Of a stretch of 64,000 nucleotides of DNA, positions 1 through 64,000 are shown in pieces (the first letter of the stretch is position 1; each line of letters opens with the position of its first letter). Under the pieces are notes generated by a model. That model searched no databases and was not told the DNA's origin. It was given only the letters and a program-made list of their open reading frames with translations. The position numbers and the translations under genes are program-made. Source of the stretch: Candidatus Thorarchaeota archaeon (lineage in GTDB: Archaea > Asgardarchaeota > Thorarchaeia > Thorarchaeales > Thorarchaeaceae). The stretch spans positions 36,127 to 100,126 of the forward strand of contig JAFGAR010000005.1 in assembly GCA_016933575.1 (NCBI GenBank), read 5' to 3'.

Positions 1-897
1 CAGATTGACATTGTTCTTCAAAATGAGATCAAGTATCTTGTTGATGATGTTAGTATTTCTTTAGAAGAGATTAGAAAGCTTGATCGGGTGACCCACTTGG
101 TCATCCAGGCGATTGGAAAATCTCATGAGAAACTTCCGCTGCATGAGGAAAAGTATCCAGTAGAGATTCGATTCAGTTATGGTACATGTGATACTTGTGG
201 AATGTTAAGTGGAGGGTATTATGAGGTCACTCTTCAAATCCGTGCAGATGGTCGAGAATTAAATGACACAGAAAGAAGAGATATTGAAAAATTAGTGACC
301 AATATGACTGTTGCAAAATACACTTCTGATGACAAGGCCTTTGTAACCAGTATGACCGAGGACAAATATGGTCTTGACATTCTAATTGGGTCTGAAAACC
401 TTGGCAAGACTATAGCTGACGAACTTGAAGCTCGATACCTTGCTGAGCGCAAGGAAAATTACAAGCTAATTGGGGAAGATAAGACTGGGAAGAGGAAATA
501 TCGCATAACGATACTGATTAGACTTCCTCGATTCTCTGTGGGCGATTTCGTTCTAGTGGATGAACGACCTTGCCAGATACTTGCAATGACCAGGAATAAT
601 CTCACATGCTTCGACTTGAAGAGCAGAGCACGCTTCACCATGAATCCCCAGAGTGCACGTTGGCGGACATTGCAGTTTTTAACCCCTCAGTCTGAAAGTC
701 GTGAGTTTATGATCGTCACTCATGTCTACGGGCAACCCGTCCAGATTATGGACTCGACAAACTTTGTAATCACTTATGTGGATGAAGATCTGTTCGAGGG
801 TGAAATAAACACTGGAAGTAAAATTTTTGGAGTCGTCTTTGAAGATAGACTGTACTTACTACCTACTCAAAATCAGAACAACGAGAACGAGGTGTGA
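1..897 (+). CDS. nmd3: NMD3-family ribosome biogenesis protein (5'-truncated by window edge)
   Basis: Frame open from base 1; CDTC...GGYYEVTLQIR motif, KLIGED...RKYRITILIRLP; canonical position upstream of aIF-1A/rio1. Confidence 0.85.
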   Translation, partial: QIDIVLQNEIKYLVDDVSISLEEIRKLDRVTHLVIQAIGKSHEKLPLHEEKYPVEIRFSYGTCDTCGMLSGGYYEVTLQIRADGRELNDTERRDIEKLVTNMTVAKYTSDDKAFVTSMTEDKYGLDILIGSENLGKTIADELEARYLAERKENYKLIGEDKTGKRKYRITILIRLPRFSVGDFVLVDERPCQILAMTRNNLTCFDLKSRARFTMNPQSARWRTLQFLTPQSESREFMIVTHVYGQPVQIMDSTNFVITYVDEDLFEGEINTGSKIFGVVFEDRLYLLPTQNQNNENEV

Positions 898-1001
898 GAA
901 AGGCTATTGACTCAATCAATTCGGTACTCTTAAATGTCTCACTTCCGAATCAAGATTAATCGCTACAGGACTTTGGTCCAGCGGTTTACCGGAGGAATAT
1001 T

Positions 1002-1331
1002 TTGTCCTATAAGAAACGTGGTGGTCAACCACCTACAAGTCCAACCGAACCCATGAGAGTCAGGACTCCAAATAAGAACGATGGAGAGATGTTTGGAATA
1101 ATAATTCAGATGCTAGGTTATGATAGAGTCCGAGTTAGATGCGAAGATGGTAACATAAGAGTTGGTCGTATTCCTGGTCGTATGAAAAAGAGGGTTTGGA
1201 TGAGAGTTGGTGACACGGTTCTTCTTGTCCCTTGGGATTTTCAAACCGAAGAGAAGTGTGATGTCATATACCGATATCGTGGAAATGAGCTAGATTGGCT
1301 TGAAAAACGCGGAATTCTCAAGATGTTTTGA
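1002..1331 (+). CDS. eif1a: translation initiation factor aIF-1A
   Basis: MLGYDRVRVRCEDG..RIPGRMKKRVWMRVGDTVLLVPWDFQ signature; TTG start after GGAGG. Confidence 0.97.
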   Translation: MSYKKRGGQPPTSPTEPMRVRTPNKNDGEMFGIIIQMLGYDRVRVRCEDGNIRVGRIPGRMKKRVWMRVGDTVLLVPWDFQTEEKCDVIYRYRGNELDWLEKRGILKMF

Positions 1332-1392
1332 TGAAGCTAAGCCTTTTCTGAAATCTGCATATTACTAATGTAGATGAATATACCTACATACA

Positions 1393-2199
1393 TTGGGATG
1401 GCATTATCAATTGAAGCGAGCAGAGAAAGAATACGAACGGTATCAGTCTGAGTTGGATAACCGCAGAATGAAACGTCGTAAGGATGTGGATGAATTCAAA
1501 GTAGTAGAAGGTGTCATCGATCCTCCCACCTTGAAAATTCTCTATAAACTTCTGAATCGCGGTATTATCAAGGCTCTACATGGAGCAATCAGTACAGGAA
1601 AAGAAGCAAACGTGTATAGGGGAATTGATAGTGATGATCATCCTGTTGCTGTGAAAATCTATCGGGTCAGCACAGCAGAGACTGATTTCATGTTAGAATA
1701 CATCATCGGAGATCCTAGGTTCAAGAAAGTAAAACGCCAGAGTCGAGCTTTGATTCCCCAATGGGCTATGAAAGAGTTCGTTAATCTCAAACGCTATCAT
1801 GGCGCAGGTATTCGCGTTCCAAGACCTATTGATATTGAACGAAATGTGTTGATCATGGAATTCATAGGCGATGTTGAACAGACTCTTCCGGCTCCTCTCC
1901 TGAAGAATGTTGAAATTCCATCCCCTGTAGACACATTCAATGAGATAATTGACATGATTGAAAGAGGATATACAAAGGCAGAGCTAGTGCATGCAGATCT
2001 CAGTGAATATAACATTCTTTGGGACAATGGTCCTGTCTTCATTGATGTTTCTCAGTCTGTTCTCCTCACCCACGGTAATGCCAAAAAGTACCTCCTCCGT
2101 GATATTCAAAACATAACTCATTTCTTCACGAAACTTGGTGTAGCAACTGAAGACCCTGAGAATATTGCCCGACAGATTATTGCAGAAGGTGTGAGCTAA
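1393..2199 (+). CDS. rio1: RIO1 serine/threonine kinase
   Basis: ISTGKEANVY, AVKIYR, LVHADLSEYNIL, IDVSQSV motifs. Confidence 0.96.
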   Translation: MGWHYQLKRAEKEYERYQSELDNRRMKRRKDVDEFKVVEGVIDPPTLKILYKLLNRGIIKALHGAISTGKEANVYRGIDSDDHPVAVKIYRVSTAETDFMLEYIIGDPRFKKVKRQSRALIPQWAMKEFVNLKRYHGAGIRVPRPIDIERNVLIMEFIGDVEQTLPAPLLKNVEIPSPVDTFNEIIDMIERGYTKAELVHADLSEYNILWDNGPVFIDVSQSVLLTHGNAKKYLLRDIQNITHFFTKLGVATEDPENIARQIIAEGVS

Positions 2200-2200
2200 A

Positions 2201-2767
2201 TTGGCATTCAAAGATATCATTAGAGTTCCCCAAGACAGAATTGGTGTAATCGTCGGACGTAATGGTAAGGTACGAAAAAGAATAGAAGAATTGACTAATG
2301 TCAAACTCGACATAGACTCAGAAGGCATAGTGACAATCAGTAGTCCATCTGGCACAGAAGATCCTATTCTAGCATGGAAAGCAAGAGATATTGTTCGAGC
2401 AATCGCAAGGGGCTTTAGTCCAAAGAATGCCATGACTCTCATAGATGAAGACGCAATGCTGCTTGTAATTTCACTTCGTGATGTTGTTGGCACATCTCCT
2501 AATCAGATAAAACGGGTTGCAGGGAGAATAATTGGTGAGAATGGTAGGACCCGACGAGTGATTGAACAGGTCACAGAGACCAAACTTGCAGTCTATGGCA
2601 GAACTATTTCTATTATTGGAATGAATCCTGGACTTGATTACGCTCGCAGAGCTATTGACATGTTAATTGCTGGAGCACCACATAGTGCTGTATATGCCAG
2701 GCTCGAGAATATGCGTCGTGACATGAACCGTCAACGAGCAGAACTGTGGGAGGAAACAGACCTCTAG
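2201..2767 (+). CDS. KH-domain pre-rRNA processing protein (Dim2/Pno1/Krr1 family)
   Basis: Two KH GxxG motifs (IGVIVGRNG, GRIIGENGRTR), AIARGF; conserved rio1-KH-top6B order. Confidence 0.93.
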   Translation: MAFKDIIRVPQDRIGVIVGRNGKVRKRIEELTNVKLDIDSEGIVTISSPSGTEDPILAWKARDIVRAIARGFSPKNAMTLIDEDAMLLVISLRDVVGTSPNQIKRVAGRIIGENGRTRRVIEQVTETKLAVYGRTISIIGMNPGLDYARRAIDMLIAGAPHSAVYARLENMRRDMNRQRAELWEETDL

Positions 2768-2815
2768 CTATCTGTGTAATACCCCGTCTAATATCGCAAG
2801 TTCTCGAATACACTC

Positions 2816-4342
2816 TTGAGCAACATGAACCAAAAGACACCTCTTGAAACAACGTTTGGCAGTATCTCTCCAGCTGAGTTTTTCTACAGAAACCGGCAGA
2901 TGGCAGGTTTTGGCAACTCTAGTCAGGCCGTCTATTCAACAATAAGAGAACTCGTGGAGAATAGTCTAGATTCGTGTGAAGATGCAGAAAGATATCCTGA
3001 CGTCCATATCAGAATCTCATGTGAAGAGTCTGACATTCTCTCAGTTCGTGTTGCTGATAATGGAACTGGTGTCCCTGCTGAATATGTACCAGAAGCTTTT
3101 GGAAAAATTCTCTTTGGCAGTAAATATCATGAACGACAAAGACGAGGCACGTTTGGACTTGGTGTGACGATGGCAGTCCTTTACGGACAAATTACTGCCA
3201 ATTCTCCAGTTCTTATCCACACGAGAAGTAGAAATACAAGTGGTACGGAATATACACTCTTCATTGATGTCGAATCAAACGAACCTCTGATAGAAGCAAC
3301 CAACCTCCAAGAAAGAGAATATGAAGGAACAACGATCACACTTAGAATTCAAGGTGATTTGAAACGTGTTCAAGAGCGTATTGTTGAATATCTGCGTCTT
3401 ACTGCAGTATCTACACCCCATTCAAAAATCTCACTAGATATAGATGGTTCAGAAACTATCGAATTCGGAAGATGGTCTAATGAGATTCCACCCCTTGTAC
3501 TGAGTTCAAAGCCACACCCTCGAGCCGCAGATTTGGAGTTGTTACGCCGTTTCATGCAAAGAGTAGGCAACAAACGGCTGCAAGATTTCTTAATTGATTC
3601 ATTTCAGAAGGTTGGTGTGAAGACATCTACGCGCTTTTTGAGGTTCATCTCGTTCGATCCGAACCAAGAAACTAACACATTGACGAGGGATGATTTGAGT
3701 CGAATCAGTGAAGCACTACGTAAGTATGATGACTTTGAGAGTCCAGACCCAAGAAGTCTAAGTCCTATCGGAAAGAGTCCTATCATTGATGGATTGAATT
3801 CGACATTCAACGTTTCAAATATTCACTATTCCATTCGTCCCCCCTCTGAGTGGCAAGGAAATCCATTCATTGTAGAAGGCGCAATTGTTCTCAGTGATGA
3901 CTTCGCACGTTCTGAGATTCCAACTCTCTATCGTTTTGCTAATCGTGTCCCCCTTCTATACGACTCCAGTGAAGATGTCATGACAAAGGCACTGAAACGA
4001 ATTAACTGGAAACGATATACCATAGGTGCATCTTCTCCTGCTGCTCTCTTTGTTCATTTGTGTTCCACTCGAATTCCTTACAAAGCCGCAGGAAAACAAT
4101 CTATTGGTACAATCTCAGAAATCGAAAATGAGCTTCTATATCTGTTCAAAGAACTGGGTCGTAGATTCAATAAAGGGCTACGGAAAGAACAGAGATCCGT
4201 CCGTGAATCTAAGAAAATGCGTGAATTTGCTAGGACTTTCAGGAATCTCGTGAAATTTAGTGCAGATCTCGCTGATTTTGAAGGAATCCCGAAGACTAGT
4301 CATCTAATACAACAACTATTCGAGGTCGCCTCTGATGAATGA
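2816..4342 (+). CDS. top6B: DNA topoisomerase VI subunit B
   Basis: ISPAEFFYRN, RELVENSLD, DNGTG, RGTFGLG GHKL motifs; RFANRVPLLY transducer. Confidence 0.95.
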   Translation: MSNMNQKTPLETTFGSISPAEFFYRNRQMAGFGNSSQAVYSTIRELVENSLDSCEDAERYPDVHIRISCEESDILSVRVADNGTGVPAEYVPEAFGKILFGSKYHERQRRGTFGLGVTMAVLYGQITANSPVLIHTRSRNTSGTEYTLFIDVESNEPLIEATNLQEREYEGTTITLRIQGDLKRVQERIVEYLRLTAVSTPHSKISLDIDGSETIEFGRWSNEIPPLVLSSKPHPRAADLELLRRFMQRVGNKRLQDFLIDSFQKVGVKTSTRFLRFISFDPNQETNTLTRDDLSRISEALRKYDDFESPDPRSLSPIGKSPIIDGLNSTFNVSNIHYSIRPPSEWQGNPFIVEGAIVLSDDFARSEIPTLYRFANRVPLLYDSSEDVMTKALKRINWKRYTIGASSPAALFVHLCSTRIPYKAAGKQSIGTISEIENELLYLFKELGRRFNKGLRKEQRSVRESKKMREFARTFRNLVKFSADLADFEGIPKTSHLIQQLFEVASDE

Positions 4343-5387
4343 TATTGCTCAAGCAAATCGTAAACTCTGTGAATTAGGTCACAGAATTCTCGAACCCATT
4401 CTTGATGATAAATTCCCTATCATTGAGATTCCAGATAGGAACACAAGTAATATCGAATATGAAACCAGTCGTAATCGATTCGTGTTAGGTTCATCAGTTA
4501 CTATCAGGGACTCCAGTAATATCAAACATATCAGAAGTTTTGCACAACTTGCATGGGTAGCCTCTTTTGCAAAACGGCTTTTAGCAGCCTCACGAACAAG
4601 TTCTCTTCGTGATGTATACTATTCCAGCGAAGCCTTTGGTGTAAATTTCAAGGACCAAGCGGAATCTGATCGAATAGTGTTGGATTTGGAGTGTATAACT
4701 GGGCTTTCCCGAGAATCCTTTGGTATATTTCCAGACGAACATTCTTCTGTCTATGGAGATGTTCAGATGAGGTATACAGTCCCAGGGTATAGTGGCCGTG
4801 AGATTGACTTAACTATCAGTCCAGATGGACTTCCTATTGGTCCTGCACTAATGACTGCTGAACCAATCCGGACAAATGCAGAGATAATCCTAGCTGTGGA
4901 GTCTGGAGGTATGTTCTCTCGTCTTATTGAAACCAGGGCTTGGGAGCGATTCAAAGCTATATTGATTCAACTTGGTGGTCAACCACCTCGTGCAACTAGG
5001 AGTCTAATACGGACTCTGCATGATGAATTAGATCTTGCTGTGTATATATTCACTGATGGTGATCCCTGGGGAATGCACATAGCCCGTGTTATCATGTCTG
5101 GCAGCGCAAATTCTGCTCATATTGAAGGCTTAACTACGCCAACAGCAAAATGGATTGGAGTCACTTCTCAAGACATCGAACACTATTCTCTCCCCTCCGA
5201 AAAGATGAGTGATTCTGACCTCAAACGGCTCGATGAGCTCTCAAGAGACCCTCGATATTCTAGTAAGGAGTGGCAAATGCATATTGATGGTTTCAGAAAA
5301 CTCAGAGAAAAGGCTGAACAACAGGCATTTAGTAGATATGGAATGGATTTTGTAGTAGATACATACCTACCTGAGAAATTGGTCTAG
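4335..5387 (+). CDS. top6A: DNA topoisomerase VI subunit A
   Basis: SLRDVYY catalytic Tyr motif, TOPRIM FTDGDPWG, KAEQQA. Confidence 0.95.
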   Translation: MNDIAQANRKLCELGHRILEPILDDKFPIIEIPDRNTSNIEYETSRNRFVLGSSVTIRDSSNIKHIRSFAQLAWVASFAKRLLAASRTSSLRDVYYSSEAFGVNFKDQAESDRIVLDLECITGLSRESFGIFPDEHSSVYGDVQMRYTVPGYSGREIDLTISPDGLPIGPALMTAEPIRTNAEIILAVESGGMFSRLIETRAWERFKAILIQLGGQPPRATRSLIRTLHDELDLAVYIFTDGDPWGMHIARVIMSGSANSAHIEGLTTPTAKWIGVTSQDIEHYSLPSEKMSDSDLKRLDELSRDPRYSSKEWQMHIDGFRKLREKAEQQAFSRYGMDFVVDTYLPEKLV

Positions 5388-6439
5388 ATCCAGCCAACTC
5401 CATGTGGGTATCCAATCAGTAGTAGGAGCACTGCACCATAGACTAAGATTGCTTGTAACAATAGCAAGATTTGGACATTTCTCTTTTCTGTCATATCTTT
5501 GAAGAAATGTGGCAATATCCAATAGACTGTAAATGGACCAACCACTTCCAATGAGCCATCTTCTCTTGGTTTAGCAAACTTAACCCATTGCATTTGTTTT
5601 CGCTTTGCGTAAAATCTATAGACGATATAGAGGAGGAAATTGAGTCCAAATGGGATATACATGATTATAGCAAGCCTATCCATATTTCCAATGATAAGGG
5701 CTGCTGCCATTGTTGCGCCCATAGGTAAAGTCCCTACGTCTCCAGTCAATATCTTTGCTGGATATCTATTAAAAATCAAGAAACCAATTGAAGCCCCTAA
5801 CAGGGCTGCGGCTACGACTCCTGCCTCCATCTGTTCAGTAGTTATTGTATGACTATCAAAATAGGGTATAAGGAGAACGAATGTAACAAGTCCTGAGGCA
5901 TTAATGGCACTCAGTCCAGCCTCAAGTCCATTCATCCCCGCATACATATTGGTTGAATCAATGATGAATGTCATCATGAGGGGAACAATTAGAAGTGCAT
6001 AGAATAGTCCGAAATTGATAGTCCCAATGAATGGAATTGATATTGTTGGTGTTCCTACACTCATGGCTGCCATTGGTATGGATGCAACCAATGGAAGCAC
6101 GATTTTCGTTCTATTCTTGAAATCCAAGTTATCATCCAAGAGTCCAATCATCCCCGCCATTAGGATTGAAACCAAAGCGGCGAATAATCCTACCATCTCG
6201 ATCTCAAGACTCTGGAAGGTTGTCAACCCAATAATAACAAGCAACGCAAAGACAATTGCAAAGAGGATGACATATCCTCCTCCTTTTGGTATCTCAGGTC
6301 GATCTAGCTTATGAACATCAGTCCCAGTGACACCCTTTTCCTTGAGGATTTTTATCGCATTAGGTGTAAATAGCACAACGACAATAAACGACACAATAAT
6401 GGCGATTAGTATTTCCAGCAAACCTTCACACCTATTCAC
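5384..6439 (-). CDS. UDP-GlcNAc:dolichyl-phosphate GlcNAc-1-phosphotransferase (GPT/ALG7/AglH-like, MraY/GT4 family)
   Basis: ~10 TM helices; G.DVHK..P.IP..GG, GLLDD, NMYAGMNGLEAG, FNRYPAKILTGDVGT; exact start uncertain. Confidence 0.88.
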   Translation of the reverse strand: MNRCEGLLEILIAIIVSFIVVVLFTPNAIKILKEKGVTGTDVHKLDRPEIPKGGGYVILFAIVFALLVIIGLTTFQSLEIEMVGLFAALVSILMAGMIGLLDDNLDFKNRTKIVLPLVASIPMAAMSVGTPTISIPFIGTINFGLFYALLIVPLMMTFIIDSTNMYAGMNGLEAGLSAINASGLVTFVLLIPYFDSHTITTEQMEAGVVAAALLGASIGFLIFNRYPAKILTGDVGTLPMGATMAAALIIGNMDRLAIIMYIPFGLNFLLYIVYRFYAKRKQMQWVKFAKPREDGSLEVVGPFTVYWILPHFFKDMTEKRNVQILLLLQAILVYGAVLLLLIGYPHGVGWI

Positions 6440-6609
6440 TCAAAACCAATCAGTACAGTTTTGACCTTTTCGGACAGGGAGCAAGTTCGTGCATGCTTTC
6501 AACGTCCGAAATCTATTTTAACGAACCCGAAGCTCGAGCGCATCATCCATGCTCTAGTGGACCCACCACAAACATGGAGATTTACCCCAATCAAACACGG
6601 TGATTTGCT

Positions 6610-9597
6610 TTGAGCCAAATGAACAAACGGATAGGGACAATCATACTGCTAGCTCTCGTAGTGACAAGCAGTATTCTTGCACTGAGCCCCATCTCAGATA
6701 CAACAGAAAATAACTACATGGTTCAGAAAATTGATAATGGATTTGCCTTGGCTGAGTCATCGATGAACATATCGATTCCATATGTAGACAATCACTATGG
6801 CTCCGCAGATGGATTAATAGATCCCACAGAGTATGCTTATCATTTTACAGATCCAGTGACTGGGGTTAAATCATATTTTGAGCACAACGGTACAATGTTA
6901 TTCGTAGGTCTTGAAGCCCTGACTCACGGTTGGATTGGGTTTGCTTGGCAGAACTATACCTCTAATTTCACAACCGCTGGTCTGAATAACAGTGATGTTA
7001 TTGTTGGATACGCTCCTGGTACAACTACTACAAATGTATGGCGCGTTATAGGCACAGATGCTGTGACTGTACATTATGTTCTAAGTCTTAGAAATGGTAC
7101 AACAATCCAAGACGGATTTGTCCCCGATGAGACCTCTGTTGATCCAATTGAGGAAGCTGGAGTCTTGCAAGCCTATAAGGATGCAATCATCGGCATGAGA
7201 ATTGGAGAAGTTCGACACTTCGTCATTCCTGCTGCTGACGCATATGATACATCTGGTCATGAGCTCTATGGACAAGACCTAATCTATGATATCACTCTGA
7301 CACGCATCTACAGGTCTGGAATCACGAGGACACTTGACCCTACAGATCAGAGCCTTATTATCTACAGTGATGAACATGGTACAAACACCTTCCAACATCT
7401 TCCTGATGCTGATCAATCCCAGATTATTCAAGCCGACGGTTCTGATAATGGAACAATAACGCAGCTTGAATATATCATTAAACTGAACAGTACAGACCCA
7501 TATGACATCCCTCTGTTCAACAATACAGATTTGACATATCCCTTCATCTTTATGTATGGCCTTACTGAAGAACTCAATGGACTTCCTGTTCAACATACAT
7601 ATTGGACAAATCCCGCCAAAGTTCAGATTGTACCCAACACCCCTCCTACAATGGTAGTTATTTCTCCTGAGGCTGATTCAACAATCCAATGGGTTTCTAC
7701 ATTGAAGCTTAATGCTACAAATGACTATGTGAGACGAGCTTTCTATCAAGTAGATAATGAAACCTGGGAAACTTTGACATACAATTTCCTTACAGATCTC
7801 TGGGAGAAGAGCGTTGATTTCTCCTTATACGATGAGGGTTTGCATGTACTAAGTTTCAATGCATCCGATACATCAAACGCAACGGGTCTTGTATCGTTTA
7901 ATTTCACCATTGACCGACCATACACGCCATTGCTGGGTATGAAATTGAGAGTAACTCGAAATCTCATAACGATGCCAAACTTCGGTAGTAGAGCTGAAGA
8001 TAGCTATGTTGTTACTAATAACGGGTCAGCTCCAATCAATTCAATAGACATATACCTTCCTGACGAGTATGAGTCCAATATTCTTGATTTTGTAGTAACA
8101 GATAGTAGCGGTGGTACTGAATTCCCTGCCATTAGGCTATCAAATGCAAATGGACTGGTACGCTGGAGAGTACACTTTCCAGACCCTGTTGGATTCCAAG
8201 AATCTCTCTCATTTAAGACAATAACATACCTACACAGTTTGTTCTATCTGACGGATGAAGATACATTTGAATACCGAATCTCTTTCATTAGATATCCGAT
8301 TCTGCCATATGTACTTACCAGCGCAGAGTTCACTCTCAGTTTCGAATCAGGAGGTTCTCTAGTTCCAAACGAACCATCTCCTAACTTGAAAGAAACAAAC
8401 GTCGCACCTTATACAACATCACCATTCTCTGTATTGCTTCGATTATTCACAGAGAACATCATTGCCAGACGTACTACTACAATCGTTGTAGATGCGTGGG
8501 GCTGGTTATCCTATGAAGAAGTAATCTCATTAGAAAATACAGGCGGTGGTGAAGTAGTTACACTTCCAATGACACTACCTGCATACTCCGCATCAATTCG
8601 GATTTACGACGAAGTAGGTGATTTGGCTTCATCCCAGACACAGCCGGGAGTAACAACTGCTGACTATAACGAAACACGACAGCTGGAAATAAAATTGGCA
8701 ACGGATCGATTTGGACCGAATGGATTCCAGCCCTCGTTCAAATATACATTCAAGATCTCTTATGTCGTTCAAGCAAGCGCTTACCAGAGTGCAGCAACTG
8801 GTGGAAGTCTGCTCGAGTTTCCAATGGCTCTTCTAGGCGATGTCCTGATTCTTGTGCATGATATCAAAATTGTCATGACTACATCAGTTCAAGCATTTGA
8901 CATCGCAGAAGGTCACCATATAATGTACGGAGTCTTTGATACCTCCTACCTCTATGAATATACCAACGAAACACAACGAAATCCTGCAGAACTCTATGTC
9001 GTATACCAAACCACCCTCGGAGCTGCTGCAAGACCTGCTCTGTTCTCGCTGATAATTGGAATTATCGCAGCATTGTATGTTTCATATAGAAAAGTGGAGC
9101 TACCTGAGGAGGTTGTTGGTCCTCATATCGATGACACTGATATTTATCAAAAACCAAAACAGGTTGGAGCCCCTGCAGATCTTCTATCTGAGTTTGCTAA
9201 TCTTTATTCTCGAAAGACCACTCTTAACATAGATTTGGAGAAACTTGATGCCTCCAGACGAAGAGGGAAGATAAAGAAGCGCGAATATATGATGCGTGAG
9301 AGTGACCTGAAAGCACAGATCGAAGAGATTGATAAGAAACTGCCCTCAGTCAAGGAAGAACTAACGCGCTACGGAGCAAGATACCGGGATCTCATTGCAC
9401 AGTTAGAGCTTCAGGATGAGCGGATAGAAGGTGCAAAAGCTGGTCTTCGTCAACTCCTCATGCGAAAGAAGAAGCAGAGGATTAGTCGAGTTGCTTTTGA
9501 AAAGTCCCGTCAAGATTACTTGAAGACAATCCAGAAAGCAACAAGTGCTACAGACAGAATTCTGCTCTCAATTCAGGAAGAAGCCGGAGAAGCCTAG
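6610..9597 (+). CDS. Secreted, membrane-anchored ribophorin I (RPN1/OST1)-like protein with N-terminal DOMON-like domain containing an inserted FKBP-type PPIase domain, and an Ig-like domain
   Basis: Signal peptide; DOMON motifs GWIGFAW..SDVIVGY / LEYIIKLNSTDPYD; FKBP motifs VTVHY..AIIGMRIGEVRHFVIPAADAY..GQDLIYDITL; ribophorin-like RTTTIVVDAWGWLSYEEVISLENTG..IYDEVG; single TM near aa 810-826; helical C-terminal tail. Confidence 0.7.
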   Translation: MSQMNKRIGTIILLALVVTSSILALSPISDTTENNYMVQKIDNGFALAESSMNISIPYVDNHYGSADGLIDPTEYAYHFTDPVTGVKSYFEHNGTMLFVGLEALTHGWIGFAWQNYTSNFTTAGLNNSDVIVGYAPGTTTTNVWRVIGTDAVTVHYVLSLRNGTTIQDGFVPDETSVDPIEEAGVLQAYKDAIIGMRIGEVRHFVIPAADAYDTSGHELYGQDLIYDITLTRIYRSGITRTLDPTDQSLIIYSDEHGTNTFQHLPDADQSQIIQADGSDNGTITQLEYIIKLNSTDPYDIPLFNNTDLTYPFIFMYGLTEELNGLPVQHTYWTNPAKVQIVPNTPPTMVVISPEADSTIQWVSTLKLNATNDYVRRAFYQVDNETWETLTYNFLTDLWEKSVDFSLYDEGLHVLSFNASDTSNATGLVSFNFTIDRPYTPLLGMKLRVTRNLITMPNFGSRAEDSYVVTNNGSAPINSIDIYLPDEYESNILDFVVTDSSGGTEFPAIRLSNANGLVRWRVHFPDPVGFQESLSFKTITYLHSLFYLTDEDTFEYRISFIRYPILPYVLTSAEFTLSFESGGSLVPNEPSPNLKETNVAPYTTSPFSVLLRLFTENIIARRTTTIVVDAWGWLSYEEVISLENTGGGEVVTLPMTLPAYSASIRIYDEVGDLASSQTQPGVTTADYNETRQLEIKLATDRFGPNGFQPSFKYTFKISYVVQASAYQSAATGGSLLEFPMALLGDVLILVHDIKIVMTTSVQAFDIAEGHHIMYGVFDTSYLYEYTNETQRNPAELYVVYQTTLGAAARPALFSLIIGIIAALYVSYRKVELPEEVVGPHIDDTDIYQKPKQVGAPADLLSEFANLYSRKTTLNIDLEKLDASRRRGKIKKREYMMRESDLKAQIEEIDKKLPSVKEELTRYGARYRDLIAQLELQDERIEGAKAGLRQLLMRKKKQRISRVAFEKSRQDYLKTIQKATSATDRILLSIQEEAGEA

Positions 9598-9693
9598 ATA
9601 GTCTACCTATCTAGACTCTCCCAGTTTGTTTTTGCGAGGCAAGCTAGAAAATTCACTATTCGCAAGTCTTATCAAAACAGACGGATTTCTTCT

Positions 9694-10566
9694 ATGTCCC
9701 TAAGAGTGATAGTTATGAGTACTCCGACCATCGACCGTGAATCAATCAGAGCACGAGATCTAATACCTGATGAATCTAAAGCCCTTGAGATGTATCAATA
9801 TCTGACCGGCTCACCCAGGGTGCAATCATATCTGCGAACTGCAAATAGAATGGCTGTATCCAGATTAGGTTATACTGACCATGGCCCGGTCCATGCAGAG
9901 GTAGCTAGTTGGAACGCACTCAAGGCATTTGCTATTATTGAAGATACTTTCAAACCGAATATTGTAGCTGAAGGTATTGGGGACCTTGATGACGCACGTC
10001 TGGTTGTTCTCGCATCTACCTATCTCCATGATATTGGTATGGTTGTGCATCGCAACGAGCATAATCAAGCAGCAATACAGCTAGCCAGTCCAATTCTTGA
10101 ATCAAAACTGCTGGATATGTATGGCGACCCTGCAAAGGCCACTGATATCCTCTCATTCATCTTTCATGGCATCTACGCTCATGATGATGACACGCAATGT
10201 CTTACACTTGAAGCAGGAATCACTAAGATTGGTGATGGTTGCGATCTAACCAAGGGTAGGACGATTGTGCCATTTCAGCAGGGAAAGGTGGATATCCATT
10301 CAGTTTCAGCAATGGCTATCAATAGTGTAATCCTTGAGAAAGGGACTGAAAAGCCACTTCAGATTACCGTTGCAATGGATAATCCTGCAGGAGTATTCCA
10401 GGTTCAGGCAGTACTTGAGAAGAAATTATCCACTTCAGGTCTCAAGGACCACGTTGATATTGATGTTGAAGTCAATGGTGAGCGACTTGTACTCTCTCAT
10501 GTAAAGCGTCTCTTCAGAGTACAGATGACAGAATCTGACAATGGTCTCAGTGTCAAAGAAAAATAG
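9694..10566 (+). CDS. HD-domain metal-dependent phosphohydrolase (archaeal COG3294-like)
   Basis: RLGYTDHGPVH, YLHDIG, DGCDLTKGR, DIHSVSA. Confidence 0.88.
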   Translation: MSLRVIVMSTPTIDRESIRARDLIPDESKALEMYQYLTGSPRVQSYLRTANRMAVSRLGYTDHGPVHAEVASWNALKAFAIIEDTFKPNIVAEGIGDLDDARLVVLASTYLHDIGMVVHRNEHNQAAIQLASPILESKLLDMYGDPAKATDILSFIFHGIYAHDDDTQCLTLEAGITKIGDGCDLTKGRTIVPFQQGKVDIHSVSAMAINSVILEKGTEKPLQITVAMDNPAGVFQVQAVLEKKLSTSGLKDHVDIDVEVNGERLVLSHVKRLFRVQMTESDNGLSVKEK

Positions 10567-10642
10567 TCCTATCTTGCCCCTTTCTAAGAATAACCCCTAG
10601 TCAGAGTGCATATATGGATGTAGAACATATAATATTGCAGGT

Positions 10643-11035
10643 ATGATAGATATTGGAGAAGAGGACACTCCTGAAGGCACTATAATTGATACTGGAAAAG
10701 AACCCTGGTTTGACGCACTAGGCAGTGTAATGTTTCTTCTCTGGGCTATTTTTGGAATCTCAACAACTACAATTTTGATTAATTCGCCATCGACTGTATT
10801 TCTAGGTTGGATTGGAGTACCATATGTAGCAAATGGATTACTATGGCTCGTCTTTCGAACAACCAACTCTCGTATATTTCTGACAATCATTGGACTTGTA
10901 GGATCACTCTATTCAATAGCCTTCTGGGGCTATAACGAATCACTACTTGCTTACCCCATGGGTCTCTTTGCTACGCTTCTGTTATGTACTTGTATAGGTA
11001 CTCTCTGCATGCGGGGATTGACCTGGTTTGAATGA
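10643..11035 (+). CDS. hypothetical membrane protein (4 TM)
   Basis: Four hydrophobic segments; fills gap between HD gene and tRNA. Confidence 0.6.
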   Translation: MIDIGEEDTPEGTIIDTGKEPWFDALGSVMFLLWAIFGISTTTILINSPSTVFLGWIGVPYVANGLLWLVFRTTNSRIFLTIIGLVGSLYSIAFWGYNESLLAYPMGLFATLLLCTCIGTLCMRGLTWFE

Positions 11036-11048
11036 TACAATAGAAAAG

Positions 11049-11124
11049 TGGTAGCCCCGGGAGGATTTGAACCTCCGTCAGCGAGGCCAAAACCCGCTAT
11101 GCTGGACCGCTACACCACGGGGCT
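11049..11124 (-). tRNA. tRNA-Gln(TTG), CCA encoded
   Basis: AGCCCCG/CGGGGCT acceptor stem, GCGGG-TTTTGGC-CTCGC anticodon arm, GGAGG-TTCAAAT-CCTCC T arm. Confidence 0.95.
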
Positions 11125-11440
11125 ATTGTTCAGTAAGCCCGAAGGGTATACCGTTCTTCAATATGTCGGTCGGTATATTTTCCTTCCACTTTTCAAGAAA
11201 GGCTGTTTCCTCTCTATATTGCTTACCTTCCTTTCTCAAGTCATCTGGGAGCATGCATGCAATCCCGTCGATGACAGGGTACCATCTACCACATTTTGGG
11301 CACCTGATGAGTGCTTCGTCAATCTCTTCGACCACTTCATCCTCTGTTTCAAGATTATGTGATGTGTAGACTTCAAGATTGAGTTCACTTCGACAATCAC
11401 TTGCAGGACATGCAAGAATGTCCATCAGCCAACGCTTCAT
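11123..11440 (-). CDS. trm112: Trm112-family methyltransferase activator
   Basis: MKRWLMDILACP..C and C-x2-C-GRWYPVIDGIACMLPDDLR signature. Confidence 0.9.
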   Translation of the reverse strand: MKRWLMDILACPASDCRSELNLEVYTSHNLETEDEVVEEIDEALIRCPKCGRWYPVIDGIACMLPDDLRKEGKQYREETAFLEKWKENIPTDILKNGIPFGLTEQ

Positions 11441-11587
11441 ACAGATGCAACTCCTGTGGTATAGTGTCGATTCATCAGTTGTAGTTAAAAATCATTCTGG
11501 CAAAATATCAAGAAATACGCTCAACCCAAAAGCTATTTTGGGGACATGAATTGCCTGCAGGCCTAGTGTAATCTGGAGAGAGTTGCA

Positions 11588-12991
11588 ATGGAGTACAAAC
11601 ATCCTTGGATTCCAATCACACGCGATATAGAGAAAGAGATGCTTGAGTCTATAGGAAAAAGAAGCTTGGAAGATCTCTTCTGTAACATTCCTGAGAAATT
11701 TCGGGTGAATAGAAATCTTGCTCTTCCTGATTCTCATACAGAGTATGAGGTCAGTAGAAGAATCCAGGAGCTTGCTGGTAGTAATAAGTCCGCAATTAAT
11801 GGGGATGTATTCCTTGGTTCCGGTGTCGGGATGCATTATATCCCCGCAATTGTACCAGCATTGGCTGGGAGGTCTGAATTTGTGACATCCTATACAAGTT
11901 ATCAGGCTGAGATAAGTCAAGGTATGCTTCAGACCCTTTTTGAATATCAAAGTCTGCTTGCAGAGATTCTCCAGATTGACATTGTGAACTCATCAATGTA
12001 CGATTATGCAACAGGTGTTGCTGAAGCTGCAAGGATGACAGTACGTGTAAATAAGAAACGTTCCAAGTTTTTAGTTCCAGGTACGATTAATCCCGAACAT
12101 TATTCTGTGATACATACATACACAGAGCCTGCAGATATTGAGATTGTGAAAGTAGATTATGATCGTAACACAGGTCTACTCTCTCTCTCCGACTTGAAGG
12201 CAAAGATGGATGATACGGTCGCAGGGGTGTATATCGAAAATCCAAGTCATCTTGGTTTTATAGAGACCCAAGTCGATGAGATCTCGAAGATTGTTCATGA
12301 TCATGATGCGTTGTTCGTGGTTGGTGTTGACATTCTCTCACTTGGAGTATTGAAACCCCCCGGGGGTTATGATGCTGATATTGTGGTTGCTGAAGGGCAA
12401 CACCTTGGTGTGCCTATGAGCTATGGTGGACCCTTGCTTGGTATTTTTGCTTGTAGGAATGACCGGAAGTTGATCTATCAGATGCCTGGTCGTCTTGTCG
12501 GAATGACCCGGACCGAAGAGGAACCTTATGAACGAGGTTTTGTCTTAACACTGAGTCCAAGAGAACAGCACATTCGTCGGGAAAAAGCAACTAGTAACAT
12601 CTGTTCTAATCAGGCTCTTGTTGCAGTTACTGCTGCAGTGTATATGTCTACCCTCGGTCCTAGTGGCTTGCAGACCTTGGGAGAAACCATTGCATTGAAA
12701 GCAAATTATGCTGCAAAGCAACTAAATACCATTAAAGGAGTAAAAGCTCCTGCAATTGGTTCATTCTTTTGGAAAGAGTTTGTAGTTCAATTTGAAAATG
12801 GAGTCACTGCTAGTCAAGTCCACACATCACTCTTGAAACAAGGAATTCAAGGTGGAAAAATACTCACAGATGAATTTCCAGAACTAGGAGAGGCAATGTT
12901 GTTCTGTGTGACGGAGATTCACAGTCAAGAAGCAATAGATAATCTCGTTCGGGCAGTTGAACTAACAATGAGTAATGGGGGTGCACAATAA
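11588..12991 (+). CDS. gcvPA: glycine dehydrogenase (decarboxylating) subunit 1
   Basis: FVTSYTSYQAEISQG, SMYD, REQHIRREKATSNICSNQ. Confidence 0.97.
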   Translation: MEYKHPWIPITRDIEKEMLESIGKRSLEDLFCNIPEKFRVNRNLALPDSHTEYEVSRRIQELAGSNKSAINGDVFLGSGVGMHYIPAIVPALAGRSEFVTSYTSYQAEISQGMLQTLFEYQSLLAEILQIDIVNSSMYDYATGVAEAARMTVRVNKKRSKFLVPGTINPEHYSVIHTYTEPADIEIVKVDYDRNTGLLSLSDLKAKMDDTVAGVYIENPSHLGFIETQVDEISKIVHDHDALFVVGVDILSLGVLKPPGGYDADIVVAEGQHLGVPMSYGGPLLGIFACRNDRKLIYQMPGRLVGMTRTEEEPYERGFVLTLSPREQHIRREKATSNICSNQALVAVTAAVYMSTLGPSGLQTLGETIALKANYAAKQLNTIKGVKAPAIGSFFWKEFVVQFENGVTASQVHTSLLKQGIQGGKILTDEFPELGEAMLFCVTEIHSQEAIDNLVRAVELTMSNGGAQ

Positions 12992-14559
12992 TGAACAATA
13001 AATCAGAAAATCGTTCAGCGGTGAGACAGGCAAAATGGATTGAGCCCCTTATTTTTGAAAAGAGCACACCCGGGGTCATTGCCCATCAATTTCCAATAGC
13101 TGAGGCGATAATAAGAAAGGCGGTAGATCTTGGCAAAGTTCTACCCTCAAATATGAGACGAAAGACACTACCAATGATACCTGAGGTCTCTGAACCAACC
13201 GTTGTGCGTCACTTCACAAGACTCTCTCAGATGAACTATTCAGTGAGTCTTGGTACTTATCCTCTGGGAAGTTGTACAATGAAATACAATCCTGAAGAGA
13301 ACAATTGGGCGGCCTCCCAACCCGGTTTTTCATGGCTTCATCCACTTCAGGATGTATCTTCCACACAGGGAGCCCTTGAGATGATGTGGGAACTCGAACA
13401 ATGGTTAGGCGAACTTACAGGCATGGATGCGGTCACATTGCAGCCTGCTGCTGGAGCTCAAGGCGAATGGACAGGAGTGATGATGATGCGCGAATATCAT
13501 CGGTGTGTCACCAATGAGTGTGAACAACGATATGAAATGCTCATTCCTGATGCTGCTCATGGTACTAATCCTGCATCTGCTGCCATGGCTGGCTATGAAG
13601 TAGTCGTTCTCCCCTCTAGTAATGAGGGCCTTGTGGATATTGACGCATTAAAAGCAGCGGCTGGACCTAAGACTGCAGGTCTAATGCTCACGAATCCTAA
13701 TACCATCGGAGTCTTCGAGAAAGATATTGCTGAAATTACAGGGATTGTTCATGATGCCGGTGGTCTAGTGTATTATGATGGAGCCAACTTCAATGCGATC
13801 ATGCACAAGGTCAGGCCTGGTGACATGGGTTTTGATGTTGTGCATCTCAATTTGCACAAGACATTCTCAACGCCTCATGGTGGTGGTGGGCCCGGTGCAG
13901 GTCCTGTAGGTGTTAAAGAAAAACTTGCAGATTTCCTACCTGTACCTCGTATCATTCAGAACGAGAATGGACTATTTGATCTGGATTACAACAGACCGGA
14001 ATCTATTGGCAAAGTGAAGTCTTTCTATGGAAACTTTGGAGTTCTAGTGAGAGCATATGCCTACATGTACTCACTTGGAAGGGAGGGTCTTAAAAGAGCT
14101 TCAGAAGTTGCTGTCCTCAATGCCAATTATATTGCTAATCATGTTCGGAAAATTCCTGGATTTACTTTACCATACTCTCAGGATGCACCTCGGATGCATG
14201 AATGTGTCATCTCTGCAAAGGAATTGAAGGAAAAGACAGGCGTGACCGCAATGAACGTTGCAAAGCGCCTATTAGACTTTGGAATTCATGCTCCAACTGT
14301 GTATTTCCCTCTGATTGTACCCGAGGCATTAATGATTGAACCTACGGAGACAGAATCCAAACAGGAACTTGACTATCTCATAGATGCACTCCGACAAATC
14401 TCCCGTGAAGCCCACGAGAATCCTGACCTAGTAAAGACAGCACCTCATTCCACGTCAGTACGTCTCCTTGATGAGTACAGATCAGCTCATCCTAAAACAC
14501 TCACTCTGTCTTACAAGATGTATCTGGAACGCAAAAATGCAGGAGAAGAAGAAGACTAA
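12991..14559 (+). CDS. gcvPB: glycine dehydrogenase (decarboxylating) subunit 2
   Basis: YPLGSCTMKYNP, HGTNPASA, HLNLHKTFSTPHGGGGPG (PLP Lys). Confidence 0.97.
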   Translation: MNNKSENRSAVRQAKWIEPLIFEKSTPGVIAHQFPIAEAIIRKAVDLGKVLPSNMRRKTLPMIPEVSEPTVVRHFTRLSQMNYSVSLGTYPLGSCTMKYNPEENNWAASQPGFSWLHPLQDVSSTQGALEMMWELEQWLGELTGMDAVTLQPAAGAQGEWTGVMMMREYHRCVTNECEQRYEMLIPDAAHGTNPASAAMAGYEVVVLPSSNEGLVDIDALKAAAGPKTAGLMLTNPNTIGVFEKDIAEITGIVHDAGGLVYYDGANFNAIMHKVRPGDMGFDVVHLNLHKTFSTPHGGGGPGAGPVGVKEKLADFLPVPRIIQNENGLFDLDYNRPESIGKVKSFYGNFGVLVRAYAYMYSLGREGLKRASEVAVLNANYIANHVRKIPGFTLPYSQDAPRMHECVISAKELKEKTGVTAMNVAKRLLDFGIHAPTVYFPLIVPEALMIEPTETESKQELDYLIDALRQISREAHENPDLVKTAPHSTSVRLLDEYRSAHPKTLTLSYKMYLERKNAGEEED

Positions 14560-14577
14560 CACAATCACAAACCACAA

Positions 14578-14982
14578 GTGTTAGAGGGTCTTACGTACAG
14601 AACGATATCAATGATAATCGAGAAGAAAGCAGGTCGTCACTCACTCATCCTTGATACCAAGAACATTGGCAACGACCTATTGGTTGCAATTCATGGAGGC
14701 GATGAACACCATATCGGAGGTGTAGCAATTGCATATGAAACCCCAAGTCACTATAGAGAGGCATCCACGATTAGCGTCAACACACTCACATTTCCAGGTC
14801 ACAAAGACTATGTAGTAGCTAACTCCGCAGCAGAGCAAATCTGTAAGACACTTCATCGACCAACTGTTGTTACAGTTGGGATCCATTATGAAAATGCAAC
14901 TAAAACTGAGATAGATGAGATACTCAAGACTGTGGACTTGCTTGTAAATGAACTGATTTCGTACTATCAAAAGGCTGAATAG
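14578..14982 (+). CDS. LpdD / PAC4-like small protein
   Basis: GGD..HIGGVA, PGHKD, VVTVGIH..NAT..EI motifs typical of this family. Confidence 0.65.
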   Translation: MLEGLTYRTISMIIEKKAGRHSLILDTKNIGNDLLVAIHGGDEHHIGGVAIAYETPSHYREASTISVNTLTFPGHKDYVVANSAAEQICKTLHRPTVVTVGIHYENATKTEIDEILKTVDLLVNELISYYQKAE

Positions 14983-15013
14983 TACACCTTGAAAGGCGTC
15001 AATGTGAATAGAA

Positions 15014-15295
15014 TTGCGTGTAAGATTCAAGTCCTTTGGACCAATACGTAGGTCTCTTGCTCAGCAGGTATTGGAGATAGAGGTTCCAGATGGGGCTACT
15101 GTCCTTCAGGTTATTCACAAAGTGGTGGAAATTGGTGGGGACGCTCTGCGGGACTTGGTTTTTGAAAATGGAGCGATAAACGGCAATCTTATTGTGATAC
15201 TTAACAAGAGAGATGTTTCCACGATTGGTGGTATTTCGGTATATGTTTCGGAAGGTGATGAAATAGCCCTTCTTCCTCATGTTCAAGGAGGGTAA
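15014..15295 (+). CDS. MoaD/ThiS/SAMP ubiquitin-like protein
   Basis: Beta-grasp pattern, EGDEIALLPHVQGG with C-terminal GG. Confidence 0.9.
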   Translation: MRVRFKSFGPIRRSLAQQVLEIEVPDGATVLQVIHKVVEIGGDALRDLVFENGAINGNLIVILNKRDVSTIGGISVYVSEGDEIALLPHVQGG

Positions 15296-15305
15296 TATTC
15301 ATCAG

Positions 15306-16601
15306 ATGAAGATCAAGTATTTTCTGGAAACATATGGCTGTTCCCTCAATTCAGCTGATTCAGATATTATTGCTGGAAGACTGCAAGATATCGGCGCTCA
15401 TCGGACTACTGATGAAAAGAAGGCTGCTGTCATCATTTTGAATACGTGCGGTGTGAAGGAACCTACTGAAGATCGAATTATCTACAGGCTTGAAGAACTG
15501 GCAAAAGGAGAAACGCCAATAGTAATTGCAGGGTGCCTACCTAAAATCTCCTTAGATCGCATACTACGGGCAATACCTACCTATGCAGCAATACTCGGTC
15601 CTCAATCCATCGACTCAATGATTGATGTTCTTCCTAGAGTCCTACGTGGCGAGCGCGGGATTGTTCATCTGGAATCCAGTTTCGAATCTAAATTGAAATG
15701 GTTACAAGCCCCTTCCAATGGTGTGATATGCACAATTCCTATCTGTGAAGGGTGTTTGGGGAATTGCTCCTATTGCGCTGTGCGATTTGCTCGAGGTCAG
15801 GTCAAGAGTCATCAACCCCGAGAGATATGTAAGACGATAACAAAATGTGTTCGATCTGGACATAGGGAGATTCGAATCACGTCACAAGACTTGGGTGTGT
15901 ACGGTATTGATATCCAAAGCGATTTGATATCGCTCTTGAAACAGATTGATGAGATCCCTGGGGACCACCGATTTAGGCTTGGCATGTTCAATCCCAATCT
16001 TGTTCTAGAATCCATCTCAGCTCTCATTGATGTAATGGATTCTGACCATTTCTTCAAATTCTTCCATGTTCCTTTACAATCAGGCAGTGATATAATTCTA
16101 AAAGAAATGAAACGCTTGTACAGTGTTAATAATTGGGAATATGTCGTAAACACCATCCGTTCTTCTTTTAGTAATGCAACGATTGCGACTGACATCATTG
16201 TTGGGTTTCCTGGAGAAACTGATGAAGACTTTGAGTTGACGATGGACTTGATACGAAGAGTTCACCCTGCTGTGGTCAATATCTCAAAGTATGGCGATCG
16301 TCCTGATACATTGGCATCTAAGAGACAGGACAAAGTGGACACATCCATCAAAAAGAAACGCAGTCAACTTCTGACAAGGCTTGTGAACAAGATTATTCTT
16401 GAAAACAATGAATCCTGGTTGGATTGGACCGGACTTGTTCTAGTAACAGATAGAGGATTACGTGGTGGATATCTGTGCAGAAACTATGCCTACAAACCCA
16501 TCATTGTACACGATAGACTCGCATTAGGTTCCACTGTAGAAGTTCGTATTGTTGATGCTAAACGCACTCATCTCGTGGGTGAAACTATCTCTTCAGTTTG
16601 A
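15306..16601 (+). CDS. tRNA t6A37 methylthiotransferase (archaeal/eukaryal MtaB-like radical SAM)
   Basis: ETYGCSLN..D, LNTCGVK, AGC, CxxxCxxC (CLGNCSYC), HVPLQSGS, DIIVGFPGET, C-terminal TRAM; start placed at ATG 15306. Confidence 0.92.
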   Translation: MKIKYFLETYGCSLNSADSDIIAGRLQDIGAHRTTDEKKAAVIILNTCGVKEPTEDRIIYRLEELAKGETPIVIAGCLPKISLDRILRAIPTYAAILGPQSIDSMIDVLPRVLRGERGIVHLESSFESKLKWLQAPSNGVICTIPICEGCLGNCSYCAVRFARGQVKSHQPREICKTITKCVRSGHREIRITSQDLGVYGIDIQSDLISLLKQIDEIPGDHRFRLGMFNPNLVLESISALIDVMDSDHFFKFFHVPLQSGSDIILKEMKRLYSVNNWEYVVNTIRSSFSNATIATDIIVGFPGETDEDFELTMDLIRRVHPAVVNISKYGDRPDTLASKRQDKVDTSIKKKRSQLLTRLVNKIILENNESWLDWTGLVLVTDRGLRGGYLCRNYAYKPIIVHDRLALGSTVEVRIVDAKRTHLVGETISSV

Positions 16602-17586
16602 CATCGATATTGACAACTTTCCCGGTTCTCGTACTCTCTCTCGTGCTTTCAACTATTTCCAGAGCACAGAGTGCATCATCGATACTTACTCTTGGTGTTT
16701 TTCCACTCTTTACACATGAAATGAAATCAATGAGTACTTCTCTTACAGGCTCTCCATATACTTTGATTGTTGCGCCTCTCTCAGGAAGCTTGATAGTATC
16801 ACTCGCCGCCATAGGTTCTTGGTCTAAATTCTGAATCTTAATGATTTGAGCAAAGAGATCCAGTGTGAGTGACCCCTTAGTTCCTGAAACATCCATGTAT
16901 CTTCTTCTTCCTGTGTATTCCCTAGAGAGGTGAAAGACATGCTGTGTTCCTGATTCAAAATTCACCAACACTGTGCCACTGTTGTATATGCCACCTTCCT
17001 CCTTAGATTGAGCATAAAGCGTTGCTTTTCCATGACTGATACGTGCCATAATATCAAAATCATGAACGCCTATGTCTTCATAGACATCTCCAAGAGATGG
17101 GATTCTCGAAGGTTGTACGAAACCCCGTCTATCATGAATCACAGTACGAGGAACTCCAATAGCATCAGTCTTGATCAATAAGAGCGCCTTTGTCACAATT
17201 GGATTATAGATCTCAGAATGCGAGACCTGGGTGACCACGCCTTTTTTGTTGACAATCTCTGCTACTTTTTTAGCATCCTCCAATGTGCTTGCTAGGGGTT
17301 TTTCAATAAGGAGGCCTCGAACACAATCGTATTTCGATAGGATTTCCTTTGCAATTGCTGCATGTGATGAAGTTGGTGTAGAAATAATCAGGGCATCTGG
17401 AGTAGTATCTTCAATAAGTTCCTCATAACTACTGAACGCTGGAATGCCGTATGATTTTGCTACATCTGTTGCTGTATCCATATTTGTATCAGCCACACCA
17501 GCTAGAACACCCATATCACTCAGAATCCGTGCATGAATGCGTCCCATATTACCAGTGCCAACGATACCTATCTTTAAGGATGTCAT
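16585..17586 (-). CDS. Gfo/Idh/MocA family NAD(P)-dependent oxidoreductase
   Basis: GIVGTGNMG Rossmann, EKP, DIGVHDFD. Confidence 0.9.
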   Translation of the reverse strand: MTSLKIGIVGTGNMGRIHARILSDMGVLAGVADTNMDTATDVAKSYGIPAFSSYEELIEDTTPDALIISTPTSSHAAIAKEILSKYDCVRGLLIEKPLASTLEDAKKVAEIVNKKGVVTQVSHSEIYNPIVTKALLLIKTDAIGVPRTVIHDRRGFVQPSRIPSLGDVYEDIGVHDFDIMARISHGKATLYAQSKEEGGIYNSGTVLVNFESGTQHVFHLSREYTGRRRYMDVSGTKGSLTLDLFAQIIKIQNLDQEPMAASDTIKLPERGATIKVYGEPVREVLIDFISCVKSGKTPRVSIDDALCALEIVESTRESTRTGKVVNIDVKLKR

Positions 17587-17822
17587 ACTAATCTACTCCG
17601 GTAGGGCTAAGGAACTCGGTTGATAATCTTCCTTTATACATTGTCATGAGTCAGATACAATGTCTATACCAATTCAATGGTCAAATCTGCCGCTTGTTTG
17701 CATGATGGCTTTAAATTTCAGGGTCTCTACTATATACTGAACCAAAGTACTACACCCTCCCCGTGTTTGGGACCTCAACGCGTTATATCTGCTTTGACGC
17801 TCTTATGACAACTCCCTCCCTC

Positions 17823-17877
17823 GGACCCACCTGTGGACGCAGCACAGATCCGCCTCAATCTTGCTGTAGGTGGGTCC
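17823..17877. other. strong intergenic stem-loop (candidate structured RNA/regulatory element)
   Basis: GGACCCACCT/AGGTGGGTCC perfect 10-bp stem plus inner GCAGCA/TGCTGT and AGAT/ATCT helices. Confidence 0.5.
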
Positions 17878-18016
17878 TATTAGATTGTCAGACTTGTTCT
17901 ATCAATTAACTAGATTGACAAGATCCCAGATGATAGATTGACATGAACGAAATAAAATCTTGACAGATTGCAATCTTAAAATAGAATTTTACTATCTGTT
18001 TCACAGTTGTGATATT

Positions 18017-18658
18017 ATGAATAAGAATCAGAAACCAATGGTCGTCTTTGATATGTATGGACCCTATATGATTGTAGGTGCACCAAAGGTAGTGAACTCA
18101 AAGGGTAAGGCTATCGATATGGGTCTTGTAACTGCATTCTGTAGATGTGGGAAATCTGAAAACAAACCTTATTGTGATGGCACTCACTCGAAAGTTGGTT
18201 TCTCTGGGGAAAAAGACCCTGATAGGCGTGAGGATACGGTAGTTGAATTCAAGGGAAAAGACATCACTATCCTGGACAATAGAGGGGTCTGTTCTGCTGA
18301 TGGTGCCTGTGTTCGAGAGAGTCCTGAGGTCTTTCAGAAGGACAAGAAACCTGCATGGATCTTTCCTGATAATGGACCTGTGAGGAAGACCATCAAGACT
18401 ATCGAGAAGTGCCCCTCCGGCGCACTCAGCTATAAGATTGGAACCCAGCGCATTCAAGACCTGCAACGCAAGCCTGCAATCAAGATTGCAAAAGACGGTC
18501 CCCTCGAATTTGTGGGATGGATTGAGCTAATCGATGATCAAGGATCGAAACCAGAATCCAGCGAACACTATACTCTCTGTCGTTGCGGCGCGTCAAAGAA
18601 CAAGCCATTCTGTGACAACTCTCATAAGAAAGTAGACTTCAAGGATTCAAAGAACTGA
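18017..18658 (+). CDS. CDGSH iron-sulfur domain protein (two CDGSH domains flanking a divergent ferredoxin-like domain)
   Basis: FCRCGKSENKPYCDGTH; C..DGAC...CPSGAL; LCRCGASKNKPFCDNSH. Confidence 0.92.
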   Translation: MNKNQKPMVVFDMYGPYMIVGAPKVVNSKGKAIDMGLVTAFCRCGKSENKPYCDGTHSKVGFSGEKDPDRREDTVVEFKGKDITILDNRGVCSADGACVRESPEVFQKDKKPAWIFPDNGPVRKTIKTIEKCPSGALSYKIGTQRIQDLQRKPAIKIAKDGPLEFVGWIELIDDQGSKPESSEHYTLCRCGASKNKPFCDNSHKKVDFKDSKN

Positions 18659-19134
18659 TAGTTCATTCATCTTTGTCCTGTTTTGAGTGAAATAAAAAAG
18701 AGAACTGGCACAGTAAGACGCATCGTTGGGGCCTTCATCCAACAAGTTGAGGATTCTTGTATGTGCCTATTTGTTCTCATGATATCATTTATGAAATCAG
18801 TATATAATAAAAAGCCACAAGACGGGGTCACATTATATAGTCCCAGATAGCAATCACATCTTGTTACTATTAAGGTCACCAAATTAATGGTTGTTATCTT
18901 TTAATTCCGTTTCCAAGCTACTCACGGACATGATTTGACTATCTTGGCAAAAGAGGACCCTGTACACAAGTTCTTAAGCAAACTTTCTGAGCTTCATCTT
19001 GCAGGTACACGAGAAGCATGAAGCGTTTTCTATCGTAGGAATGGTCGAGAGTTTTTTTTTCAATCATCGCAAATTTCACAGAAGGACACACTAGTTTTGA
19101 CGACTTGCATATCGCATTTAGCGAGTGAATAATA

Positions 19135-19734
19135 ATGGGTTATGAAGAACGTGAGCCAATTGAGGCTACTGTGGCTGAACTAAAGCCACGAATGAAGAAT
19201 GTCACCATTTCTTTCAAGGTGATCAGCATGGGTGAAGAGCGTGAGATCGAATCTCGTAATGATGGAGGATCTCACCGTGTCTGTGACATCACTGTTGGTG
19301 ACGCAAGCGGAACTGTTCAGGTTCCACTCTGGGATGAAGCTATTGATAACATTACAGAAGGCGGTAGCTACAATCTGACTAATGGATACACTGGGCTCTT
19401 TCGAGGAAATCTGCGATTGAATGTTGGTAGATACGGCAAACTTGAGCAGGCTGAAGAAGCTATTGAGGATGTCAACATGAGCATTGACATGTCCGCTGAG
19501 GAACACGAGGACGACCGACCACGAAGAAGTTTTGGTGGAGGCGGTGGCCGAAGTGGAGGCGGTGGTTATGGTGGCGACCGACGAGGCGGCGGCGGTGGTT
19601 ACAGCGGCCGAAGTAGCGGTGGTGGCTATGGCGGAGACCGGCGTGGAAGTAGCGGTGGTTATGGTGGTCGCGACCGAAGAAGCGGCAGCGGCGGTTATGG
19701 CGATAGTGGTGGCGACAGTCGTCGCAGATACTAG
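19135..19734 (+). CDS. ssb: single OB-fold ssDNA-binding protein with Gly/Arg/Tyr-rich C-terminal tail
   Basis: V.ELKP....V...KV, VGDASGTV..PLWD, NGYT..FRG.LRLNVGRYG (crenarchaeal-type SSB); tail with GGYGGDRRG repeats. Confidence 0.88.
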   Translation: MGYEEREPIEATVAELKPRMKNVTISFKVISMGEEREIESRNDGGSHRVCDITVGDASGTVQVPLWDEAIDNITEGGSYNLTNGYTGLFRGNLRLNVGRYGKLEQAEEAIEDVNMSIDMSAEEHEDDRPRRSFGGGGGRSGGGGYGGDRRGGGGGYSGRSSGGGYGGDRRGSSGGYGGRDRRSGSGGYGDSGGDSRRRY

Positions 19735-19777
19735 AAGCCAAACTTGAAAGTGATTAAATGCAGCAATAGCTGCTCAA

Positions 19778-19820
19778 TTGTGGGTAATCATTAAGGTTAC
19801 TCACAAATCCTTATTTTTTG
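19778..19820 (+). terminator. putative terminator hairpin after ssb
   Basis: TTGTGGGTAAT/GTTACTCACAA stem followed by a T-run. Confidence 0.5.
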
Positions 19821-19913
19821 AGTTACATACCTATTGCAATTTCTTTGAAGAAAGTAGTGCAAAGGGTTAGTTTTACCGGTAAAATCGAACAGCACTGGTT
19901 CGAAGTAGAAGCA

Positions 19914-20780
19914 CTAGAAATCGAAGATATCGTATGTTTCTTTCTCTAATTGATTGTTGCAGAAACCAAGAGTTATAGGAATCTCTACAGACTCGTCTTG
20001 ACCCCACGGAATATTCAAAGTGACCTTGAGACTGACCTCATTTCTTATGATTGGTCTGTTGAAAGTAGCCTGCATCGATTCATCTGTATCGAGTTGTATA
20101 TCCATCCAGACCCCCCTCTGAACCTCATCGTCATCTATGGATTGTTTAGCAAGTGTCTTCCATGAATTTCGCTCAAGTTTCCCTGCATGAACGATCTCAT
20201 CTGATTTCAATTCTACACGTACTTCTCGTATCTTTGCGTCGTGAGCGACTCGAAATCTCAGAGAAACTGGGTCTCCTAGACAAAAGCTATTATTCTCAAT
20301 CTCTACATCTAGAACTGGGTATCCATCTCTTTCAGCGCACTGATGCTGAAGTTGTTGAGGCAATTTTTCCATTGCCTGTCTGAAATCAAGATCTTTTTTT
20401 TCCTTGAGGTCACTTGCCCATGAGATCTCAACTACAGCCTCTAATGTGTACTCGATCCAACCATTTCTACCAGAGTAACTACTTAGAGTCCCCTCAGAAT
20501 TATCCGGGAATTGAAAACTAAATGGTAATCGTTTCTCTCCAGCTTGCATACTTCCAGCTTCTTGCAGATAAGATGTGTCTTCAAAATATACATGCTCATC
20601 AGTATGAACGTGGGTCGTCTTTCCAGTGCTAACTACTATACGAGTATGTTCACGCCCCTTGAAGGTAATGTGAATTCCGTTATGTTTGAAGTCATCATCG
20701 CACTTTATGATGACATGCCCCTCCACAGTTTCTCCAGCTTTGTACTGAGTTTTTGTTGCTATAATCTCTACATCTCTCAT
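19914..20780 (-). CDS. arrestin-fold protein (Arrestin_N + Arrestin_C-like)
   Basis: Y.AGETVEGHV.I..., I.FKGREHT, LPFSFQFP...SSYSGRNGWIEYTLEA, C-terminal SLKVTLNIPW..D..VEIPITLG; start placed at ATG 20780. Confidence 0.8.
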   Translation of the reverse strand: MRDVEIIATKTQYKAGETVEGHVIIKCDDDFKHNGIHITFKGREHTRIVVSTGKTTHVHTDEHVYFEDTSYLQEAGSMQAGEKRLPFSFQFPDNSEGTLSSYSGRNGWIEYTLEAVVEISWASDLKEKKDLDFRQAMEKLPQQLQHQCAERDGYPVLDVEIENNSFCLGDPVSLRFRVAHDAKIREVRVELKSDEIVHAGKLERNSWKTLAKQSIDDDEVQRGVWMDIQLDTDESMQATFNRPIIRNEVSLKVTLNIPWGQDESVEIPITLGFCNNQLEKETYDIFDF

Positions 20781-20876
20781 GTAGACACACTCTTCATGTA
20801 TTGAAGGTGTGTTCATCCGAAACCTTTTGATATTTGCGAAAACTCGTGTGTACTGAAATTTGTTTCAAGAAGACGA

Positions 20877-21000
20877 TGGTGCGGAGGGCGAGATTTGAAC
20901 TCGCGAACTCCTACGAGAATGCCTTTTTGTGAAGATTTCACAGCCTCACAAAATCTAGGCCCTCAACCTAGCGCCTTTAACCAGGCTGGGCAACCTCCGC
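20877..21000 (-). tRNA. tRNA-Leu(GAG) with a 36-nt intron at 43/44 (20919-20954)
   Basis: GCGGAGG/CCTCCGC acceptor, CTAGG-TTGAGGG-CCTAG; BHB GCCT-AG^A...AGGC-AT^T; removing the intron restores the Leu variable arm T-CTCGTAGGAG-TTC. Confidence 0.9.
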
Positions 21001-21154
21001 ATATGATTGAACAAGGACCAACACTCCTTATTCCTGGCAAGCGCTTTAGGAGTATTGGATTATGGAGTTCATCGTTTTTCGTAAAGGTTTGCATGATAAG
21101 GATTTCTGTTGAATACAATTAGATGACTAACTGGTTATTCGTGCGATTATCGTC

Positions 21155-21811
21155 TCAGGCTCCATATTCTGACTGAAATACTCCTTTCTGTATAGAATAT
21201 TTACTTCCGAGATAGCAGAATCCCGCCAGCAACACGATTAATAATCCATAGAACAAGAACGCATCAATTCATATAATAGAAGTCGTAAAGATTAATCCAA
21301 AGATAGCCTGAGCTCGAGGCCAACTTCGGTACTCCTTGATGTTCCTAGTCAGAAACTTGAGGTCATGTCCATTCATTCTACTTGGGTCTTGTGCAACAAT
21401 TATCTGCAGATAGCGTTCAGAATTTGATATTTTATCTGGACCACTATGTAGCGCCAGTGAGAACACAAATGCCACAACAAAGAACCCAACATTGGCATAA
21501 CTTACTACATAGGTAACTAACGCTCCAAAGATAGATAAACTGAGTGAAATGAGTAGAAAGAGGGCAAATGGTCTATTGCCGATAGCAGCTCCAATCCCTG
21601 GGCTCCATTTTGCCCCCTCACTAGGACTAACAAGTATTTTGTAAGATACACAGTTATCTGGAATTCCCTCCTCGTTTTTATTCAAGATTCTTGCACTGAA
21701 TTGACCTGCTGTGTCAACCAGATCGAGTCGTCTAGCTCCTTCAAAGAGAACAAGACAGCCAATTCCTACTATCAAGAAATTAATGTATTCCATGACATCC
21801 CCTGAAAACAT
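21155..21811 (-). pseudogene. membrane protein with in-frame TGA at 21269-21271
   Basis: Frame continues 37 codons past the TGA and encodes another TM helix (IDAFLFYGLLIVLLAGFCYLG) before TGA at 21155. Confidence 0.5.
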
Positions 21812-21853
21812 TGTACATGAAGGCGTAAATACTTTCTAATAGCCTCTTTCTGT

Positions 21854-22144
21854 TCATTCTTCTGATATATCATACATTGCTTCAATGCTTCTAAGATATT
21901 GGCCTGTAGTTGCGTCCCACACATTTGTGATCCTAAAGTCGTGTGAGATGAGTTCCTTTCCATTAGGCGACCAGTACCATCGGTTCATCTCGGCTTGGAT
22001 TGTGACAATCTTTGTACCTGTGACTGTATCCCAGACGGTAGCTTCCGTTCCATAGTTTTTCCATGCAACAACTCTACTCTCATCGGGTGAAAATACCAAG
22101 TGATCAAAATCCTTCTCTAGATCTCTTACCAGTTGTTCGTTCAT
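21854..22144 (-). CDS. short WD40-like beta-propeller fragment
   Basis: Two blades: FSPDESRVV..VWDTVTG and WSPNGKELI..VWDATTG. Confidence 0.6.
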   Translation of the reverse strand: MNEQLVRDLEKDFDHLVFSPDESRVVAWKNYGTEATVWDTVTGTKIVTIQAEMNRWYWSPNGKELISHDFRITNVWDATTGQYLRSIEAMYDISEE

Positions 22145-22534
22145 AGTAAAACGAGTTTTTGGAGACCTGGAGTCTTATATCTATAATCGGTTTGAATTGC
22201 GACCAATCCATGACAAAAGTAGAATTTCATTGGAACAGAAGGAATCACACCATAGTGATAATCCACTCTGTTCTCACATATTCAACTACTCTAATTAGCG
22301 AGTAGTACCAGCAAGCCACTCGAAGAAACCTAATTGGGTTTTCTTTTGGCTTTCTTTCTTGTCTTTTTTATAGTTCATTATTTTTCACCTTGTAACTATA
22401 GAGTTTCGTGGGACTGTGTATAAGGATGATGGAACCTGCACACCCATTAAGACCATGGTTTTATGGCATTCTAAGGCTGTTTTGAGCACAGGTTATTTTT
22501 CGGGGTCTTTTTGACATTTAGCAAAAAACAGAAA

Positions 22535-22559
22535 TGGAGCCCCGGGTGGGATTCGAATT
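22535..22559 (-). repeat. tRNA-Thr 3'-end remnant (att-like direct repeat)
   Basis: TGGAGCCCCGGGTGGGATTCGAATT matches 23325-23349 at 23/25 nt. Confidence 0.85.
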
Positions 22560-22647
22560 GTATTTATTCTCTCACTCAAGATGATTTCTTTGATAAGTAA
22601 GAAAGGATCTTTATCATATTTTCATCTTATTATCTGGTGAAAACAAA

Positions 22648-23307
22648 TTGGTCTTAAGAAAGAAAACTGGTCCCAGCGATTTTGATTCTGACTATTACTA
22701 TGTAGATGATGATTGTTTAAAATTAGAAGGAATTCTCAGAACCAGAACAGAGTTTTCGAGTTGTAGAATCAAGAGGTTGTCTGTTGTTGATACTTTTGGT
22801 GGGAATCCCCCTTCATCAGAGGATCCATTTGCTGTCATTAGTGGTGAAGAATCTCTCATGGTATGGGTATATCCTTGGGAACTTGAAGCTCTCAGTAATC
22901 CTGATAATTTACTTGCCTATCTCACAGTTGAATCTGAACGGACTAAGATTGGAGATAAGTATGATTATACCATTCTAATACTTGGCGTGCTGATTATATT
23001 TATGGCCTTTACTCTGGTGACTAGCATATTGTTCTCGATAGGATATATACTAAATTCATTTCAGTCTGGAGTTATTGTAGTATTGGTCATAACTTCTATT
23101 GGAATTGCCTTTGCATTTTATCGAACACTTAAACAAAAACGGAATCTATTAGTTGATTTAGATATCAGATATGCCAGAGAAACTACTGAATTCCGTGAGG
23201 CTCTTCGTATATTATCGAATCTTTCAGACCGCTACGATTTGATGGATATTACCAAGTATGTTCGACGCCACAAAACCATTGAAGATGCGTTACTATCAGG
23301 TAGTTGA
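22648..23307 (+). CDS. hypothetical membrane protein (2 TM), AT-rich, between tRNA-Thr repeats
   Basis: 219-aa ORF with two hydrophobic helices. Confidence 0.65.
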   Translation: MVLRKKTGPSDFDSDYYYVDDDCLKLEGILRTRTEFSSCRIKRLSVVDTFGGNPPSSEDPFAVISGEESLMVWVYPWELEALSNPDNLLAYLTVESERTKIGDKYDYTILILGVLIIFMAFTLVTSILFSIGYILNSFQSGVIVVLVITSIGIAFAFYRTLKQKRNLLVDLDIRYARETTEFREALRILSNLSDRYDLMDITKYVRRHKTIEDALLSGS

Positions 23308-23324
23308 TTCTTGTGCATGAAAAA

Positions 23325-23430
23325 TGGAGCCCCGGGCGGGATTTGAATTCGCGTTCTGGTCCGAAATGAACCAAAAACCCGCGACGTTCTGCTTACGAAG
23401 CAGACGCTATAGCCGCTAAGCCACCGAGGC
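23325..23430 (-). tRNA. tRNA-Thr(CGT) with a 30-nt intron at 53/54 (23348-23377)
   Basis: GCCTCGG/CCGGGGC acceptor, TCTGC-TTCGTAA-GCAGA; BHB CGCG-GG^T...CGCG-AA^T; splicing restores GCGGG-TTCAAAT-CCCGC. Confidence 0.92.
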
Positions 23431-23510
23431 TCGCTTCAGAGCTCACCGCTTCAAATCGCTAATAAAACTTTATCATGAAGCCCTGTTTATGTTGTCAACA
23501 GGTAAATCTG

Positions 23511-24503
23511 ATGAATCTAGGTGACTTGGGCGAACGAGGGTTTCTTGCGAGAATCAGCAACTATGTCAATCTCATCAAGGGTGCTCGATTAGGTTTTGAT
23601 GATGATGCCTCGGATATACCCCTCACGCCGGAGCAGAACCTTGTCATCAATGTTGATACCTTTGTTCGTAAGACGGATTGGCTTCCTGGTATGTCTGCTG
23701 CTCAAGTAGGTCGTAAGACTGCCGTAATGGCTCTCAGTGACCTTGCTGCAAAAGGTGCAAGACCCCTTGCAACCATGCTATCTCTATGCGTTCCAGAGCA
23801 TTTTGATACATCAGAAGCTGATGAGATTGTGCGTGGTTTCTCTCAATATTGTGTGAAATCTGGGATTCCCTTTATTGGTGGTGATATGGGAATGGCATTG
23901 GATGTGGTTCTCACAGCTGTAGCTATAGGCACTGCACATCCAGATACAATCATTGCCCGTAGTGGAGCAAAGGCTGGGGATATTCTTGCTGTCACTGGCT
24001 ATTTCGGACTTACCTCAGTTGCCTATGAGATGCTAATCAACGGATGCGAGGCTGATCCTGAACTACACAAGAATGCACTTCTTGCTGCATACAAACCGAC
24101 CATTGACTTGGGCATCGTTTCCGTTCTTGCAGAGAGTAGAGCAGTCACTGCATCAATGGATAGTAGTGATGGTCTGGGTATCACACTCAACACCTTGGCG
24201 AAACAGAGCAATGTTGCATTTGTTATTGATACTCTTCCTTCAGATAGGGGTGTCGAGATCTTTGCTCGAATGAATATGATGGATGAAATGAAGTTTGTAA
24301 TGATGGGCGGCGAAGAATTTCACTTGGTATTGACCATACCACATGATAAGTTCGAAATAGCGCAAGCTATTGCAGCGTCAAGACATGTTCCTCTAATTGA
24401 GATTGGTCACGTTCAGGAAGGCGATAAGGTTGTATACGAATCCTCTGAGGGCTATGTTGATGTCCCTTCTGCTGGTTATGATAATTTCAAGGAATGGGGC
24501 TGA
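23511..24503 (+). CDS. thiL: thiamine-monophosphate kinase
   Basis: LGERGF, GFDDDA, LSDLAAKGA, GGD, RSGAKAGD, MDSSDGL, GGEEF. Confidence 0.93.
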   Translation: MNLGDLGERGFLARISNYVNLIKGARLGFDDDASDIPLTPEQNLVINVDTFVRKTDWLPGMSAAQVGRKTAVMALSDLAAKGARPLATMLSLCVPEHFDTSEADEIVRGFSQYCVKSGIPFIGGDMGMALDVVLTAVAIGTAHPDTIIARSGAKAGDILAVTGYFGLTSVAYEMLINGCEADPELHKNALLAAYKPTIDLGIVSVLAESRAVTASMDSSDGLGITLNTLAKQSNVAFVIDTLPSDRGVEIFARMNMMDEMKFVMMGGEEFHLVLTIPHDKFEIAQAIAASRHVPLIEIGHVQEGDKVVYESSEGYVDVPSAGYDNFKEWG

Positions 24504-24519
24504 TTCGGAGTAGATTCTA

Positions 24520-26247
24520 GTGAAACCAGTTGAGCACATCGGGCTGATTGATGGGTATGTAGATGAGCCCACGGTGTTAGGAGTTCCACCCTATATGAGC
24601 ATCTACCCTCGATACATATCTGGAGCAGTATGGTCCGTCAGTCCTCATACTCAAATTCACTATCAGGCAATTGATCAAGTTCGAGTGAGTTTTGCGAATG
24701 CACAGACCTTCTGGTCAAAGATGGACCTTCTCATTCTCATTGCAGGAATGATTGTCCCGGGGAAATACATTGGAGGAACCCCCATTTCAGTCCGCGAGGC
24801 AAGATCTCTTTTCTCTGCGCCATCTCTGGAGGATATTCCAAAGATTTTGGTAGGGCCTTGGGCAAAATTTGGTTGTGGGCTTGAGGGTGGTAAAATTGCA
24901 CTTAGTTCAGACACCTTAGCTCCACCCTTTGACTATATCATTAAGGGTGACCCAGAAATAGTCCTTGCTCGTAGTCTTGCATCGTCAACCAGCTTCGAAG
25001 ATGCTGATCTTAACTATACACGAACAAGTGCAAGGGAGATTGAGCCTTATACAACAAAGGGTGCACATATTGTGCCTCAATTTCCTGGCTTCTCGATTGG
25101 TCACATCATTTGTGAGATTGAGACTTATCGTGGGTGCCCTAGATATCTGACTGGCGGCTGTTCGTTCTGTGTTGAACCCTCGTATGGTATTCCTCAACAA
25201 AGGACCGTCGAATCTATTGTAAGTGAAATTGAGGAGCTCTATAGGTTAGGAGTCCGCGCATTTCGACTTGGTCATCAAGCAGATCTTTTCACATATGGTT
25301 CCTCAGAGATTGGCGAAGTTGAGTTTCCAACTCCAGATGCAGCCGCCATTGAGCATCTTTTCTCTGGAATTCGAATGGTAGCTCCTGACCTTGGTGTACT
25401 GCACATCGATAATGTGAATCCAGGAACAATTGCACAACATCCAGAGGAATCAAAACAAGTCGCAAAAGTGATCATAAGATATCATACTCCTGGTGATGTG
25501 GCAGCATTTGGGGTTGAATCAACAGACCCCGAAGTGATACGTAGAAACAATCTCAAGGCAGATGTTGATGAAGTGCTCTCTGCTATTCGGCTCTTGAATG
25601 AGATTGGTGGAATGCGTAATCCTTGGGGTCTACCGCACCTCCTCCCAGGAATCAACTTGCTCTACGGATTGCCTGGCGAATCTACAAGAACTATAGAACA
25701 CAACATGGATTTTCTCACACAGGTTCTAAATGAAGGTCTTCTGATCAGAAGGATAAATGTACGACAGGTGATTGGACTTGAGGGAACTAGTCTCGGGACA
25801 AATTCTGGAACACGTATCAAGAGGAACCAATTCTTCAGACATAAAGAGGAGATACGAACAACTATCGATCTTGAGATGATACGAAAAGTTGCGCCTCCAG
25901 GTACTGTTCTCACATCAGTGTTTCTTGAAGATGAAGAAGGAAACCATTACCTGCTTCGTCAACTTGGAACCTATCCCCTACTCTGTCATATGCCTAAGAC
26001 TGATGGACTAATACCTAATGATGTATTTGTAGTAGATCATGGACCAAGATCTCTCACTGTCTTACCCTATCCATTCATCCCCCAAGAGGCATCCCTTTCG
26101 CAATGGAAGGCAATCTCTGGAATCGGTGCCAAACGTGCTACCAGAATCAAATCAATTGCTTCACCTAAAAATCTGGATGATATTCAACAGGTTCTTGATA
26201 TGGAACTTCCAGAATGGCTTTCCCGAACTTTCCATTTTGAAAACTGA
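24520..26247 (+). CDS. radical SAM protein with C-terminal helix-hairpin-helix (COG1031-like)
   Basis: IDGYVDEP..LGVPPY, ETYRGCPR...GCSFC.EP, LHIDNVNP, ISGIGAKRA HhH. Confidence 0.88.
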   Translation: MKPVEHIGLIDGYVDEPTVLGVPPYMSIYPRYISGAVWSVSPHTQIHYQAIDQVRVSFANAQTFWSKMDLLILIAGMIVPGKYIGGTPISVREARSLFSAPSLEDIPKILVGPWAKFGCGLEGGKIALSSDTLAPPFDYIIKGDPEIVLARSLASSTSFEDADLNYTRTSAREIEPYTTKGAHIVPQFPGFSIGHIICEIETYRGCPRYLTGGCSFCVEPSYGIPQQRTVESIVSEIEELYRLGVRAFRLGHQADLFTYGSSEIGEVEFPTPDAAAIEHLFSGIRMVAPDLGVLHIDNVNPGTIAQHPEESKQVAKVIIRYHTPGDVAAFGVESTDPEVIRRNNLKADVDEVLSAIRLLNEIGGMRNPWGLPHLLPGINLLYGLPGESTRTIEHNMDFLTQVLNEGLLIRRINVRQVIGLEGTSLGTNSGTRIKRNQFFRHKEEIRTTIDLEMIRKVAPPGTVLTSVFLEDEEGNHYLLRQLGTYPLLCHMPKTDGLIPNDVFVVDHGPRSLTVLPYPFIPQEASLSQWKAISGIGAKRATRIKSIASPKNLDDIQQVLDMELPEWLSRTFHFEN

Positions 26248-26250
26248 AAA

Positions 26251-26359
26251 TGGCGGGCCCGGTGTGATTCGAACACACGGTCTCCAACTTAGAAGGCTGG
26301 CGCCCTATATACCAAAGAACACATAGAATGTGTATGTTTCCTGGCTAGGCAACGGGCCC
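26251..26359 (-). tRNA. tRNA-Arg(TCT) with a 31-nt D-loop intron (26309-26339)
   Basis: GGGCCCG/CGGGCCC acceptor, CCAGC-CTTCTAA-GTTGG; BHB CCTA/GCCA-GG^A...TGGT-AT^A/TAGG; splicing gives GCCTAGCCAGGATAGGGC. Confidence 0.92.
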
Positions 26360-26456
26360 TGCAATTTTCGACTTTTTTGTTTGGACATAAAGCTTTCCGA
26401 TAGGCACTATATATTCAATGAAACCCCCTGCGTCAGACCAAAGCTTTATTAAGTTA

Positions 26457-26485
26457 CAAAGTACTTTGCAATACAAAGCACTTTG
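26457..26485 (+). promoter_or_regulatory. putative operator (overlapping CAAAG/CTTTG palindromes)
   Basis: CAAAGTACTTTGCAATACAAAGCACTTTG just downstream of a TTTATTAA box, upstream of the membrane protein-wHTH pair. Confidence 0.5.
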
Positions 26486-26498
26486 CTGCGTGATTACA

Positions 26499-27128
26499 AT
26501 GAACGAACACCAGGATCTAAAAATGATTGAACAGGAATCTTATTGTGAATTGATGCAGGATGGCCTTACAGAAGTCCTTCTAGGTCTAGTCTTTCTAGTT
26601 CTCCCTCTTCTTCTATTTGAGCCAAGTTTCGTAGGGATATTTGTTGTCTTCTACATCATATTGATGCCTCAAGCGATTGAATCATTCAGAAAGAAGCACA
26701 CCTATCCTCGTATAGGATATGTGAAATTACAAGAAGAAGAAGCTCCAAAACTCTCTCTTGGAGTAGCAATGGTCGTACTTGTAATATTCATCATTATCAT
26801 CGTTGTCGTGCATGGTCTTTTTACCAATTTGATTGATCGATTTTTCATATATAGATGGTTACCTGCAGTCTTTGGTTTCATTATGTGGGGTCCATCATTG
26901 TATCTGAAAGACAAGACTGGGCAAAGCAAATACTATCTGTTTGGTCTTTTCATGTCAGTCACTGGTATTATGATTGGCCTAGCAGACTTCTCAACAGTAA
27001 ATATCCAAGGAGCCCTCTATATGCTCAGCTGGGGGACCTTTTTTGTAGTATTGGGACTGTTACGATTCCTTCTCTTCATACGTAAATACCCTGTTCTGGA
27101 GAATCCCGAGGATGATATAGATGAGTAA
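26499..27128 (+). CDS. membrane protein (DGLTE...TYPRIGYV family)
   Basis: ~6 TM; QDGLTEVLLG, TYPRIGYVK, FIRKYP motifs; coupled to downstream wHTH gene. Confidence 0.8.
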   Translation: MNEHQDLKMIEQESYCELMQDGLTEVLLGLVFLVLPLLLFEPSFVGIFVVFYIILMPQAIESFRKKHTYPRIGYVKLQEEEAPKLSLGVAMVVLVIFIIIIVVVHGLFTNLIDRFFIYRWLPAVFGFIMWGPSLYLKDKTGQSKYYLFGLFMSVTGIMIGLADFSTVNIQGALYMLSWGTFFVVLGLLRFLLFIRKYPVLENPEDDIDE

Positions 27129-27432
27129 TGATGATAACAGTCCTGTAGAAATTGATAAACTAATTCACGAACCAGCTCGCCTCCAGATTATGACTCATCT
27201 CTATGTTGTAGAGGCGGCTGACTTTCTCTTCCTAATGAGAAAGACGGGACTTACTTGGGGAAACCTATCCTCACATATGACTAAACTTGAAGAAGCAGAA
27301 TATATCGAAGTGAAAAAGGAGTTCTTGGACAAGAAGCCTCATACTGTACTAAAATTGACCGATATCGGGAGAACTGCATTCGAAAAATATCGTGGTGCAA
27401 TTGAAAAGGTCTTTGAAGACCTTCCCAATTAG
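27121..27432 (+). CDS. winged-helix transcriptional regulator (HTH_34/MarR-like)
   Basis: DKLIHEPARL, GLTWGNLSSHMTKLEEA.YI, K.F..KKP.T...LT..GR.AF. Confidence 0.92.
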   Translation: MSNDDNSPVEIDKLIHEPARLQIMTHLYVVEAADFLFLMRKTGLTWGNLSSHMTKLEEAEYIEVKKEFLDKKPHTVLKLTDIGRTAFEKYRGAIEKVFEDLPN

Positions 27433-27442
27433 GTTGGGACCA

Positions 27443-27465
27443 GGGGAGGGAGAAAATCCCTCCTC
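27443..27465. terminator. hairpin between convergent genes
   Basis: GGGGAGGGA-GAAAA-TCCCTCCTC. Confidence 0.45.
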
Positions 27466-27470
27466 ACAGT

Positions 27471-27986
27471 CTATTTATACACAACTTTCAAGTCTGTTAC
27501 AAGCTTGATACATGATCCAATCAGACAGTTACCAATTGGACAATTAGCGTGTGCCACTTCAAACAGTTTCTCTAGGCGGTCTTCCTTCACACCTTTCTCA
27601 ACTGTCACAGTAGTAGCAATCTCGATTGTAGTGAACCGGCTCATCGCTGTTGCATCATCAGTCTCATAGTGTCCTATGATTTCTGACTGAATATCGATTG
27701 GATCAATGTGAGCACTTTTCATCGCAATCTCGAAAACAAGATTAACACAAGCCCCAATAGATGCAAGAAATAGATGATGCGGACTTGTTGAACCTGGGTG
27801 GTCTTTCAACATTGGTGGCGGACATGCTGTTGTACTCTGGTGACCACCAAGAGTGATTGCATGTACTTTCTCTGTACCTGTTGAGTGCAGCTTAGCTGTG
27901 AATATGGATTCTCCCATAGTTTTTACCTTCTGAGTCATCTCATCAAATGACACTGGACTCGAGCTCGGTTGAGAATTATGATTCAT
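27471..27986 (-). CDS. OsmC/Ohr family protein
   Basis: SPHHLFLASIGAC and AHANCPIGN two-Cys pattern. Confidence 0.85.
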   Translation of the reverse strand: MNHNSQPSSSPVSFDEMTQKVKTMGESIFTAKLHSTGTEKVHAITLGGHQSTTACPPPMLKDHPGSTSPHHLFLASIGACVNLVFEIAMKSAHIDPIDIQSEIIGHYETDDATAMSRFTTIEIATTVTVEKGVKEDRLEKLFEVAHANCPIGNCLIGSCIKLVTDLKVVYK

Positions 27987-28041
27987 ATATAGGTCGCGGA
28001 TGCGGCTACAATTTTCTATATCACTTCACAGAATATCGACT

Positions 28042-28821
28042 CTATTTTCCTCTCAGTCCTTCACAGAATGCAAGAATATTCTTTCCAAGGTCTTTGTAGT
28101 TATACCCACCCTCGAGAAGGGCATACCTTCTGCCGTCGCATCTCTCCTGAGCAAAATCATTCATCAATAGACCAAGTCTGTGAAAGGCATCCGTTGAGAG
28201 ATTACTGCCCCAATCATCGATATACTGGTCAAATCCTGCGGAAGCCACAATAATATCCACATCTGGTGATTCATCGAGTGCTCTCTTTGCATCAGCAAGG
28301 TACCGTTTATCACCATCACCATCGGGATTATAAATGACAAATCTCTTGTCATCACCAAGGATATTGATGTTTCCATCGCCCTCATGAAGATCGAAATCCA
28401 AGATGAATGCAGAGTCGATTAATCCCATTGCTCTAAGATGAAGTAAAGAAACAGAGATGTTATTGAAATAGCAAAAGCCCCAGTGAGAGTCCATTGAAGC
28501 GTGATGCCCGGGTGGACGAATCAATCCGAAGGCAGGTTCTCCCTTTGTAGCAATCTCTCCTGCCAATATCGCTCCTCCAGCGGCGAGAAATGCCATCTTT
28601 GACAGATGGGAGTCCCGTTTGACCCCCTCAACAAGATTTTGCGTATGCGCACGAAGGACTTGTTCATCTGTTGCAGGTTTTTGTTCGATGAGTGTATAGT
28701 CAGAATGCTTACGTAAAGTCTCAACTGCTGACTCCAGTCTTCCTGGCGCTCCTGCAGGAGTACTGTCATATCTATTGAGCATGTATGGATGAAAGACTAT
28801 TTTCACACGGTACCAATGCAC
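28042..28821 (-). CDS. histone deacetylase-family amidohydrolase (compact)
   Basis: RPPGHHA, GFCYFNN, DFDLHEGDG, SAGFD, LEGGY. Confidence 0.93.
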   Translation of the reverse strand: MHWYRVKIVFHPYMLNRYDSTPAGAPGRLESAVETLRKHSDYTLIEQKPATDEQVLRAHTQNLVEGVKRDSHLSKMAFLAAGGAILAGEIATKGEPAFGLIRPPGHHASMDSHWGFCYFNNISVSLLHLRAMGLIDSAFILDFDLHEGDGNINILGDDKRFVIYNPDGDGDKRYLADAKRALDESPDVDIIVASAGFDQYIDDWGSNLSTDAFHRLGLLMNDFAQERCDGRRYALLEGGYNYKDLGKNILAFCEGLRGK

Positions 28822-28889
28822 AATGTAAGATATGTGTTTGTGGGTTTTGAAACAAGCAATTCAAAAAAGTGGTACAAAAAGAATTCAAT

Positions 28890-28919
28890 GGACAGCGCAG
28901 GCTTGCTGCCTGCCTGTCC
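28890..28919 (-). terminator. hairpin downstream of rpl12
   Basis: GGACAG-GCAGGC/GCCTGC-CTGTCC stem, T-tract follows on the minus strand. Confidence 0.5.
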
Positions 28920-28961
28920 TCGTTTATTATTCAAGAAACAAAAAGAGGGAATAGAATAGCC

Positions 28962-29264
28962 CTAACCGAATAGACTACCAAGTCCAGCAGTGAACTCTTC
29001 TTCCTTCTCTTCAGGTTCTTCTTTTTTCTTCTCTTCTGCTGCAGCGGCTGCGCCTCCACTGGATGTGGCTACGGCTGCAACTGGCATGGCGGCTGCACTC
29101 TTCAAGGCCTCGTCGATATCGACACCTTCGAGGGCTGCGAGTAATGCTTTGACTCTACCTTTGTCAGGTGTGACACCTGCTGCAGTCAAAACATCTTCCA
29201 TTGCCTTAGCTGCTAATTTCTTACCAGCCTTGTGGAGCAGAAGTGCTGTGTATACGTATTCCAT
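28962..29264 (-). CDS. rpl12: ribosomal stalk protein P1/L12
   Basis: [11 protein letters not shown]...GLGSLFG. Confidence 0.97.
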
Positions 29265-29284
29265 TGTTTTTACCTCGCTATTGT

Positions 29285-30295
29285 TTATCCAAACAGGCCT
29301 CCAATGCCTGCTACAGAATCTCCCTCATCTTCATCATCTTCTTCAGGTTCTGATGGTTTGTCAGCTGCGTCAGTGGTTACTGGTGCAGATTGTACCGTCT
29401 TAACCTGACTTAGAACTTCAGAGGGTATTGCATCCGGATCCTTTGCAGAGATTGCTGCCGCTAATGCAAATGCTTCCGTGTTCGCCTTGGAGAGGAACTG
29501 GCCAAGCATTTCTGGTACGAAGAATCCAATGTTAAGTGCAAGGCTCTTCGCCTCCATGTCTGCCTTAGCAATGATGAGCGGAATGGTTTCCTCAGTTGGA
29601 AATCCGGTATTGATTGAAAGATTGATTGCAAGTTGATGACCAAGAATGACCTCTTTGAATAAGTCCTCCAGATTGATCTCATAACTAGATTGAGTCAGAA
29701 CTTCGCCATCTGTATAAGCTGCTATCAGCCTAAGCTGGAGTTCCATAGGTTCAATTCCCAATCTAGTCAACATCATCGCCATCGCGTTTGATATGACATC
29801 TCCTGCTTTCACTGCAACAGTATCATCAGTGATGTGAATTACACCACCCTTGACTCGAGATGGGATTTTGAGACCAGCAAGCTCGCTAATGAACGGTCCT
29901 GGTGCTACTCCCGTGTTCATAGCTGGGACAATGATGTCTTTTGGTGCCACCTGTCCACCCTTTGCTGGAGCTGCTGCCTTGTTCTCACGAAGGAACTTGC
30001 TCAACACAAAGGGGTCTTGGTCACTGAAGACAAATGCTACAGGACCTGAAACATAATTGATCAGATCCTTGATCCCTTTCTTATTGGATTCTTCAAGTGC
30101 TCTAATCATTAAGGTGTTACGGGCCATCTTAATGACCGCAGATCCTCTAAGATTATCTCGAATGCCTCCAAGTTGTTTTGCACCGACACCCTCAACGTTA
30201 ACAAGACCAATCATTTTACTCTCATTGATGGCAGCAGTCAGTTTCCCGACTTCATCCATCTTCCATTGAGGAATTGTCTTCTCGTATAATGACAC
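29285..30295 (-). CDS. rpl10: ribosomal protein uL10 (P0)
   Basis: IPQWK..EV, NTG..PGP..SEL, acidic tail GIGGLFG. Confidence 0.97.
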
Positions 30296-30309
30296 TATTA
30301 ATCACCCAC

Positions 30310-30966
30310 CTACACAGAGAACTCCACAGCTGGTCCCATGGTTGTCTTAACCATGACATGACTGACTCTCGCTGCAAATCCCTTACTCTCAATAAAGTTC
30401 ATGATTGCAACGATGTTATCTGTAATCTCTCTATCACTCATTTGCATATGACCCACTTTCACATGGAATGTGGGAGTGTTCCTCATTCTGATACGAACTG
30501 TCCGATGATATTGATTTACTATCGCATTCAGGTCTGCCTGCGGTGGGAATGGACGTGGCATCTTTCCTCGAGAACCAAGTGCCTGACCCAGATACCGACC
30601 GATGAGGGGCATCGCATCTACTGCTGCTATGAAGAAATCATAGCTCTTTGCCAGACTCTTTCTATCCTTTTTCTCTTCTCCCAATCTGGGAATATCATCC
30701 TTTGAAACAATGTGCTCAGCTCCTGCTTCCTTTGCCTTATCAGCAAACTCACCGTCACCGATTGCACAGATCTTTGGTGGAGGATAGAGTACGTTGGGTA
30801 GTACAAGTTCCTGATTGATTCTGTTATCTGGTTTTGAAACATCCAACTCCTTTTTCCTGAAGTTAACTGCAAGATCGAAACTCTGTTCGAATTTGATGCC
30901 TCTCTCAACTCCCTTCGCTCTAGCTTCTGCTACAGCTGCTTCAATTGTACGGATTCTACTTGACAT
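30310..30966 (-). CDS. rpl1: ribosomal protein uL1
   Basis: FEQSFDL, LG..LG.RGKMP.P, VKTTMGPA. Confidence 0.97.
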   Translation of the reverse strand: MSSRIRTIEAAVAEARAKGVERGIKFEQSFDLAVNFRKKELDVSKPDNRINQELVLPNVLYPPPKICAIGDGEFADKAKEAGAEHIVSKDDIPRLGEEKKDRKSLAKSYDFFIAAVDAMPLIGRYLGQALGSRGKMPRPFPPQADLNAIVNQYHRTVRIRMRNTPTFHVKVGHMQMSDREITDNIVAIMNFIESKGFAARVSHVMVKTTMGPAVEFSV

Positions 30967-30972
30967 GCATTA

Positions 30973-31473
30973 TCACTCCCTTAATGGCTCATCCAGTTGG
31001 GCATCCCAAGTGCCCTCTCGGACCTCCTTTTGGAACTCCTTTGCAGTCTTCCCTTCAATTTTCACACCCATCTGACCGCAGCTTCCTGATACTATCATCA
31101 CTGCTGTCTTCATGCTCTGGGCTGAGAGGTCATTTGCTTTTCCTCTTGCGATATTCTTCAATTGGTCCACGGAGAGATTTCCAATGTACTTGGTAGTTGG
31201 CTCTCCAGATCCCTTAGCTACACCCACCTCTTTCAGTATCAACGCACTAGTTGGTGGCGTACCTACTTCAATCTCGAAGCTCTTGTTATTTGGGTCTACA
31301 ATTATTTTAACAGGAACTTTCAAACCAGTGAAAGGTTCTGTGACCTCATTAATTTTAGTCACGACTTGGAAAATATTGACTCCTGTTGGTCCTAATGCAG
31401 GTCCAATTGGCGGACCACCACTAGCCTTTCCACCTTCAACAAGCGCTTCTACTATTATTGGTTTTTCACTCAA
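30973..31473 (-). CDS. rpl11: ribosomal protein uL11
   Basis: GGKASGGPPIGPALGP.GVN, PPTSALI; TTG start at 31473. Confidence 0.96.
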   Translation of the reverse strand: MSEKPIIVEALVEGGKASGGPPIGPALGPTGVNIFQVVTKINEVTEPFTGLKVPVKIIVDPNNKSFEIEVGTPPTSALILKEVGVAKGSGEPTTKYIGNLSVDQLKNIARGKANDLSAQSMKTAVMIVSGSCGQMGVKIEGKTAKEFQKEVREGTWDAQLDEPLRE

Positions 31474-31490
31474 ATTGTTCACGACTCCTG

Positions 31491-31626
31491 ATGCAGTGCA
31501 CTCGGTGCGTACGCAACACATCCGATGTTGTCGACCTGGTGGACAGAAGTCATACTACATCCTACAAGGTCTACTGCATTCATTGTCACTTTTTTCACCC
31601 CGGACACTGGGTCTAATACCCATGTC
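31491..31626 (-). promoter_or_regulatory. candidate structured 5' leader of the rpl11-rpl1-rpl10-rpl12 operon
   Basis: Closing stem 31491-97/31573-79 enclosing three helices, plus a hairpin at 31603-31626; TTTTAA box at ~31665. Confidence 0.45.
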
Positions 31627-31727
31627 AGATTAAGAGGATGAACTCGCTCGTGATAGTTTTCGTTTTAAGGATTGCGACACAGCAACGATAGTTCTATTGA
31701 GTAGTATAACAAACTTGGCTTCTTCAA

Positions 31728-32426
31728 TCAGTCCTCGTCATCAGAATGTGCCCAGAATGAGTCTTCATCATCAAACTCATCACTATCAACTTCCTTAATT
31801 TCAGCACCTTCTGTTGAAGCTGACTCAACGACCTCTACTCGTTCTGCTCGCTCAACTATCTTAGCAAAATCTGCATGGACCCTGACAGGTATGGTGTATG
31901 GACTGTCCATGAGTTCAAGGATAAGTTCCTCCTTACCTGCGTCAACGCGTTGGACCTTGGCTCTTTCACCCTTGAATGGACCTGAAATAATCTCGACGAT
32001 ATCGCCTTCAGAGATTCCCTCTGCAGCGGGGGGTGGTGCTAGAAATCGATCGATTTCACCAAGGCTGACCTTTCCTCCAACACGTCCTCGAACATGAGGG
32101 ACTCCAGATATTGCTATCTCAACATCTCTAAATTCGGTTGTTTCAATGAAGACATACCCTCGTAGTGTTTCGGGGACTAGGATTGCTTTAACCCTTCCAA
32201 GTAACTGGTTCTGTGAAACGAGTAACGGATCACCAGTTTTCTTTCCCTTTTTCTTACAATTCTTCATATGTTGTTTTGTTGCCTTTTCAGTGGCAAAATC
32301 CTCAGAACAAAAGGGACACTCCCAAACATCACTCTCTCCAATCACTGCTGTAGTGATGAGATCTGTTACACTACGTTCTTGTCCTATCGTAGTTCTCACG
32401 GCATAGATGCTTGTGGAGCTTTCCAT
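31728..32426 (-). CDS. spt5: transcription elongation factor Spt5 with inserted C2HC zinc finger
   Basis: IYAVRTTIGQE, LRGYVFIE (NGN); EGDIVEIISGPFKGE (KOW); lies between secE and rpl11. Confidence 0.93.
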   Translation of the reverse strand: MESSTSIYAVRTTIGQERSVTDLITTAVIGESDVWECPFCSEDFATEKATKQHMKNCKKKGKKTGDPLLVSQNQLLGRVKAILVPETLRGYVFIETTEFRDVEIAISGVPHVRGRVGGKVSLGEIDRFLAPPPAAEGISEGDIVEIISGPFKGERAKVQRVDAGKEELILELMDSPYTIPVRVHADFAKIVERAERVEVVESASTEGAEIKEVDSDEFDDEDSFWAHSDDED

Positions 32427-32539
32427 ATTTTTACACTTCCAAATATCCTTGAAACTTAAACATACAAGTCCGAAATAAATGTGCGGTCACTGTGGTGGGA
32501 GCGGGCAGAATGCTAATGATTGATTCTGGTCCTGATTTA

Positions 32540-32725
32540 TTATGCATTTACACCCCACTCTGAGGTGACCACTGTCATGATGACCTGAATGATGAAGCTT
32601 AGAATACCTACGAGAAACATAGCAAGTACACTGATTTTTGCACTTCCCCAGAGTTCTTTTCTGGAGGGCTTAGTAGCCAGTTTCAAAATCCTTTTGCTAT
32701 CGTTGATAAAGCTAACAACACCCAT
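32540..32725 (-). CDS. secE: SecE / Sec61-gamma
   Basis: RILKLATKPSRKEL plus a single TM; canonical position. Confidence 0.92.
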   Translation of the reverse strand: MGVVSFINDSKRILKLATKPSRKELWGSAKISVLAMFLVGILSFIIQVIMTVVTSEWGVNA

Positions 32726-32825
32726 TTTATCATCACTTCCCTGGAAGATACTGCCTAAACAGCTAAGGGATTAGTCAGCTTGCAAGATTGGTTCTCTTTT
32801 AACATTTGCTGAGTATCCAAAACTA

Positions 32826-33962
32826 CTATGACAGTCTTGGAACTCCGAGGTCTGTCTTCATATCATCAACCAAAGGAGTGAAGGGTTCCGCCTTATCAAA
32901 TACATATGGTGAATTCACACCCGATGCGATGATAGTGACTCGAATTCGATCTTCGAGTTCAGGTACTATCAGTGCTCCATAAATGACCTCTGCGCCTGGA
33001 TTCACCTGCTCTGTCACAAGTTCAACAACACGTTTTACCTCAACAAGCTGCAGATCTGCACTACCACTCACATTAACCAAGAGATTACGAGCATTCTCGA
33101 TTGATACATCAATGAGTGGATTCCGAAGAGCATTGATGACAGCTTCCTCAGCTCTATCTTCACCCTCGCCCTCTCCAAGTGCAATGATTGATACTCCACC
33201 ATTTTTCATGGTTGTCCTAACATCTGCAAAGTCTAGATTAACAAGACCTGGTTTTGAGATTAGTTCAGCAATACCCTTGACTGCCCGTACTAGTACCTCA
33301 TCAGCTACCATAAAGGCTTCAGGCAAGGAGAGATCTGGAGCGATTTCAAGCAATTTTTCGTTGGGAATTGCTATTAGAGTATCAACATGTTCCATGAGAG
33401 CATTGAGCCCTCTGGTTGCATTCTTTCTTCGAGTTGCACCTTCTACCTCAAAGGGAAGACAGACAATTGCTACTGTGAGAGCACCATTTTCCTTTGCTGC
33501 CTTTGCAATGTGAGCTGCTGCGCCAGTTCCTGTTCCACCACCCATTCCTGCTGTGATAAAAACGAGGTCTCCTCGTACAACGTCTTTGATGACCTCATAA
33601 GTTTCAATGGCCGCCGCTTCTCCAATGTCTGGATTATTACCTGCTCCTAGTCCCCCACATGTTTCCTTACCGAGGAGCAATTTATGATGTGAGTTACAGA
33701 AATAGAGATCCTGTGCATCCGTATTTGCGGCAAGTGTTTCCGCGCCTTCAACACCTACTTCCATGAGTCGAGTTATCGCATTATTTCCAGCTCCACCAAC
33801 ACCAACGACTAGAATTCTCGCATTGACAGACTCTAATAGTTCTGCCAACTCCTCGTCAGTAGTGGCTGATTTTGGTATATTCTTTCCTCGCTTTGGTTTT
33901 AAGTCACGTTTTCCGCTTGATGAACTGAGGACTTCTTCTAATAATGGGTGCATATTTATCAC
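32826..33962 (-). CDS. ftsZ: cell division protein FtsZ (FtsZ1 type by context)
   Basis: GVGGAGNN, NTDAQDL, GMGGGTGTG, NLDFADV. Confidence 0.97.
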   Translation of the reverse strand: MINMHPLLEEVLSSSSGKRDLKPKRGKNIPKSATTDEELAELLESVNARILVVGVGGAGNNAITRLMEVGVEGAETLAANTDAQDLYFCNSHHKLLLGKETCGGLGAGNNPDIGEAAAIETYEVIKDVVRGDLVFITAGMGGGTGTGAAAHIAKAAKENGALTVAIVCLPFEVEGATRRKNATRGLNALMEHVDTLIAIPNEKLLEIAPDLSLPEAFMVADEVLVRAVKGIAELISKPGLVNLDFADVRTTMKNGGVSIIALGEGEGEDRAEEAVINALRNPLIDVSIENARNLLVNVSGSADLQLVEVKRVVELVTEQVNPGAEVIYGALIVPELEDRIRVTIIASGVNSPYVFDKAEPFTPLVDDMKTDLGVPRLS

Positions 33963-34041
33963 TCACAGCATCTGGATGATTGTTATTACCCACGTATTGT
34001 TACAACAAAAAGTAGAATACTACCTAGATAATACTCAGCCC

Positions 34042-35007
34042 TTACCTACTTTTTCCTCTCTTTTTGCCTGTCTTGAATGTCTTCAATACAGCATCAATTG
34101 AGATATCATGCTTACGTAATAGGCGCGCTGTTTCATCAAGAGTGGGTTGACCATTCTGAGCCCCCCTCTTGGTGATAGTGAGCGCAGCTGTAGCATTGGC
34201 CATATTCAATGCCTGCTCAATTCTTTCGGACCTAATCCATGCAGTGATAAATCCTGCAGCGAATGAATCCCCAGCGCCAAGTACATCGACAACGGGGACC
34301 TCAAAAATATGAGATGTGCAATATTCGAAGCCATCAGTAGCAATTGCACCTTTATCTCCTATCTTCAGGACCACAATCCCCGGAAAGGTCTTGGCAAATT
34401 TACGAAGTGCAGTTTCCTCTGCTTTGATTTTGAAATATTTCTCGAGTTCTTCTTCATTTATGAAGAGGAGGTCAGTATGTCGTAGTATCCTCTCAAATTG
34501 AAGATGTTCTGCAGCCCTTCCTGGGTCAAGAGATAGAATCATACCATGGGTCGTTGCAAGATCTGAGGCTCTGTCTATCATCATAGGAAATGAGCCGGCC
34601 AAATGAATGACCTGTGCATCTATGAGATTATCCTCTTCGAATAATCTCTTCTCAAGAAACTTATTCGCTCCTGGTTTTGCAACAACCATATGTTCGTTAG
34701 CATCATCATGTACGTAGATAAACAGACCAGTTGATTGGTTTTCTAGGACCAGAATACAGTTGGTGTCTACTCCTATCTTTGACATCTCTTTAATCGCAAG
34801 CTGGCCGTAGACATCATCACCAACACAACTGACAAGAGTTGTCTTTACACCAAGACGAGTTGTTTGGGTAGCGAAGTTTGCAGCCGAGCCACCAAATGAT
34901 ATATGTCCTTCATCAGATATCACGTGATCGCTCTTTTTTGGAAGTGCGTCAACATGCATGTCAATGTCTATGTTGATTCTACCTATTGCTACAAACTCGC
35001 CAACCAA
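34042..35007 (-). CDS. PfkB/ribokinase-family kinase
   Basis: GGSAANFA, VGDD.YG, DVLGAGDSFAAG. Confidence 0.93.
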   Translation of the reverse strand: MVGEFVAIGRINIDIDMHVDALPKKSDHVISDEGHISFGGSAANFATQTTRLGVKTTLVSCVGDDVYGQLAIKEMSKIGVDTNCILVLENQSTGLFIYVHDDANEHMVVAKPGANKFLEKRLFEEDNLIDAQVIHLAGSFPMMIDRASDLATTHGMILSLDPGRAAEHLQFERILRHTDLLFINEEELEKYFKIKAEETALRKFAKTFPGIVVLKIGDKGAIATDGFEYCTSHIFEVPVVDVLGAGDSFAAGFITAWIRSERIEQALNMANATAALTITKRGAQNGQPTLDETARLLRKHDISIDAVLKTFKTGKKRGKSR

Positions 35008-35019
35008 ATAATTGACCTC

Positions 35020-35952
35020 TTAGACAATCAATGCCATGATGCCTTTCTGTGCGTGAAGTCTATTCTCAGCTTGATCGAATACGACAGAGTGAGGTCCATC
35101 CATCACTTCTGAGGTTAGTTCCTCCTCTCTATGAGCTGGAAGACAGTGCATCACGATTACATCACTCTTTGCCTTACCAATAAGTGTCTTGTTCACTTGG
35201 AATGGCATAAGTGCATTCTCTTTTTCTTTGGAACGTTCCTGTCCCATGCTGAAGAAAGTATCCGTATAGATTACGTCTGCTCCCTTGACAGCTTCATGGG
35301 GGTCAGTTACGACCTCTAGAGTAGTACCATATCGCTTACTAAGAGCATCAGCCTTTTTCATTATACTCTCTATCGGCGTATATCCCTTTGGTGATCCTAT
35401 GGTGACATCCATTCCCATAATTGTACAACCCTGCATAATCGAATTACTGACGTTATTCGAGTCACCAACATAGACAATCTTCTGACCCTCCAGACCACCC
35501 CTATGCTCTTCTATGGTCATCATATCTGCCATTATCTGACAGGGGTGCAATAGGTCTGATAACCCATTTATGACTGGAACTGTTGCGTACTTAGCTAGCC
35601 CGGTGATATCATCATGTCCAAAGACTCGAGCCATGATGACATCGCAATATCTGCTCAATACTTGTGCAGTATCTCCTATTGTTTCGCCTCTACCAAGTTG
35701 AGTTCCCCCAGTTTCAAGATATAATGCGTGACCACCCAGCTGGGTCATTCCAACCTCGAATGAAACTCGTGTTCTGGTGGATGATTTCATGAAAATCATG
35801 GCCAATGACTTACCCTTGAGAACCTCATGTGGTTCGCCACGCTTTTGTTTTCTCTTTAGGTCATGTCCTGTATCTAGAAATTGTCTAAGTTCATGCCTTT
35901 GAAAATCTGATAAATCTACAACACTTCTTCCTTTCAGACTCAAAAGTATCAC
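35020..35952 (-). CDS. argF: ornithine carbamoyltransferase
   Basis: SSTRTRVSFE, HPCQ, SMG, HCLPA. Confidence 0.96.
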   Translation of the reverse strand: MILLSLKGRSVVDLSDFQRHELRQFLDTGHDLKRKQKRGEPHEVLKGKSLAMIFMKSSTRTRVSFEVGMTQLGGHALYLETGGTQLGRGETIGDTAQVLSRYCDVIMARVFGHDDITGLAKYATVPVINGLSDLLHPCQIMADMMTIEEHRGGLEGQKIVYVGDSNNVSNSIMQGCTIMGMDVTIGSPKGYTPIESIMKKADALSKRYGTTLEVVTDPHEAVKGADVIYTDTFFSMGQERSKEKENALMPFQVNKTLIGKAKSDVIVMHCLPAHREEELTSEVMDGPHSVVFDQAENRLHAQKGIMALIV

Positions 35953-36009
35953 CTCTAGGCTAATATATCAGCTCAAATATGGTCCTCTTATAAAAAGCTC
36001 TCCACTTGT

Positions 36010-36921
36010 TCAATTATCACCAATGAGTCTCTGTGCGAACCATTCTGGGTCAAAATGTCTGAGATCGTCATATCCCTGTCCAACACCGATATAGACAACC
36101 GGACGACCAGTAGTAAAGGCAACTGATAACGCGGCGCCACCTGAGGGGTCTGCATCTACCTTGGTGAGAATAGCACCATCAATTGTGATTGCTTTGTGAA
36201 ACTCTTTAGCTTGTGAGAGTGCATCATTCCCTGCTAGTGCATCGCCCACGAAGAGCTTGAGGTCTGGATTTGCTACCCGAGCTATCTTCTTCATCTCTTC
36301 CAGAAGATTCTTGTTGCTCTGCATTCTACCAGCACTATCTATCAATACTACATCGATGTGCTTTGCTTTTGCATGAGCTATAGCATCAAAAGCAATAGCT
36401 GCAGCATCAGCTCCATAGTCTTGCTTAATGACACGAATTCCAAGACGCTCTGCATGCTTTTCGAGCTGCTCAATACTTCCAGCACGATAGGTATCTCCAG
36501 CAGCAATGACCACCGAAAGTCCATTCTTCTTGAGCATATTTGCGAACTTTGCTAATGTCGTCGTCTTCCCTGTACCATTCACTCCCACGAAGAGAATGGT
36601 TGTAATCTCTCCCCTTTCTTTACGTTCCTTTGCAAATTCAATAGGATCTAAAGGATATTCAGGAGTTAGAACCTCTAAGACCGACTCATAAATTGCAGTT
36701 TTGAAGAGATGTGTTGTATTTTCCAGTCTTCCTGTTCTTGTTCCTAGTAGCTTCTCTTTTGTTAAATTGCAAATATGTTCTGCCACTTCTACAGCAACAT
36801 CGTTTTGTATTAGAACCATCTGCAGTTCCCATACTGCATCCTTCAGATTCTTCTCATTCAGTTCCTTTGTCGTAGTCTTAATGACTGCCTTGTCAAGCGA
36901 TCCTCTAAGCTTGTCAAACAA
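36010..36921 (-). CDS. ftsY: SRP receptor FtsY
   Basis: GVNGTGKTTT, DTYRAG, DSAGR, TKVD, GVGQGY.DL. Confidence 0.97.
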   Translation of the reverse strand: MFDKLRGSLDKAVIKTTTKELNEKNLKDAVWELQMVLIQNDVAVEVAEHICNLTKEKLLGTRTGRLENTTHLFKTAIYESVLEVLTPEYPLDPIEFAKERKERGEITTILFVGVNGTGKTTTLAKFANMLKKNGLSVVIAAGDTYRAGSIEQLEKHAERLGIRVIKQDYGADAAAIAFDAIAHAKAKHIDVVLIDSAGRMQSNKNLLEEMKKIARVANPDLKLFVGDALAGNDALSQAKEFHKAITIDGAILTKVDADPSGGAALSVAFTTGRPVVYIGVGQGYDDLRHFDPEWFAQRLIGDN

Positions 36922-36933
36922 TCATAATTCCTC

Positions 36934-37374
36934 CTATTCTTCAGGAGATGATTCTTGAATCTTAGCGGCAAGCTGTTGAAATTGATTGTTTAGAACTTGA
37001 GAACGAGCAATGAGTTTCTGATATTCTTCAGCAAGAGTGTTATACTGCTTCTCAAGACCGCTAATGGCCTCTTCTACAGCTTTTTTAGCTTCACCTACAC
37101 TCTGGTTGATTCTAACTCCACTCCCTATGCTCCGGGTCACCTTTGAGGGGTTGACAAGTTTCGCTTCGATGAAGATACTTCCTCCCACATTGAGAAGCAT
37201 CTCTTCATCCTCTTTCTTCCCTTCAATCTCCTTCAAAACCAGTAGTCCTGACTGATAGTTTGTGAGATATGCCTGAATGATCTCTAGGCGCTGTTGTAGC
37301 AGACTAATGTTCGAATCTGTGAGCTGTTGTTCTGTATAGATTCTCTGGAGGAGCTGTTGCTGCTCTTCACTCAT
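36934..37374 (-). CDS. pfdA: prefoldin alpha subunit
   Basis: Coiled coils flanking beta hairpins (LLNVGGSIF, IGSGV); canonical context. Confidence 0.92.
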   Translation of the reverse strand: MSEEQQQLLQRIYTEQQLTDSNISLLQQRLEIIQAYLTNYQSGLLVLKEIEGKKEDEEMLLNVGGSIFIEAKLVNPSKVTRSIGSGVRINQSVGEAKKAVEEAISGLEKQYNTLAEEYQKLIARSQVLNNQFQQLAAKIQESSPEE

Positions 37375-37625
37375 GAAAAATCGCTCTCCACACCAAGGAT
37401 TCTGCGGAGGTCCAGATTAGTTACCTCTTCTGGCTTTAGCTCTTTGATTTCATTGATTGAAATCTCAATTCTTCGAACCTTGTGTCGACTACCTAGTTCA
37501 GACATGATTCGTTCTCGAACATGTGCTTCCTTGTCTGCAAGTAGTTCTCGGGAGAATCTGAACTTTCGTTTCTTCTTCTTATATTCGCCTGATACTCGCC
37601 AAATCTTCGAACTCATTGTCATCAT
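37371..37625 (-). CDS. rplX: ribosomal protein eL20 (LX/L18a)
   Basis: FSREL, SELGSRHKVRR..I.I..IKE. Confidence 0.92.
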   Translation of the reverse strand: MMTMSSKIWRVSGEYKKKKRKFRFSRELLADKEAHVRERIMSELGSRHKVRRIEISINEIKELKPEEVTNLDLRRILGVESDFS

Positions 37626-37632
37626 TCCTCAA

Positions 37633-38298
37633 TTATACGAATCCTAGGACCTGACTTATATGTGCAAGTTCAACACCTGTTGTATCAGATCCTGCTATCA
37701 TACCATCAACATTAGCTAGAACCCCTAGACTTGTGTATGGGCTGCCTCTGTTGACAGTTCCAACTTCTACGTGTACTTTTAACAGCTGTGATAGAAGGTC
37801 AATTTCTTCATCTGTAGCTAATGGGTGTAGTACTGCTCCATGATTGGTTGCAATACTGTTCGCTCCTACAATAGGTAGCTTTGCTATCGTTCCAGGAACC
37901 ACTTCAACATCAAGAATGTCAGCGATTTTCTTGATGGCCTTTGACGAAAATTCTGGGTGACACATTGCACCGTTATCATTGGCAACAATGATGTTACCAA
38001 GTGCTGTCATTTTGTCATCAATCCAGTCCACTGGTACCTCTGAGGACTGCTTTAGAGTATTTAGCTCGTCATCATTGGTCGTGTAAGGAACAAGGACACC
38101 ATTGGAATTGGCGGCTGCAAGAAGTCCTACCGCATCTAGTGTAGCAACTGTGGACTGCACTAGGGGGAGGTTAAATGCTCTCTCAACGACAGCTAGAACC
38201 TTCTCTGAAATGTTAGGACTAACAAATACAAAACTGTCTGTCGCGATTCCATAAGCTCCCACATTAGAATCGCTCTCGAAGCTAGTTCGGGCGATCAT
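37633..38298 (-). CDS. eif6: translation factor aIF-6
   Basis: ALGNII.AND, GTVNRG, TTG.EL. Confidence 0.96.
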   Translation of the reverse strand: MIARTSFESDSNVGAYGIATDSFVFVSPNISEKVLAVVERAFNLPLVQSTVATLDAVGLLAAANSNGVLVPYTTNDDELNTLKQSSEVPVDWIDDKMTALGNIIVANDNGAMCHPEFSSKAIKKIADILDVEVVPGTIAKLPIVGANSIATNHGAVLHPLATDEEIDLLSQLLKVHVEVGTVNRGSPYTSLGVLANVDGMIAGSDTTGVELAHISQVLGFV

Positions 38299-38304
38299 TC
38301 AGGA

Positions 38305-38718
38305 CTATCCCTCCGCAAGATAAACGCGCACAAGGTTGTCAGCATTCTTGGTCGCTCTAACTCTGACCCTTCGAGGAGGTCTCTCTATTCCTCTTGCCCA
38401 GAGTTTTTCATTGACTTCTGGCTGAATAAGTAGCTCTTCAGGTTTCATGTGTCTTTCAACAAATTCCCTGAGTATCCTTACAGATCTATTTGCTCGACGG
38501 AGTCGGCTACCAGTCCAATACGCTTTACGCAGTGGAACTGTGTAAATACGTTCATCAATAATTTCCTCTTCAGGTTCGGCTTCTTCAGAAACAGCCTCCT
38601 CAGTCTTAGGTGCTTCGCTAACAGGGGCCTTCTCTACCTCTTCGATCTCTTCAATCTCTTCTAATTCTGGTTCTTCCTCAGAAATCTCGACCTCTGCTTC
38701 TTTCTTCTTCTTTGACAT
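38305..38718 (-). CDS. rpl31e: ribosomal protein eL31 with acidic N-terminal extension
   Basis: ERIYTVPLR, RA.R....REFV.RHMK, VNE.LWARGI..PP. Confidence 0.95.
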   Translation of the reverse strand: MSKKKKEAEVEISEEEPELEEIEEIEEVEKAPVSEAPKTEEAVSEEAEPEEEIIDERIYTVPLRKAYWTGSRLRRANRSVRILREFVERHMKPEELLIQPEVNEKLWARGIERPPRRVRVRATKNADNLVRVYLAEG

Positions 38719-38732
38719 CTATCCACACCTGA

Positions 38733-38888
38733 CTATGGTTTTAGCTTTGTCTGACGCCAGTTTCGCTGTGCCGGTGTTCTTCTTACTTTTCCTCCGGTCT
38801 TTACTATTACCCATGTAGGAACCGAGGAATTACTCTTCATTGCTTTTGCCATTCTGAGTTTCTTTGCCAGTGGCTTATTTCGTGCCAT
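38733..38888 (-). CDS. rpl39e: ribosomal protein eL39 (absent from the ORF track)
   Basis: Manual translation [51 protein letters not shown]. Confidence 0.96.
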
Positions 38889-38907
38889 ATTGATCACCTG
38901 TACAGCT

Positions 38908-39237
38908 TTACCTGAACGTTATCTTTCGTTCACGCTCTTTACCTTGCAGTTGCTGCAAGAGAGCTTTCAGTTGTTCGTCAGTTACCTGACCCCTGAGTCT
39001 TCCAGTACCCGCCAGTTGAATCAGCTGCATCTCAATTTGCTCAGCGAACTGAGGTTTCACAATCTTGATGTTTGTGAGCCTTGCCCGTGCCTCAGGCGTT
39101 AGGATTTTTCTGAGCACAGCCTCTTTCTGAGCTTCTGCTTCAGCCGCAGCTTGTTCCTCTGCCTGTTCTCTGAAGGCTTGTTGTTGAAGAGAAGCCATTT
39201 TCTTCTGACGTATTGCTTCTAGCTCCTCATCATCCAT
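38908..39237 (-). CDS. PDCD5-family DNA-binding protein
   Basis: [24 protein letters not shown]. Confidence 0.95.
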
Positions 39238-39255
39238 CTTGCCATGTCACCTGGC

Positions 39256-39708
39256 TTAGTATTTGTTAAGCTCTGGGATTGCCTTTGAGAGTTCATTCTT
39301 CAAAGCTGATGACAATCTGTCCATGTATGACCTACCAATGTCAGTCATCTCACGGCCTTTATTGCCGCGTTTCTTGATGAAGCCAGCTCGTTCGAGTTGT
39401 TGAAGTGCAGTCCTGATAATAGCACCACCACTTTTCTTGAACTCATTGGGCTTTACACCGCGTCTCTGTTTGCCTCCATAGTCTATTCTCAGTCTCTCAG
39501 TACCAATAGGTCCATTGAGATAGAGTTTCCTTAGAATGCTAGCGCATCTGACGTACCAGAAATCTGGATCGTCTGGTGCTCTCTCCTTATGGCTTCCTGT
39601 TTTGACATATGGAACCCAGTCTGGAGGAGCAATCTCTTCTCTGGACTTCAGGTCCTGAGCGAGTCGCCGAATCAGGATGTTGGCTGGGATATCATAGACT
39701 GTAGGCAT
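39256..39708 (-). CDS. rps19e: ribosomal protein eS19
   Basis: VKTGSHKERAP, WYVRCASILRKLY, YGG, LQQLE. Confidence 0.97.
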   Translation of the reverse strand: MPTVYDIPANILIRRLAQDLKSREEIAPPDWVPYVKTGSHKERAPDDPDFWYVRCASILRKLYLNGPIGTERLRIDYGGKQRRGVKPNEFKKSGGAIIRTALQQLERAGFIKKRGNKGREMTDIGRSYMDRLSSALKNELSKAIPELNKY

Positions 39709-39915
39709 TTTTCAGTCACCAATCTTACTGAGTATGCGTCACCTAACACGATTTCGGTCGATGACTTACCTCAAAAGGTTGGAGTCACCGTCTAGAGTGT
39801 GCATAAAAGGATTTTCATGGGTCTACTATGATTTTAGGTGGTTAAAACGGTCCTCTAACAGGTAATCTAACCAGATTACGTAATGATGATATTCTAATCA
39901 GTAATATGCTTTGAA

Positions 39916-40200
39916 TTATTCTAATCCACGCATTTCTTTTGTCTTGTAAATAACAGCTGTGTTCCCCCGAAATCCTGCAACTTTTGCTCCGCACTTTTTG
40001 CAGAGTAATTCCGCTAGTTCTACTTTGCTGGAGTCCCCTATAGCGTTTCGTAGAATTCTGATTTTCATATACTTGTGTTGTTTGAGTAGTCGTTTTGCTT
40101 CCTCAATGACACTATCAGACACTCCACCCTTTCCAATCTGCATCATGGCTGGGTCTTGCCATGCAATCTTTATTCTCTCGGGGTCCATCTCGGGTCTCAT
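39916..40200 (-). CDS. YhbY/CRM-domain RNA-binding protein
   Basis: QIGKGGV...EE..R.L..H..KIR, RGNTAVIY. Confidence 0.9.
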   Translation of the reverse strand: MRPEMDPERIKIAWQDPAMMQIGKGGVSDSVIEEAKRLLKQHKYMKIRILRNAIGDSSKVELAELLCKKCGAKVAGFRGNTAVIYKTKEMRGLE

Positions 40201-40238
40201 TGTATTTCACCAAACTTGCCTTTCTAGCTCTGATTAAT

Positions 40239-40574
40239 CTATGCTTCTGACCTTGGTGCGTGTACGTAGAATCTCTTTATCTTACCACATTTCAGGCACG
40301 TTACAACAACATGCTTGGCTCTGTTATGCCTGATTCTAATTCTGCATGTATCTCCCGGTATCAAAATGCTTCCGCATTCTCTGCAGATTCTTCTACTGAT
40401 CTCCCGTGGAACCTTGATTCTTGCGCGTTGTGCAATCTTTCTGGCATTCAACATCTGTTCCCGAGCAGTATTCGGATGTAATTCTACCTCTCGTAAGGCA
40501 TTTTCCCAGAGTATCTCTATCCTTGCCTTTGCGAGTCGATGCATCTTTTCTTTTGCATATCTTCTCTTTGACAA
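40239..40574 (-). CDS. rnp4: RNase P protein component 4 (Rpp21)
   Basis: A..RI..L, RRIC..C...LIPG, VTC..CG..KR; TTG start at 40574. Confidence 0.92.
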   Translation of the reverse strand: MSKRRYAKEKMHRLAKARIEILWENALREVELHPNTAREQMLNARKIAQRARIKVPREISRRICRECGSILIPGDTCRIRIRHNRAKHVVVTCLKCGKIKRFYVHAPRSEA

Positions 40575-40653
40575 GGGAACACATCCTGCTCTGATTTGAC
40601 AGCATTCACACTGCTTAAATTGTTCGTGTAACTCCTTTCTATGAGGATTTGTC

Positions 40654-41370
40654 ATGCTTCATGTGATTTTACTTGAGAGCGCATTGGAACTAGTTCCTTC
40701 AGAGATCTCCCCCCTAAAAGAGATTCAACAATATGCTTATCGTCGTGGAAAGAAACCTAACGAGATTGCGCTTGATCAGACGCATCATGGCAAAGCAATG
40801 ATGAAACTTACAAATAGTGAAAAACGGGGTCGACCAGACATCATCTTTCACTCCCTCGTTACTTTGCTTGAAACACCCCTATGTAAGGAAGGGTTTCTAT
40901 CTGTGTACATTCATCTACAGGATGGACGAATCATTATCGTAAATCCTAAAGTGCGACTTCCTCGTAACTATGACAGGTTCATTGGTCTCATGGAGCAGCT
41001 ACTGATTAGAGGCAGAGTTCCCTATGAAGGAGAAGCCCTTCTTCAAACATCCGAACAGAATTTGTCTGGACTTGTATCACAACTCACTGAGGGATCTCCT
41101 GATTACAAGTCCATTCTCACAATAGAAGGCGGAGAAAAAACACCTACGCAAGTTCTCTCAGATATGTTTCCTTGGGATTCCACAATACCAGTCGTTGTGG
41201 GAATTGGTGCTTTCCCTCATGGTGACTTCTCTGATGAAGTAAAGCAATTATTCGATAATCATATTGAGCTGGATACGGAGGTCATGATGGCTTGGCATGT
41301 ATGTGCAGAAATCCTGTGGGTGTACTCTCAGAGAATTAGCTTAATTCGTAAACGATTTGGACAATACTAA
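40654..41370 (+). CDS. nep1: Nep1/Emg1 rRNA pseudouridine methyltransferase
   Basis: ESALELVP, RGRPDI, RLPRNYDRFIGLMEQL, GAFPHGDF. Confidence 0.95.
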   Translation: MLHVILLESALELVPSEISPLKEIQQYAYRRGKKPNEIALDQTHHGKAMMKLTNSEKRGRPDIIFHSLVTLLETPLCKEGFLSVYIHLQDGRIIIVNPKVRLPRNYDRFIGLMEQLLIRGRVPYEGEALLQTSEQNLSGLVSQLTEGSPDYKSILTIEGGEKTPTQVLSDMFPWDSTIPVVVGIGAFPHGDFSDEVKQLFDNHIELDTEVMMAWHVCAEILWVYSQRISLIRKRFGQY

Positions 41371-41373
41371 GTA

Positions 41374-41796
41374 CTATTGGCTCTCAAAGGCAGACTTGTC
41401 AGTTTGGTCTGGATCCGTTTCTTCTGGTACTGGCTGTTTTTGGATTCTACGCCACATTATGAACAAGACAGCGGTTAGAATAACTCCTGAAGGAATATAG
41501 TATCCAAACACGAAAATGAAGAACTGAACTGGCGAAAGGACCACCAGATTTGTCACGACAGGGTAGGATATCACATGTACAATGAATAGCACTATGACTG
41601 GTTTGCCAAATCGACGATACCATCCACCGCTCGCCTCGTCTCTTGCGTTAAATGAGGCAAGCAGACTCTCAGCTCTTTTTGTACTATCTTGCTGGAACCA
41701 CAACAGCCCTCTAGAATAACCATATACTACAAACACCGTGAAAAAAACCAGAAAAGCCAGAATTAACAGAATGGGGTTAAAATTACCTATTTGCAT
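41374..41796 (-). CDS. hypothetical membrane protein (3 TM)
   Basis: Three hydrophobic segments; start uncertain. Confidence 0.55.
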   Translation of the reverse strand: MQIGNFNPILLILAFLVFFTVFVVYGYSRGLLWFQQDSTKRAESLLASFNARDEASGGWYRRFGKPVIVLFIVHVISYPVVTNLVVLSPVQFFIFVFGYYIPSGVILTAVLFIMWRRIQKQPVPEETDPDQTDKSAFESQ

Positions 41797-42043
41797 GGTT
41801 TCTCCATTCCCTGAGATATATCTAGATGATATAACTGTAATATCTGTTTCCATACATAAAGCAGATTCCCTACTCATAATCCAGAAACGCGTTTGAGGAA
41901 TATCGCAATGTTCCCGTGTGTAGATAATTATCACATCTAAGGGCTGCTGTTTTTGAAACTACACACCTCCACTTGCTCCACGTATAGAGTCACTATTACA
42001 ATATGCTTAAATCTTGAACAAAAGCAATCATGTTTTAATGCCT

Positions 42044-42121
42044 GCGGCCATAGTCTAGCCTGGTCTAGGATAGAACCCTTCCAAGGTTCTGAGCCGGGTT
42101 CAAATCCCGGTGGCCGCACCA
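42044..42121 (+). tRNA. tRNA-Gly(TCC), intron-less
   Basis: GCGGCCA/TGGCCGC acceptor, GAACC-CTTCCAA-GGTTC, CCGGG-TTCAAAT-CCCGG, ACCA. Confidence 0.97.
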
Positions 42122-42594
42122 ACTCTCTTTTCAACATCTCTGGCCTCTTTGTCCTCGGAGTTTCTTTTCAGATATTCCTTGATATGCACATCAGCCCCCT
42201 CAAAGTCGCCCAGTTTTTCTTTGCATACTGCAGCACTGTATAGTGCTCTCTGATGATCGGGCATGTCATACAGAATCGGATCAAGGTAGCGAAGTGCATC
42301 TCTCCATTGCTCTTTTTCCATGTATTCGAGAGCGAGTTGGAGATATTTCTCGGATACCGCATATTGTGAGTATCGTCGAGGATACTCATACCATCCCATG
42401 AATTCTTTGAATGCATAGGTAACAACAGGTACAAAGAATCCAAGCAGAAGAGCAGTCACATCATCCCATGGCAAGAATCCTGCTCTTGAAAGAGCCAAAC
42501 AGGTCAAAGCACAGAGAGTACCAGTTGTCAGATACCAGAATACTGCCCATTTTGGTTCTTTGTAGAACTTGTATCCCCACTTTCTTAGACTCAT
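42100..42594 (-). CDS. membrane protein with C-terminal TPR
   Basis: Two N-terminal TMs; TPR-like ALEY..KEQW.DAL..L....P....ALY..AVC..KLGD...A. Confidence 0.7.
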   Translation of the reverse strand: MSLRKWGYKFYKEPKWAVFWYLTTGTLCALTCLALSRAGFLPWDDVTALLLGFFVPVVTYAFKEFMGWYEYPRRYSQYAVSEKYLQLALEYMEKEQWRDALRYLDPILYDMPDHQRALYSAAVCKEKLGDFEGADVHIKEYLKRNSEDKEARDVEKRVGAATGI

Positions 42595-42716
42595 TGCATT
42601 CTCAACGTACTATTGAGGAGGCATGTAAAAAGGGATACTTTTCAAGCAGCATTTTAGTCCAACAGCGCAATCCTTTTGTTATCACCAATAAAACAGCCAA
42701 CCTACGAGGCATTCTC

Positions 42717-44729
42717 ATGGAATCTCTAGCACACAATGGCATTCTTGTATTAGAACCTCCACCCGCAAAGGATCTTAGAATCAAAACCCGCGAGAAAGAG
42801 ATAGTTCTCTCTCAATTACAAGAAGAGATGGCAACAGCTTGGGTCCGAAAACTTGGCACTCCCTATGTTGAAGATCCCGTATTTGCTGAGAATTTCATGA
42901 CAGACTTCAGTAAAGCACTAGGAATCGAGCCCGTTCTGAAAGTGGAAGAGATTGATTTCACGGAGGTGATTCGAGTTGTGGAGGCAGAACGAGCGGTGAA
43001 GGAGAACATGTCCTCTGAGGAAAAGAAAGCACAACGAGAAGAACGGAAACAACTTCGTGAGGACCTCAAGGAAAAGTATGGCTATGCAACCGTTGACGGT
43101 GAACGGATGGAACTTGGTAACTATCAGACTGAACCCTCTGGCATCTTTATGGGGCGTGGTCAACATCCTCTACGTGGAAGATGGAAACAGGGTGCAACCA
43201 AGAAGGACATCACGCTCAATATAGACCCGCTAGCAAGAGAGGACCTTGAAGGTGAATGGAAGGAGTTGATTTGGGCTCCTGATACCATGTGGATTGCAAA
43301 GTGGACTGACGAGTTGACCGGGAAGGTCAAATACATCTGGCTGCATGATAGCACTCCTATCAAACAGGAACGTGAAGCAGCCAAGTTCGATAAAGCACTC
43401 AAGGTCGAAAGGCACATTGATGATATTCGTGCTCATATAAGGGACGGACTAAGCTCTGAGAAGGCTCAGACACGAATGATTGCTGCAGCTTGTTATCTAA
43501 TCGATAGACTCAGTCTTCGAGTAGGTGATGAAAAGGATCCTGAAGAGGCTGATACAGTTGGTGCAACGACACTTCGCGCTGAGCATCTGATCTTCAAGAA
43601 AGCCTCCATAATCTTTGATTTTCTTGGAAAGGACAGTGTTCCTTGGCATAAGGAGATTCAACCAAATCCAGATGTGTATCGAGTACTAAAGGAACTTCAT
43701 GATAATGCTCTGGAACGTATCTCTTCCTTCAAAGCTAAGAAATCCAAAAAGACCAAAGCCAATCCAAAGAAGATTGCACAGATCTTTCCAAGTATTGGTA
43801 GCACTCATGTGAATCGCTTTCTGAGCGAGGTATATCCAGGACTAACAGCAAAAGTATTTCGAACCTATCACGCTTCGACCATCATGCGTGATGTGCTGAG
43901 GAAGAGCAAGGCTAAGCGAACTGATCCCGAGTTCATCAAGAAAGAGGCATTCAAACGGGCGAATCTCGAAGTTGCGCGTGTGATGAATCACACAAAACAG
44001 GCTCCCAAGGGATGGAGTACAACTGCTACAAGATACCAAGACCGAATCAAGAAGGCAGAAAAAAGGGTTCAGAAATCTAGGGCGCAATTGAAAGAAAAGC
44101 AGCTTCAATCGAGAAGAATCAAGAAGAAAGAGGCTGATATACGAAGTAAGAAGCAAGAACTGATAACAAAACGGAAGGCCACTCTTGAAACCTACAAGGC
44201 ATCCGTTGCATCGTGGCGTGAAAAGCGGGACCATGCGAAGATTGCTTGGGATAATGCTCGTGATCAAAAGAGTCGCACAAGGTCAAGTAGACGAAAAGGA
44301 AAGACAACAAAGAAGGAGCGTCTTGAATCTGCACAAGAACGAATTGACCGAACTAAAGAGCGACTAGACAGTTATGAAACTAGCCTGACAACAGCTCGAG
44401 AGCGATATCAGAAGAGCAAGGAATCCTTAGAAAAGATGCAGTCGTCTTTTACTAAATGGAAAGAAGCCTCTTCTAAACGAATAACATCTGCAGAACGAAC
44501 TGTGGAAATACTCAAAGACCGAGTGAATAAAGCCGAGTTGGCAAAGCAGAAGATTGAGAGTGATTTTGCTCTTGCAAAAGAGAGTCGTACTTGGAACTTG
44601 GGCACCTCACTAAAGTCATACATCCATCCAAAGGTTGTGTACAACTGGTCGCAACGAGTTGATTTTGATTGGAGAGATGTATACAGCAAGGCTCTGCAGC
44701 GAAAATTTGAGGGCTGGATTGAAGAGTAA
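42717..44729 (+). CDS. DNA topoisomerase IB (eukaryote-like Top1) with long linker
   Basis: L.HNG, EP.GIFMGRG.HP.RG.WK, LRVGDEK, DTVG.TTLR, FDFLGKDS, AKVFRTY.AS, MNH, GTSLKSY (catalytic Tyr). Confidence 0.96.
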   Translation: MESLAHNGILVLEPPPAKDLRIKTREKEIVLSQLQEEMATAWVRKLGTPYVEDPVFAENFMTDFSKALGIEPVLKVEEIDFTEVIRVVEAERAVKENMSSEEKKAQREERKQLREDLKEKYGYATVDGERMELGNYQTEPSGIFMGRGQHPLRGRWKQGATKKDITLNIDPLAREDLEGEWKELIWAPDTMWIAKWTDELTGKVKYIWLHDSTPIKQEREAAKFDKALKVERHIDDIRAHIRDGLSSEKAQTRMIAAACYLIDRLSLRVGDEKDPEEADTVGATTLRAEHLIFKKASIIFDFLGKDSVPWHKEIQPNPDVYRVLKELHDNALERISSFKAKKSKKTKANPKKIAQIFPSIGSTHVNRFLSEVYPGLTAKVFRTYHASTIMRDVLRKSKAKRTDPEFIKKEAFKRANLEVARVMNHTKQAPKGWSTTATRYQDRIKKAEKRVQKSRAQLKEKQLQSRRIKKKEADIRSKKQELITKRKATLETYKASVASWREKRDHAKIAWDNARDQKSRTRSSRRKGKTTKKERLESAQERIDRTKERLDSYETSLTTARERYQKSKESLEKMQSSFTKWKEASSKRITSAERTVEILKDRVNKAELAKQKIESDFALAKESRTWNLGTSLKSYIHPKVVYNWSQRVDFDWRDVYSKALQRKFEGWIEE

Positions 44730-45143
44730 TTATTCACTCAAGATGTTCATTCGAATTCTTTTTTCAATCTCTTCAAGAGTTCCTCTAAATACGAAGAGAA
44801 TCTCCTCGTATGAGCCTTGAAATGCAGCAGGGTCCTCAAGAGACCAGTGCTCCATACGTTTAGCTCCAGGGAAATGGGGACATGTTTGTTTTGCATTGTC
44901 ACACACGGTAACTACCAGATCTATCTCATGATTGATGTATTCATTCACTAGCTTCGGGTGAAGTCCATCCGTTGGTATGCCTCTCTCTTTTAACACTTCA
45001 ATAGCAAAGGGATTGACTTGTGATTGTGGTTTTGTACCAGCACTGTAGACTTCAAAACCACCGCCCCCAAGATGTTTTAGAAGTGCTTCAGCCATTTGAC
45101 TTCGTGCTGAATTGCCTGTACAGAGAAAAAGTACTCTTTTCAT
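44730..45143 (-). CDS. arsC: thioredoxin-type arsenate reductase (LMW-PTP fold)
   Basis: CTGNSARSQMAE P-loop, TVCD.A..CP, HWSLEDP. Confidence 0.92.
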   Translation of the reverse strand: MKRVLFLCTGNSARSQMAEALLKHLGGGGFEVYSAGTKPQSQVNPFAIEVLKERGIPTDGLHPKLVNEYINHEIDLVVTVCDNAKQTCPHFPGAKRMEHWSLEDPAAFQGSYEEILFVFRGTLEEIEKRIRMNILSE

Positions 45144-45197
45144 GGTAGCTCACACTATCTGTAACTCATCAAAGAGATGTATATGATAAGCATTTGC

Positions 45198-45626
45198 TTA
45201 TGGGGTCTCCAGAATCTTAGATTTTATTAGTTGTTCAATCTCTCTTCTGGTATCCCTGAATACTTCCAGTCTTTCTCCGTGGCTTCCCTTCGCTTCAGCA
45301 GGGTCCTTAATGGACCAGTGAAGTGTTTCTTTCGCTTTTGGAAAAACCGGACAATGATCTTTAGCATGATCACATACAGTAATGACAAGATCAAATTCTT
45401 GGTTGAGGAGTTCGTCATCTATTTTTTTGGTCTTCATTCCAGTTGTATCAATGAACCGCTCGTGTAATGCAGTAATGGCGAGAGGATGGACCTGGTCAGC
45501 AGGTTCTAGACCTGCACTACTAACATCGTAATCTCCTTTACCTAGTAACTTTAGTAATCCCTCCGCTATCTGACTTCTGGCTGCGTTGTGAGTACATACA
45601 AATAGAACTCGTTTCAATATTGTCAC
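45198..45626 (-). CDS. arsC: arsenate reductase paralog (LMW-PTP fold)
   Basis: CTHNAARSQIAE, TVCD.A..CP, HWSIKDP. Confidence 0.9.
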   Translation of the reverse strand: MTILKRVLFVCTHNAARSQIAEGLLKLLGKGDYDVSSAGLEPADQVHPLAITALHERFIDTTGMKTKKIDDELLNQEFDLVITVCDHAKDHCPVFPKAKETLHWSIKDPAEAKGSHGERLEVFRDTRREIEQLIKSKILETP

Positions 45627-45726
45627 CTCTCAAGTTCTAGAAAGAATTCCGAACTCTCTAGATTATTCTATTGCATATGAAACATAGGCAAGAGAACAAC
45701 ATAGAAATTCCAATCCTTCCCTTGCT

Positions 45727-46560
45727 TTACAAAACAGGTAGACTGAATTCGACCTGTACTGTGTCAATAACCTCACCTATCACTTTTGGATTGAGAATAC
45801 CAAGATTGTATCGACTTGAGCTAACAAGATGATCGACACTTAGGGGATTAAGTCCCATTATTGACGTCATCACAGAGTCTACTGAAACCGGTTCTTTCCC
45901 CATAATGAATACCCCTATATCATGAGTCTTTGGACCATTCCAGTCTTCTACTCCCACTCGTGCATCTATAATATTCAAGTCTGGTCTGATGATTCTAGCT
46001 AGGTCAGTGATGACATCATGGATTCTTGAGTGGTAGAATGACATGTCCTTCCTTGGAAGCACTCCGAACAGATTCTTCAGAACACCTGTGATATATGATA
46101 GATAGTGCGTCTTTGCAACAGCCACCGATATGAAATAATTAGACTCAGTAAGAACTCTGGGCAATTCTATATCATTGAAATAAAGCCCTTTGAAGGAGAT
46201 TTTCTCAAGAGGTTCCCTGCTAAGGTCTATCGTGGAAACATCATATCCCACCTCTTTCATCTGACTGCAGTATTCTGTATAACCAAACCTTGCAAAGGCT
46301 TCCATGGCATTTTTACTCTGGCTATCAGATTCGATGATTCTCACTGATAGGTTATTTTCTACAGCAAAGATGAGATCAACAATAGCTTTGACAACCTTGA
46401 TATCTGTTACAGAGTGCCCAGTTCCATCTTTCATAGTGCAGAGATTTGGCTTTATCAATACTGGCGACCCAATTTCTCTAAATCCACCAAGATATTCAAG
46501 CCCAGTAGTGAGTGTCTTGCTAAGGTCTTCTCCATGTCGAATCAGTGCTACCGCATTCAT
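45727..46560 (-). CDS. DUF362 family protein
   Basis: VLIKPNL, KTH...TG.LKN.FG, PVSVD. Confidence 0.88.
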   Translation of the reverse strand: MNAVALIRHGEDLSKTLTTGLEYLGGFREIGSPVLIKPNLCTMKDGTGHSVTDIKVVKAIVDLIFAVENNLSVRIIESDSQSKNAMEAFARFGYTEYCSQMKEVGYDVSTIDLSREPLEKISFKGLYFNDIELPRVLTESNYFISVAVAKTHYLSYITGVLKNLFGVLPRKDMSFYHSRIHDVITDLARIIRPDLNIIDARVGVEDWNGPKTHDIGVFIMGKEPVSVDSVMTSIMGLNPLSVDHLVSSSRYNLGILNPKVIGEVIDTVQVEFSLPVL

Positions 46561-46657
46561 ATCGATACTCCTCTAGAATTCAGTTTCATTCTTCATTAAA
46601 TAATTCATGTAACTGATGTACCGTTAAAATGCATCTAATGGAACTTGACAAATCCTA

Positions 46658-47224
46658 CTACCGTGTTGCCCTAAGCCCCATAGCTCTTCCCAGATTCTTT
46701 GCCTCTTCTAGCTTATCTGGACATGTCGAAACATGAAAGTCTTCAGACCCAAACTCATTCTTTGAGCAATAGAGTATCGAACTGAATTTAAATTTAAAAT
46801 ATGACTGCACTCGCTCAAAGAAAGCAATTGTGGATTGGTAATGATGACGATAAGTGAGGATAGCTACGAACTCCTTGTCAATCCAGTATCTCTGTACGTC
46901 CATTGCAAGTGCTTCCATCCTGTCTAATGCAATCTTCATCTGCGCAGTCATATATCCCCAATACATTGGAGTCGCCCATACTATGGCATCTGCATCAGCA
47001 AAGGCATTATAGATCTGATGCATATCATCATCAATGACACATCTATGCCCCTCGGACGTTGCACAGGACTCGCATCCTTGACATGGTCTTATGTTCATGT
47101 CATTCAGAATGAAATCAAACACCTCAACATCTCCGGTAGTTTTCAGACCATCGATGAAGTGTTCTGCGAGTGTATCTGAATTTCCGCCTCTTCTTGGGCT
47201 TCCATGCAGTATAATAGCTCTCAT
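46658..47224 (-). CDS. iron-sulfur flavoprotein / NADPH-dependent FMN reductase family
   Basis: GSPRRGGNS, PCQGCESC....C...DDM, TPMYWG..TAQMK..DR. Confidence 0.9.
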   Translation of the reverse strand: MRAIILHGSPRRGGNSDTLAEHFIDGLKTTGDVEVFDFILNDMNIRPCQGCESCATSEGHRCVIDDDMHQIYNAFADADAIVWATPMYWGYMTAQMKIALDRMEALAMDVQRYWIDKEFVAILTYRHHYQSTIAFFERVQSYFKFKFSSILYCSKNEFGSEDFHVSTCPDKLEEAKNLGRAMGLRATR

Positions 47225-47290
47225 AACGCATCACCTGTAATAGTGACAAATCTCTCCGAATGGTGTAAAAAGTAGTCATCAGAGCAAAAT

Positions 47291-48112
47291 TTACCTATTC
47301 ATCCCTTGTCGTATGATTTGAAGTCCTCCGTTTCTATATTGCATGATGAGTCTGAGGAGAATTACTACCGATAGCACAATCGCACCTATTGCAGCTACTA
47401 ATACAATCTCTGGCTGTGGCGTGTTTGTTGAATCTATTCTCTCAAGGAACACTCCAATAATAGCCCACAATCCGACTCCTGTAAAGATATAGTCATTTCT
47501 CGTGAACAAGACAGTAAGGTAAATAATTAGAACCACTGCAAGTATCAAAATACTCCATCCAGCCTCTCCAAGCGGTGCTGGATTGAATCCTATAGATACA
47601 AACCCTGTTGTTGTATTCACGATAGCTGCTACAGTCACCCATCCAGCAAGCATACTCCACGCTACTGTGACAAACAGGTGTTCTCTTAGCGGCCTCTCAC
47701 GTTTGTTAATTTTAAGTCTAAAATATCCCGCTAGTGACGTTAGAAGATATGCATACATCGCAGCAATCGCTGGCCAGACAAAACCCGAAGCCCAGAGATA
47801 ATACCATAATGTTGTTGATATCCATGATAACATGAAAAAGACACTGACCTCGTGGACATATGGCATGTCAATCTTGTTCTCTGATGATTTAAAGAGGTCT
47901 CTGGCTTGATATACGTAAAAGAGCCCTTGGAAGATGAAAATAGGTCCCCATATTGCGAAAGTAACTGGTGCTGGATTGATAAGATTTGGATACGTACTGC
48001 TGTTGAAGACTGTACTGAAGTCTAAATTTGATAATCCGATTACTAGGAAACACGCAATTGGAGTGATTAAATTTCCAATCTGCAGAAGTAGTTTCTGTCT
48101 ATCTCGATCCAT
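47291..48112 (-). CDS. Trp-rich multi-TM protein (TspO-like sensory family)
   Basis: PAPVTFAIWGPIF, GWVTVAAIVN; ~8 TM. Confidence 0.7.
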   Translation of the reverse strand: MDRDRQKLLLQIGNLITPIACFLVIGLSNLDFSTVFNSSTYPNLINPAPVTFAIWGPIFIFQGLFYVYQARDLFKSSENKIDMPYVHEVSVFFMLSWISTTLWYYLWASGFVWPAIAAMYAYLLTSLAGYFRLKINKRERPLREHLFVTVAWSMLAGWVTVAAIVNTTTGFVSIGFNPAPLGEAGWSILILAVVLIIYLTVLFTRNDYIFTGVGLWAIIGVFLERIDSTNTPQPEIVLVAAIGAIVLSVVILLRLIMQYRNGGLQIIRQGMNR

Positions 48113-48214
48113 TCTCGAACCCTCTCATAATTTACGACAATATCTTCCTAATATAGACTTGGCAGGTACAGAATACCTTTTCAATAGGACCCAACTGGAT
48201 GAATTTGGTTTAAT

Positions 48215-49156
48215 TTGATGGACAATTGGAAATATCAAGGTCCTATCTTTGATGCTCACACCCACATTGAAGAGCTAAAGAACATCGATAGGATGGTTCG
48301 AATCGAAGATCAATATGGCATAGCTGGGCAAATAGGGATAGTTCACTCCAAGGATGGGTTTGAATATGCCAAGCAGAGATATTCTCACCGTTTTATCTTC
48401 GCCAAATATCTTTCTCTCAATGATATTGCTCATTTCAATGTTGACCTAGTGATTGATGATATAAATCGAACAAAAGACGAGGGTTACTCTCTAACAAAGA
48501 CGTGGTTTGGTCCTCGTTGGAGGGACTATATCGAAGATGTTCCAAGAGATTTCAGAATCGATGATAGTAGACTTGATCCTGTTTTCCAGGCATTGGAAGA
48601 CAATAAACTTCCGCTCCTTATTCACGTGGCTGATCCAGATACATACTTTCGACTTCATTACAAAGATGCATCAAAGTACGGGACAAAAGAAGAGAACTTG
48701 ATTCAGCTGGAAAATGTGTTAGAGCGACATCCAAAAGTAAAATTTCAGATTCCTCATTTTGGGGCACAGCCTGAGATACATAGACTCTCAAATCTCTCAC
48801 GATGGCTCGATTGCTTTCCTAATGTTGTTATTGACACAGCCTCTTCTCGTTGGATCTGTAGAGAACTTAGTAAGGATGTCATCGTAGCTAGAAAATTCCT
48901 GTTGAAGTACTCTAGAAGGATTCTCTTTGGAACTGATTTGTCATCAAATCGTGATGGGCTTGACTATTACGACGGTCGATATAGAGCTCAACGAGTCCTG
49001 TGGGAAACCGAAGAACGAGATGTACCTCTCCCCTTCGAAGATGATGATACAAAAGACAGCGGTGGAACTTTCATCAATGGATTAGATCTCCCATCCTCAG
49101 TTCTTGATAGAATCTATTGGAAGAACGCTATGGATCTCTACGGGTCTCTTGAATAG
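48215..49156 (+). CDS. amidohydrolase family protein (Amidohydro_2)
   Basis: DAHTH, LIHVADP, PHFG, DTAS, RILFGTD. Confidence 0.88.
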   Translation: MMDNWKYQGPIFDAHTHIEELKNIDRMVRIEDQYGIAGQIGIVHSKDGFEYAKQRYSHRFIFAKYLSLNDIAHFNVDLVIDDINRTKDEGYSLTKTWFGPRWRDYIEDVPRDFRIDDSRLDPVFQALEDNKLPLLIHVADPDTYFRLHYKDASKYGTKEENLIQLENVLERHPKVKFQIPHFGAQPEIHRLSNLSRWLDCFPNVVIDTASSRWICRELSKDVIVARKFLLKYSRRILFGTDLSSNRDGLDYYDGRYRAQRVLWETEERDVPLPFEDDDTKDSGGTFINGLDLPSSVLDRIYWKNAMDLYGSLE

Positions 49157-49200
49157 GCTCTTGTTTTTTCATTTTTCCAAAGGATATATGACTTGGTTTC

Positions 49201-49644
49201 ATGAAAATGAAGTCAATCTCTGGAAGGGGTGAATATCAATTGCCAACTCCCATGCCAACTCCCGGATGGTATATCTATAATATAACCCGGACTGGTGATG
49301 GTACTATCTACATCTCTCGAAATGATGAACTAATCATAACTAGCACTCCGGCTGTTCAGGAATGGGAATTTGATGAAGTTGTTAATACCTGTGACAAGTT
49401 CATTTTCAAACCCAGTGATGGAGCATCTATAGACACTATTGTCGTTGGTTCCGATTTGGATCCGATAATACCATTTGAAACAACCGCTACTGATACAACC
49501 ACTACTTCCACGGTCACTCAGACTTGGACTTCTGGGAACACAGGCACGACTGATTTATTTGACCCCGCACAATATCTCCCGATTATCGGGATTGCTGGTG
49601 TTATCTTTGTTGTTGCTGTGTTGATTATTATGAAAAGAAAATAG
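49201..49644 (+). CDS. C-terminally anchored surface-protein fragment
   Basis: Thr-rich linker, TM and KRK at C-terminus; no signal peptide, probably 5'-truncated. Confidence 0.5.
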   Translation: MKMKSISGRGEYQLPTPMPTPGWYIYNITRTGDGTIYISRNDELIITSTPAVQEWEFDEVVNTCDKFIFKPSDGASIDTIVVGSDLDPIIPFETTATDTTTTSTVTQTWTSGNTGTTDLFDPAQYLPIIGIAGVIFVVAVLIIMKRK

Positions 49645-49689
49645 CATGTCTTCGATTCTTGTATCCTCCTCCCTCCATATGAGTAAAAT

Positions 49690-50112
49690 CTAGATTGAGT
49701 CAGTGATTTTTCCTGGGTGAAGAACTATACCCACAATGAGATTGGACAAAAGGTATGTCAACAACACATAGGGCCACATATACCCAGCAAAGATGTTCCA
49801 CCCAATGATAATCTCTGCTACGGGTCGTCCAATCAGAAAACTCCCTCCCCATTCAAAAAGCAACTCCAGTCCGAGCCATAGTACTCCGACATGGATCAAG
49901 TCGTTAGTTTCATACTCCTTGACGTAGCGGAGTAATAGATATGCAAAGATGAAGATGTAACCGATTCTTGTTGTCATCCCTATCTGATGCGCTAACAATT
50001 CTCCCCACATTGGTTCATAAACGAGACCCATGAGAACAAAGAAGTTAATTCCTGACACGACTGTTTCCATAAGCCAAACACGTACTGCAGTTGAGAGAAG
50101 ACGAGTATTCAT
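49690..50112 (-). CDS. hypothetical membrane protein (4 TM)
   Basis: Start moved to ATG 50112 because the upstream extension overlaps the tRNA; VG.LW..L.LLFEW, GYMWP. Confidence 0.75.
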   Translation of the reverse strand: MNTRLLSTAVRVWLMETVVSGINFFVLMGLVYEPMWGELLAHQIGMTTRIGYIFIFAYLLLRYVKEYETNDLIHVGVLWLGLELLFEWGGSFLIGRPVAEIIIGWNIFAGYMWPYVLLTYLLSNLIVGIVLHPGKITDSI

Positions 50113-50164
50113 GGATATCGCGTGATCGTTTCTAGATTTACACCTTTTCGTCAAGAAAGAGAAG

Positions 50165-50330
50165 TGGTGCGCTCGCCGGGACTCGAATTCCCGACCACAT
50201 TCGAAACTGAATGCAGTTCCCGGCTCCCGATCGCATCCGAAATGAATGCGATTGCCGGATCCGTGGCAGGGATCCATCATAGCCCCTTAGTCAAGACTTC
50301 TGAACTCGAAGTCTCTTAGACAACGAGCGC
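50165..50330 (-). tRNA. tRNA-Gly(GCC) with three introns (50287-50316, 50224-50253, 50188-50218)
   Basis: Spliced 75-nt product GCGCTCGTTGTCTA-GGGGCTATGATGGATCCCTGCCACGGATCCGGC-CCGGG-TTCGAGTCCCGGCGAGCGCACCA folds to a cloverleaf; each insert is a hairpin with BHB-like ends. Confidence 0.88.
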
Positions 50331-50391
50331 TTGTAGAACTGACCGCATCTGTGAGCGTTAAAAAGTTTGCCAAAGGCTCGAAGTGTTTTCC

Positions 50392-50907
50392 CTACTCAAG
50401 AAAGTCTTGGTTCGACATAGCCATCATGATCTCATCAGCATATTGGCCATCATGCTTGATCCCCTCTTTGAGAACACCAAATCTTCTGAACCCAATTCTC
50501 TCATAGGCAGTGATAGCTCTCGTGTTGGTCGACTCTGCACTTATCTGAACAATTTCAATTTCCAACGATGAGAAATGCTCACTAATTCTCTGCATCATGA
50601 GTCTTGCCACGCCTCTCCCTCTGAAATTCTCGTTCACAACAACCTGAACCATCTCAATGCGATGTCTGGATCCTGCCCATCGCATCCTGACTCCAGTACA
50701 TACCCCTATCACTTCATTTTCATGAATGGCACAAACACTGAAGACCTCCTCTGGTCCTGGACTAAGAAGTTCCGCTCTCTGACTCAACACAACTTCTTCA
50801 GGAACCCCTTCAAAGAGGTTCTCTGAGATTGATTTTGCATGCTCCCTCGAATAAGGAACAACATGGATATCATCTTCTGTCAAGAGTGATTCACTTTCCA
50901 CTGGCAA
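50392..50907 (-). CDS. GNAT acetyltransferase
   Basis: V.ENFRGRGVA, N..AI.AYERIGF. Confidence 0.9.
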   Translation of the reverse strand: MPVESESLLTEDDIHVVPYSREHAKSISENLFEGVPEEVVLSQRAELLSPGPEEVFSVCAIHENEVIGVCTGVRMRWAGSRHRIEMVQVVVNENFRGRGVARLMMQRISEHFSSLEIEIVQISAESTNTRAITAYERIGFRRFGVLKEGIKHDGQYADEIMMAMSNQDFLE

Positions 50908-51961
50908 TCTGCTTTATTCTCAACACCCTGAACGTGGACTCACATTCTATTGCCTTCGGATAACTCCTTCTATCATCGAAACCCATCCGGAAACCCCCCA
51001 CCCAGTACCCAGTCTGTTTCTCAGGTAACCAAGTACGTGGAAAGGAATAGGTGTCCTCCTCTGTTCTATAACTCTCGATATATTCCATCGAATCAATGAA
51101 CCATGGACTCACACGTGCTAATGGAAATCTTGCCATAAACTCTAGCGTAAGTAGTAATTCTGCAAACTTCGTATCTTCAGGTCTCGAAAAGTATCCTGGT
51201 AGATGAGCAGCCCATCCAAGGACATAGTATCCTGTTTCATACTTTGCTAGACCATAGCTCCAAGGTACCTTTTGGTATTCTGGAGTGAGTATCATTTCGA
51301 TTATGGAGTTAATCTTGTCTTGATACTTTTGTTCGGTAAGCAGTTCATTGCAATTAGCAAAACCCCTGATATCATGAACCCACGGAAGCATGAATTGTTG
51401 GTCCGGATACAAGTCTGGATTGACGATGTTGTGACTCTCACTCCCTTTTGGAATTCCAGTGAACTCAGATTTGTCAACGAATATCCTTGAGAAGTCTGGT
51501 TCCTGAGCAAAAGTAGAGATTGTTTCCAATCTTTTTATCAGCTGGGCTTTTACAGGACTTGTTGAGCCATACCCTGCATATGCAAGAAAAGAAGCTACAA
51601 TCGTTCGAAGAAAAATCGCATGAGGTGTACTTGGATATGTACCGACATTCTCTGCTAACCAGACACGATATGGGAGCGTCTTATTATCGAAAGGTTGAAG
51701 CCCTGCTCTAAGACCAAGCTGTACGATTTTTCCAATGACATTCTCGAAGGCATCATGTCTGCCTGAATGGAGGCTGTTGATATCGAATTGGGGAACAAGG
51801 TGTTCCACCCATTCTTTGATATCTTTGCTCTCAAGCATCTCTTTTAGGGCTGTGGACACAATTCCGACATCTTGTTCCTGTAGGATATCTACGATAGTAC
51901 GAAATCTGATACATGGTCCACCATTGTCCACTAACCATCGAGCAAGGTCGTATAATTCCAT
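50891..51961 (-). CDS. hypothetical alpha-helical protein (possibly alpha/alpha-toroid)
   Basis: WL.DNGGP.IRFRT N-terminus, ESTFR.LRI C-terminus; start placed at ATG 51961. Confidence 0.6.
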   Translation of the reverse strand: MELYDLARWLVDNGGPCIRFRTIVDILQEQDVGIVSTALKEMLESKDIKEWVEHLVPQFDINSLHSGRHDAFENVIGKIVQLGLRAGLQPFDNKTLPYRVWLAENVGTYPSTPHAIFLRTIVASFLAYAGYGSTSPVKAQLIKRLETISTFAQEPDFSRIFVDKSEFTGIPKGSESHNIVNPDLYPDQQFMLPWVHDIRGFANCNELLTEQKYQDKINSIIEMILTPEYQKVPWSYGLAKYETGYYVLGWAAHLPGYFSRPEDTKFAELLLTLEFMARFPLARVSPWFIDSMEYIESYRTEEDTYSFPRTWLPEKQTGYWVGGFRMGFDDRRSYPKAIECESTFRVLRIKQIASGK

Positions 51962-52062
51962 GAAACTACACTCGGTCTCGAGCTGTATATCTGTTCTCTC
52001 TTCCGCGAAAATGCGATAGAGAGTTAAGTACGAACGCATTATGGAAATGCTGAGGGTCACAC

Positions 52063-52761
52063 ATGACTGATACTACTGCGCTCCTTAAGCAGCTCCAGAC
52101 GGATATAATGAAGGATATTTACAACAAGAGGATGATTCTCACATCAGTCCGTGATAAACCTGAAGGGTGGACGCTACACTCTGGCAAGTGGAGTCCCTTC
52201 TATATTCAACTCCGAGAGATCTGTTCACACCCTGATACACTGGCAAAAGTCGGAAAGGCGCTCTCAATCCTGATCAAGGAACAAGCACCACGCATCAATC
52301 GATTAGTAGGTGTTGCTTTCGCTGGAGTTCCAATCGCCACAGCAGTCTCCTTAGAGTCTGGCATTCCTGCATGCCATACTCGTAAGATCTTGGGAGTGCG
52401 GACTGAAGAAGAAATGACGCAGGCAATCAGTTCCTATGGACAGCACTCATTTCTGGAAGGAGCTATTGATGACGGTGATGCACTCTGTCTGGTAGACGAT
52501 CTTGTCACTGGAATGGAGAGTAAAGTTGTTGCCCGAACTCAAGTACTTGCAGAGATTGAGAAGCGAGGTCTCTCTGATGTTGTGTGTGATGATATTGCAG
52601 TTATTGTTGACAGGCATCAAGGCGCAGGAGAACGAGCACAAGCACTCAATCTACGGCTACACTCGCTTATCGATATTGTCGACGATGGTCTTGATATTCT
52701 AAAGGACTTGATGTCCAGTGAAGAACACTCGATTGTCTCCAATTATCTCATTGGAATGTAG
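52063..52761 (+). CDS. pyrE: orotate phosphoribosyltransferase-like protein
   Basis: LHSGKWSPFYI.LR, GV..AG.P, LVDDLVTG PRPP motif, IVDR.QG. Confidence 0.82.
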   Translation: MTDTTALLKQLQTDIMKDIYNKRMILTSVRDKPEGWTLHSGKWSPFYIQLREICSHPDTLAKVGKALSILIKEQAPRINRLVGVAFAGVPIATAVSLESGIPACHTRKILGVRTEEEMTQAISSYGQHSFLEGAIDDGDALCLVDDLVTGMESKVVARTQVLAEIEKRGLSDVVCDDIAVIVDRHQGAGERAQALNLRLHSLIDIVDDGLDILKDLMSSEEHSIVSNYLIGM

Positions 52762-52836
52762 GCCTAATAGGACACGTAGTTGTTTTTGTACGTTACAGAA
52801 ACCATTTTCTTCACTTAATATCCACCTACGCTTCTT

Positions 52837-53289
52837 ATGAGTCGCAAGAACCCTCTGGACAATCTATTGAATCTCGCTCTGGCTATGTCCACTCGTCACT
52901 ACGAATATTACGACGAGACCGCAAAGCATGTTGAAACTCCACAAGTGAAGGCACTTCTCAAGGTTCTTGCTGATACGGAGGCTGACCTGATCGTTCAGAT
53001 TCGTCACATGATGATAACAGGGGTCTTGGATGAGGTTGAAGCCATGGGCAAAGTGGAGGTGGGTGAAGACCCTCCCGATGACTCACCCTTCGCTCCTGAA
53101 CGGAACGATACTGATCCTCGTGTCTTCATATGTAACAAGGCTTTGGAGCAGGAAGTAAAGGGGTATACATTCTACCTCTCCATCTCAGCGCGCGCCAAAT
53201 CAGAGCTTATCAGTCGAGTCTTCGAGTACCTAGCATACATAAAATCAGAACAGATCGAGAGAATTCGAAAAGTCTGCGGAACCTTCTAG
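52837..53289 (+). CDS. degenerate ferritin/rubrerythrin-like protein, paralog 1
   Basis: Four-helix pattern ..EYY..A...PQVKALL..LA..E / ALE.E..GY.FY. Confidence 0.65.
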   Translation: MSRKNPLDNLLNLALAMSTRHYEYYDETAKHVETPQVKALLKVLADTEADLIVQIRHMMITGVLDEVEAMGKVEVGEDPPDDSPFAPERNDTDPRVFICNKALEQEVKGYTFYLSISARAKSELISRVFEYLAYIKSEQIERIRKVCGTF

Positions 53290-53346
53290 CCCTCTCTACT
53301 AGATGATAGAAAGTGCTTTCTTTGTTTGTTGCAATATTCCCAGTTG

Positions 53347-53820
53347 ATGACCGATAACAAAGCAGTCCAGAACATGTTGCAGATTGCTCTGACAACAGCT
53401 GCCAATCACTATGATTTCTATCTCAAAGCAGCGAATGTTGTAGAGACCCCTCAGGTGAAAGCATTATTGATGGTCCTAGCAGATACTGAAGGTGAGCTCA
53501 TGGATAGAATTCGTCTCATGATGACTACAGGTATTCTGGATGCAATCGAGGAGGTCAGAAAGGAGTCCTTCATTCTGGGGGATCCAGATCCGACACCCTT
53601 TGGAATGGATCGTACTCCCTTTGCTCGGTCGAATCCAGACACCGACCCTCGTCTCTTTGTCTGCAATCGGGCTCTAGAGATGGAGTTTAAGGGATTCTCT
53701 TTCTACAGTTCTATATCCACTCGAGCAAAGTCTGAGATGATGCGCCGTCTGTATGAGTATCTTGCCTTTATCAAATCCGGGCAGATTCAGAAAATACGTA
53801 AGGTCTGTGAAACCTTCTAG
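53347..53820 (+). CDS. degenerate ferritin/rubrerythrin-like protein, paralog 2
   Basis: Shares VETPQVKALL.VLADTE, DTDPR.F.CN.ALE.E.KG..FY, IRKVC.TF with paralog 1. Confidence 0.65.
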   Translation: MTDNKAVQNMLQIALTTAANHYDFYLKAANVVETPQVKALLMVLADTEGELMDRIRLMMTTGILDAIEEVRKESFILGDPDPTPFGMDRTPFARSNPDTDPRLFVCNRALEMEFKGFSFYSSISTRAKSEMMRRLYEYLAFIKSGQIQKIRKVCETF

Positions 53821-53999
53821 AGACCAATCAATTCTCTGTACTCTGCAGACCTTCTCCCTTCAGATTCACCCAGTTTCAGGTCTCCAAACACACTCAGTCT
53901 TATAATTAGAACACGTGTTCCAAGAATTTAATTAGATAATATTCTATAAAAATAGAATATTAGATATATTTATATATGTTTAAGTATATGATAATAGTA

Positions 54000-54086
54000 G
54001 TGGCCGGGAGGCCGCGAACCAGTGGAACCGCCAAGAATCTCCATCGGAAACGAAGGGGGTAGGGGGTTCCGACGCAGCGAGATGGA
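54000..54086 (+). ncRNA. candidate structured 5' leader RNA
   Basis: GC-rich segment after a very AT-rich promoter; GTGGCC-GGGA-GGCCGC and TCG-GAAA-CGA GNRA hairpins, GGAACC/GGTTCC stem. Confidence 0.4.
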
Positions 54087-54091
54087 AAAAA

Positions 54092-54433
54092 ATGAAGAAT
54101 GAACAAAACGTGTTTGTCCCCCCAATAGTCTTTGAGACCTACTCTGACTTTCGAGGAGTTATTGATGAGGCTGCAATGATTGTCTACAGCCCTGAGTACT
54201 ATCATGGACCCTTTACAGATGAACCAAAACGATTACGCAGAGTGACCTTCACTGCTGTTGGAGTCCAACGACGGGGAATACCCATGACTTTCAAGTACAT
54301 CTTGGATGATGTCCGGGATATTGATCGAGTTGCTTCGGAGATACTTGAGGAACTCGAGAATCGAAGCCATATTGTACGAGGAACTGTAGAGACCTCACGC
54401 CCAATGGGCGAATTACTTGCTTCATGGCCCTGA
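54092..54433 (+). CDS. hypothetical protein
   Basis: 113-aa ORF downstream of promoter and leader. Confidence 0.65.
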   Translation: MKNEQNVFVPPIVFETYSDFRGVIDEAAMIVYSPEYYHGPFTDEPKRLRRVTFTAVGVQRRGIPMTFKYILDDVRDIDRVASEILEELENRSHIVRGTVETSRPMGELLASWP

Positions 54434-54537
54434 TAATGCCCTGGTCATTATATTCCTAGTAACAAAGAGTGCATACGCCATCTCGCATCTACCGATATTG
54501 CTTTTTATGGAAAGATTCTATATGATAGTGAGGAACA

Positions 54538-55071
54538 GTGAACGACCCGGAACCTGCTGAAGAGATAGTGCCACGAATCTTGAAGCAGTACTCAGAACGA
54601 CCACGTGGATGGCACATCATGAATACCCCGACAGGAGATGTACTGGTATTGAGTACTGACTCCGCTTTTCAGCTTAAACTCATACCTCTCAGTCCCTTCG
54701 AGTTCACTGGTGCTGGGATTGAACTCTCCAAATCCAATAAGACAATTGAGTCTATTCGATCATCCCCGGAGTTTGGGCTACGTCCTATCGATGAGCTCGA
54801 TCTTCAAAAACTCGTCAATGCTCTGGGAAGCTCGCAAAGTACTGGTAGTGTTCCTGAAGTACAGGAGATTCTCAAAAGAGCACCCGTATCATTAGAGGAC
54901 CTCTCATCGAATAAACACGCACAAGACCACATTCTACGTGGTCCTGTTCTCATGCGTCCTGATCTTGGTTCTCTGAGCCCTGAGCTTCTAGAGATGCAGA
55001 CTCTTCTCGATCGCAGTGCTCAGAAGTCTTTTCGTGACAGATATCCCATGCGAGCAGGGATGTATCTCTAA
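54538..55071 (+). CDS. hypothetical protein
   Basis: 177-aa ORF, GAGG upstream of GTG. Confidence 0.65.
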   Translation: MNDPEPAEEIVPRILKQYSERPRGWHIMNTPTGDVLVLSTDSAFQLKLIPLSPFEFTGAGIELSKSNKTIESIRSSPEFGLRPIDELDLQKLVNALGSSQSTGSVPEVQEILKRAPVSLEDLSSNKHAQDHILRGPVLMRPDLGSLSPELLEMQTLLDRSAQKSFRDRYPMRAGMYL

Positions 55072-55148
55072 TAGACTCTGGTTTTTTAACGCTCTGTGAA
55101 AACTGCCTCTAGGTCACACTTCATTAGTCAAATTTCGATAGGTGATCT

Positions 55149-55649
55149 TTGAGCGCCATGATTAGGAATCTCATTGTCATTGATAACAACAGCCGCCCGA
55201 TAGTGAGTGCTAACTTTGGAGAGTGCCATTCTCTAGGGCAAGATGATGAATTGATTAGTGGTTTTATCAGTGCTGTCTATAGCTTTTCGAAAATGCTTGC
55301 CGCTGACAGTCTCGATCAGATTCAAATGCGTGGTCTCACCTTTATAATCAAATCCAGAGGTACTCTGATCTTTGCTCTCTCTGCAGACGACCCAAACAGA
55401 GCTACTCATGAAAAGACCTTGGTGAAGATTATTGACCTCTTCGAGGATCTCTACGATTACTATTCCACGTGCGTTGACCCTGATGTGGATACTTCAGTCT
55501 TTCACGAGTTTCCTCGATTTCTTGTGGATCAGAGCATCCTGCAACCAAATTGTGGAAAGTATACTGACTGCAAAGATTGTCCAAATAGTGAGAGAGATCT
55601 TCCTCTCCGTGAATTAACTAAAGAATTGGATAAACGCCTTGATGCCTAA
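55149..55649 (+). CDS. longin-like domain protein with C-terminal Cys cluster
   Basis: LIVID..RPI..., DELISGFISAVYSFSK helix, LDQIQM....II....LIFAL; tail CGKYTDCKDC. Confidence 0.7.
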   Translation: MSAMIRNLIVIDNNSRPIVSANFGECHSLGQDDELISGFISAVYSFSKMLAADSLDQIQMRGLTFIIKSRGTLIFALSADDPNRATHEKTLVKIIDLFEDLYDYYSTCVDPDVDTSVFHEFPRFLVDQSILQPNCGKYTDCKDCPNSERDLPLRELTKELDKRLDA

Positions 55650-55674
55650 CTGAATGATGACTATGCTCTCTCAG

Positions 55675-57897
55675 TCATTGAATATCCATAGTTTTATGAT
55701 TCTGTTCTATACGCCTATACGCTCTCTTGGTATCCCTATACATGAGATACCACGGTACCCAGAGTAACCCCGGATAGATAATGAACAACAATTCGCTCGT
55801 GAGAAACCCTGGTTGCGGCCACATGGAGGGAAATAGAACATTCCAAGCAGTCACAAACAAAGTGATACTTGTACAGATGATGAACAAAGCAAACTTGAGC
55901 TGTTTTCTTCTGATCCATTGGAACTTGAAATAATCTGCAAGAATATAGGTTACCCATGATATAGAAGCAAGCTCGATAAAACTTGGCCAAGGGATTTGAT
56001 TGGTTACTACTGTTCCAGAATAGTCCTTTGAAATATGGTAGAAATAGACATCTCGCATTGGATTGAAAACTAGACCGTCGCCTCTCAACCAATCCCTCCA
56101 TGTTTGAAACTCTATTTTCTGGTAGCCCCAGATGTATGGAGCTTCATCAGCTACCGCATTTTGGATGTTGTTGAAGTAGATTTGTCTTAGTGTTGGGTTG
56201 TTTTCGGAGATTGCCAAATCACACCACATGTCGACATCGGTGTTGTTATAGCCAATCTGTCGAGCCAGAGCCCCTTCAGAGTGACATATTGGTTGTAGAT
56301 AGCTTATTGGGTCAGAATAGTCTGGGACCCATCCAAAAGGTAGCATTGGAAGTCTTCTCTCTTCAAGATACTCAAGATACTCACTATATGTGAGACTCTC
56401 GACTAAGAATGTCATGTTATTATTCAGACCTGTATGATTAGATTCAGGGATCCAATATACATCTTCCAAACCAATCTGTAGTAGTGAACTCGCCTCATCT
56501 CTCAGTGAACTTCCTGCAAGATGGTAGAAGATTATGCTATTATTTATCGTGTTTAGCGAGTTTACGAATACAGGGTCTTGCATTGCCAAGTTCCACTCAG
56601 CCACAGCTGCTGTGAGATTGTAGTTGAATCCGATGCCGGAGTCATTATGACCGACCATCCCTGCAGGAATTGGCCCTTTTCCTTGAATCCCATATCCATT
56701 GACTGCAGAATCGATAAAGTTCTGATAATCGAAGGCAAATGAAGCAGCCCTTCTGAAGTTCCTATTATTGAACGGACATTCTGTGATCACTGTGGTTCCG
56801 TTCACCGTGACTGTGAGGTTGCCCATGTTAAACCCAAGAAATAGAGTCTCAAACTTGTAACCTCCTGTTGATACGTTGATATTTAGATACCTTGTAATCT
56901 CATTCACAGGATCCCACACTAAATGCGCTTCTGTTAAGGGCCACTCTACTCCATCAACAACCCCATTTCGAAGATTCAACTCACGTCCAAGTGCATCATA
57001 ATTCATCCTGATGTAGATTTTTTCTATTGATCCTGCATTAGAGGGTGGAAGTACCTCCAAAATCGAGGTAGTTTCCCTCCAATACTTCTCATAGGATTCC
57101 AATTCTATATACTGGTCTTCAACCCAATCAACGATTGTGTATGGACCTGTGCCGCAGGTGTGCGTGTGCATGTAGTTTTCAGACTGACCATAGTCCACTC
57201 CATACGCCTCCCATGTCATCAAATCTAGGTCAGATGCATGAGAGATTGCATAGGTGGGGCTCATGAAACGAGCAGACTTCGATGCTAGAATAGTCACAAA
57301 TGGTGAGAATGCCTCTTCGAGAACAAACCTGACCGTATACGTGTCAAGAATCATTATCGCACTGGAATTAACAATCCAACTGTCGAATTCACTTTGAAAC
57401 ACTGATGATGATGTACCATTGAGTACTGCTACTTGTTTGACTTCATTACCACCCTTGAGTGTTTCAGCAAATGTCCAGATGGCCTGTGAATCGGAGAATA
57501 TCTTCATCGCACGTTCGATATTCCACTTCACACAGCTAGCATTGAAAGGGGTACCATCCTGAAACGTTATGTTCTGGCGAAGCGCTATTGTGTAATTCCT
57601 ACCATCTGGTGATATTATTGGTTCCCCTAATGCAAGGAGCGGTATCAATGAAGTAGTATCACTACTGTTGAAAGGGTATGTGTACAAGGTCTCATAGATG
57701 TTTGAGAGAATCCAATCTCCAACACCTGTGTTATCAACAGCAGGATCCATTGATTCAGGGTCGTATGATGTTTCCCACACGATGGTATTGCTTGGCGGCC
57801 TATGGATCACATCCCCATGAAAACCCCAATTGAACCATGTGAAAAATGAGAATATTAGTAGGATTAGGGCTAAGACAATAAGCCACTCCTTTCTCAT
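55675..57897 (-). CDS. ABC transporter family-5 (peptide/nickel) substrate-binding protein with C-terminal TMs
   Basis: SMDPA, NIYETL, FQDGTPFNA..VKW, GTGPY, FRRA.SFAFD, GW.PDY.DP. Confidence 0.92.
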   Translation of the reverse strand: MRKEWLIVLALILLIFSFFTWFNWGFHGDVIHRPPSNTIVWETSYDPESMDPAVDNTGVGDWILSNIYETLYTYPFNSSDTTSLIPLLALGEPIISPDGRNYTIALRQNITFQDGTPFNASCVKWNIERAMKIFSDSQAIWTFAETLKGGNEVKQVAVLNGTSSSVFQSEFDSWIVNSSAIMILDTYTVRFVLEEAFSPFVTILASKSARFMSPTYAISHASDLDLMTWEAYGVDYGQSENYMHTHTCGTGPYTIVDWVEDQYIELESYEKYWRETTSILEVLPPSNAGSIEKIYIRMNYDALGRELNLRNGVVDGVEWPLTEAHLVWDPVNEITRYLNINVSTGGYKFETLFLGFNMGNLTVTVNGTTVITECPFNNRNFRRAASFAFDYQNFIDSAVNGYGIQGKGPIPAGMVGHNDSGIGFNYNLTAAVAEWNLAMQDPVFVNSLNTINNSIIFYHLAGSSLRDEASSLLQIGLEDVYWIPESNHTGLNNNMTFLVESLTYSEYLEYLEERRLPMLPFGWVPDYSDPISYLQPICHSEGALARQIGYNNTDVDMWCDLAISENNPTLRQIYFNNIQNAVADEAPYIWGYQKIEFQTWRDWLRGDGLVFNPMRDVYFYHISKDYSGTVVTNQIPWPSFIELASISWVTYILADYFKFQWIRRKQLKFALFIICTSITLFVTAWNVLFPSMWPQPGFLTSELLFIIYPGLLWVPWYLMYRDTKRAYRRIEQNHKTMDIQ

Positions 57898-58182
57898 ATG
57901 GACATTTAGCCTAGCCACGCACATCACATCCACACAATATGAGATTTCTCTCAGTAGAAACTTATGAATTGTATGAATCTCAGTTTCTCTCTCTAATTCT
58001 TTCTGTGGTAATATCACTTGACAAAGAAATTCGGAATATCAACCGATTGCTTTCGTGTCGATTGAATGGTAGAGTGAATACCTTATGCGAAGGTATACCG
58101 AGAAGCCAACAGAATCCTATAATCTACAAAGGATTTATAGACATTCAGTAATCATTCGAATTGCATGCGCGGAGGTTGAAGT

Positions 58183-59682
58183 TTGAAGAAGAATGCTACA
58201 CTCTTTCTTGTAATATTGCTAGCTACTGCAATAATCATTCCCCAGTCCATGGCTCTGACAAGTCAGGGACTATTCTACAGAACACAAGATGGCGACCGCT
58301 TTTATTTCACAATGGATGTAATTGATGAAGGAGAAGTCGCTGAAACTCAAATCATCTACTTTGAGATAGATAATGCCAGTAAACCAATCCCTGACCCTCT
58401 GACATATTTGGGTGATCTTGATCCCGTTGACCTGTCTATATACTATGAAAATGGAACGAATATTGGTCTTCTTGCTATCATCTTCATTTACATACCTCTT
58501 CTACAATTTCCAGTTGGAAACTGGAGTCTGATCAATTCTCTTGCTTTCACAGACCTTGAAGGACTTATGATAATGTCAATCAGTAATCTCTCAATCACCT
58601 ACAATGCAGACACTTTGGGCTTTACTTACAAGATGATTAGTACTGATACTGAAACGACTGTTTGGGCCGATTATTCGATTTTTGATGGTGTGTTGTCTTA
58701 CTATGGTTTTGAATACTTCAATACTACAACTGATGAACAAATAACAAAATGCGATATCAGCAGATTCTCGTATCACAATTTGTATTGGGGTTTCGAAGAC
58801 GGTGATACATTTAATTTCCGTATAGTTATGACAGGAACTAGTTCCGGATTTCAGGAATTAGATGAAGAACTCTACATTGAAGTAGATGAGGATGGATTGC
58901 CTATTATTCCATATATATTGGATGAATGGGACGACATTCCCTACATTGGAGGCGCGTTATACTGGGCTAATGGTACAATAGCATTTGAACCATTTTTCGA
59001 GCGTTCTTGGAGAATCGCAGTTCCTCTCGGAAATTGGTCCCTCCTCAGTGCCCTCATAGAAGACAAACCATCTCCTTCAGATCTCGCTCTTGATCCTGCA
59101 CATCCTTGGCTCTGGGGATACTCGTGGTCAGAAACAACAGGAGATATCCTGCTTGAGGTCCATACAGATTATCTGAAGGTAGATGGATTCTTAGCCCGTC
59201 ATTCAGCTGTATTCACAAATGCAACCACCTCTGAAGTCATTGGGACCATCACAATTGAGCGATTAGATATCGAAACATATACAGATGATACAGCACCTTC
59301 AATCAATCATCCTGATGATGGTACTTTCGTCGAGGGTACTGAAAACAATAATATTACTTGGATTCCAACTGATGACTTTCCAGCTACGTACACAATTAGT
59401 CTGAACGGTTCTAATTTGCCATCAGCCTCGTGGACTTCTGGTAGTCCCATTGTACTGGAGTTAGATGACTTCGAAGTTGGTGAATACAATTGTACAATCA
59501 CAGTCTATGACTATGCAGGTAACTACGTCCGCGATTCGGTGTTGGTCACTGTTACTGCCGCTCCAACTACAAGTTCCCGTGGGATTGTCGATTTGATAAT
59601 GGACAACATAATCTTCGTTATAATAGGTGTAGGTGTAGTAGTCATTCTCGGAGCTGGTGCATTACTAAGAAGAAAATCATAG
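58183..59682 (+). CDS. surface glycoprotein: two tandem ~175-aa repeats, Ig-like domain, C-terminal TM
   Basis: Signal peptide; repeated L..../GD.F.F...P.GNWSL...Y...DG.L; DDTAPSI...G.YN.TITV.D.AGN Ig; TM plus RRKS. Confidence 0.8.
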   Translation: MKKNATLFLVILLATAIIIPQSMALTSQGLFYRTQDGDRFYFTMDVIDEGEVAETQIIYFEIDNASKPIPDPLTYLGDLDPVDLSIYYENGTNIGLLAIIFIYIPLLQFPVGNWSLINSLAFTDLEGLMIMSISNLSITYNADTLGFTYKMISTDTETTVWADYSIFDGVLSYYGFEYFNTTTDEQITKCDISRFSYHNLYWGFEDGDTFNFRIVMTGTSSGFQELDEELYIEVDEDGLPIIPYILDEWDDIPYIGGALYWANGTIAFEPFFERSWRIAVPLGNWSLLSALIEDKPSPSDLALDPAHPWLWGYSWSETTGDILLEVHTDYLKVDGFLARHSAVFTNATTSEVIGTITIERLDIETYTDDTAPSINHPDDGTFVEGTENNNITWIPTDDFPATYTISLNGSNLPSASWTSGSPIVLELDDFEVGEYNCTITVYDYAGNYVRDSVLVTVTAAPTTSSRGIVDLIMDNIIFVIIGVGVVVILGAGALLRRKS

Positions 59683-59692
59683 TATAATGAGA

Positions 59693-59725
59693 ATGAGCGT
59701 ATCAACGCTCATCCCCTCCTTTTTT
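59693..59725 (+). terminator. putative terminator hairpin
   Basis: ATGAGCGT-ATCA-ACGCTCAT followed by a T-run. Confidence 0.5.
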
Positions 59726-59845
59726 CTAAGGACAGCCATAGGAAGGAGTGATGGGTGATACTAAACTGGGAAATTGGAAACAGCCAAATGTAAGGATTTT
59801 TTCATTATAGTTCGATGTTTCTAAATTTCAGATACCTGTAGAGTC

Positions 59846-61801
59846 GTGAATATTATGACGCAAGAAACAAGACCTTACGGTTTATGGGATCCCATTGTGA
59901 CTCCTGAAGAAATCTATTTGGATACCACCTTCTTCTTCAATACTTTCGCTGATGAAAAAGGGCTCTATTACTGGGCTGAGCTCCGACCACAAGAAAATGG
60001 CAGAGTTGTGGTTGTGAAATGTGATAGAAAGGGGCTCATCAGAGATATCAGTCCACTAAATTCAAACGTTCGAACCAGATTGCATGAGTATGGTGGAAGA
60101 GCATTTGCCGTCCACAATGATGTACTCTACTATTCAAATTTTCGCGACCAACGGCTCTACAGACACGAACTTGCAAACGATGCCACTCCTGTTCCGATTA
60201 CGCCCAAACGATGCGAAGATGGGTCGTTAGGGAAATATGCGGCACCTACTATCTCCCCTGATGGAGCTACTTTGATATTTCTTTTTGAGAAGGAATTTGA
60301 AGATAGAGAAAATGAGAATTACATTGCAGCAATCAATCTCAAGAAACCATTTCCTCAAGAACCAATCATACTTGTTTCAGGAAGCGATTTCTATGCAAAT
60401 CCTGTACTCTCCTCTGATGGAAAGCGGATTGCTTGGACTCAATGGAATCATCCCCATATGCCATGGGATCAGTCGGAGCTCTGGCACGCTCAATTCAATA
60501 GCATGAAAATCTCTATTGAATCCGCAAAGAAGGCAGTGGGAGAATCAAATACGTCGATTGGCTTCCATTCCTTCGGACCGAGCGGGAGACTATTCTTCAT
60601 AATGGATCAAGCTGGCCATGAAACTGATGATCCGAAAAATTGGTGGAATATCTATTCCTACAAGAATGGAGCAGTCGAAGTAATAACTCAGGAACTAGCT
60701 GAGTTTGGAGTCCCAATGTGGTCTGTCGGTAATAATCGCTACGTAGTGGTTAGAGATGCAATCTTCGCAATCTGCCACAAGGGCGGAGGAGATCAACTTG
60801 CTCATATATCCCTTAAATCAAAAGAGATATCGTGGATTAGGCTACCATATGATTCTCTATGGATGATTCAAAAAGGGCATGATGATTCTTTATTGCTTCT
60901 GGCAGAAGGTCCTGATCGACCTCCTGCAATTATCACGTTTAGTATCAAAACTCAGGAGATACATCATCTAAAAGAGGGCTATAAAATGCCCTTTGATTCA
61001 GAGTATGTTTCAAAACCAACGACTATTGAATTTCCTACGCAGGATGGAGAACACGCGTATGCGTTATTCTATGAACCTCTAAATCCGAATTTTCGTTCAT
61101 CAGCAGACTCCAATCCTCCCTTACTTGTAAAGGTTCATGGAGGACCAACTGGGTCTGCGTCGAGCTCCTTGTCGTTGGTGAACCAATTCTGGACTTCTAT
61201 GGGCTATGCCATTATTGATGTGGATCATAGAGGTAGTACAGGTTACGGTCGAAAATACAGGGATAAGATCCTTGGTCAATGGGGTATAATCGATGCGATG
61301 GACGTACGTGATGGAATTGACTATCTGTTGAAGCATGATAAAGTGTCTCAGAAGATTGCAATTCGGGGAGGAAGTGCTGGTGGATATGCAGTTCAAAGAT
61401 GTCTTACCATGTTTCCTGATCTCTTCCAGGCTGGAGCAAGTTATTTTGGGATTGGAAACTTGGTTACGCTTGCCAAACTAACTCACAAATTCGAGTCGCG
61501 ATATTTGGACTCTCTCCTCGGTGCTTCACTTGAGGAAGATGAAGGTGTTTACAGAGAGCGGTCTCCCATAAATCATCTAGAAAACCTAAGAGCCCCTATG
61601 ATTCTATTTCAGGGTTTGGAGGACAAAGTAGTCACCCCAGAGGTTAGTCAAGAAATAGCGAAGTTGTTGGATGAACGGGGGATAAAACACGAGTACAAGG
61701 AGTATGAGGGAGAAGGTCATGGTTTTATTAGAAAAGAAAACAATATCGATGCTTTGAAGAGAGAGTCCCAGTTCTACCGTGAAGTGTTCTTCAATATCTA
61801 A
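59846..61801 (+). CDS. S9 prolyl oligopeptidase-family peptidase
   Basis: RTRLHEYGG, W.HP.MPWD, HGGP, RGSTGYGR, GGSAGG, QG.EDKVV, EGHGF. Confidence 0.95.
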   Translation: MNIMTQETRPYGLWDPIVTPEEIYLDTTFFFNTFADEKGLYYWAELRPQENGRVVVVKCDRKGLIRDISPLNSNVRTRLHEYGGRAFAVHNDVLYYSNFRDQRLYRHELANDATPVPITPKRCEDGSLGKYAAPTISPDGATLIFLFEKEFEDRENENYIAAINLKKPFPQEPIILVSGSDFYANPVLSSDGKRIAWTQWNHPHMPWDQSELWHAQFNSMKISIESAKKAVGESNTSIGFHSFGPSGRLFFIMDQAGHETDDPKNWWNIYSYKNGAVEVITQELAEFGVPMWSVGNNRYVVVRDAIFAICHKGGGDQLAHISLKSKEISWIRLPYDSLWMIQKGHDDSLLLLAEGPDRPPAIITFSIKTQEIHHLKEGYKMPFDSEYVSKPTTIEFPTQDGEHAYALFYEPLNPNFRSSADSNPPLLVKVHGGPTGSASSSLSLVNQFWTSMGYAIIDVDHRGSTGYGRKYRDKILGQWGIIDAMDVRDGIDYLLKHDKVSQKIAIRGGSAGGYAVQRCLTMFPDLFQAGASYFGIGNLVTLAKLTHKFESRYLDSLLGASLEEDEGVYRERSPINHLENLRAPMILFQGLEDKVVTPEVSQEIAKLLDERGIKHEYKEYEGEGHGFIRKENNIDALKRESQFYREVFFNI

Positions 61802-61835
61802 CAATTGTTGGAATCCTTCACGAAATCAGAAGTAG

Positions 61836-61910
61836 TGGTGGGCCGGACGTGATTTGAACACGTGAGTCGGCGGTAGATGGGAAATCCATCCATCTCCACC
61901 GCACTGTAGG
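61836..61910 (-). pseudogene. tRNA 3'-half remnant containing a 30-nt intron at 46/47 (61866-61895); possibly Val(TAC)-derived
   Basis: ..CCTACAG-TGCGG-TGG[intron]TC-ACGTG-TTCAAAT-CACGT-CCGGCCC-ACCA; BHB CGGT-GG^A...GCCG-AC^T; no 5' half present. Confidence 0.7.
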
Positions 61911-62022
61911 GAAATATTATAGCGGTTGAAAACTAGTATTTTTTTCAGGAATATATTGAAATCTATGGAGGGGCATCCATCTGAAACTTGTATATTGTTG
62001 TGTATCTATTGTCTTTCTTCTA

Positions 62023-62676
62023 TTGATAACTTCATCATTTCTTACATCAATTGGAGTATCAGAGGACCAGGTTTCAGGTCAGGGCTTGTACTGGAACCTT
62101 GAGATTGGACAGAAGATGACATATTCAACACAGGTAACAATGACTCAAACGGTCACATCATTGAACTTGGTTCATAATGGGATGTATACTATTACAATTG
62201 ACTCTATTCCTGATATTCCAGATTCTCCAGCTTCTTTTGAAACGGTTAGAATTACTAGTTCAAGCGAATATGTGAGTATGGATGCAGATTACTATGCCAA
62301 TCGAGTCTGGTATGCCGTACCTATTGGAAATTGGAGTCTTTGTTCATCACTAATTATGAACCAAACCACGGATACACATTCTTATTCCATACTTGAGAAT
62401 GACGATACTTGGGGTTTTTCAGAAACTGTTGACTGGGAAGGATGTTGTGGGATGCATATTCAATATGTTACCACCATGTTCAGTAAGATTGATGGAGTAC
62501 TTCAACAATACCGAAACGAGCTTTCAGGCATAGACGATTTTAACGAAACAATCTTCGTAATACGAACAGCTCAAGATCAGACCAGTCTTATTATAATAGC
62601 AACTCTTTCCTTGTCTGGAGTATTTATTATTGTGATACTTTTGATTTGGAAACAAAGAACGAGTATGAAGAAGTAA
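62023..62676 (+). CDS. single-repeat surface protein of the same family as 58183-59682
   Basis: GLYWNLEIG...VPIGNWSL...WGF...FSKIDGVL, C-terminal TM; true start may lie upstream. Confidence 0.7.
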   Translation: MITSSFLTSIGVSEDQVSGQGLYWNLEIGQKMTYSTQVTMTQTVTSLNLVHNGMYTITIDSIPDIPDSPASFETVRITSSSEYVSMDADYYANRVWYAVPIGNWSLCSSLIMNQTTDTHSYSILENDDTWGFSETVDWEGCCGMHIQYVTTMFSKIDGVLQQYRNELSGIDDFNETIFVIRTAQDQTSLIIIATLSLSGVFIIVILLIWKQRTSMKK

Positions 62677-62677
62677 A

Positions 62678-62710
62678 TGGTGGGCCGGACGTGATTTGAA
62701 CACGTGACCA
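62678..62710 (-). repeat. intron-less tRNA 3'-end remnant (att-like repeat)
   Basis: TGGTGGGCCGGACGTGATTTGAACACGTGA identical to 61836-61865; the next CCA equals 61896-61898 across the spliced junction. Confidence 0.9.
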
Positions 62711-63339
62711 AAGATTTTTCTGGAATACAAAGATGGCAATCTTGTATTGAGGTGATTCATCATTAGTATAGCAATTATTGGTTCAACATTGTACAATCTT
62801 AAAATCACTCAAATAATATATAATCCCTCCATTCCAAAATTAATGCAAAATCAAATGCTATAATATTAATAGAGATTGCATTTGATTCGATTTTATCGTT
62901 GAATTAGAATAACCTGCATTTTGAGTAATCTAGGATTATTTATCATTCAAACTCTGACATTGAACTCTGATCTTCATAACCAATGGGTTCATCTGACTCG
63001 CATCTTGTATTCTTGATGAATGCAAGATTCTCTCTATTTTTGCTACTCATGATATAACATCTAGAGAATACGTAATGTTAGTGCAGTTTTGTACCATACT
63101 CTATGTAAGAAGCTCAACATCACTATTTCATACTGTCTTCCGGATTACGATAATCAAAACTTAGATACTTCCCCGGATTTGTTGTCTGTTTACTAACTAA
63201 GAAGGTCTGATATTGGACTTCTAATAACATGGAAAACATTATGCATTTCTTTTCACAGTATCTATTGAGACAAGACAATGTTCAATGAGGGCAAGTCTAC
63301 TACGCCTTTCGTGTTCTTTAAGAAAAAGGAGAAATATGG

Positions 63340-64000
63340 ATGAACGAAGAGAATGAATCAGGTTCTTGGATGCTCAAGGGTATCATTGTGCTATTTCTGA
63401 CTATATTTCCAACAGCAGGTGTCTTTGTTGTACTCATGCTTATTCCTTGGATGCCTCTGGAATGGTATGGTCCGACCTTACTTTTATCAGGTCTCACATT
63501 TCTCATTGGCGGAGGGATTCTACTCGAAAATAAAGAAGTCAAATTATGGCTTTACTCCCTCCTTGTCGGACTATTGATTGGAGTAGGCAGTATCATTCTA
63601 GCAACCCTCCATCTCTTGTCAACAATTCCTATCCCCATCTTTGGAAATGCATTCTATGCTGCAATGGCAGGGCTCGCAGGTGTTGGATTTCTATTCTTAC
63701 TATATTGGACAACCAATCAAAGCGCCACTCAGACCAGTCTGGTCGCCTCATCTAACAAATCATTTGTAGAATCAAGACAGATTTTCCAGAGCCATTTCTT
63801 ACAGAACAGACCCGATGAGGTACTAGCAATCGAAGTTATTGAAGTCCCTCATGACCATATCTTTGTAGAGGAAGGTGTGTCACCCACTGTATCTATCGAG
63901 CGATTCTACAGCATTATTAGGACTTTATTTTCAACACCTTTTGCAATCCGCTATCAGAGAGTCCACGGTACTACCCGTATCTTCTTCCTGACATGGTCAA
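63340..64000 (+). CDS. hypothetical membrane protein (4 N-terminal TMs then a soluble domain), 3'-truncated by window edge
   Basis: Manual translation open from ATG 63340 (AAGGAG upstream) to window end. Confidence 0.7.
   Translation, partial: MNEENESGSWMLKGIIVLFLTIFPTAGVFVVLMLIPWMPLEWYGPTLLLSGLTFLIGGGILLENKEVKLWLYSLLVGLLIGVGSIILATLHLLSTIPIPIFGNAFYAAMAGLAGVGFLFLLYWTTNQSATQTSLVASSNKSFVESRQIFQSHFLQNRPDEVLAIEVIEVPHDHIFVEEGVSPTVSIERFYSIIRTLFSTPFAIRYQRVHGTTRIFFLTWS

Follow-up and report, generated by a model that had tools for sequence, protein, structure and literature searches.

The cytosolic helical bundle of human ribophorin I (RPN1) binds ribosomes. The cytosolic domain of OST1 from the Asgard archaeon 'Ca. 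Prometheoarchaeum syntrophicum' MK-D1, a Lokiarchaeon, also binds ribosomes (PDB 8WHN; PMC11417166). Ordinary Asgard OST1 proteins are encoded in frames of about 560-690 aa, in which the ribophorin fold directly follows the signal peptide. Human FKBP11, an FKBP with one membrane pass, associates with the ribosome-bound OST-A translocon; structural work on the human translocon shows its pocket buried by CCDC134, and the authors doubt that it isomerizes nascent chains and propose an adaptor role (PMC12804085). Here, we describe a gene from the analyzed window (a stretch of 64,000 nucleotides from a Candidatus Thorarchaeota contig) that encodes an OST1 with an FKBP domain nested in an N-terminal DOMON domain. 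We found no description of such an FKBP-in-DOMON-headed OST1 in the literature.

The 995-aa protein consists of a signal-peptide-like N-terminus, a DOMON domain split by an FKBP domain, an Ig-like domain, two luminal OST1 domains, a TM helix and a four-helix bundle (Table 1). Its TTG start codon and a Shine-Dalgarno sequence (GGTGAT, 5 nt upstream) are kept in six lineages. The protein has no cysteine, and its 17 sequons lie exclusively in the ectodomain; 13 of these are each retained by 24 or more of the 30 homologs. An initial annotation had recognized the signal peptide, the DOMON domain with its FKBP insert, the Ig domain, the ribophorin region, the TM helix, the tail and the sequons, and this observation is confirmed throughout. 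Long-form homologs number 223, span about 940-996 aa and are labelled Thorarchaeota by their sources.

Table 1. Features of the headed OST1 gene and its divergent neighbor (positions in the window)
Feature	Residues	Nucleotides	Strand	Basis
AglH/ALG7(DPAGT1)-like GT4, candidate UDP-GlcNAc:dolichyl-P GlcNAc-1-P transferase		5384..6439	-	PF00953, 4.6e-30
Shared divergent intergenic region		6440..6609	.	Six-lineage alignment; TATA-like TATTTTAA, inverted repeat TTTCGGA...TCCGAAA, SD GGTGAT
Long-form OST1/ribophorin I, 995 aa		6610..9597	+	ORF; TTG start kept
Signal-peptide-like segment (predicted)	1-28	6610..6693	+	Basic n-region and ~18-residue hydrophobic core read in translation
DOMON N-terminal half	51-140	6760..7029	+	DGxIDPxEY and GWIG motifs, Leu125; AF2 and VIA-wide Z 12-15
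FKBP-type domain in DOMON sandwich loop	141-238	7030..7323	+	Pfam FKBP_C; Foldseek; VIA
DOMON C-terminal half	239-344	7324..7641	+	Sub-threshold Pfam DOMON; fold matches cover both halves
Ig-like domain	345-436	7642..7917	+	Pfam Big_7 in homologs; VIA
OST1 luminal core, two beta-sandwich domains	437-803	7918..9018	+	Foldseek, VIA, PF04597 in homologs
Single TM helix	~804-828	9019..9093	+	AF2 helix 807-826; aligned inside RPN1/Ost1 matches
Cytosolic four-helix bundle	853-995	9166..9597	+	AF2; 8whn_A profile; VIA

Homology and fold show that the C-terminal 560 aa form a complete OST1 with two luminal beta-sandwiches, a TM helix and a basic cytosolic four-helix bundle. The best eight Foldseek matches of the ribophorin region are RPN1/Ost1 throughout (1e-28 to 4e-19; the ninth match is at 6e-11), and comparison of aa ~436-835 with human RPN1 and yeast Ost1 by VIA yields Z values of 27-31, as had been expected for aa 445-830. 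A profile of aa 436-840 retrieves ordinary OST1 proteins of ~560-620 aa, and Pfam PF04597 matches 9 of 30 homologs (best 9.6e-10). The preceding Ig domain is matched by Pfam Big_7 in 10 of 30 homologs (best 6.4e-11), and its aa 344-437 resemble the Ig-like domain of 6tn6 (VIA Z 13.6, rmsd 1.9 Å). The cytosolic tail, rightly called helical in the initial annotation, was undercalled there: against the ribosome-binding domain of the Prometheoarchaeum OST1 (8WHN) it gives a VIA Z of 17.2 and an rmsd of 2.1 Å over 141 of 142 residues at 22% identity, and a profile search against 8whn_A gives an E value of 3.2e-7. No other part of the protein is as conserved as this bundle (80% mean pairwise identity, 43% invariant columns). 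The source genome has one OST1 copy, and OST1 occurs once per genome in 26/26 sampled members of its family. The earlier term "ribophorin-I-like" thus described the fold correctly but was too cautious, because the protein is the single OST1 ortholog of its genome.

The OST1 gene lies 170 bp from a divergent 351-aa ORF, whose product matches Glycos_transf_4 in Pfam and has human DPAGT1 (1.2e-16) and then MraY (1e-11) as its nearest solved relatives. The previously noted adjacency to this ALG7/AglH-like gene is conserved, and the head-to-head arrangement is kept in 7/7 relatives examined and in genome G112. In two of three other Asgard contigs, the GT4 gene adjoins a short OST1 in a different arrangement. 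The conserved blocks in the intergenic region may have a regulatory function; an Rfam search of this region matched no family. STT3 and an OST3/6-like gene are both located on contig C21. Does the protein work outside OST, as an independent cell-surface protein that reuses ribophorin-like beta-sandwiches? The separate location of the STT3 and OST3/6 genes and the failure of PF04597 to match the 995-aa sequence itself are in line with such a role. However, the protein is the sole OST1 homolog in each of 27 family genomes, including the source, it still has its TM helix and the bundle of the ribosome-binding type, and its gene is accompanied by that of the GlcNAc-1-P transferase in all seven relatives. 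We therefore regard a function outside OST as highly improbable.

The exoplasmic head of ~410 residues, which comprises the DOMON domain, the nested FKBP and an Ig spacer, was gained in one Asgard order. All sampled genomes of the family (26/26) and the one genome of the sister family (1/1) carry the long form. Complete heads are restricted to these two families and always share a frame of ~950-1030 aa with the OST1 core; one frame of head and OST1 in the first family reads 1233 aa. Elsewhere in the phylum, OST1 has the ordinary length given above, and other families yield at most DOMON-alone or FKBP-alone matches. Among 5.8 billion proteins, we found no stand-alone head other than partial gene calls. 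Mean pairwise identity is 70% in the N-terminal DOMON half, 61% in the FKBP and 62% in the C-terminal DOMON half, whereas it is 48-50% in the OST1 luminal domains; the head is the more conserved part, and purifying selection acts on it more strongly than on the OST1 core. Restriction of the head to a single Asgard order marks it as a lineage-specific accretion and not an ancestral proto-ER feature, and the proto-ER interpretation of the initial annotation is not supported.

An AF2 model of aa 40-346 (pLDDT 81.9) served as the basis for fold searches of the head with VIA and Foldseek. In VIA, DOMON/CBM9-fold matches reach across the insert (model residues 4-307), with Z values of 15.3 for EbdC, 14.3 for NxrC, 13.6 for the dopamine beta-hydroxylase DOMON, 12.7 for CBM9 and 11.9 for the CDH cytochrome. 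The N-terminal half aligns in hhalign with uninterrupted Pfam-DOMON proteins of other Asgards (97% probability, 33-37% identity), and the alignment stops at the insertion point. A sub-threshold Pfam DOMON stretch lies at model residues 225-270 and is matched by 20 of 29 members at E<=5 (best 4e-6).

What does the DOMON sandwich bind? The top structural matches, EbdC and NxrC, are heme-b subunits, and His329 is nearly invariant and present even in the divergent P0130, as would suit a heme-b-binding extracellular redox module. However, Leu125 (GLNNSD) occupies the position of Met/His in the uninterrupted Asgard DOMONs and is at least 90% conserved, which bears out the original argument against heme, and Met315 and His263 are lost in P0130. 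Searches for porphobilinogen synthase gave no match in the source genome, 15 congeners or G112, whereas a control was found in 11 of 14 genomes; this absence is a weak point because genomes G025 and G102, which encode Met/His-bearing DOMONs, also lack the enzyme. A heme-binding head is thus extremely improbable. The leucine makes a sugar-binding role possible, and the DOMON domain could be a lectin for N-glycans or lipid-linked sugars that combines glycan sensing with proline isomerization and OST docking, in a primitive glycoprotein quality control similar to that of malectin and ribophorin I. CBM9, a sugar binder, belongs to the fold family, D/E/N/Q/W/Y are frequent among the invariant residues of the two DOMON halves, and the protein itself bears its 17 mostly conserved sequons. 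Nevertheless, sequence searches with this protein matched no lectin or CBM family, Z values hardly differ between heme-type and sugar-type members of the fold, and DOMONs that are ligand orphans exist, such as that of dopamine beta-hydroxylase. A lectin function is accordingly quite doubtful.

The insert is an FKBP in both sequence and fold, as had been anticipated. Pfam FKBP_C matches aa 149-230 (nt 7054-7299; E 4.4e-9, 37 bits against a cut-off of 21.1), in agreement with the earlier placement at ~7057-7308, and matches 30/30 homologs. Residues 102-199 of the head model (141-238 of the protein) match FKBPs with VIA Z values of 8-10, Foldseek matches the model to FKBP13 at 1.4e-5, and the structural relatives include FKBP13/FKBP2, SlyD and FKBP11. 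The genome encodes four FKBP domains, and only the OST1-borne one resides on an exported chain. All 30 homologs share the pocket residues Y26, W59 (as Y), Y82 and F99 (as Y), and 22/30 have the H87 equivalent. Other FKBP12 pocket positions are altered and fixed, namely D37 to Q (29/30), F46 to S (30/30) and F36 to I/L/V, and the insert scores 37-42 bits against FKBP_C, compared with ~130 for the small FKBPs of the same genome. Given these fixed substitutions and the low score, catalysis may be weak or lost. Since FKBPs do not rely on a strictly required catalytic residue, the substitutions leave activity possible. The FKBP could alternatively be a non-catalytic adaptor whose pocket holds one particular protein partner or an OST/S-layer segment, with the head as a translocon scaffold. 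In line with this, the substitutions are fixed and the pocket aromatics are strictly invariant despite the weak FKBP_C match, and FKBP11, with its buried pocket, provides a precedent. However, the substitutions are compatible with activity, and no candidate partner is evident; the conserved gene downstream of OST1 encodes a cytosolic HD-like protein. We consider an adaptor unlikely.

We propose that the head of this thorarchaeal OST1/ribophorin I ortholog probably places an FKBP-type foldase or holdase at the translocon. The gene product would be an accessory subunit of the STT3/AglB oligosaccharyltransferase beside the Sec translocon, with its tail docking the translating ribosome and its core docking OST. 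The head would position an FKBP-type prolyl isomerase or holdase, which needs no ATP, immediately outside the membrane, at the exit of secreted and glycosylated nascent chains, and aid their co-translocational folding. The heme-less DOMON domain may provide a ligand- or substrate-binding surface or else a rigid platform. The GlcNAc-1-P transferase gene, whose product would make the first lipid-linked intermediate, may share its regulation with OST1 via the conserved promoter region between the two genes. A folding helper has thus likely been built into the site of secretion and glycosylation via an FKBP spliced into the DOMON domain of OST1.

Members of the DOMON/CBM9 superfold (PF03351; EbdC 2IVF_C, DBH 4ZEL_B, CBM9 1I82, CDH 1D7C) have in common an 11-12-stranded beta-sandwich, which in the thorarchaeal protein is interrupted by an entire FKBP domain and carries Leu in place of Met/His. 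Human RPN1 (8B6L, 6S7O) and yeast Ost1 (6EZN, 7OCI) are alike in the fold of the luminal domains and TM helix, and human RPN1 also in the cytosolic bundle, which yeast Ost1 lacks; both share 13-16% sequence identity with the thorarchaeal protein and lack any head of DOMON, FKBP or Ig type. The MK-D1 OST1 is alike in its luminal domains, TM helix and basic bundle, and each protein is the sole OST1 of its Asgard genome. The thorarchaeal form differs from such ordinary OST1 proteins by its additional N-terminal residues, found in one order only.

The bacterial PpiD and PrsA are membrane-anchored periplasmic PPIase chaperones at SecYEG that are ATP-independent and tethered to the trans side of Sec, and the head would follow the same logic. 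However, PpiD and PrsA are separate proteins with a parvulin fold, not an FKBP fold, and have no link to glycosylation. Human FKBP11 (PDB 9N9J/9YGY; PMC12804085) places an FKBP on the exoplasmic/luminal side next to OST, as here, and likewise combines a membrane anchor with a basic ribosome-contacting cytosolic element; its FKBP fold matches with Z 9.3. This analogy, the closest one, cuts both ways because the FKBP11 pocket is buried and an isomerase role is argued against. FKBP11 is a separate, dynamically recruited single-pass protein, whereas the thorarchaeal FKBP is covalently nested in OST1, and the likeness between the two is most likely convergent.

OST1-long, the 995-residue protein encoded in the window, is an OST1/ribophorin I ortholog that carries a conserved exoplasmic head with an FKBP inserted into a DOMON. 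Ribophorin I/OST1 is a eukaryote-signature translocon protein that is also present in Asgard archaea, and its role past ribosome docking is debated. Structural modeling and sequence profiles indicate that the C-terminal 560 residues of OST1-long constitute a complete OST1/ribophorin I. In a Foldseek search with an AF2 model of residues 340-995 (pLDDT 82.2), the best eight matches are exclusively human RPN1 and yeast Ost1 (1e-28 to 4e-19), and the first match beyond them is an integrin at 6e-11. VIA-align superimposes residues ~436-835 on RPN1 29-464 and Ost1 25-474 with Z 27-31. In the model, the core has a pair of luminal beta-sandwich domains of the RPN1/Ost1 fold; a single C-terminal TM helix and a cytosolic four-helix bundle follow. 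The tail (residues 853-993) overlays the MK-D1 OST1 structure 8WHN with Z 17.2 and an rmsd of 2.1 A over 141/142 residues, and the sequence profile of the OST1-long family also matches 8WHN (E 3.2e-7). 8WHN shows the cytosolic domain of OST1 from Prometheoarchaeum MK-D1, a four-helix bundle that pulls down ribosomes like the human RPN1 domain (PMC11417166).

Pfam Ribophorin_I (PF04597) matches neither OST1-long itself nor any protein in a scan of its own genome, and it matches 9/30 close homologs (best 9.6e-10). We read this miss as a false negative of PF04597, since OST1-long is recognized both by its fold and by profile searches. A profile of residues 436-840 retrieves 160 proteins, mostly of ~560-620 aa, in which the ribophorin fold starts directly after the signal peptide; it reaches these ordinary OST1 proteins at 1e-25 and below. 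Three such short OST1 proteins were fetched, and the Pfam Ribophorin_I match is clear in two and faint in one. The homologs of OST1-long are named Thorarchaeota by their sources. The genome of the window, a Thorarchaeota-type Asgard MAG (85.5% complete), also encodes STT3/AglB and an OST3/6-like protein, whose genes lie ~3.5 kb apart on one contig (Table).

Table. Coordinates of the features discussed. Positions refer to the window unless an individual locus or contig (L) or the genome of the window (G000, contig C21) is named; f14 and f22 are Asgard families.
Feature	Position	Strand	Description
GT4 gene	5384-6439	-	ORF, AglH/ALG7 (DPAGT1)-like candidate; head to head with OST1-long, 170 bp apart
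Intergenic conserved block	within 6455-6609		GTTTTGACCTTTTCGGA
Intergenic ~55-nt block	within 6455-6609		TATA-like TATTTTAA and inverted repeat TTTCGGA...TCCGAAA ~35 nt apart
Intergenic conserved block	within 6455-6609		Shine-Dalgarno sequence and TTG start
OST1-long	6610-9597	+	ORF, 995 aa
HD-like protein gene	9694-10566	+	290 aa, soluble; PF01966 weak (E 0.0024)
STT3/AglB (L001)	G000:C21:22039-23283	-	926-aa frame; contig separate from OST1
OST3/6-like gene (L009)	G000:C21:26837-27151	-	162-aa frame; contig separate from OST1
Short OST1 context (L019)	4868-7980		OST1, then directly GT4 and a GT1/GT2/epimerase cluster
Short OST1 context (L020)	427-2610		Sec61-beta as divergent upstream neighbor; Trm112 and GT4 downstream
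Uninterrupted DOMON protein (L021)	1258-2430	+	390 aa, one DOMON; other Asgard family
Uninterrupted DOMON protein (L022)	1149-2864	+	571 aa, two DOMONs and a weak CDH-cytochrome match
Membrane FKBP, f14 or f22 (L024)	854-1591	+	~210-260 aa
Membrane FKBP, f14 or f22 (L025)	765-1481	-	~210-260 aa
Membrane FKBP, f14 or f22 (L026)	899-1576	+	~210-260 aa
Membrane FKBP, f14 or f22 (L027)	705-1466	-	~210-260 aa
Further membrane FKBPs, f14 or f22 (L028-L030)			~210-260 aa

The N-terminal 435 residues of OST1-long are an added head, which an Ig domain (Big_7; Z 13.6) joins to the OST1 core. Pfam FKBP_C (PF00254) matches residues 149-230 at 37 bits (cut-off 21.1), and it matches 30/30 aligned homologs. 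FKBP folds are also retrieved with the AF2 model of residues 40-346 (pLDDT 81.9) by Foldseek and VIA (TMt 0.68-0.71, Z 8-10), and FKBP2/13, SlyD and FKBP11 match model residues 102-199 alone, which correspond to residues 141-238 of the protein. By both family model and fold, the insert belongs to the FKBP-type family, with a predicted PPIase activity. DOMON/CBM9 folds span both flanking halves of the same model (EbdC, Z 15.3; NxrC, 14.3; DBH DOMON, 13.6; CBM9, 12.7; CDH cytochrome, 11.9), which identifies a beta-sandwich of this type. Because the DOMON matches span both flanks and the FKBP matches are confined to residues 141-238, the model places a whole FKBP within a loop of the DOMON sandwich. 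With the domain split by the insert, Pfam DOMON (PF03351) scores 20.1 bits in OST1-long against a cut-off of 32.7, and it gives a sub-threshold match in 20/29 members at E<=5 (best 4e-6). DOMON-N shares 33-37% identity (hhalign probability 97%) with DOMON proteins from other Asgard families that have no insert and lie above the Pfam cut-off, and the hhalign alignment ends exactly at the FKBP insertion point.

What ligand might such a DOMON bind? Leu125 of DOMON-N (>=90% conserved) stands in a column that we take to be the axial heme ligand position of DOMONs, so that this half would lack the axial Met or His. The initial annotation had already noted an apparent Leu in GLNNSD in place of the Met of heme-type DOMONs and favored a sugar-binding role, and the alignment supports a heme-less domain: Leu125 aligns with Met in L021 and with His in L022. 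A heme role of the DOMON, whose fold matches include the CDH cytochrome, is unlikely. Porphobilinogen synthase was found in none of 17 genomes of the order, and this argument against heme is weak because the enzyme is also undetectable in two genomes with Met/His-type DOMONs (those of L021 and L022). It is possible that the DOMON instead serves as a lectin in glycoprotein quality control. CBM9 is one among several tied fold matches of the DOMON, and no lectin or CBM family in Pfam matches the head at E<=5. Profiles of each DOMON half against the PDB gave chance matches or none, so that ligand residues are not mappable on a solved DOMON.

The FKBP pocket was assessed by mapping the FKBP12 positions (Y26, F36, D37, F46, V55, I56, W59, Y82, H87 and F99) via alignment to FKBP2. 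Tyr is retained at Y26 and Y82 and replaces W59 and F99, each in 30/30 homologs; H87 persists in 22/30, and Leu stands in place of I56. D37 is replaced by Gln in 29/30 and F46 by Ser in 30/30, and F36 gives way to aliphatic Ile, Leu or Val. Judged from these residues, the pocket appears conserved but non-canonical, which makes binding likely and catalysis possible. Scored with the profile of the insert, the small FKBPs of the window's genome reach 21-24 bits, Asgard FKBPs with a membrane anchor 35-47 bits, and a soluble 112-aa FKBP from the sister family 51 bits.

Mean pairwise identity across 30 homologs is 70/61/62% in DOMON-N/FKBP/DOMON-C, 80% in the cytosolic bundle, 51% in the Ig domain and 48-50% in the OST1 luminal domains. 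At 61-70%, the DOMON and FKBP parts of the head exceed the luminal domains; the head is more strongly selected than the OST1 core and is no decaying baggage. OST1-long contains no cysteine and 17 sequons, every one exoplasmic and mostly conserved. In our sample of 150 genomes of the phylum, each of the 26 from the family of the window, and the sole genome of its sister family, has the OST1 core once, in a ~950-1030-aa frame, apart from one frame of 1233 aa and one truncated by a contig break. The complete head occurs, in-frame with the OST1 core, only in these 27 sampled genomes and in the window's own, which has no second OST1. OST1 frames elsewhere in the sample are ~560-640 aa, and those of two families checked with PF04597 are ~680-690 aa. 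A word-based search of 5.8 billion proteins found a DOMON with a nested FKBP nowhere outside OST1-long, and, as stand-alone heads, nothing but incomplete gene calls for that protein. Two homologs that resembled short forms of the query (P0123 and P0125) were rejected as truncated or mis-started gene calls. A full-text literature search found no published description of an FKBP-in-DOMON head on an Asgard ribophorin.

The divergent GT4 gene matches PF00953 at 4.6e-30 and is closer to human DPAGT1 (1.2e-16) than to MraY (1.1e-11), and its scores against the NCBIfam models of MraY fall well short of the cut-offs. It thus groups with GPT/AglH (ALG7, DPAGT1), as a candidate for that substrate specificity; JGI annotates its homologs as dolichyl-phosphate GlcNAc-1-P transferase. 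The order TopoVI-A, GT4 (-), OST1-long (+) and a ~285-aa HD-like gene (+) is kept in 7/7 relatives, including the divergent lineage of homolog P0130 and G112. Among three short-OST1 contigs of other Asgards, GT4 lies directly downstream in one and 1.4 kb downstream in a second, whose OST1 has Sec61-beta next to it on the upstream side, and it is absent from the third. The OST1-GT4 link predates the head, because GT4 is also found near short OST1 genes. The HD-like gene directly follows OST1-long in 7/7 relatives and G112 (PF01966 at 22.1 bits in the G112 ortholog), even where farther synteny differs. Beyond it, the window holds a 130-aa hydrophobic ORF (10643-11035, +) that matches no family. 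This ORF may be no gene, because in relatives that place is taken by Trm112 on the minus strand or, in a single case, by an acetyltransferase gene. Upstream of GT4 (1-5387) lie NMD3, eIF-1A (in relatives), RIO1, a KH protein (PNO1/Dim2-like) and topoisomerase VI B and A; the block is conserved in relatives, and its ribosome-biogenesis genes adjoin the translocon gene.

The GT4/OST1 intergenic region (6455-6609) is conserved far above what the 50-60% identity of the OST1 proteins in the compared lineages would lead one to expect, and it has no Rfam match. Six lineages share the TTG start of OST1-long and the GGTGAT Shine-Dalgarno sequence that precedes it by 5 nt. The conserved blocks may form a shared bidirectional promoter/operator or a 5' UTR element. 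A sigma-70/terminator scan was set aside as uninformative for an archaeon.

How might the head act at the translocon? The tail would dock the ribosome, the core would dock OST, with STT3/AglB as its predicted partner, and the head would present chains that emerge from the translocon with a prolyl isomerase or holdase that needs no ATP. We propose, with low confidence, that Thorarchaeia may have built a working foldase into the OST/Sec translocon, possibly together with a DOMON that senses glycans or substrates; ribosome docking, glycosylation and proline isomerization or holding during translocation would then be coupled in one chain. If so, the head would be the first dedicated exoplasmic folding factor linked to N-glycosylation in archaea. 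Because the natural fusion puts an FKBP on OST1 under selection stronger than that on the core, it offers genetic evidence for a functional coupling of assisted folding and N-glycosylation at an archaeal translocon. As a compact, cysteine-free and expressible module of about 300 aa, the head is suited to direct biochemistry. It is confined to one order, which is not the order closest to eukaryotes, and thus bears on the way translocons gain accessory factors, not on what the eukaryotic ancestor contained.

The nearest functional analogy to the head is human FKBP11 at OST-A. This single-pass FKBP uses a basic cytosolic helix to join Sec61/OST-A translocons that have a ribosome bound; in the structure its pocket is buried by CCDC134, and the authors of that work favor an adaptor role (PMC12804085). 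For this reason, a non-catalytic adaptor role of the FKBP is kept as the main rival to the foldase reading. Other Asgard families, f14 and f22, encode membrane FKBPs that share the topology of FKBP11: a hydrophobic segment at the N-terminus, then the FKBP domain, a C-terminal TM helix and a tail in the cytosol. In the four that were scanned (L024-L027), the FKBP domain lies above the Pfam cut-off. The f14 tail is rich in Cys and resembles a zinc ribbon; the f22 tail is basic and ends in RRRR. A separate OST1 in a ~680-690-aa frame is also present in 4/5 checked genomes with such FKBPs. The FKBP-on-OST1 fusion parallels the recently described human FKBP11/OST-A translocon, and if the foldase reading is true, OST1-long would represent an independent, covalent solution to the task of FKBP11 at OST-A.
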